Source of the DNA: a virus
Length of the DNA stretch: 22,557 bases
Virus record (IMG/VR): IMGVR_UViG_3300011268_000517
Span: 1 to 22,557 of that record
Reading direction: 5' to 3' (one strand)
Shown here in pieces: positions 1 through 22,557 of the stretch. The notes under the pieces are model-generated. The model made no database searches. It saw only the letters and a list, made by a program, of their open reading frames with translations, and was not told where the DNA came from. Position numbers and translations under genes: made by a program. Within the stretch, counting starts at the first letter, position 1. Every line of letters starts with the position of its first letter.

Positions 1-211
1 TATTATGGATAACATCAATTTTCTTTTTCTGGCAGTCGTACAGTGCAAATTTAACTAAACCATGATCAAGAGAAACAATGTAGCAATAATTTTCAATAAA
101 GTAAACTGGATCTTGCGAGCACTTAATGTATTCTTGGATCTGTTCTGGCGTAAAGCTAATCTGAACGCCAGCTGCTTTCAGGTTCGGGTTGTTATTATAA
201 AACTCAGCCAT
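1..211 (-). CDS. gp17: Terminase large subunit, T4 gp17-like (N-terminal 70 aa; runs off the window)
   Basis: Not in the ORF track. Manual translation from the ATG at 211 gives MAEFYNNNPNLKAAGVQISFTPEQIQEYIKCSQDPVYFIENYCYIVSLDHGLVKFALYDCQKKKIDVIHN, the typical N-terminus of T4-like terminases (Y..NPNLK, EY.KC..DP.YF). It starts immediately after the gp15 stop. Confidence 0.93.
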   Translation of the reverse strand, partial: MAEFYNNNPNLKAAGVQISFTPEQIQEYIKCSQDPVYFIENYCYIVSLDHGLVKFALYDCQKKKIDVIHN

Positions 212-955
212 TTAAAATGTGTCTAACCAATTCTCACTAGTTACAGTTACAGTTTGTGTATCACCTTCAGCGGTATATGCTCTATTCGGGTTTGAATAAT
301 CTTCGTTATTACCGACAGAAGCATTAACTTGAGTGATAACTCCTTGTCCAGATACTGGACCAAACAGGTTCATCTTCATCGTGAAATTAAGTGTATGAGT
401 AACGAATCTTCTTTCTTGGAAAGTTCCATCATATTCGTCTTGAACTGAAACTGCGTTTAAAATGATAGGTATATCAGTTTTTATACCTAAAGAATCTATT
501 GTATTGATCGTCAGAGTATATTCTGGAGTGAATGTTGGTAGAATCTGCTCAAGAATTTGTAGACCATCTTCTTGAGTTTTTGTTAAAATATACAGATTAA
601 CACTAACATTGTATGGCACTGGCGTGTAAACAGTAGACTGTATTGAAGAGTCGCCAGACTTAATCTTTTGCATACGATTTGTTTTACGAGAAGAATCGTA
701 TGAATAGTCTGTAATCTCGAAAGACATTCGAGGTAGAGAAATCATTGTGTTGTTCTCTAGGTTTGGATCAGAATCTAGTCTGACTAACCATTTTTCCTTA
801 GGTGCGTATGCTAGCGGAACTTGTAATCGCTGTAGAGTAGTTCCATTGACAGAATCACCTTGTTTACGATCGATATAGATGTCACTAAACAAACGACCAA
901 ATGCAACAATACCCTTTCGGATAGTACCGTGATAATAAACGCTTCCATTAAGCAT
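212..955 (-). CDS. gp15: Tail sheath stabiliser / tail terminator, T4 gp15-like
   Basis: Motifs YYH.TIRK.IVAFG.LF, VPLAYAPKEKW, LPRMSFE, PVPYN and QILEQILP.F.P; synteny gp13-gp14-gp15. Confidence 0.95.
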   Translation of the reverse strand: MLNGSVYYHGTIRKGIVAFGRLFSDIYIDRKQGDSVNGTTLQRLQVPLAYAPKEKWLVRLDSDPNLENNTMISLPRMSFEITDYSYDSSRKTNRMQKIKSGDSSIQSTVYTPVPYNVSVNLYILTKTQEDGLQILEQILPTFTPEYTLTINTIDSLGIKTDIPIILNAVSVQDEYDGTFQERRFVTHTLNFTMKMNLFGPVSGQGVITQVNASVGNNEDYSNPNRAYTAEGDTQTVTVTSENWLDTF

Positions 956-1859
956 TGTTTATCTCTCCGAATGGGTTAGAGTCGTCAAAGTTGATAACAC
1001 CAGAAGACTGTTTTTTAAATTTGTTATTGTCGCCGAATGAATCTGCTTTGTCGATATCGATCTCTATGTTGGCTTGCGCTTGGGCACCAATTCCACCACC
1101 GCCGACAAAATTTATAACAGGTGCAGTTTGATATCCAGTGCCACCATCGATGACATTAACAGAAGTCACTTTACCATTATTAATAACAGCTTGTGCAACA
1201 GCACCTGATCCACTAGAGCTAACAAAAGATACTGCTGGCGCAGATGTGTATCCAGAACCATTAGATGTCATAGTGATAGACTTAACCTCGCCTGTGCGGT
1301 TTCTAGTGGTATTAGTATTGAATGTTTTAAGACTTTCAAACGTATCCACGGCAGCAATACCAGTATCGATCTGTTCTGATGCATACTGGAACAGTTCTAC
1401 TTGTAGTTTGTAGACGTATAGTTTACCCAACTGATAGAACGGGTCTTGATGTTGAACAAATTTGATCTCAAACAAACCTTTAGACAATGGGAAATATATT
1501 AAATCACCTTCATTGGGTCTTGTAGGAACAGTTGTAACTCCATAACGACCAACGAACTGCTCCCAACGACGACGAGCAACTACTAGTGTGGCTGACTGTT
1601 CCATCATCAAACCAAACTTTTCAATAAATGCTCCTTGTCCACCGAATGAATCAACATTCTCGAAATACATTTCGATAGGAAAGGCTGACTTAAAGTGGCT
1701 TAGGCGATCTTCGCCTAGAATTTCATCTTTTGAAACTAGCGTTCTTGGAATGTACATAACCTCTTGACCATAGATACGTAATGATTCTATGATCAAGTCT
1801 TCAATCAGGTACTGTTCGTTTCTAGTACCTTGTGAAAAATATACATTTGTTGTAGACAT
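948..1859 (-). CDS. gp14: Neck / head completion protein, T4 gp14-like, with a C-terminal repeat insertion
   Basis: Motifs EQ.LIEDLIIES..IYG..V.YIPR, RPNEGDLIYFP, LFEIKFV, PFYQLGK and C-terminal NPFG. Confidence 0.95.
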   Translation of the reverse strand: MSTTNVYFSQGTRNEQYLIEDLIIESLRIYGQEVMYIPRTLVSKDEILGEDRLSHFKSAFPIEMYFENVDSFGGQGAFIEKFGLMMEQSATLVVARRRWEQFVGRYGVTTVPTRPNEGDLIYFPLSKGLFEIKFVQHQDPFYQLGKLYVYKLQVELFQYASEQIDTGIAAVDTFESLKTFNTNTTRNRTGEVKSITMTSNGSGYTSAPAVSFVSSSGSGAVAQAVINNGKVTSVNVIDGGTGYQTAPVINFVGGGGIGAQAQANIEIDIDKADSFGDNNKFKKQSSGVINFDDSNPFGEINNA

Positions 1860-1860
1860 T

Positions 1861-2820
1861 TTAGCCCATCATAAAGTTTAGTGGAGCAGACTTATTAGTT
1901 AGGTCTTCTTTTAGTTTAGAGATCTCGTCCACAGCTTCTTGATATAGAGAATCACCATCAAGAGTAACACCACCTGGAAGCTGAATACCCTTAAACTTTT
2001 TAATGTTAATCGCCCACTGACGTTTGAATAAAGCGATCGTGTAATCCTTTAACCAGTTATCATTCCATACTTTAGACCACTGATTTGGGTCCATGGCACG
2101 GTATCCTTTAACGATCATATAGTCACCTAAAACAACATTCTGTTTCCAGTTGATGTCAAGATATAGGCGGTCTTGTAATCTGTTGTATCTAAAGCTGTCC
2201 TTACCGTTTAAAGTGAAGTCTAACAGAGAAAGATGATTCATAACAGTTTGGTAGTAGATGATAGACGTAGAAGTCAAATCATACAAGTCATTCAAACGTA
2301 GTTGATACTGTAAGTCGAAGATATTTCTAGAAGATGATGCAGATCCGATAGAAAGAACATCAGTCACACCGAATACGTGATCTGGAATATTGATGTACTT
2401 GTTATCATATTCACGGAGTGTGATTGGTGTATTGCTGTCTAAAGTTGCTGTTATAGATGTGCCAGCTAAGACCTCACCACCTTGAAATGTTCCCTTTACA
2501 TCTCTAACTAACAAAAGATTGCCGCTAGAAGTTCTATGGTCTTTTGTTACTGTTGCTTTAGCACCAGAAGATAGACCAGTAACGATCTCTCCAATATTGA
2601 ATGTAGCTGCATTATTCGTAGTTAGAGTCATTTCTGAAGCACGAATCTGTTGCTTCATATACATTTCTTCGATACCATCATAGTGGTATAGACGCCAATA
2701 ATCAATGGCTTCGTCTAGACGATCTTCTAGTTGATCGTCGTCTACGTTAATTTCTACGACAGGAGCGCCGAGTGCTCTCAGCGCATACTGTTTAAGACTC
2801 TCTCTTGAATTAACTGCCAT
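1861..2820 (-). CDS. gp13: Neck protein, T4 gp13-like
   Basis: Motifs LKQYALRALGAPVVEINVDDDQ, WLKDY..AL.KRQW..N..KF.G.QLPGGVTLDG and C-terminal P..FMMG. Confidence 0.95.
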   Translation of the reverse strand: MAVNSRESLKQYALRALGAPVVEINVDDDQLEDRLDEAIDYWRLYHYDGIEEMYMKQQIRASEMTLTTNNAATFNIGEIVTGLSSGAKATVTKDHRTSSGNLLLVRDVKGTFQGGEVLAGTSITATLDSNTPITLREYDNKYINIPDHVFGVTDVLSIGSASSSRNIFDLQYQLRLNDLYDLTSTSIIYYQTVMNHLSLLDFTLNGKDSFRYNRLQDRLYLDINWKQNVVLGDYMIVKGYRAMDPNQWSKVWNDNWLKDYTIALFKRQWAINIKKFKGIQLPGGVTLDGDSLYQEAVDEISKLKEDLTNKSAPLNFMMG

Positions 2821-2822
2821 GG

Positions 2823-5800
2823 TTATTCCTTAATTTTTGCTTTTAGTAGTTCCACTTCAGCAGTTAGTTCTTGAACAGCTTTAATTAGAACAGAAACCAT
2901 CTGCCCGTAGTTAACAGTCTTCATGCCGTTTTCTTGTTCTCCAACAAACTCAGGCAAGACCTTTTCAACTTCTTGAGCAATTAAACCAACTTCTTGTTTA
3001 TTGTCTTTAATATATGTAACAGAACGAAGAGCTAATACAGTATCTAGTCCGTATTGTGAATCAACTACATTAGTTTTAATTCTAATATCAGAAGAAACCT
3101 GGAATGCAGAAGCAGTAATAGTACCTGCAGAGAAGTTACCAGAACCATCACGAGCGACAACCATATTCGCTGTATTTGCGGAAGTGGCATTCGCCGCATT
3201 GAATGCAGTATATCCTAATGCGCCATTGACGTCACCAGATGTCAAAGTAACAACGTTAGTTCTTCCGTTGAAAGAAGTAACCATCGCATTACCAAGATAG
3301 TTCCAGAATACATCAGTTCCGTTTGTAGTTAGAACATATCCGTTTTGTGGAGCAGACTGTGGTGGTAGCAAGTTAGTTCTTGCTGCTTGCGCAGTAGTTG
3401 CACCAGTACCACCTGATCCGATACCCAGCGCATTAGTCAAACTCAAAGAAGACAGAGTGGTAGAACCAGCAGATAAGCTGCTAGACAGAGTTACTGCACC
3501 AGATACGTTTAAAGTACTAGAAAGTGTAGTAGCACCAGTAACACCTAATGTGCTAGAGAAAGAACCAGTTGTTGCTGAAAGCGCAGCAAGAGTTGTTGAA
3601 CCAGATACGTTTAGAGTGCTGCTTAGAGTAGTCGCACCAGTAACACCAAGAGTACCACCAACAGTAGTATTAGAAGAAACTGCAAGAGTAGAGCTTAGAG
3701 TAGTCGCACCAGTAACACCAAGAGTACCACCAACAGATGCGTTGCTAGAAACTGTAGCAGTTCCAGTTACGCTTAGTGGTTTGTTCATTTCCCAACGATC
3801 GTTTGCGGATGCGTAAGTCAATGTAGCGTTGGCACCATTAACAGTCAAACCAGCACCGTTTGCTGCAGCGGCAGTAGCAGCACCATCAGCAAGAACGATG
3901 TTTAGGTCATCAACAGAAAGAGTTGTTGAGTTAATTGTAGTTGTTGTTCCGTTAACAGTCAAGTTACCAGACACAATCAAGTTATTATTAACAGTTGTGT
4001 TACCAGTTCCTGCACCGATAGAAACAGTAGTCGCTGCGCCACCCATGTTTAGGGTAGTAGCAGTAGTATTTGCTAGGTTAAATGTAGCAGTAGAAACTGT
4101 TAGGTCGCCACCATCAATATTAACATCACCATCAACGTCTAAGTTATTACGAACGTTTGTAGTTCCAGAAGTTGCGCCAAGAACAATACTAGTAGCTGCA
4201 CCAAATGCGTTAACAGTAGTAGCAGTACTGTTCCACAGGTTTTGAGTAGCGTTAGAACCAACAACAGTTCCTGGACGTAATGTCAAAGTAGCAGTTGTTG
4301 CGTTACCGATATTTAAAGTAGTAGCTGCGCCGAAAGCGTTGACAGTAGTAGCAACAGTATCATATACGTTCTGTGTACTATTAGAACCGACGATAGTTCC
4401 TGGTCGTGCCAATAGAGTTGCGCTAGTAGCGTTACCCAAGTTAATTGTAGTTGCTGCTCCACCAATGTTTAGAGTTGTAGCAATTGTATTGTATAAGTTT
4501 TGAGTAGCATCGCTACCAACCAAAGTGCCAGAGCGTAGAGTAGTAGTACCACCAGAAGCGCCCATAGCGATAGTGCTTGCAGAACCCAACAAGTTTGCAG
4601 TAGTTGCAGTAGTATTGAATACTGTTACGTTAGTCTGGTTAGTTAAGATGTCTCCACCGTTAACAGAAATGTCACCGAAGATAGAGAATGTACCATCACA
4701 GACGATGTTCTTAACAACACTTATACCGCCAGCGAATCGAACAGATCCGTTAGCAGATGTAGTTGCATCGGTTGAGTTAGTGAATGTAACGATACCGTTA
4801 TCGAAAGTTACGTTAGGGTTACCAATCGTTAACAAACCACCAGCAGTAGAACCGATATTTACGTTGGTTGTAGAACCAGCCAAACCACCAGTAGCTAAGT
4901 TTACTGTCTTGGTTGTTGCTGTAGCAGTAGCGCCAACGCCTACGTTGATAGTTTGTGCTGATGTTACGTTGGCGCCAATGTTTAAAGTTCCAGCAGCACC
5001 GAATGCGTTAACAGTAGTAGCTACAGTATTAAACACAGACTGTGTTGTATTTGCACCAACAACAATCGGATTATTCAGTGTTAATACACCAGTAGATGCA
5101 CCCAAAGATACAGCAGTAGCAGATCCACCAACTGTGATTGATGTTTGAGAAGAATCGTTCAGAACAGAGTTGGAAGTCAATACTGGGATAGCGTTGATTT
5201 CGTAAGTCTTGCCTGTCGCCAAACTGAAGTCTTCAGAAGAAGTCCAAGCGCCAGTAGCGTTGATCCAGTTAATTGTTTTATCAGTACTACCTTTTAGGGT
5301 AATACCACCGCCGTCAGCTGTTGTGTTGGTTGGTGATGCAACTGAGCCCAACTCAATATTCTTGTCGTCTACTGTGACGGTAACTGCATTGATTGTTTGA
5401 GTTGTACCGTTGACAGTGAAAGTTCCGCTAACAACCAAGTCGTTACGAACCGTAGTAGTACCAGTAGCAGCACCGATAGAAACAGTAGTAGCTGCGTTAC
5501 CGATATTTAATGTAGTAGCATTGGTATTGAATAGGGTAGCAGTTGTTGCAGTAGTAGTTACGTCACCGCCGTTAACTGCGATATCGCCAGTTAATGTTGC
5601 ATTGTTAGATGCAAAATCTCCACTAGCATCACGAGCCATAATAGTGCTGGCTGTGTTATTTGGTGTAGAGTTTAAAGATAGTAGTGGGTTGCCAGAGATA
5701 CCATCACCGTTAGTGACAGTAATACCCTGTCCAGAAACCGTAATTGCACGGCTAGTGAATGTTCCCTTAGACTGACGAACCACCAAACCAGCAACAGTGT

Positions 5801-6308
5801 TTTGAGCAATACCACGTGTTTCTACACCAAGCCATTTTTCAAATGTGATAGCGTGTAGATCTAGAGTTGTAGGTTGTGAAGTTAACTTCCAAACAGTTTC
5901 GTTATGTGTAGAACCTTCTGCTACATAAACAAACATTCCTTTTTGAATGTTATAAATTTTGTCGAAGTCATAAGAACGAACCCAAGTTCCTGGAAGATCG
6001 ACTACAGTATAGATACCGTTTTTAGACTGATCAGTCTGCCCTGCGACTAAGACACGATCACCAACAGACAGAGAAACGCCATCAACAGTTTGCACACCCG
6101 AAAGTGTAATGTTAGAAGTAGAGATAACTCTGACAGGCAAACTCTTATACTGGCTATTACCCATAACGATTTCACTACCGCCTGGAGTAGTGCCATCGTG
6201 TAGGCGCATTACTTTATGTGATGTATCAAAAGTCGGCTCAGCGTTAGCGCCAGTAAATGTCTTGTGTTGGTCGTATGTACCACGTCTTAATTGAATTTGT
6301 GTTGGCAT
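2823..6308 (-). CDS. Long tail/neck fibre with an Mtd_N-like N-terminus and a C-terminal intramolecular chaperone (peptidase S74)
   Basis: N-terminal QIQLRRGT...HDGTTPGG; Thr/Gly/Ala-rich beta repeats; SSDIRIKTNV autocleavage motif, GLIAQEVE, and VNYGQMV..LIKAVQEL coiled coil. Confidence 0.88.
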   Translation of the reverse strand: MPTQIQLRRGTYDQHKTFTGANAEPTFDTSHKVMRLHDGTTPGGSEIVMGNSQYKSLPVRVISTSNITLSGVQTVDGVSLSVGDRVLVAGQTDQSKNGIYTVVDLPGTWVRSYDFDKIYNIQKGMFVYVAEGSTHNETVWKLTSQPTTLDLHAITFEKWLGVETRGIAQNTVAGLVVRQSKGTFTSRAITVSGQGITVTNGDGISGNPLLSLNSTPNNTASTIMARDASGDFASNNATLTGDIAVNGGDVTTTATTATLFNTNATTLNIGNAATTVSIGAATGTTTVRNDLVVSGTFTVNGTTQTINAVTVTVDDKNIELGSVASPTNTTADGGGITLKGSTDKTINWINATGAWTSSEDFSLATGKTYEINAIPVLTSNSVLNDSSQTSITVGGSATAVSLGASTGVLTLNNPIVVGANTTQSVFNTVATTVNAFGAAGTLNIGANVTSAQTINVGVGATATATTKTVNLATGGLAGSTTNVNIGSTAGGLLTIGNPNVTFDNGIVTFTNSTDATTSANGSVRFAGGISVVKNIVCDGTFSIFGDISVNGGDILTNQTNVTVFNTTATTANLLGSASTIAMGASGGTTTLRSGTLVGSDATQNLYNTIATTLNIGGAATTINLGNATSATLLARPGTIVGSNSTQNVYDTVATTVNAFGAATTLNIGNATTATLTLRPGTVVGSNATQNLWNSTATTVNAFGAATSIVLGATSGTTNVRNNLDVDGDVNIDGGDLTVSTATFNLANTTATTLNMGGAATTVSIGAGTGNTTVNNNLIVSGNLTVNGTTTTINSTTLSVDDLNIVLADGAATAAAANGAGLTVNGANATLTYASANDRWEMNKPLSVTGTATVSSNASVGGTLGVTGATTLSSTLAVSSNTTVGGTLGVTGATTLSSTLNVSGSTTLAALSATTGSFSSTLGVTGATTLSSTLNVSGAVTLSSSLSAGSTTLSSLSLTNALGIGSGGTGATTAQAARTNLLPPQSAPQNGYVLTTNGTDVFWNYLGNAMVTSFNGRTNVVTLTSGDVNGALGYTAFNAANATSANTANMVVARDGSGNFSAGTITASAFQVSSDIRIKTNVVDSQYGLDTVLALRSVTYIKDNKQEVGLIAQEVEKVLPEFVGEQENGMKTVNYGQMVSVLIKAVQELTAEVELLKAKIKE
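3621..3736. repeat. Two identical 44-nt direct repeats (period 72 nt) inside the fibre gene
   Basis: gcttagagtagtcgcaccagtaacaccaagagtaccaccaacag at 3621-3664 and 3693-3736, encoding VGGTLGVTGATTLS. Confidence 0.9.
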
Positions 6309-6317
6309 TTCTTATCC

Positions 6318-6848
6318 TTAAGCGAGTGCTCCAAAATCTACAGTATTAAACACCCCAACAGGTTCCATATTATCATATGTGATAATCGCAACGATAGGGA
6401 CACCGAACGCATCATATGCGGCAGCGGAAACGATATCACCATAATCTCCTTTTGGATACCCAGAAGCTGATGCAGTGCCGTCGGCGTATGCTTTGTTAAC
6501 AGCGTCTGTATTTCCAATCGGTGCTGATAAGGCAGTGATTAAATTGCCATTCATAGAAAGCGGAACATCAAATGTGATCTGTCCGCCACCGAATCTAGCG
6601 ATGACAGTTCCGCCTACTTGAATCTGAAGAATGGTATTGTTTTGAGCGTCAGTAGTATAGGTTACTGCGCTGTTTGTTGATGGTTGTGTGAAACCACGTG
6701 AAGCGAATGCTTCGATTTCGTTGTTGCTGTTTTTAAAATAAAGAAATCCATCAGCGTAGTTGAGTGCAACTTCGCCGTATTCTAAGTCAGTGACAAGAGG
6801 CTTCTTTGTCGTTACTGACGATTTTTTAAGGATAATCTTATTTGACAT
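6318..6848 (-). CDS. Short fibre connector/adaptor protein
   Basis: N-terminal KIILKKS...LEYGEVALNYADG.LYFK resembles the L..GE.A.N..D module at the start of T4-like fibre segments. It also has an ITALSAP...DAVNKAY fibre motif. Confidence 0.65.
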   Translation of the reverse strand: MSNKIILKKSSVTTKKPLVTDLEYGEVALNYADGFLYFKNSNNEIEAFASRGFTQPSTNSAVTYTTDAQNNTILQIQVGGTVIARFGGGQITFDVPLSMNGNLITALSAPIGNTDAVNKAYADGTASASGYPKGDYGDIVSAAAYDAFGVPIVAIITYDNMEPVGVFNTVDFGALA

Positions 6849-6879
6849 TATTTCTTTATTCTAAAAAGAACAACAACTG

Positions 6880-6917
6880 AGTAGTAAGAACTACTGGGTG
6901 GGAATTTCACCCACCCA
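6880..6917 (-). promoter_or_regulatory. Two adjacent hairpins in the intergenic leader (possible terminator or structured RNA)
   Basis: 8-bp stem tgggtggg (6895-6902) / cccaccca (6910-6917), and 6-bp stem agtagt (6880-6885) / actact (6890-6895). A T-rich tract follows on the minus strand. Confidence 0.55.
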
Positions 6918-6925
6918 TTATCAAT

Positions 6926-6933
6926 TATTTAGT
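6926..6933 (-). promoter_or_regulatory. Candidate T4-type late promoter ACTAAATA
   Basis: tatttagt on the + strand, intergenic, upstream of 6318..6848. Confidence 0.65.
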
Positions 6934-6938
6934 AACAA

Positions 6939-9320
6939 TTAATAAGTTCCGCCATCGATAGTAAATCCATCAATAGTAGAGGTAGAAGCACCAGCGCCAG
7001 TTAAGTTAGCTGACAATGTTACGTTTCCAGTAACACCTAGAGTAGAAGATAAAGTAGTCGCACCAGATACTGCTAGGGTAGATGTTAAAGTTGTCGCACC
7101 GTTAGCTGCAAGAGTTGTGAACGCACCAGTAGAACGAGTAGTCGCACCAATTGGTGTGTTGTTAACTGTACCACCACTAATAGTTAAGTTGTCGGCGATA
7201 TAAGCATCAGCAATAACAGAACCATTCCAAGTACCAGTAGTGATAGTACCCAGAGTAGTAATAGATGTCTGACCTACGTATGTAGAAGCGATATCGATGC
7301 TATCGGCATTAACTGTGATTCGGTTTGCAGTCCCAACGATATTCAAGACACCAGAAGTGAATGTCAAACCTGCGCCAGCAACAGAAGAAGCTAGTTGAAC
7401 AGTATCATTTGCAATAGTTACACCGTTACCAACTTGAACTTCTAGAGTGTAACCGTTCTTGATAAGACCAGCGCCAGCGATTAGAGTACCAGAAGCAGAG
7501 AACAGAGTCCAGTTAATCGCATCAGTGCCGATAGTAACAACAGTATCAGAAACCACAACGAAACCAGTGTTATCGTTAACAGTACCTTGTTCAACGAATA
7601 CAAAAGTTCCTGGGTTTAGTTCTGCTGGAGCGTCAGCGTCAGTAGAACGAGTCCACGCACCAGCAGCAACGATATAAATACCGTTTTGAGAAGCGGTGCT
7701 TTGATCTTTAACAAGAACACGATCACCAACAGACAGAGTTACGCCATCAATAACCTGTGTGCCAGAAAGAGTAATGTTACCAGTTGTAGCAGCTTTAACA
7801 GAGTTCTTGATATCAAGACCAGAGCGAGCAGCGTCAACGTAGTACTTTGTAGCAGCATCAGAGTCAGCGGTTGGTTCTGCCAAGTTAGTGATCTTCTGAC
7901 CACTCATATTCACGGCAGAGCTAAATGTAGCAGCACCAGTTACTGCCAATGTTCCAGCGATAGAAGTGTTACCAGAACCTGCTGCGACTGTAAATTTGTT
8001 GCTATTAACAGAAAGGTTACCAGTCACATCTAATGTGCTGGATAGAGTAGCTGCTCCTGTTACACCAAGAGTTCCATCGATAGAAGTGTTACCAGTAGAA
8101 GCTGCAACATTAAACTTGTTAGTATTAACGCTCAAATCATTTGTTACTGATAGCGTACCAGCAAGAGTACTGTTTCCAGTAACACTTAATGTGCCGCCAA
8201 CGCTAGTGTTACCAGAAGTTGCAGCAACTGTAAATTTATTGGTATTAACCGCAAAGTCCCCAGCAACACCAAGTGTAGAACTTAGAGTAGCTGCTCCAGT
8301 TACACCCAATGTTCCGCCTAGAGTTGTATTTCCAGTAACACCAAGTGTAGAACTTAGAGTAGTCGCACCAGTAACACCTAGCGTACCACCAACAGCAGTA
8401 TTACCAGTTACACCAAGAGATGAAAGACCAGCAAGACCAGTAGTTGTAGAACCAAGGGCTAGAGTAGAAGAACCAAGAGTGATTGTCTTTGCAGAAACAG
8501 CACCAGCAGTTACAGTAAAGTTAGCTGTGTCAAAAGAAGCGACACCCTTGTTAGTAGTGCTTGCATCTTCTGCATAGATTGTTAGAGTATTTGCTGTAAT
8601 AGCAGTATCAATACCCTCGCCACCAACGATAGCCAAAGTCTCTGATAATAGAGAAATGCCGTCAGAACCAGTGTCGCCTGTTAGGTTTAATGTTGTAGCA
8701 ACAGAAACGGAACCTGCTGCAGACAAACGTCCCTTACTATCAACAGTGAATGTTGGGATAGAAGTAGCAGAACCGTAAGACCCAGCAGTTACGCCAGTAG
8801 TCTTAAGTGCTAATGAAGTAGTGCCAGCAGTATCATCGTAAGTAGCATCTATTTCAGAAGAATCAACGATACCGCCACCAGCAACGTCTTGAATAAATTC
8901 TGTAAGACTAGTAGTAGCATCAGTATAGATATTGGTAATAATTGTCTTACCAGTACCATTAGGAGTGATGTTAATATCACCATTGGTATTGGTTGAAGAA
9001 AGGGTGCTACCAGTTAATTGTAGGTTACCAACCAACCACTTATCAATGCTACCCGTAGCAGAAAGTACTGGAATAGACTTAGCAGTAGTGTTAAGTGTAC
9101 CACCTGAACCACCTGCGTCGACTAGACCAGTGTAGTATTTACCACCGATAATAACGTGATTGACTGCGTTACCAGCAGTCTCCGTGCCCATACCAATGTA
9201 TAAGCGATCTCCACCGTTAGCGCCGTTATCTGCTAACGCTGAATAAGCTAACTCACCTGCGCCCAGCGTTGCTGGGTTGCCAGATGTGCTAGAACGTTTA
9301 ATTCTAATAATAGAAGCCAT
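6939..9320 (-). CDS. Tail/neck fibre protein, repeat-rich
   Basis: N-terminal IIRIKRS...LGAGELAY; repeats of GGTLGVTG..TLSSTL and VNTNKF.VAA.SGNTS; ITNLAEP...DAATKYYVD motif; GDRVLVKDQ...NGIY domain; ends in IDGGTY. Confidence 0.85.
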   Translation of the reverse strand: MASIIRIKRSSTSGNPATLGAGELAYSALADNGANGGDRLYIGMGTETAGNAVNHVIIGGKYYTGLVDAGGSGGTLNTTAKSIPVLSATGSIDKWLVGNLQLTGSTLSSTNTNGDINITPNGTGKTIITNIYTDATTSLTEFIQDVAGGGIVDSSEIDATYDDTAGTTSLALKTTGVTAGSYGSATSIPTFTVDSKGRLSAAGSVSVATTLNLTGDTGSDGISLLSETLAIVGGEGIDTAITANTLTIYAEDASTTNKGVASFDTANFTVTAGAVSAKTITLGSSTLALGSTTTGLAGLSSLGVTGNTAVGGTLGVTGATTLSSTLGVTGNTTLGGTLGVTGAATLSSTLGVAGDFAVNTNKFTVAATSGNTSVGGTLSVTGNSTLAGTLSVTNDLSVNTNKFNVAASTGNTSIDGTLGVTGAATLSSTLDVTGNLSVNSNKFTVAAGSGNTSIAGTLAVTGAATFSSAVNMSGQKITNLAEPTADSDAATKYYVDAARSGLDIKNSVKAATTGNITLSGTQVIDGVTLSVGDRVLVKDQSTASQNGIYIVAAGAWTRSTDADAPAELNPGTFVFVEQGTVNDNTGFVVVSDTVVTIGTDAINWTLFSASGTLIAGAGLIKNGYTLEVQVGNGVTIANDTVQLASSVAGAGLTFTSGVLNIVGTANRITVNADSIDIASTYVGQTSITTLGTITTGTWNGSVIADAYIADNLTISGGTVNNTPIGATTRSTGAFTTLAANGATTLTSTLAVSGATTLSSTLGVTGNVTLSANLTGAGASTSTIDGFTIDGGTY

Positions 9321-9332
9321 CTATGTTCTCCG

Positions 9333-9584
9333 TTAAAATTCGCCGCCTTCCATGTTCTGCGCATCTAGCGTAGTCGTGGAAGTCCATCTATTTGTTACTG
9401 TTCTGTATACTAAAATCGACCCATCTATCTTACCATTAGTAGCTGTATCTACGTCTGCGACGCTATCAAGAGATTCAACTACAGCTGGATTGGACACGGT
9501 TGATGATGCAAGTGTAAGAACACCTTCGGATACTGCTACCTGAAGAGCTTCATCGGATTGTACAATAGCAATTGTATCAGACAT
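9333..9584 (-). CDS. Small fibre-associated adaptor protein
   Basis: L..V.DVD....DGSILVY....RW fibre-type motif; C-terminal EGGEF; in an operon with the fibre genes. Confidence 0.6.
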   Translation of the reverse strand: MSDTIAIVQSDEALQVAVSEGVLTLASSTVSNPAVVESLDSVADVDTATNGKIDGSILVYRTVTNRWTSTTTLDAQNMEGGEF

Positions 9585-9585
9585 T

Positions 9586-9921
9586 TTAAATTTGGGTAAT
9601 CTGAGGATTTACTGTTACGATACCTTCAACAACTCTGGTTTTAGAGCCAGAAGGTGATGTTATTTCTACATCATAAAGCCATCTTCCCGCAGGGATAACT
9701 TCGGATTGTTGTGGGGTTAGTTGTAGGCGCACCTTGCCCTGCTCTGCGCTGAACACCGTTGCAGTGAAGTTATAGGCGGTGCTGGACTGGTATGACTTTC
9801 TCATTTGAGAAGCCACACTATACCCTGTTAAATTTAAAGGTTGTCCGTTAGTTGCTGCAACTGATATAATATTGCTATAACTAGCACCAGCGTCCACGAA
9901 AAGATTACTAACAGTTGCCAT
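9586..9921 (-). CDS. Small virion structural protein (Ig/BppU-like fibre attachment domain)
   Basis: The likely start is the ATG at 9921 (MATVSNLFVD), with GGGGA upstream. The pattern NL.VD.GA, LNLTGY...SQMRKSY, GRWLYDVEI, RVVEGIVTV.PQIT is common in T4-like phage structural regions. Confidence 0.7.
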   Translation of the reverse strand: MATVSNLFVDAGASYSNIISVAATNGQPLNLTGYSVASQMRKSYQSSTAYNFTATVFSAEQGKVRLQLTPQQSEVIPAGRWLYDVEITSPSGSKTRVVEGIVTVNPQITQI

Positions 9922-9951
9922 CCAAGTCCCCAAAACTATTTTTATACTTCT

Positions 9952-9959
9952 TATTTATA
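9952..9959 (-). promoter_or_regulatory. T4-type late promoter TATAAATA
   Basis: Perfect consensus (tatttata on +), about 30 nt upstream of the ATG at 9921. Confidence 0.85.
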
Positions 9960-9989
9960 AAGGAAGGGATTTTGTGGGGATAGATGTTG

Positions 9990-9997
9990 TCTAAATA
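9990..9997 (+). promoter_or_regulatory. Candidate late promoter TCTAAATA
   Basis: TAAATA core, intergenic, upstream of the GGAG SD and ATG at 10042. Confidence 0.55.
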
Positions 9998-10041
9998 CTT
10001 GTAGCTGCGAAGCGATAATAATCACTTTTAATGGAGATAAT

Positions 10042-10692
10042 ATGGAAAATAACCAAGCACCACAAAACGAAACAATGTCAGTAGACGAACCTAATGTGGT
10101 CAAATTTTTTGAAAAACAGGCGTTCGCCACCCCAATTATTAGCTATATCAACCAAAAGCACGACGAGTTCAAACTAGAATTCATCAAGTTGGCTGATAAA
10201 ATGCAATCTTCTGGTTTCGATGGCGACATCCTTGAACTTGAAGATGAGCCAGCTGTAAAATTGTTAAAAGAAGCAATTTTTTCAGTTTGCGCAGAGTTGA
10301 AAGAATTTGGCTTTGATAACAGATACCCGTTTATTATGGGATCTAACGTTATCTACCAACAAAGAAACGAACACATTCCAGCGCACTCGTATGAGTTCGT
10401 TCCGCTCGTTCTAACATATATTGTCAATGAGCCTGAGCAAGTGACACCGACTACATATTATATCGACCCTCGTGGTGGTGTCCAAACACTTCGTGAAAAG
10501 GTTAGTCAAAACCTAGTCGGAACTTATTTTGGAATCAACGCCCATGAAGGCGAAATTATTGCAACTCCAGGTTACCTAACTCGATATACTGAGAGTAACC
10601 TAGATAGCCAAACATATCTTTCGATCAATGTTATGGTAGGTTACACCTCAGGGTCTGCAACAGCAACTTCTAAGAATGCCAATGCTGTTTAA
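10042..10692 (+). CDS. 2OG-Fe(II) oxygenase-like protein (TIGR02466-like) with degenerate metal ligands
   Basis: F.TPI near the N-terminus, NV......H.PAH, YIDPRG, EGEII..PGYL. The expected HxH/D reads HSY, and the distal His and Arg appear absent. Confidence 0.6.
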   Translation: MENNQAPQNETMSVDEPNVVKFFEKQAFATPIISYINQKHDEFKLEFIKLADKMQSSGFDGDILELEDEPAVKLLKEAIFSVCAELKEFGFDNRYPFIMGSNVIYQQRNEHIPAHSYEFVPLVLTYIVNEPEQVTPTTYYIDPRGGVQTLREKVSQNLVGTYFGINAHEGEIIATPGYLTRYTESNLDSQTYLSINVMVGYTSGSATATSKNANAV

Positions 10693-12119
10693 GCAGCAAC
10701 GACTGGAATTCCTACAGACTTTCGGACTTTCCAAGAACGCTTAGTTCCATTCGACTTAACAAAGTCGATATCAATTACGGGGACAGATGTGATGCCATCT
10801 CGGCGGATCTTCTGTCCCCTAATTTCTGTTAGGATTAGTCCATCAGTCATAAAGAATAAACTAGCGGCTAACATGGCGTTATTGTACCAGAACAAGTTCT
10901 CACAAGCCTGCTCCCAGTATTGATTCTCTAGGAACAAACACGCACCTTGGCACAGTTGAACAACTGGACAGTTAGGGCATTCTGGACGAGTAGACCAGTG
11001 ATAAGAAGTATGAAGACGGATATTATCAAAGTCTTCAATATTTCCAAGATTGTGCTTCGTTAAAGAAGAAGTGTTCTGACAAGTTGTGACGTTACCCTTC
11101 ATATCGATTGCAATATTATCGTCACGATCCATACCACACTTCTGACCGATAGTGTTTGCTGGGCGTCCTTGTGCAATACCCTCAAAGAAGCTCTTTAATT
11201 TAGTATGAATAGTCATACTAAAGTGATTTTCGCCTTTGATTGTTTCCCAGAATAAAGCGTGAAGAATTTCTTTCTGCTCGTCAGTAGTTCTTAAGGAGTG
11301 TTGCATTCCAGATTCATCGTAAGGGAGCATCAACTCTTCAGTAGTTACGTGAATTTGCCCTTGTTCTATCTCAGGCTTTAGCTTCTCCCAAATAAAGTCA
11401 CGAACTGCAACAAGAGAGACGTTCTCTCGAGTCAACACTGCATTAAACCCTACTCGATTTTGACCCATAACTTTTAAGGCTGTTACAATACCTTCACGCA
11501 TTTGAGGGTCGTCTAGTGGATCAGGACCACGGTTTTGCGCATGAAGAGGTCCATCGTGAGAAATTCCGATACTGAACGCCAAATCATTGAGCCACTTAAC
11601 CTTTTCTTTATCCAGTAAAGAACCATTAGTGACCATATTGAATGACGCATTTGGGAAGAAGTCACGAATTCTCTCTGCCAAAGGCTTCAGAGTTTTCCAA
11701 TACACCATTGGTTCGCCACCCCAAAATTCAATACGAACTTTATCGTATTTACTGATATTGAAGTTATTGCGAATCTTATTAACCAATTCTTCAGCATCTT
11801 CTGGACCACCGACTGGATCATGCGGTTGGTGTGCTTGGTTACAATAAGAGCAAGCAAAGTTGCACTTTAATCCCATCGTAATCTTCAAAATCTTAACAGA
11901 CTTTGTTTTTTTACCATGAGTTTCTGGTGAGGATGGGTTGGTAACTGGCGCTGGACGCCATACCTTGAGGTTTACATTATACTGTAAGTTAGGCGAAATA
12001 ACTGTTAAGTCTGGCTTATCGGAAGTCTCTTCCCAATACATCTCAGAAGTCATTGGGTCGTAGACCATGATCTGCTCAACATCATTCGAACCACGCATTA
12101 CTAATTGAAATGCTGACAT
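10689..12119 (-). CDS. Radical SAM enzyme with a C-terminal SPASM domain (anSME / peptide-maturase type)
   Basis: CNFACSYC (CxxxCxxC), FWGGEP, VTNGSLL, ISHDG; SPASM cysteines KCG...GNVTTC...CPNCPVVQLCQGAC...AC; AGGAG SD. Confidence 0.95.
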   Translation of the reverse strand: MSAFQLVMRGSNDVEQIMVYDPMTSEMYWEETSDKPDLTVISPNLQYNVNLKVWRPAPVTNPSSPETHGKKTKSVKILKITMGLKCNFACSYCNQAHQPHDPVGGPEDAEELVNKIRNNFNISKYDKVRIEFWGGEPMVYWKTLKPLAERIRDFFPNASFNMVTNGSLLDKEKVKWLNDLAFSIGISHDGPLHAQNRGPDPLDDPQMREGIVTALKVMGQNRVGFNAVLTRENVSLVAVRDFIWEKLKPEIEQGQIHVTTEELMLPYDESGMQHSLRTTDEQKEILHALFWETIKGENHFSMTIHTKLKSFFEGIAQGRPANTIGQKCGMDRDDNIAIDMKGNVTTCQNTSSLTKHNLGNIEDFDNIRLHTSYHWSTRPECPNCPVVQLCQGACLFLENQYWEQACENLFWYNNAMLAASLFFMTDGLILTEIRGQKIRRDGITSVPVIDIDFVKSNGTKRSWKVRKSVGIPVVAA

Positions 12120-12139
12120 AAAAAACTCCTATAATTTAA

Positions 12140-12147
12140 CATAAATA
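12140..12147 (+). promoter_or_regulatory. Candidate late promoter CATAAATA for 12177..13565
   Basis: NATAAATA, intergenic, about 30 nt upstream of the ATG at 12177. Confidence 0.65.
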
Positions 12148-12159
12148 AATTTTACCTAC

Positions 12160-12167
12160 TATTTATC
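12160..12167 (-). promoter_or_regulatory. Candidate late promoter GATAAATA for the radical SAM gene
   Basis: tatttatc on +, about 40 nt upstream of the ATG at 12119. Confidence 0.65.
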
Positions 12168-12176
12168 ACCATTTAA

Positions 12177-12962
12177 ATGACAACGTTTAACATTGACTAC
12201 TGCGAACATCCTTTGGATATGGATTTGCTATCGCCATACAAAAATTTATTGTATTGCAGATTAGCGTTACCAGAGGTTCCAAAGATAGACCAGCAAGCAT
12301 TAGAAAAATATGTACACGAAACCAACGAATTATTAGCGACGAATTTAATAGAACGACCGCTAGATCGTGGCGGCTCCGACCGTTTCGCAAAACAAGCAAA
12401 TGTCCATTATCCTTGGAAAACTGCTTGGGTTAGAAGCAGAATGTATGATGGTTGGTTTAATAAGTTTGACGAAAAATTTCCAGAACTAACTAACTATCTA
12501 TTAGAATTTCCAATAGACTCTTTAGAAGAAATTGCTGTTGCGCAGCTACTTGTTCAAAAAGAAAATGTTGAAGCATTCCCACACACTGATCCAGATCCTT
12601 ATTTTGGATTTAGGATATATTTAACTAACGAACCTGATCGAGCAAACTTATACTTCTATCCAAGCTATACTGACTTAGAGGAAAGACCTACAACGTTTGT
12701 TACATCTAATGGCGTAACGACCAAAAATGACTTAACAAAATTTTACAACTTTAATGACAAATTTATTGTTAAAAACAATAAAGGAAAATTTCCATTCATG
12801 CTTAACTCAGTCAGAGGATGTCATGGGGTTGAAAAAAACGCAAAACCAGAATGTGACAGAATAGTTCTTTCAGTATTCTTCAAAAAAATAAATTCTAGTA
12901 AATTGGCTGACTTGTTTAGCCGAAGCGTAGTTAAGTATAAAGATTCTTGTATTTGGAGATAA
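12177..12962 (+). CDS. Putative 2OG-Fe(II) oxygenase (double-stranded beta-helix fold)
   Basis: PHTD (HxD), distal GCHGV (H) and DRIVLSV (R) in the canonical order. Confidence 0.7.
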   Translation: MTTFNIDYCEHPLDMDLLSPYKNLLYCRLALPEVPKIDQQALEKYVHETNELLATNLIERPLDRGGSDRFAKQANVHYPWKTAWVRSRMYDGWFNKFDEKFPELTNYLLEFPIDSLEEIAVAQLLVQKENVEAFPHTDPDPYFGFRIYLTNEPDRANLYFYPSYTDLEERPTTFVTSNGVTTKNDLTKFYNFNDKFIVKNNKGKFPFMLNSVRGCHGVEKNAKPECDRIVLSVFFKKINSSKLADLFSRSVVKYKDSCIWR

Positions 12963-12965
12963 TAT

Positions 12966-13565
12966 ATGATAAAAGTTTTAACGAAAGAGCACGAGTCTCA
13001 AATTATTGATATTATTAATTCTCATGAAAAATCTGTAAAGACTGTTAAATCTGAGTATAGAAATCAAAAAATAATTTCACATACACTTAGATCTCTTGAT
13101 GCTGAAAACAATTATATTATTGGATGGTTTGACGGGGAAACCCTAATTTCATTTTTACATGCAAAGGTTATTTTAGGAATTCCATTCTGGCAATTAGCAT
13201 ACTGGACAACAAGAAATACTAATAGACACTTTTCTAAATCTGGTGTAATACAATTACTGGATAATTGCTGCGAAGTTATGGAAGACAATAAACTTTATAA
13301 TTTCTATCTAGCAAGACCTCTGAAATATGGGATAACAAAATACTTGGTTCAGGCTAAAATGACTAGTAGATATACTATGACTTACGATGAAATTGTTTTA
13401 GAGGGTAATAAATCTAATTATGCTTTGTTTAATTCTATATTCTTCGGAGATATGAAGTCACCATCAGATATGGTGATTATGTCTTTATGTTTAAAGCCAG
13501 AACATAGAAAATTTGACACTATGCCAGAATCGTATTATAAGTACGAAAATCCCTTGCCCAAATAA
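12966..13565 (+). CDS. Hypothetical protein, possible GNAT-like acyltransferase fold
   Basis: Layout IKVLT.E....I..II, YIIGWFDGETLISF, W.T....R....G...LL resembles GNAT topology. There is no clear acetyl-CoA motif, so the fold call is weak. Confidence 0.4.
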   Translation: MIKVLTKEHESQIIDIINSHEKSVKTVKSEYRNQKIISHTLRSLDAENNYIIGWFDGETLISFLHAKVILGIPFWQLAYWTTRNTNRHFSKSGVIQLLDNCCEVMEDNKLYNFYLARPLKYGITKYLVQAKMTSRYTMTYDEIVLEGNKSNYALFNSIFFGDMKSPSDMVIMSLCLKPEHRKFDTMPESYYKYENPLPK

Positions 13566-14293
13566 CCTTCAATATCAATTTCCCACCATCTCTCAGACAA
13601 TATAAGTTTACCTGGAGATGCATGGTGATTATTGTGCCACCCAAACCCCATACCAAATATACCAAGCCAAAAGTTATTGGTAGACTTATCTTCAGTTTGG
13701 TGATTTCTATAACCACTTCCATGGCAGAAGTAGTTAACTAATCCAAGCCTTATAAAATCTAAACAATATGCCAAACCATATAGAAATAGATACACTGGGT
13801 TAACCACTGCTAGGATAATACAAAAACTATAGATGATTGTATAATGGTATTTGTGAAAAAATGCTAAGAATGGATCTTTAGAGATGTTGATCGCTAATCT
13901 CTTAGCAAACCTTTCTCGCATATACTGTTTCTCATTACTCCCTTGAGGAAATGTCCAAGAATACATAGTATACAAAAACCCCTTATTTGGGTCGTGAGGG
14001 TCATTCTCAGTATCAGCACGTATATGATGGGTTTTGTGTTGAATCATCCAATAACTAATTGGACCAATACCACCAAGAGTTGCAAGAATTCCCAGTACCC
14101 ATTTAGTTGGCGTTGAACATCTAAACTGCCCGTGCGCAAAGTATCTATGGGCTGCTACTCCATTACCAATAACGCCAATAAGAAACCATATCACAAACAG
14201 AGCAAGCAAATTGGTGGGCGCAAAATATAAACCCACAAGAGCAAGAACGTGTAATGGTAAGAAAATTAGAAAAAAGTTTTTACCGAATTTCAT
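13535..14293 (-). CDS. Membrane fatty-acid desaturase (delta-9 / DesC-OLE1-like)
   Basis: His boxes HRYFAH, HKTHH...DPH and GWHNNHH; hydrophobic segments; WWEID. Confidence 0.93.
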   Translation of the reverse strand: MKFGKNFFLIFLPLHVLALVGLYFAPTNLLALFVIWFLIGVIGNGVAAHRYFAHGQFRCSTPTKWVLGILATLGGIGPISYWMIQHKTHHIRADTENDPHDPNKGFLYTMYSWTFPQGSNEKQYMRERFAKRLAINISKDPFLAFFHKYHYTIIYSFCIILAVVNPVYLFLYGLAYCLDFIRLGLVNYFCHGSGYRNHQTEDKSTNNFWLGIFGMGFGWHNNHHASPGKLILSERWWEIDIEGYLGKGFSYL

Positions 14294-15042
14294 TTTTTAA
14301 TCACTCTAATGACTAATGACGGAATATCCCACTCCCACCATTTTTCCCAATTATTCCAAGCATATGGTTTAGCATGGTGATTATTGTGCCAACCCTCGCC
14401 CATTGTTATTAAGTTGGCGATCCAACTATTTCTTGACTCATCATTAATTTTATGAGATTTATATCCGTGAATATGCGCTATAACAATAATTGCTGAACTT
14501 GAGTGCAAGCATAAAGAAGCTGGAATAGCATAAGCGAAAATAACTAACCATGGATTTATTAATGCTAAAATTATGCAATATGCAGCAATGATGTAAAAAT
14601 AATACTTGTGCATATTCTTTTGAAACTCATCTCTTCTCATATCACGGATCAGTTTCATTTCAATACCCTCATAATTCCAGAAACCAAACCAAGCACGCCA
14701 CCATCCTAATTGATACGGTGAATGTACATCATTGGGTTTTTCTGTGGCACGATGGTGGTGTCTGTGAACAGCTACCCACGCTAACGGAGAACCGACTGTT
14801 GTTATCACTCCAATAATGGAAAATAATTTTTCAAATAATGGATGTGTTTTAAAAGAACGGTGCGATAATAAACGATGGTATCCAATATTAATCCCAAGAA
14901 TACCAATAACCCAATAAGTTAGTAATGCAATCAACAGATAATCATATGCTGCAGTCGTAAACACAAATATAAGACCACCTAAAAATAATAAGTGGTTAAA
15001 GATCTGTAATCCTCTTACGGCGTGGTTGTGTGAAATTTGCAT
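14290..15042 (-). CDS. Membrane fatty-acid desaturase (delta-9 / DesC-OLE1-like)
   Basis: His boxes GYHRLLSHRSF, HRHHH...D.HSP and GEGWHNNHH; WWEWD; ATGA overlap with the next desaturase. Confidence 0.95.
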   Translation of the reverse strand: MQISHNHAVRGLQIFNHLLFLGGLIFVFTTAAYDYLLIALLTYWVIGILGINIGYHRLLSHRSFKTHPLFEKLFSIIGVITTVGSPLAWVAVHRHHHRATEKPNDVHSPYQLGWWRAWFGFWNYEGIEMKLIRDMRRDEFQKNMHKYYFYIIAAYCIILALINPWLVIFAYAIPASLCLHSSSAIIVIAHIHGYKSHKINDESRNSWIANLITMGEGWHNNHHAKPYAWNNWEKWWEWDIPSLVIRVIKK

Positions 15043-15050
15043 AATCTACC

Positions 15051-15893
15051 TTATTCTACGAATTCAATATATTTAGTTGGGATCACATCACCATCAACTA
15101 ACATGTCTAGTGGATGTTTCTTTCCAAAGAACTCATTTGGAATCCACTCATCATCTACAAAATCAAACCAAGGGCTAAACCCGAGGACAATATTGGTTCT
15201 CTCAATATCGCTGAGGTTATCTGCGAATACACGATGTGGTTTATTTGTATCCCAAGAGTAGCCATACCCGAGATCTAGATGTTCAGTTACCATAAATGGC
15301 GACTGAGGAAATGGTTTCATAAATTTAGTCTCAAGCTGGAACAGATAGTTTGAATCGCTTGTTACTGGGATATTAAATCTCAAATTCTCAAAAACAGGCT
15401 CATCTCGATGCCACATATACGAGAACGCAGTTGTTTCAACTCGCTTTGCGGGTATTGTTGATATACGAGATCTGATCATCGTTCTGTTACAAGAATCTAA
15501 GAACTCGCCCAATTTGCCTATCTTTGATGCGTCAGTTCTCTGGTTGAACCCATAAGAATCATAATAACTGTTAGCACCACCTTGTAGCTTGTCGAACTTT
15601 TGTTTATCGGCGTAGTACTGCTCTTGAACAGTTAGCTTCTCGGTGCCAAGTGTTGACTTGTGCTGGTCAACTGCAATGTTTGGATTATATGTTAGAGATA
15701 GAGACTTGTACGCATCAGACTCACCTTGTGAACTTCTGAACCCATAAGACCCATACTTGGTAAATGCTTCATCAACGTCAGCAGAGAAGTCTACAGAAAT
15801 CTTGAACTTATAAATGTGATTGGTTCTCGCTGGCTTGACTAGATTATTGTTCAAACGATAAGTGTCAGCAAGAGTGTTGAAAATTGTCTTCAT
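15051..15893 (-). CDS. Putative 2OG-Fe(II) oxygenase (Asp/Asn beta-hydroxylase-like fold)
   Basis: RSRIS, WHRD (HxD), RFNIPVTS, WDTNKPHRV (H) and RTNIVLG (R). Confidence 0.72.
   Translation of the reverse strand: MKTIFNTLADTYRLNNNLVKPARTNHIYKFKISVDFSADVDEAFTKYGSYGFRSSQGESDAYKSLSLTYNPNIAVDQHKSTLGTEKLTVQEQYYADKQKFDKLQGGANSYYDSYGFNQRTDASKIGKLGEFLDSCNRTMIRSRISTIPAKRVETTAFSYMWHRDEPVFENLRFNIPVTSDSNYLFQLETKFMKPFPQSPFMVTEHLDLGYGYSWDTNKPHRVFADNLSDIERTNIVLGFSPWFDFVDDEWIPNEFFGKKHPLDMLVDGDVIPTKYIEFVE
15070..15077 (-). promoter_or_regulatory. Candidate late promoter ACTAAATA for the desaturase pair
   Basis: tatttagt on +, about 28 nt upstream of the ATG at 15042, within the 3' end of the oxygenase gene. 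Confidence 0.55.
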
Positions 15894-15900
15894 AATGATT

Positions 15901-15931
15901 ATAGCCCTTAGTCTCCTAAGGGCTATTTATA
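15901..15931 (-). promoter_or_regulatory. Late promoter TATAAATA (15924-15931) overlapping an 11-bp perfect hairpin (15901-15926)
   Basis: The + strand reads atagcccttag-tctc-ctaagggctat. The minus strand reads TATAAATAGCCCTTAGGAGACTAAGGGCTATAATCATTATG. Confidence 0.85.
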
Positions 15932-15945
15932 ACAGAGTCTGTTTA

Positions 15946-16932
15946 TTACACTAGTGTTATATACAGTTCTGCATAAGAAGTCATGTCACCCAAGTTCAAC
16001 TTCAGTTTAGTGACCTCACCAGCCTCAAGACCAGAAAAATCTAATTGAATGTTAACTTCTGAACCATCTTTCAGTTCTAAACGAGATCTATTACAGAAGC
16101 CATTGGTCAAAACAACATCATATCTATTGATAGACTCTTTGTTGAAATGTTTAGAGCACTTAACTTTTACTGTATGAATTTGATCAGCTGCCAAAGAGGT
16201 TCTAAACGCATTGTTTTGGCGTCCATTAGTTTCATTGCAGTTTGAGTGTCCAAACTGGAAGTTTGGAAACCATTCTTCAATAGTAGCACCAGCAATTTCA
16301 AAGTTAATATGATTAAAGATATACTTAAGAATATATTGACGGTGTAGTTCTACATTCTCATATGGTTTACCTTCTAATGAAATATGAGGAACTTCCATAA
16401 TAGTCAATTCTTGTTCAGTATTAAGCACATTCATATTGTGCGTAGTTCTGAATGTAATAAATGCTTTGTCGAAGTCGAACTTGTCGTGACACTGAATACC
16501 AGCAATCAAGATCAAATCTTTGTTGTAGCGTTGTGCTACTGCTCGCAGAGGTCCAATTGTCTTAGCTTCTGGCATCTGTAAAATGTCAGCAAATCTGAAT
16601 TTTTCAGTAGCTACATCAAATTCAATCAGACCAAAAGTTAGCTCTTTTTCTGGGAAATCAGCGTTAGTGTAACTAACACTATCAACAACGATCAGTTCAA
16701 CAGGAACTGTTTCTGCTCGTAAGTCTTTCTCTTCTGATAGATCATTGTCTCTTTCTTTGCGTTTCGCTACCAAGTCCAGAGAATTAGATTGAAAATTATA
16801 CTTAACATCAAATACATAATTGTCATTGAAGTAAGATTCTCCAGAATCATCAGTTAATTGTCTAGCGCCATCCAATCCGTCTGCAACTGAGCCTACATAG
16901 CGGATATTTTCAAGTTTTGTTACAATTGTCAT
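15946..16932 (-). CDS. Hypothetical protein (328 aa), coupled to the Cys-rich gene; beta-rich C-terminal domain
   Basis: Long ORF with a GGAG SD, 15 nt after the Cys-rich gene. No catalytic motif recognised. Confidence 0.75.
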   Translation of the reverse strand: MTIVTKLENIRYVGSVADGLDGARQLTDDSGESYFNDNYVFDVKYNFQSNSLDLVAKRKERDNDLSEEKDLRAETVPVELIVVDSVSYTNADFPEKELTFGLIEFDVATEKFRFADILQMPEAKTIGPLRAVAQRYNKDLILIAGIQCHDKFDFDKAFITFRTTHNMNVLNTEQELTIMEVPHISLEGKPYENVELHRQYILKYIFNHINFEIAGATIEEWFPNFQFGHSNCNETNGRQNNAFRTSLAADQIHTVKVKCSKHFNKESINRYDVVLTNGFCNRSRLELKDGSEVNIQLDFSGLEAGEVTKLKLNLGDMTSYAELYITLV

Positions 16933-16947
16933 TTTATATTTCTCCGA

Positions 16948-17349
16948 TTATTTGCAAGTGCAGTCACAAGCGCAGTTACATGCGCAGTTACAGTTACATG
17001 CGCAGTTACAGTTACAGTTTGTGCGATACCATCTAAACAAAGCCATCGTTGGCGTTCCGTCTTGTGTATCTGGGCGAATACCATCTGTTGATGTTTGTGC
17101 ACCTTGACCAGTGTTACGGAAAATGTCAATACGGTAGTCTGTTGTTACCACGTTCAAAGCATTATCAGCAGCATCACAGTTACCGCAGTTACAGTTACAT
17201 GCGCTATTACATGCGTTACATGCGCAGTTCCATCCACAGTTACCGTTGCCTTCAGTAAATGTTCTGTTGTAATAACCTCCATAACCCCACAGCACACCGT
17301 TCAGGTCGGTGCCGCCAGAAATTCTAAATCCTGTTGCAGCGATTCCCAT
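16948..17349 (-). CDS. Cys/Asn-rich protein (19 Cys in two CxC ladders); candidate radical SAM substrate or fibre-tip protein
   Basis: GGAG SD; starts 1 nt after the fibre stop. Cys blocks are NCGWNCACNACNSACNCNCGNC (8 Cys) and NCNCNCACNCNCACNCACDCTCK (11 Cys). Confidence 0.85.
   Translation of the reverse strand: MGIAATGFRISGGTDLNGVLWGYGGYYNRTFTEGNGNCGWNCACNACNSACNCNCGNCDAADNALNVVTTDYRIDIFRNTGQGAQTSTDGIRPDTQDGTPTMALFRWYRTNCNCNCACNCNCACNCACDCTCK
16970..17017. repeat. Short tandem repeats (cagtta / gcgcagttacagttacat units) encoding the C-terminal Cys ladder
   Basis: gcgcagttacat, gcgcagttacagttacat and gcgcagttacagttacag in tandem. The 21 nt at 16983-17003 recur identically at 17184-17204. 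Confidence 0.85.
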
Positions 17350-17350
17350 T

Positions 17351-18544
17351 TTATTTCTCCAGTTTTTCTAGACGAGCATTTAGCTCGTTAATAGTATTTT
17401 GTTGTTCTTTGATAGCTTCGATGAGTAAACCGACAATGTTACCGTAAGCAACATTCTTAAACCCATCTTGACCTTCGCTAACTACTTGAGGAAGATGTTC
17501 TTCAACTTCCTGGGCAATAACGCCAATTTCAGCTTTACCATTCTTGATGTAAGAAACACCACGAAGGGAATTAACAACATCTACTGCATTATTTATTGTT
17601 TGAATTTCTTGCTTGAGTCTTGCATCTGAAGATGTATTGACTGTTGCGCCTGTGATATTACCAGAAGCAGTTAAGTTAACGAAAGAGTTGGTAGTGCCAG
17701 CAAATGTGTTGTTGCCAGCTAAAGAAGGAACGTCAGCACCGCAGTCGAGTGTTGGGTTTCCATCCGCACCAGTAGCGTTAGTTATTACGATTCTATTAGC
17801 GGTTCCAACGATACTTCTAACAACAGTTGTTGAATCACCATTCTTGGTGATAAACCCTCTGCTAGCTGCAGATAAGCCAGAAATAGAAGTAAGTTTAGAG
17901 TCAAATGGTTGAACGTCTGATCCAATAACTACACCTAAGGTAGAGCGAGCAGCCGCTGCGTCAGCATCGTCAATTAGAGAACGACCATATGCAGAAAGAG
18001 TAGTAGTTGTGGCAGTACCAGCACCAGTAAAGTATGGTAATGCATTCGCTGCAGATGTAACTGTCGCTAGGGCAGCTAGTTCGGCATCATACGCTTGAAC
18101 GTCTGTGCCGATAACCAAACCTAGAGTATTACGTGCACCTGCTGCAGTAGTCGCACCAGTACCACCAGAACCAATACCCAAGGAAGTGGTTAATGTGATA
18201 GAACCGCTAGTTATAGCAGCTACGCCAGAGAATGTGCCAGAAAACGATGCAGCAGTGATATTATTAGCTGCAAAATTACCAGAAGCATCACGACGAACAA
18301 TAGTGTTAACCGTATTAGCAGTATCCTGCGACCAGCCATCTAGTAAGTCAGCATCCAACCCAGAACCAGCACCGTCGACAGTTTTAATTTTGTTTAAAAC
18401 ATCGGCTGCAGTGTAGGCAGCTGCAGTTAAGCCTGTCTGTATTGCATTACTAATATTAGTAAAATTAGCATCAACTTCGGCGTTCGTTAATGGACTACCT
18501 TTGGTAGCTCTTAACGTAATTGAAGGTGCTGAAATGTTTGACAT
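17351..18544 (-). CDS. Tail fibre with a C-terminal intramolecular chaperone (peptidase S74)
   Basis: N-terminal LRATKGSPLTNAEVDANF; DGAGSGLDADLLDG; GGTGATTAAGAR..LGL; SSDARLKQEI...IGVIAQEVE...VAYGNIVGLLIEAIKE. Confidence 0.9.
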   Translation of the reverse strand: MSNISAPSITLRATKGSPLTNAEVDANFTNISNAIQTGLTAAAYTAADVLNKIKTVDGAGSGLDADLLDGWSQDTANTVNTIVRRDASGNFAANNITAASFSGTFSGVAAITSGSITLTTSLGIGSGGTGATTAAGARNTLGLVIGTDVQAYDAELAALATVTSAANALPYFTGAGTATTTTLSAYGRSLIDDADAAAARSTLGVVIGSDVQPFDSKLTSISGLSAASRGFITKNGDSTTVVRSIVGTANRIVITNATGADGNPTLDCGADVPSLAGNNTFAGTTNSFVNLTASGNITGATVNTSSDARLKQEIQTINNAVDVVNSLRGVSYIKNGKAEIGVIAQEVEEHLPQVVSEGQDGFKNVAYGNIVGLLIEAIKEQQNTINELNARLEKLEK

Positions 18545-18557
18545 TTAGGATCCTTTT

Positions 18558-18782
18558 TCAACCTTTATTGATGAGTTGCAATAGCAAATGTTTGATATCT
18601 TGCAACTCATTCTTTATATTATTTATCTCAGCCGTATGTTGAGAAAGTAAGTTTTCCTGTTCTTGGGCTAACCTTACTCTCTCCATATATTCTTCATATT
18701 CTGTTTTATTCGTGTTGATAATGGCTCCGCTAGAGATTTCTCTAACTAAGCCACTATGTCCCTGAACTTTCAAATATTCCAT
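18558..18782 (-). CDS. Small conserved T4-like hypothetical protein with a coiled-coil C-terminus
   Basis: The likely start is 18782, with a TAATG overlap on the upstream stop. The pattern KV.GH..LVRE..SGAIINT...EI..IK.EL..IK.LL typically follows the large virion protein in T4-like phages. Confidence 0.75.
   Translation of the reverse strand: MEYLKVQGHSGLVREISSGAIINTNKTEYEEYMERVRLAQEQENLLSQHTAEINNIKNELQDIKHLLLQLINKG
18620..18627 (-). promoter_or_regulatory. Candidate late promoter GATAAATA for the fibre / Cys-rich / 328-aa unit
   Basis: tatttatc on +, about 76 nt upstream of the ATG at 18544. It is intragenic, so less certain. Confidence 0.45.
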
Positions 18783-21700
18783 TACGGGCAAGCGATAATT
18801 CTTAAATCTTTGATTAATGGTACAGCGCTGCTGTTTGTAGAACGCATTACGATCTTAACAACAATGCTATCAAACGCAGCCATACCTGTCAGAGTATAGT
18901 TAACGTCGGAGAACGCTGTATTACCTAGTTCTACCTTAGGTAAAGTAGAATCTGGGGTCAACAGTGTATATTTAGTGGTCTGCAATTGCTTGCTATCTCC
19001 AGAGCAAGTTTTGTAATAAACTAGAACGTCGGACTCAGAAGGAATGTTTGCAGCAAATTTTACACGTAGGTATGTAGATGGGTTTGCAAACTTAACTGGG
19101 GCTGTCACGTATTTGCTTAGAGTAGAGCTTCCTTCTGGAGTGATTTCATCGAAGAACTGCTCACGAACCGCAACAGAAGTTCCAGAAGCTGCTGCTTCGC
19201 TAGTTCCGCTGAATCCAGAAAGAGTGATAGTGCCAGTAGAACCATCATCTGTGTATCCAGTAACTAGGAATGTTCCGTTGTTACCTGCTGTTGTAGCAGA
19301 AGCGATAGTCACGTAGCGTCCGATACCGATACCAGCCATAAAACCACGAACTGTAGCGTTTGTAGAAGTGAAACCAGTAGAGTTGAAGTTATACGCACCA
19401 GTTGCACCAGTGAATAGTTGCTTCTGATCTAGGGCAGCAATATTTGTATTAGACTCAGTTGGCCAGTTCAACTTGTTAGAGACTGCAACCAAGCTAGTAC
19501 GAGCAGTATCAATAACTGGAGAAACCGCATCATTGCTAGTAGAAATCTGAGCAGAGAATGTTATAGATTTAGCTCCACCCATAGAGGTGTTCTCGTTAAT
19601 CTCAGAGGCGATAACTCTCGGAGACTGGAACGAATTGTTCTGCTTAACTAAGCAAGGTACAAAGGTTGTTTCTGCAACATATGGTGTCTGAGATCCATCA
19701 ATAGCTTTACCAGAAGTAGTCTTGATAGAGAAGTTAGCCTTGGTGTCAGAGAATGTTTGCATCTGAACAGAAGGATTAATCAGGTCATATGTCACGTTTC
19801 TAGTTGCATAGACTGCAGAGCCACCACCATAACCGCTACCAGTAGCATTGCTGATAGTTGTGAATGTGTAGCTGTTTGCGTCCATAGAGACGATAACCTT
19901 TTCACCATTCAATTCTGCTGCTGGGATACCATTAACTGCAGAAGGAACACCCTTGATGTTTACACGAGAACCTGCATACATACCGTGGGCATAGTGCCAA
20001 ACACGAACAGTGTTAGAACCAGCAACAGTCTGAATAGGGTCTTGTTCGATCTTATCGTATGGTAGGACATCGTTAACAAATTCGATGTTACCGACAACGC
20101 TAGTATCAAACTTAGCACGATAGATGGTGAACTTAATGTCTTGGTTCTGATCTGCAGTCCAAGTAGAAGCGTTCTGAGACTTGAACATCACGCCAGCATA
20201 TGGCTGTTGAGAGATTGTTCTTCCAGAAGTTCCTGGGATTTCATCACCAACTTGAGAGATCCAAACCTGATAATTATTAGAATCAGACTGCAACACAAAA
20301 CAATACTCACCATTGTCTTGAACATAGACTGGAGTCTTAAAGTTGAAGCGAGTTGGAGTATCAAACTTAGGATACTGCGCAGTATCGTCTCCGATAGTCA
20401 CTAGATTAGATGATAGGCTAACTTGTGATGGATCTAGAGTAACACGGCTGAATGGAAGAACGTTTTTACCTGGAGTTCCATTAACCATTTCACGGATTTC
20501 TAGAGTCACTGGAATGCGGTCATCTTTGCTAGCAAAGAAGATGTCTACTCCAGTTAGGAATGCACCACCTTTTTGCTGAACCAAGAATGATTGAGCAAGT
20601 GGATCATACCAACCTGTATCAGAAACAACACGCTCAGAAGTTTGATAGATTGTCTGGCGTGCAGCTGGGTCATCGTTCGGACCAATAACTTCTTTAACGA
20701 TTTCTGCGTTACGAACAGCGTTAATAGTTGATTGTTTAGTTTCTAGAATACCTTCTGCACGATAGATACCACGACCACGACTAGTCCATTGACCAGTAGA
20801 AGTAGAAGCATCGATCAACTTTAATTCACGTGCGCCAGTACGGAAACGAACAGAATCCGTATTTGGGATGTAGAACAAGAAGTTTACAGCACCCTGTTTG
20901 TTTGTAACAAGAGTAGTTGCGGTTGTAACAGAAACTACTGTACCAGTAGCACCAGAGATAGAACCAGTGAATGCTTGTCCATTGACAATCGTTCCAATAA
21001 CATTAACAACATCAAGAACTAGAGCGCCAGTGTCTGGATCGACAGATTTACCAACAACTACAGCAGAACCAGAGTTGTTAGAAGTAGTGATAACATCACC
21101 ACGATTCAAACAGACTTGAGAGTCTCCAGCGATACGACGCTTGACTTCAGAAGAAGAACCACCAACGTTAGTATCTGTGTTAAATGTTCCAGTGCCTGCA
21201 GTGTAAACAATCTTAGTCGCTGGAGTGATGTAAGAGTTAACATCGATGTCATCGAAGTAACCATAGAAACGTGTTTGTGGCTTCAGACCTTTGACCTGAA
21301 CCAATACGTTTCTAGAACGAATGTAAGGGATAACTGCAGTAGAGACTGTACGGTCTGCAACTTGTTCGTAATCTGTCTTAGTTTGAAGAGTAGAACGAAC
21401 ACCAGTGCGAGACTGTCCGATAGCAGTTGCCTGTACTTCAGTTGTAACTACACGAGCAGCCCATCCTGGAGCGTCTGGTCCAAGACCAAAAGCAGCATCC
21501 AAAGCAGCACCGCCATCACCAGAACGACGATCGGCAGAGTACGTGTTGTTTCCAACAGTTACTGGTTTACCGATCCATTCAGTTTCCCATGGGTTCCATA
21601 ATGTACCGAAACCACCCTCACCCACAATACCTGCACGAATCGCCAAATCACGGATCATGCTGTAGTTACCTTCAGTCTGTTGAATGATATCTGGTAAGCG

Positions 21701-22557
21701 ATTAGTCTCGAACCAGTCATCAGAAGGTGGGTTGATTTCTACATTACCTAAGAATGTGTAGATAGCGAATGGGTTGATATTCTCCAAACGAGAAGCATAT
21801 TCTTGTTTGATTAGAACTGGAGTTTCGATGATCGGTAGAGTGATAATATCACCATTCAACTGATACTTAGAAGATGTACGTTGGCTATCGTTAGAGTTCT
21901 TCTCGATCAGGTTGACGTTGTGCATTGTGTAATATGGACGAAGCTGATTGTTCTCCATATCAACAGAGCAGAAGTAATCCACAGACTTAGAGTTACCAAC
22001 GTTGTTACCGCTGAAGTTGTCAACGATAAAACCGTTCTTCATTCTGTCTAGACCCTTAGAGTCAGTAATCTTCAGAGACTGAGTTTCCTGTTCTAGCAGA
22101 GAAAGAGAAGTGTAGTATTCTAGGTTATTGATTCGGTTTTCTAGTTTACCGATATCACGCATCGTATAACGCTTGTTCTCTACTTTAGAAACTGATACAG
22201 AGTTAGTAGAGTAAGTGTATGGTTCTAGAGACAAGCTATACAGCACCATACCCAATGCTGGGTCTTGTGGTTCACCTGGATCGATAGAAGGAACGCCTTT
22301 GATGCTAAAGAACTTACCATTAAAATCAACCGCTACTTTATCCTTACGGGAGAAGTAGTAGCTGTAGTCAGAAGAGATGTTCTCGCCACGCTTAGGAATA
22401 GAAGTTAAAGAGGCTCCTGTTCCGCTGAAACTCTTGACAGAGCCAGAAGACTTGTTAGCTACACGTGGACGGAAGTCTAAAGAATCACGCAATACTGCGG
22501 GAATCTTATTGTAATCGATAGTACTGTAAGAGTTTACGTCAAAGTAATCACCAACGC
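18782..22557 (-). CDS. Large virion structural protein (VrlC / DUF4815-like), 5'-truncated by the window
   Basis: The frame stays open to the window edge (VGDYFDVNSYSTIDYNKIPAVLRDSLDFRP). Motifs NKRYTMRDIGKLE.RI.NLEYYTSLSLLE, DR.KNGF.VDNF, WYDPLAQSF, FKSQNASTWT.DQ..D.KF and C-terminal P.IKDLR.IA. Confidence 0.88.
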   Translation of the reverse strand, partial: VGDYFDVNSYSTIDYNKIPAVLRDSLDFRPRVANKSSGSVKSFSGTGASLTSIPKRGENISSDYSYYFSRKDKVAVDFNGKFFSIKGVPSIDPGEPQDPALGMVLYSLSLEPYTYSTNSVSVSKVENKRYTMRDIGKLENRINNLEYYTSLSLLEQETQSLKITDSKGLDRMKNGFIVDNFSGNNVGNSKSVDYFCSVDMENNQLRPYYTMHNVNLIEKNSNDSQRTSSKYQLNGDIITLPIIETPVLIKQEYASRLENINPFAIYTFLGNVEINPPSDDWFETNRLPDIIQQTEGNYSMIRDLAIRAGIVGEGGFGTLWNPWETEWIGKPVTVGNNTYSADRRSGDGGAALDAAFGLGPDAPGWAARVVTTEVQATAIGQSRTGVRSTLQTKTDYEQVADRTVSTAVIPYIRSRNVLVQVKGLKPQTRFYGYFDDIDVNSYITPATKIVYTAGTGTFNTDTNVGGSSSEVKRRIAGDSQVCLNRGDVITTSNNSGSAVVVGKSVDPDTGALVLDVVNVIGTIVNGQAFTGSISGATGTVVSVTTATTLVTNKQGAVNFLFYIPNTDSVRFRTGARELKLIDASTSTGQWTSRGRGIYRAEGILETKQSTINAVRNAEIVKEVIGPNDDPAARQTIYQTSERVVSDTGWYDPLAQSFLVQQKGGAFLTGVDIFFASKDDRIPVTLEIREMVNGTPGKNVLPFSRVTLDPSQVSLSSNLVTIGDDTAQYPKFDTPTRFNFKTPVYVQDNGEYCFVLQSDSNNYQVWISQVGDEIPGTSGRTISQQPYAGVMFKSQNASTWTADQNQDIKFTIYRAKFDTSVVGNIEFVNDVLPYDKIEQDPIQTVAGSNTVRVWHYAHGMYAGSRVNIKGVPSAVNGIPAAELNGEKVIVSMDANSYTFTTISNATGSGYGGGSAVYATRNVTYDLINPSVQMQTFSDTKANFSIKTTSGKAIDGSQTPYVAETTFVPCLVKQNNSFQSPRVIASEINENTSMGGAKSITFSAQISTSNDAVSPVIDTARTSLVAVSNKLNWPTESNTNIAALDQKQLFTGATGAYNFNSTGFTSTNATVRGFMAGIGIGRYVTIASATTAGNNGTFLVTGYTDDGSTGTITLSGFSGTSEAAASGTSVAVREQFFDEITPEGSSTLSKYVTAPVKFANPSTYLRVKFAANIPSESDVLVYYKTCSGDSKQLQTTKYTLLTPDSTLPKVELGNTAFSDVNYTLTGMAAFDSIVVKIVMRSTNSSAVPLIKDLRIIACP

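Follow-up and report, generated by a model that had tools for sequence, protein, structure and literature searches.

A large uncultured phage encodes a small predicted tail-fibre tip protein that ends in an alternating Asn/Cys repeat (the Cys ladder), together with a dedicated radical SAM enzyme that very probably modifies it. The window analysed here is the whole 22,557-nucleotide stretch of IMG/VR record IMGVR_UViG_3300011268_000517, and the genes of interest occupy positions 10042-18544. Our analysis separates them into two layers: a core consisting of an S74 fibre, the Cys-ladder protein, an Ig-like 328-aa partner and a 7-Cys SPASM radical SAM enzyme (rSAM), and an accessory block (12177-15893) of desaturase, acetyltransferase-like and oxygenase-like genes, which looks like a mobile add-on. 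To our knowledge no phage structural protein has been shown to be matured by radical SAM chemistry, and our literature searches found no description of such a step or of this core.

Gene content of the predicted fibre-tip island

The initial annotation had described a biosynthetic-looking island between two groups of fibre genes, with a 19-Cys protein adjacent to an S74 fibre, a SPASM radical SAM enzyme, three 2OG-oxygenase-like genes, two desaturases and a possible GNAT. This description is confirmed. All ten ORFs exist, and the island lies among fibre genes between a VrlC-like (DUF4815) gene and the neck genes. The features are as follows.

17351-18544 (-), tail fibre with C-terminal S74 chaperone, probable carrier of the tip protein
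16948-17349 (-), 133-aa predicted fibre-tip protein in the adhesin slot, with two Cys ladders, the second at the C-terminus; predicted substrate
15946-16932 (-), 328-aa partner with a beta-rich N-domain and a C-terminal Ig/PapD-like domain; probable chaperone, adaptor or structural partner
15901-15931 (-), predicted T4-type late promoter TATAAATA (15924-15931) overlapping an 11-bp GNRA-capped hairpin, 38 nt before og3
15051-15893 (-), og3, AspH-like Fe/2OG hydroxylase
14290-15042 (-), des2, membrane di-iron (SCD/delta-9-like) desaturase
13535-14293 (-), des1, second membrane desaturase
12966-13565 (+), GNAT-fold acyltransferase-like protein
12177-12962 (+), og2, putative Fe/2OG oxygenase (motif only)
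10689-12119 (-), radical SAM/SPASM predicted maturase
10042-10692 (+), og1, 2OG-oxygenase-fold protein without the distal His

The fibre matches PF13884 (E 1e-13) and PHROG tail fibres, and its N-terminal 9-136 region is 36% identical to a fibre fused directly to a ladder (L116; L numbers denote loci in our comparisons). The ATG of the Cys protein starts 1 nt after the stop of this fibre, a position equivalent to that of gp38 adhesins, but the Cys protein has no match to PF05268. It contains exactly 19 Cys, in blocks of 8 and 11. We rejected the possibility that the ladder is a DNA microsatellite or a shadow ORF, since differences to 7 homologues by codon position are 207/198/432 and 46 of 118 aligned conserved Cys codons differ synonymously.

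The rSAM matches PF04055 (E 2.6e-11) and scores above the cut-off of the SPASM model TIGR04085 (36.9 vs 27). Its CxxxCxxC motif (C86/C90/C93) and seven SPASM Cys (328, 347, 381, 384, 390, 394 and 406; Cx2Cx5Cx3C and flanking Cys) are invariant in 69 homologues. The best fold match is CteB (5WGG, E 2e-15). The N-terminus of the rSAM is modelled as a three-stranded sheet without the helices of an RRE (three strands, three helices). A late-promoter-like ATAAATA lies 47 nt upstream.

The model of the 328-aa partner has a pLDDT of 75.7. Its residues 222-328 give an Ig-like match (Z 9.2, rmsd 2.6 over 97), and the full-length fold matches uncharacterised phage proteins, including an RP12 protein. 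No RRE appeared among its fold matches, although these effectively covered only the C-domain. The protein has no tblastn match in cultured phages, and an Atlas feature search returned nothing. Complex prediction with the Cys protein scored 0.01, giving no answer, and is not counted as evidence.

Both desaturases match PF00487 (E about 1e-16) with all His boxes invariant, and the des2 family profile hits 4YMK at E 3e-26. The GNAT fold rests on structure (TM 0.60-0.66 to PF00583 clusters). The three oxygenase-like genes differ in support. og3 has the HxD..H triad and the 2OG-binding Arg, with invariant H162, D164, H220 and R232, but its family match is weak (PF05118 in 3/22 members, best E 1e-4; Cpz10 structure 7V4F, E 0.007). 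og2 has invariant H136, D138, H216 and R228 but no Pfam or PDB hit, and a profile comparison of og2 with og3 was not significant (probability 3%). og1 matches phrog_81 (E 6.5e-12), but its family consensus has Arg/Tyr in place of the distal iron-binding His, and it may be non-catalytic. og1 is present in the close relatives whose loci extend that far and forms the fixed right border of the island in this lineage.

The hairpin before og3 has a z of -5.2, and an equivalent hairpin is present in L033 (z -4.3). Counts of TATAAATA alone are not above chance (3 vs 1.6), and only their positions are suggestive. A sigma-70 scan was at chance level.

Linkage between the rSAM and the Cys ladder

To investigate whether the rSAM travels with Cys-rich ORFs and fibre genes, a check set in advance, we examined the neighbourhoods of its homologues. 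Among 67 dereplicated rSAM clusters, 63 have a co-oriented upstream ladder, compared with 1/62 downstream and 5/67 on the opposite strand. Conversely, 50/51 C-terminal NCNCNC ladders found by DNA motif alone have the rSAM nearby, compared with 1/28 other motif matches. The partner family lies between ladder and rSAM in 54/67 modules. The three genes are thus tightly and reciprocally linked to tail-fibre tips across myo-, sipho- and prophages. A few homologues, however, have no ladder or only a vestigial one (L161 and L170, next to type I secretion genes; L029; L166). The module is widespread, with over 500 viral and over 160 bacterial-genome matches to the rSAM, and the tail operons of the cultured phages RSP15 and JWF carry the module, so that it is open to experimental test.

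The Cys protein looks like a split-off fibre head. Its N-terminal ATGF..GxD motif recurs about 130 residues from the C-terminal end of fused ladder fibres, and all but one of the non-family hits of the N-terminal profile among 18,932 ORFs are ladder-bearing fibres, although these hits are individually weak (E 0.004 to about 1). The ladder is terminal in 56/67 modules and followed by a long Hint-like domain in 11/67. The module is swapped between relatives with 83-90% identical flanks, in the position of the host recognition cluster (PMC7029224).

One alternative is that the ladder is a true RiPP precursor whose modified core is cut off and acts as a free peptide in exclusion or antagonism. Stand-alone ladder genes of 80-140 aa exist, sometimes three in tandem, and Hint domains offer self-processing. 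However, most ladders are fused to the C-terminus of fibres, no transporter, protease or peptidase gene was found in the modules, and the Hint domains lie after the ladder, so cleavage would leave it on the fibre. We consider this reading very unlikely. Even less likely is that all enzymes are unrelated auxiliary metabolic genes collected in a recombination hot spot. Host recognition clusters do collect such genes (PMC7029224), phage delta-9 desaturases are proven auxiliary metabolic genes (PMC5776448), and IscA/IscU-like genes occur elsewhere in the genome, but this reading cannot explain the two-way linkage with fixed order in unrelated phages. It remains plausible for the desaturases and GNAT only.

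The accessory block and the optional oxygenases

2OG oxygenases lie inside about 45% of modules and are enriched there (52/161 genes vs 1/610 distal genes), so they are an optional part. Among the accessory genes og3 is the most tied to the module, and most og3-seeded lineages carry it. The block as a whole behaves differently. Most close relatives lack it, and close relatives carry a DctP-like and a PP-loop-like gene instead. We rejected the reading of all ten genes as one conserved operon. The desaturases, GNAT and og2 come from a large ladder-independent pool. Both desaturases nest among those of ladder-less phage islands, and none of the 80 closest viral desaturase loci has a ladder-rSAM module. 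Similar blocks follow gp38-type adhesins that have no rSAM or ladder, and the genome has three more desaturases 50 kb away. Broad desaturase and og2 alignments were too divergent to seed scans. The block is best read as a mobile cassette that recurs at fibre tips.

It is nevertheless possible, though unlikely, that the whole island is one pathway in which desaturases and oxygenases tailor an acyl chain, the GNAT transfers it to the fibre or tip, and the rSAM staples the ladder, giving a lipidated, cross-linked adhesin. og3, og2, the desaturases and GNAT lie between ladder and rSAM in this lineage and in unrelated small phages (L102, L116, L119, L129, L221), and all have predicted late-type promoters. 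Distant GNAT homologues also lie inside sipho-type modules. The desaturase label needs at least 6 changes on the rSAM tree, and desaturases account for 10/161 genes inside modules vs 0/610 distal. These counts are inflated by og3-seeded searches, and only about 2 of about 59 rSAM-seeded clusters have desaturases. As the block also follows gp38-type adhesins, it may act on tips in general. With equally low probability, it is tempting to speculate that the phage builds a multiply modified receptor-binding tip, thioether-stapled by the rSAM, hydroxylated by og3 and acylated with a phage-desaturated lipid by the GNAT, with the modification set swapped as a cassette to change host recognition.

A proposed model of tip maturation and related systems

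We then propose, with moderate confidence, a model for the maturation of the fibre tip. Late in infection, the phage would make an S74-folded fibre whose distal tip is the Cys-ladder protein. The rSAM, probably helped by the 328-aa partner, would modify the free C-terminal (X-C)n ladder. The likeliest chemistry is Cys-S-to-carbon thioether stapling onto Asn/Ala/Asp residues, giving a rigid tip, and optional Fe/2OG enzymes such as og3 may add hydroxyls. The desaturases, GNAT and og2 would form a mobile, late-expressed acyl/lipid-tailoring cassette that has repeatedly landed at fibre-tip loci and does not need the rSAM. Desaturase, GNAT, og2 and og3 nest inside the module in several separate rSAM clades, which is more than this model strictly needs. 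What the analysis demonstrates is the existence of the genes, the reading frame of the Cys protein, the two-way linkage of rSAM and ladder, and the absence of the accessory block from most close relatives. The position of the Cys protein at the tip is inferred from its gene slot and fused homologues, the enzyme-substrate pairing from the linkage, and the thioether chemistry from the fold and the 7-Cys SPASM domain. Presence in the virion, hydroxylation, late expression and delta-9 lipid desaturation are likewise only inferred, without biochemical or virion evidence.

The initial annotation had inferred, by analogy with the thioether-forming SPASM enzymes CteB, PapB, NxxcB and QhpD, that the phage matures its own structural or receptor-binding component with RiPP-type chemistry, rather than carrying these genes for metabolism. 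This interpretation is partly supported: it holds for the linkage of rSAM, ladder and partner to fibre tips and for the enrichment of 2OG oxygenases, whereas the assignment of the desaturases, GNAT and og2 to the same pathway is not supported. If the model holds, such phages cannot be understood or rebuilt from their fibre genes alone, many phage rSAM and oxygenase genes listed as auxiliary metabolic genes would instead be assembly enzymes, and the rSAM would be an enzyme that works processively on a dense (Asn-Cys)n repeat.

A different chemistry on the same substrate is a less likely possibility. The rSAM could epimerise alternating residues, oxidise Cys to formylglycine or thioaldehyde, or make C-C links, or the ladder thiols could stay free to bind metal. 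anSME and TigE are near-equal sequence matches. The X position tolerates N 269, A 91, D 48 and Q 17, which does not single out one acceptor carbon, and very short ladders exist (three Cys in RSP15). The seven SPASM Cys (open AuxI site) are shared by CteB, SuiB and TigE, which do different chemistry (PMC10878394), and are not diagnostic. On the other hand, the second Cys of the eight-Cys anSME SPASM domain is missing in the alignment to 4K37, the anSME score is far below cut-off (73.2 vs 349), no sulfatase was found among annotated neighbours, the GYW motif of the cyclopropyl synthases TigE/TvgB (PMC10878394) is absent, CteB is the best fold match, and Cys are the invariant ladder residues.

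The ranthipeptide synthases CteB (thermocellin) and PapB (freyrasin) likewise combine an rSAM with a 7-Cys SPASM domain and a nearby gene-encoded Cys-rich substrate, and make S-Cbeta/S-Cgamma links (PMC11002830). However, all named maturase models score our rSAM far below their NCBIfam cut-offs (PapB 79.9 vs 340; SCIFF 47.7 vs 425), the predicted substrate is a fibre-tip domain rather than a short leader-core precursor with exporter or protease, and its strict i/i+2 alternation is unlike the known PapB or SCIFF motifs. In quinohemoprotein amine dehydrogenase maturation (QhpD/QhpC), an rSAM cross-links a small protein subunit that joins a larger complex (PMC11002830), but that complex is an enzyme, the motif differs, and the TIGR03906 score is 65.6 vs a cut-off of 453. 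T-even gp38-type adhesins take the same slot behind an S74 fibre, and PF05268 adhesins occupy it in L219, but they have Gly-rich loops where the Cys protein has ladders and travels with an rSAM. The host recognition cluster of pelagi- and cyanomyophages (PMC7029224) is a variable island between VrlC and the neck genes with fibres and radical SAM cassettes, as here; that paper proposes no substrate, whereas a specific candidate enzyme-substrate pair is identifiable in our locus. Cyanophage delta-9 lipid desaturases (vFAD, PMC5776448) are also SCD-like membrane enzymes. The desaturases here are paired, have late-promoter-like motifs and lie beside GNAT and oxygenases at fibre loci, with only one distant cultured-phage match (27%). 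The HXS defence system (PMC13128918) has a repeat-bearing protein matured by rSAM enzymes in phage-host conflict, but it is bacterial and periplasmic, uses His-Xaa-Ser repeats and two rSAMs, and is not a virion part.

Genomic setting and gene content

The window is the first 22.5 kb of a 95-kb viral contig that is about 58% complete. It encodes T4-like neck and terminase genes and a VrlC-like DUF4815 gene, and the genes under study lie between the VrlC-like gene and the neck genes. This position corresponds to that described as the hypervariable host recognition cluster of aquatic myophages (PMC7029224). A second fibre group is located at 2823-9933, behind a TATAAATA at 9952-9959, and comprises a 1161-aa fibre with Mtd_N and S74 domains, a 793-aa fibre and three small conserved proteins.

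The initial annotation described fibre, cysteine-rich, SPASM radical SAM (rSAM), oxygenase, desaturase and possible GNAT genes, and all of these genes are indeed present. Their order is as follows:

S74 fibre, minus strand
Cys protein, minus strand; 133 aa with 19 Cys, starting 1 nt after the fibre stop
328-aa gene, minus strand
og3, minus strand; weakly AspH/Cpz10-like oxygenase
des2, minus strand; desaturase
des1, minus strand; desaturase
GNAT, plus strand; called on predicted structure only
og2, plus strand; putative oxygenase, recognised by motif only
rSAM, minus strand
og1, plus strand; oxygenase family match without the distal His

The rSAM contains the CxxxCxxC motif and seven SPASM cysteines, which are invariant in 69 homologues. 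It matches many peptide maturases, but far below their cut-offs, and its confident predicted model (pLDDT 94) is closest to CteB, followed by anSME and TigE. The two desaturases keep all His boxes and resemble acyl-CoA desaturases. Late-promoter-like motifs are found 36-47 nt before og3, the rSAM and og2. An 11-bp hairpin with a GNRA loop (15901-15926, minus strand) overlaps the late promoter of og3 and is kept in a diverged relative (locus L033, about 7104-7132); the hairpin might act as a terminator or transcript stabiliser.

The ladder–rSAM module and the position of the ladder

To examine whether the rSAM is linked to cysteine-ladder ORFs, we collected 197 loci with the full rSAM from viral contigs, bacterial genomes and cultured phages (these and the other loci compared carry L numbers hereafter) and reduced them to 76 clusters below 80% identity. 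Of the 67 clusters with at least 4 kb upstream, 63 have a co-oriented ladder ORF, while the downstream control gave 1/62 and the opposite-strand control 5/67. In the reverse test, a DNA-motif scan blind to the enzyme found 51 ORFs (45 distinct) with a C-terminal NCNCNC ladder and enough downstream sequence; 50 of them have a related rSAM, against 1 of 28 other motif matches. The core is thus a conserved module.

A partner family lies between the ladder and the rSAM in 54/67 clusters. The 328-aa protein belongs to this family and has a predicted C-terminal Ig/PapD-like domain, with fold matches to uncharacterised phage proteins including one from RP12. In Ralstonia phage RP12 itself, an unannotated 65-aa ORF ending in an NC ladder (L032:6861-7058) is followed by a 295-aa protein, several rSAM genes and a DUF3050-like gene, and L231 has a similar rSAM-DUF3050-IscA/U-desaturase cluster. 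A second, shorter radical SAM gene lies between the partner and the main rSAM in 5 of 67 modules (L047, L051, L058, L141 and L152).

The bacterial copies that we checked mostly lie among tail-tip, lysozyme and terminase genes, that is, in prophages, and the cultured phages RSP15 and JWF carry the module in their tail operons. However, non-phage homologues of the rSAM in Sulfuritalea and Sulfuricella (L161:3575-9335; L170:5726-17257) lie directly behind type I secretion genes. L170 has a large RTX-repeat protein downstream, and no ladder was found in the DNA examined at these loci.

The ladder is a fibre tip, as judged from its position. In 56/67 homologues it is the extreme C-terminus of a fibre. 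In the other 11 (L018, L025, L031, L053, L169 and others), a long Hint-like domain follows immediately, whose cleavage, we infer, would leave the ladder terminal; autoprocessing or ligation of the tip C-terminus is possible. The N-terminal motif of the Cys protein recurs about 130 residues from the end of fused ladder fibres. All but one of its non-family hits among 18,932 ORFs are such fibres, although each hit is weak. In addition, the N-terminus of the S74 fibre is homologous to that of a fibre fused directly to a ladder. Thus, this phage appears to have split the head into its own gene in the gp38 slot. A relative with 83-90% identical flanks has a different interior, as expected of a swapped host-recognition module. 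The relative L002 is mosaic when compared with window 8974-13951: its rSAM is 100% and og1 99% identical, GNAT 93%, des1 80%, og2 63% and the fibres 42-64%.

Proposed mechanism and related systems

The gene identities, the linkage, the terminal position of the ladder, the fold and the late-promoter-like motifs are shown by our analysis, whereas the activity of the module is inferred. It is very likely that the rSAM acts on the ladder, and likely that the ladder protein is in the virion. That the product is a thioether is more probable than not but less secure, since seven-Cys SPASM domains also serve SuiB and TigE (PMC10878394). The residue between ladder cysteines is Asn 269, Ala 91, Asp 48 and Gln 17 times, which is compatible with alpha- or beta-carbon linkage.

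In this view, the enzyme would work like QhpD or the ranthipeptide synthases (PMC11002830), but it falls outside these groups on score and on precursor logic. Literature searches, in a collection lacking most subscription papers, found no description of an rSAM-matured tail fibre. The nearest phage-related precedent found is the bacterial HXS effector (PMC13128918).

Oxygenases and the desaturase block

Genes of the 2OG type are an optional part of the module. They lie between the ladder and the rSAM in 33/67 clusters, and in 25/57 when og3-seeded loci are removed, and they make up 52/161 interior genes against 1/610 distal genes. Homologues of og3 sit in this slot in RSP15 and in most og3-seeded lineages, but they also occur without the module (L122-L128, L130-L132 and RsoM2USA).

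By contrast, the desaturases, GNAT and og2 form a mobile block. In most close relatives (rSAM 67-71% identical), the partner gene abuts the rSAM, and an alternative accessory set lies downstream of the rSAM (L004-L016), comprising a 104-aa protein, a DctP-like solute-binding protein (PF03480) and a PP-loop (SGGxDS) protein. The desaturases of the window belong to a pool of at least 587 viral matches, and none of the best 80 lies in a ladder-rSAM module. On a tree they nest among ladder-less copies, while module-located desaturases fall into several separate clades. In L219 (3086-7724) and L315, a gp38-type fibre-tip adhesin (PF05268 in L219) is followed by two small proteins, desaturases, og2 and a 230-aa protein without an assigned function, with no ladder or rSAM.

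The block is not random, however. A full og3-og2-desaturase-GNAT set nests inside the module in unrelated small phages, and the desaturase label needs at least six changes on the rSAM tree, although these loci were partly found by og3 and desaturase seeds, so that their frequency is overstated. The block is best described as fibre-tip-associated and rSAM-independent, with a presumed substrate that is probably acyl or lipid. In this window it is nested within the core, yet the two are separable by these tests.

Together, our results demonstrate that the feature is real and that its core is well supported by genomics. The initial annotation interpreted the whole island as one pathway maturing a structural or receptor-binding component by RiPP-type chemistry, and this single-pathway reading is only partly right.

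The same genome encodes further genes of note outside the window (contig G000:C1). Three more tandem desaturases lie at 71441-73846 (minus strand) with a TATAAATA 36 nt upstream, an og2 paralogue lies at 53104-53856, and IscA-like and IscU-like genes, recognised by eye, lie at 84506-85729.

Follow-up and report, generated by a model that had tools for sequence, protein, structure and literature searches.

The window analyzed here is a 22,557-nt stretch of DNA, positions 1 to 22,557 of virus record IMGVR_UViG_3300011268_000517, a record of 95 kb that is incomplete (58%). An open ORF on its minus strand (16948..17349, stop codon included) encodes a 133-aa protein with two blocks rich in Asn and Cys, which we call ladders. 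Its neighbours encode a giant protein with DUF4815, a virion protein of 77 aa (phrog_473) and, directly upstream, a 397-aa tail fibre (17351..18544, minus strand) that carries a C-terminal Peptidase_S74 self-cleaving chaperone (profile match at residues 306-355). The ATG of the ladder gene falls 1 nt past the fibre stop codon and is preceded by GGAG 9 nt upstream; after the ladder-gene stop, 15 nt separate it from the next gene (15946..16932), which has the same type of ribosome-binding site. At homologous loci, referred to below by L numbers, the gene order is S74 fibre, ladder gene, a gene that we call pX (275-390 aa) and a radical SAM enzyme (~480 aa), and the three core genes (ladder, pX and radical SAM/SPASM) stand behind an S74 fibre in every related locus that is long enough. 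The window also encodes a second fibre of 1161 aa (2823-6308, minus strand) with Mtd_N and Peptidase_S74 domains. The products of the next three genes contain no Cys, so a ladder protein accompanies only one of the window's S74 fibres. In the sister phages L002-L006 a DctP-family (TRAP solute-binding) gene occupies the position just past the radical SAM gene (about 11158-12330), and the window is without it.

The Cys content of the ladder protein is confined to two clusters, 8 residues at positions 38-58 and 11 at positions 112-132, and the 53 residues between them (59-111) contain none. Ladder 1 (residues 35-58; 17176..17247, minus strand) is an irregular N/C block, and ladder 2 (residues 111-132; 16954..17019, minus strand) is a strict xC repeat that stops one residue short of the C-terminus. 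Ladder 2 is not a plain DNA repeat, because TGT and TGC codons are mixed within it. The 18 other window proteins that served as background (a 1236-aa protein was left out) have 32 Cys in 5,933 residues, and at that rate the probability of at least 19 Cys in 133 residues is 2e-21. The protein has 10 NxxC motifs, against 2.7 +/- 1.4 in 10,000 composition-preserving shuffles, one of which reaches 10; its 11 NC dipeptides are reached in none of the 10,000. The preliminary description of this DNA, made from the letters alone, had pointed to an 8 + 11 pair of Cys blocks, a Cys-free spacer of about 50 aa, an abundance of NxxC motifs and a distinctive N-terminal motif, and all of these hold; the last is conserved among homologues as ATGF..S.GTDL.

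BLASTP identified 27 non-identical homologues of the ladder protein, from metagenomes and viral contigs, at 48-64% identity. Ladder 2 is the most conserved part of the protein, with a mean column entropy of 0.16 bits over residues 111-122, compared with 0.57 bits for ladder 1, where N37, C38, C42, C44, N52, C53, N57 and C58 are invariant. It had been supposed that the spacer is hypervariable and might serve as a receptor-binding loop. The homologue alignment speaks against this: the mean entropy of the spacer (0.97 bits) is like that of the N-terminus (1.05 bits), and indel variation within it is confined to the loop at residues 81-89. We therefore rejected a hypervariable receptor loop. The ladder protein has no match in Pfam, PHROGs or NCBIfam, and tblastn against 50,697 phage records returned nothing, for which the low-complexity filter is the likely cause. 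An AlphaFold2 model built with the 27 homologues is not usable (pLDDT 45.8, pTM 0.26, poorest in the ladders), and the ESM Atlas yielded no result for either the ladder protein or pX. When the ladder-family profile was compared with other ladder proteins, it gave weak scores only, driven by the NC run.

pX (15946..16932, minus strand; 328 aa) belongs to a family of 45 members that directly follow a ladder-bearing gene across lineages, including ORF047 of Ralstonia phage RSP15. It is the fastest-evolving gene of the module: in the same phages, pX is 10-27% identical to the window copy (in the family alignment), whereas the ladder proteins reach 48-64% and the enzymes 67-71%. Its predicted structure (pLDDT 79.8) is composed of beta-sandwiches, with uncharacterised phage proteins and generic Ig/PapD-like domains as structural neighbours. 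VIA-align of residues 205-328 likewise returned generic Ig/PapD/MSP-like sandwiches (Z 8-9). Foldseek against the PDB found no match at E <= 0.001, and no Pfam, PHROG or NCBIfam family matched. pX, whose C-terminal part is an Ig/PapD-like sandwich, could be a fibre partner, a chaperone, an adhesin or the real specificity determinant.

The radical SAM/SPASM enzyme of the window (10689..12119, minus strand; 476 aa) has the cofactor motifs of its class. The CxxxCxxC Cys residues for the SAM-binding 4Fe-4S cluster (C86, C90 and C93) are invariant in 70 homologues, as are seven SPASM Cys (C328, C347, C381, C384, C390, C394 and C406) in the pattern for two auxiliary clusters. The radical SAM model PF04055 scores 44 bits (cut-off 29.5) and the SPASM model TIGR04085 scores 36.9 bits (cut-off 27). 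The best named NCBIfam matches are PapB, anSME, QhpD, DynA and other peptide maturases, all far under their own cut-offs: the top match, PapB (NF047865), reaches 79.9 of 340 bits, the anSME model TIGR03942 reaches 73.2 of 349 and the QhpD model 66 of 453. Among PDB relatives, the enzyme profile scores 75 bits with 8VPO, 54 with anSME and 48 with CteB; 8VPO is a cyclopropyl synthase (PMC10878394). About 60-75 residues precede the enzyme core, where CteB has its RRE; this segment is shorter than an RRE and has no PqqD-type match. Genome papers annotate the gene merely as "radical SAM" or "anaerobic sulfatase-maturating enzyme." At L104 (7091-9357) two tandem radical SAM genes follow the ladder gene, with 24.7% and 35.9% identity to the window enzyme.

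In the window, 4.8 kb of other genes lie between the ladder gene and the enzyme. The island between pX and the enzyme holds a gene that we call p280, two genes of the fatty-acid-desaturase family (13535..15042, minus strand), inserted between pX/p280 and the radical SAM gene, and two plus-strand ORFs. Among the homologue loci the full insertion is seen only in L021, and part of it in L038. The p280 gene (15051..15893, minus strand) encodes an accessory protein with an invariant HxD...H...R (H162-x-D164, H220 and R232). It recurs beside the enzyme in RSP15, L059, L162 and L183, as a protein of ~280 aa just upstream of the radical SAM gene in the first two; several other lineages have it somewhere in the stretch from ladder gene to enzyme (homologues at L008 7021-7851, which is RSP15 ORF046; L059 2785-3651; L183 10577-11422). 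No Pfam, PHROG or NCBIfam family matches p280, and since its profile finds no PDB sequence at E up to 10, it is the HxD...H...R motif itself that suggests what p280 may be, a second tailoring enzyme and candidate Fe(II)/2OG oxygenase. An accessory set consisting of p280, a p261-like protein and the two desaturase-family proteins (window 12177-15042, L183 7661-10613) separates the radical SAM gene from ladder/pX in the window and L021, and it does so too in L183, a distant locus. Because these proteins are only 26-42% identical in L183, the shared set suggests a functional link of long standing, as opposed to a recent insertion. The desaturase-family genes appear to be accessory, and their tie to the ladder system is uncertain.

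The link between ladder and enzyme extends well beyond the window. The ladder family occurs at 28 viral loci, 22 of which extend far enough downstream (the other six end at a contig edge), and a radical SAM gene lies downstream of the ladder gene in all 22, at a distance of 1.0-1.2 kb, or 5.4 kb where the enzyme island is inserted. A reverse search of viral contigs for DNA encoding (Asn-Cys)x4 gave 119 loci. In 64 of these, no more than 10 aa separate the ladder from the C-terminus of its ORF, which is 90 aa or longer; 47 of the 64 have an enzyme homologue of at least 30% identity, four have a weaker one and 13 have none. Eleven of the 13 have less than 2.7 kb of downstream sequence, and their ORFs resemble the ladder-bearing proteins of enzyme-positive loci; the ladder ORFs of the other two (L140, with 10 kb of sequence, and L154) look unrelated or spurious. 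Forty-one loci have internal or short-ORF matches, many of them from giant-virus bins, and here one enzyme and three weak radical SAM matches were found. A scan of bacterial genomes with the enzyme profile yielded 242 matches, mostly in freshwater Alpha- and Betaproteobacteria (Limnohabitans, Polynucleobacter and Ferrovibrio, for example) and also in Burkholderia paludis MSh1. A ladder ORF lies upstream on the same strand in 54 of the 60 bacterial loci with at least 3 kb of upstream sequence; ladder ORFs make up 60 of 1,277 ORFs in the upstream zone and none of 5,265 elsewhere (Fisher 9e-44). Thus, by two reciprocal searches, ladders at fibre C-termini and this enzyme family are found nearly always together in more than 150 phage and prophage loci.

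Two cultured phages, Achromobacter phage JWF and RSP15, have enzyme homologues (37-40% identity) inside their fibre modules. The JWF fibre gp028 (L009 5679-7130) carries NCNCDCNCNCSC immediately ahead of a Hint domain starting CFPAGT, and the enzyme gene follows. The RSP15 fibre ORF048, also followed by the enzyme, is a weak case, ending NCQCGN with a two-pair NCQC tail. A ladder running directly into a Hint domain is shared by JWF-like siphoviruses and prophages (L009, L054-L057, L062 and L253, the last being Burkholderia paludis MSh1), in which the Cys that closes the ladder also serves as nucleophile of the Hint domain (..NCSC|FPAGT); after self-cleavage, the fibre would therefore end in the ladder. 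Ahead of other distant enzyme homologues (33-41% identity) lie either ladder-plus-Hint fibres or small ladder-ended proteins, one to three in number. At L060 (7094-8420), L063 (8642-9983) and L157 (2021-2972), two or three consecutive ladder-ended genes stand ahead of the enzyme, one gene with a Hint domain and the others of 80-110 aa; their common N-terminal motif, MAVK..G..VI.D.G.IDW, suggests that they are mini-fibres.

Where the ladder protein of the window belongs is best seen in its sister phages. In eight T4-like phages, the fibre in the same slot shares residues 1-278 with the window fibre (52-64% identity), and after residue 278 it runs on for roughly 100 residues, closing with an (NC)4 that abuts the stop codon, in place of the S74 domain and separate ladder gene. 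All flanking marker genes are present in four of the eight fused loci (L102, L169, L170 and L084). Because the orthologous fibre of the sister phages has a ladder fused to its own C-terminus, the ladder protein of the window is most likely a detached fibre-tip module that has split off, one that would attach to the fibre encoded upstream. Moreover, the N-terminal window motif ATGFRISGGTDLNGV matches RATGFIIADGTDIGEL, with which the final 150 residues of longer ladder-ended proteins begin, and for ATGFRISGGTDLNGV hhalign gives 95% probability and E 2e-8 against the L103-type tip, over 16 columns only. After this motif, the elements come in the same order in the window protein and the long tips: an NC..GNC block, a spacer, an aromatic/Arg motif and the ladder. 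The bodies of 8 of 10 long ladder-ended proteins have tail-fibre PHROG matches. The order S74 fibre, small ladder protein and enzyme, with gaps of 1-5 nt, is also found in the unrelated phages L090 and L098. Homology to the fused tip type of the sister T4-like phages is not demonstrated, because hhalign of the window ladder family against these tips aligned only 8 columns. At L053 (4561-5466) and L058 (2442-3347), a radical SAM homologue has an S74 fibre nearby whose sequence closes, past the chaperone domain, with ..KCSNCSCGSK. This short Cys motif would sit on the cleaved-off part, which is at odds with the tip model.

The preliminary description had placed the gene in the position of the gp38 adhesin. 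The position stands, in that the gene lies directly downstream of the fibre gene, as the small gp38 gene follows the distal fibre gene in T2/T6. The kinship does not: the ladder protein has no sequence or profile similarity to gp38 (no PHROG or Pfam match, and no tblastn match in the 50,697 phage records), it lacks hypervariable segments and, unlike gp38, it is accompanied by a dedicated radical enzyme. The broader idea that the ladder protein caps a fibre tip fares better, with backing from the fused forms in sister phages and from the motif common to long ladder-ended fibre tips. A second point of comparison is the His-Fe needle of T4 gp37, where a ligand-type residue also recurs at every second position at the fibre tip, but here Cys replaces His. 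The upstream fibre has the same domain as the intramolecular-chaperone fibres of the Peptidase_S74 (endosialidase) type, and to our knowledge such fibres do not receive a separate enzyme-modified cap.

What the enzyme would do to the ladder is suggested by the residues that alternate with Cys. In ladders found next to an enzyme gene, N fills 65% of the non-Cys positions, A 17%, D 12% and Q 1%. The ladder definition required at least two Asn, which inflates the Asn share and leaves those of Ala and Asp unaffected, so only the latter count as independent. In the streptococcal RaS-RiPP pair NxxcB/NxxcA, the enzyme NxxcB links Cys to the beta-carbon of Asn in NxxC motifs; Asn is its native acceptor, and Ala, Gln and Asp are tolerated (PMC9389541). 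The phage system resembles this pair in its repeated NxxC motifs, in a nearby radical SAM enzyme with auxiliary clusters and in the same acceptor residues. It differs in that the motifs overlap as xC repeats, that the genes are phage encoded within a structural module and that the candidate substrate, instead of a short leader-core peptide such as NxxcA, is either a protein of 133 aa or the C-terminal end of a fibre of 200-700 aa. PapB/PapA (freyrasin) and CteB, the latter among the best PDB matches of the enzyme, have in common with it a full SPASM domain and many repeated Cys motifs in one substrate. Unlike these ranthipeptide systems, the phage pair has no CxxxD motif and another biological setting, and its PapB score is 80 bits against a cut-off of 340. 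For substrates of protein size the precedents are QhpD/QhpC and CrpC/CrpA, in which a radical SAM/SPASM enzyme introduces thioethers into a protein; the CrpA report dates from September 2026 (PMC13692751). Together they provide a model for RiPP-type thioethers in a folded protein that stays in a larger assembly, and for a Cys-rich protein substrate encoded beside its enzyme; QhpC is an enzyme subunit and CrpA an archaeal protein, whereas the candidate substrate here is a virus host-recognition fibre.

Enzymatic thioether cross-linking of Cys to Asn, Ala or Asp is thus the most likely mechanism. It is favored because PapB, the top NCBIfam match, and QhpD make links from Cys to a beta- or gamma-carbon, because NxxcB makes the Cys-Asn beta-thioether in NxxC motifs, because the non-Cys ladder residues N/A/D/Q are the set that NxxcB accepts (PMC9389541) and because QhpC and CrpA set a precedent for protein-sized substrates (PMC13692751). 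The preliminary description had raised such a link from the NxxC motifs alone; a radical SAM/SPASM gene does accompany the ladder, and 95% of the non-Cys positions are N/A/D/Q, which lends that chemistry strong genomic backing and leaves the bond itself at the level of a probable assignment.

Other accounts of the locus have to be weighed against these data. The same enzyme and substrate might undergo a different reaction, giving formylglycine, alpha-carbon sactionine, carbon-carbon bonds or inter-chain links among the three fibre chains. The enzyme reaches the cut-off of no named family and its profile scores anSME and 8VPO at least as well as CteB, as such a reading would allow; moreover, fibres with an S74 chaperone are trimers, so the trimer would bring three ladders together. 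We nevertheless regard another reaction as rather unlikely, for PapB heads the NCBIfam matches and the N/A/D/Q acceptor positions fit beta-thioether enzymes (PMC9389541); for formylglycine in particular, the ladder protein lacks C/S-x-P/A-x-R, the motif that anSME targets. The ladders might instead bind metal, in the manner of metallothionein or as a thiolate version of the His-Fe ladder of T4 gp37, with the enzyme acting elsewhere or merely preparing the site. CxC repeats are classic metal ligands, T4 fibre tips carry metal ions on the trimer axis (HxH-Fe in gp37 and Zn in gp12), and the poor AlphaFold result is expected of a fold that depends on metal or on cross-links. Metal binding, however, leaves unexplained why the ladder almost never occurs without the enzyme family, all relatives of which modify peptides or proteins, and no metallothionein or other Pfam or NCBIfam family matches the ladder protein; we consider it improbable.

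Small Cys-rich proteins beside a radical SAM/SPASM enzyme are a hallmark of RiPP clusters, which could make the ladder protein a released product, a bacteriocin or an infection signal, in place of a virion part, and the series of two or three small ladder genes at L060, L063 and L157 would suit that picture. But many phages carry the ladder fused to a genuine tail fibre, the ladder gene sits inside a structural module with translational coupling, and no leader protease or exporter matched among the surrounding genes scanned, so that a released product seems very improbable. Extracellular Cys-rich proteins also commonly form disulfide knots, and the ladders could acquire only disulfides after lysis, without an enzyme, the linkage being a matter of shared inheritance. 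We give this little credence, since shared inheritance alone is hard to reconcile with a linkage that persists across myovirus, siphovirus and prophage lineages whose enzymes are 33-48% identical and whose fibre bodies are unrelated.

We therefore favor, at a probability of about 0.6, a fibre-tip ladder module of the virion that is cross-linked by the phage's own radical SAM/SPASM enzyme. Weighing against it are the 4.8 kb of intervening genes in this window, the enzyme's scores far under every named family's cut-off and the frequent use of CxC repeats in metal binding. Because ladders at fibre ends occur almost only with this enzyme encoded nearby, these phages probably staple their fibre tip chemically. 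In the scheme that we propose, the ladder protein would belong to the virion as a distal module detached from the tail fibre whose gene lies immediately upstream, and it would be the substrate of the enzyme. Late in infection, in the reducing cytoplasm, the enzyme would bind ladder Cys to an auxiliary Fe-S cluster, take a hydrogen off the side chain of an adjacent Asn (or Ala/Asp) and form thioethers from Cys sulfur to carbon, most likely beta-thioethers of the NxxC type. The two ladders would become a rigid, non-reducible polycyclic knot. Once the S74 chaperone of the fibre had cut itself off, the ladder protein would stand at or near the freed fibre end, a place taken in the sister phages by the ladder as the fibre's own C-terminus, and there it may affect stability or receptor binding. 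A wider version is conceivable, on which we would stake somewhat less than even odds: a dedicated virion-tailoring pathway in which the enzyme staples the fibre-tip ladder, possibly across three chains, with a candidate oxygenase and desaturase-family enzymes adding to it in some lineages. The ladder, whether fused, Hint-freed or a separate cap, would then become a non-reducible knot, and this knot would form the receptor-binding end or hold it in place.

That radical SAM/SPASM enzymes cross-link peptides and proteins rich in Cys is known chemistry. In full-text literature searches no paper turned up that connects phage fibre ladders with radical SAM enzymes, and what this window newly provides is the two-ladder stand-alone form together with orthologous fused counterparts. 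The ladder system is widespread, at hundreds of loci in phages and prophages of freshwater Alpha- and Betaproteobacteria. The idea is directly testable, because cultured carriers exist in JWF, which has a full ladder, and RSP15, which has the two-pair NCQC tail only. Phage host range is set by tail-fibre tips, and current understanding credits only folding, chaperones and metal ions with building them. If the proposed reading is true, cross-links installed in the tip by an enzyme would be a new layer of virion maturation and, among the post-translational modifications that enzymes make on virus particles, a new class, and the radical-SAM "RiPP" chemistry would extend from small peptides to the structural proteins of viruses. 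It would give a reason, too, for any failure of such fibres to be produced properly in the absence of the partner enzyme, and so would bear on phage engineering and on work with receptor-binding proteins.
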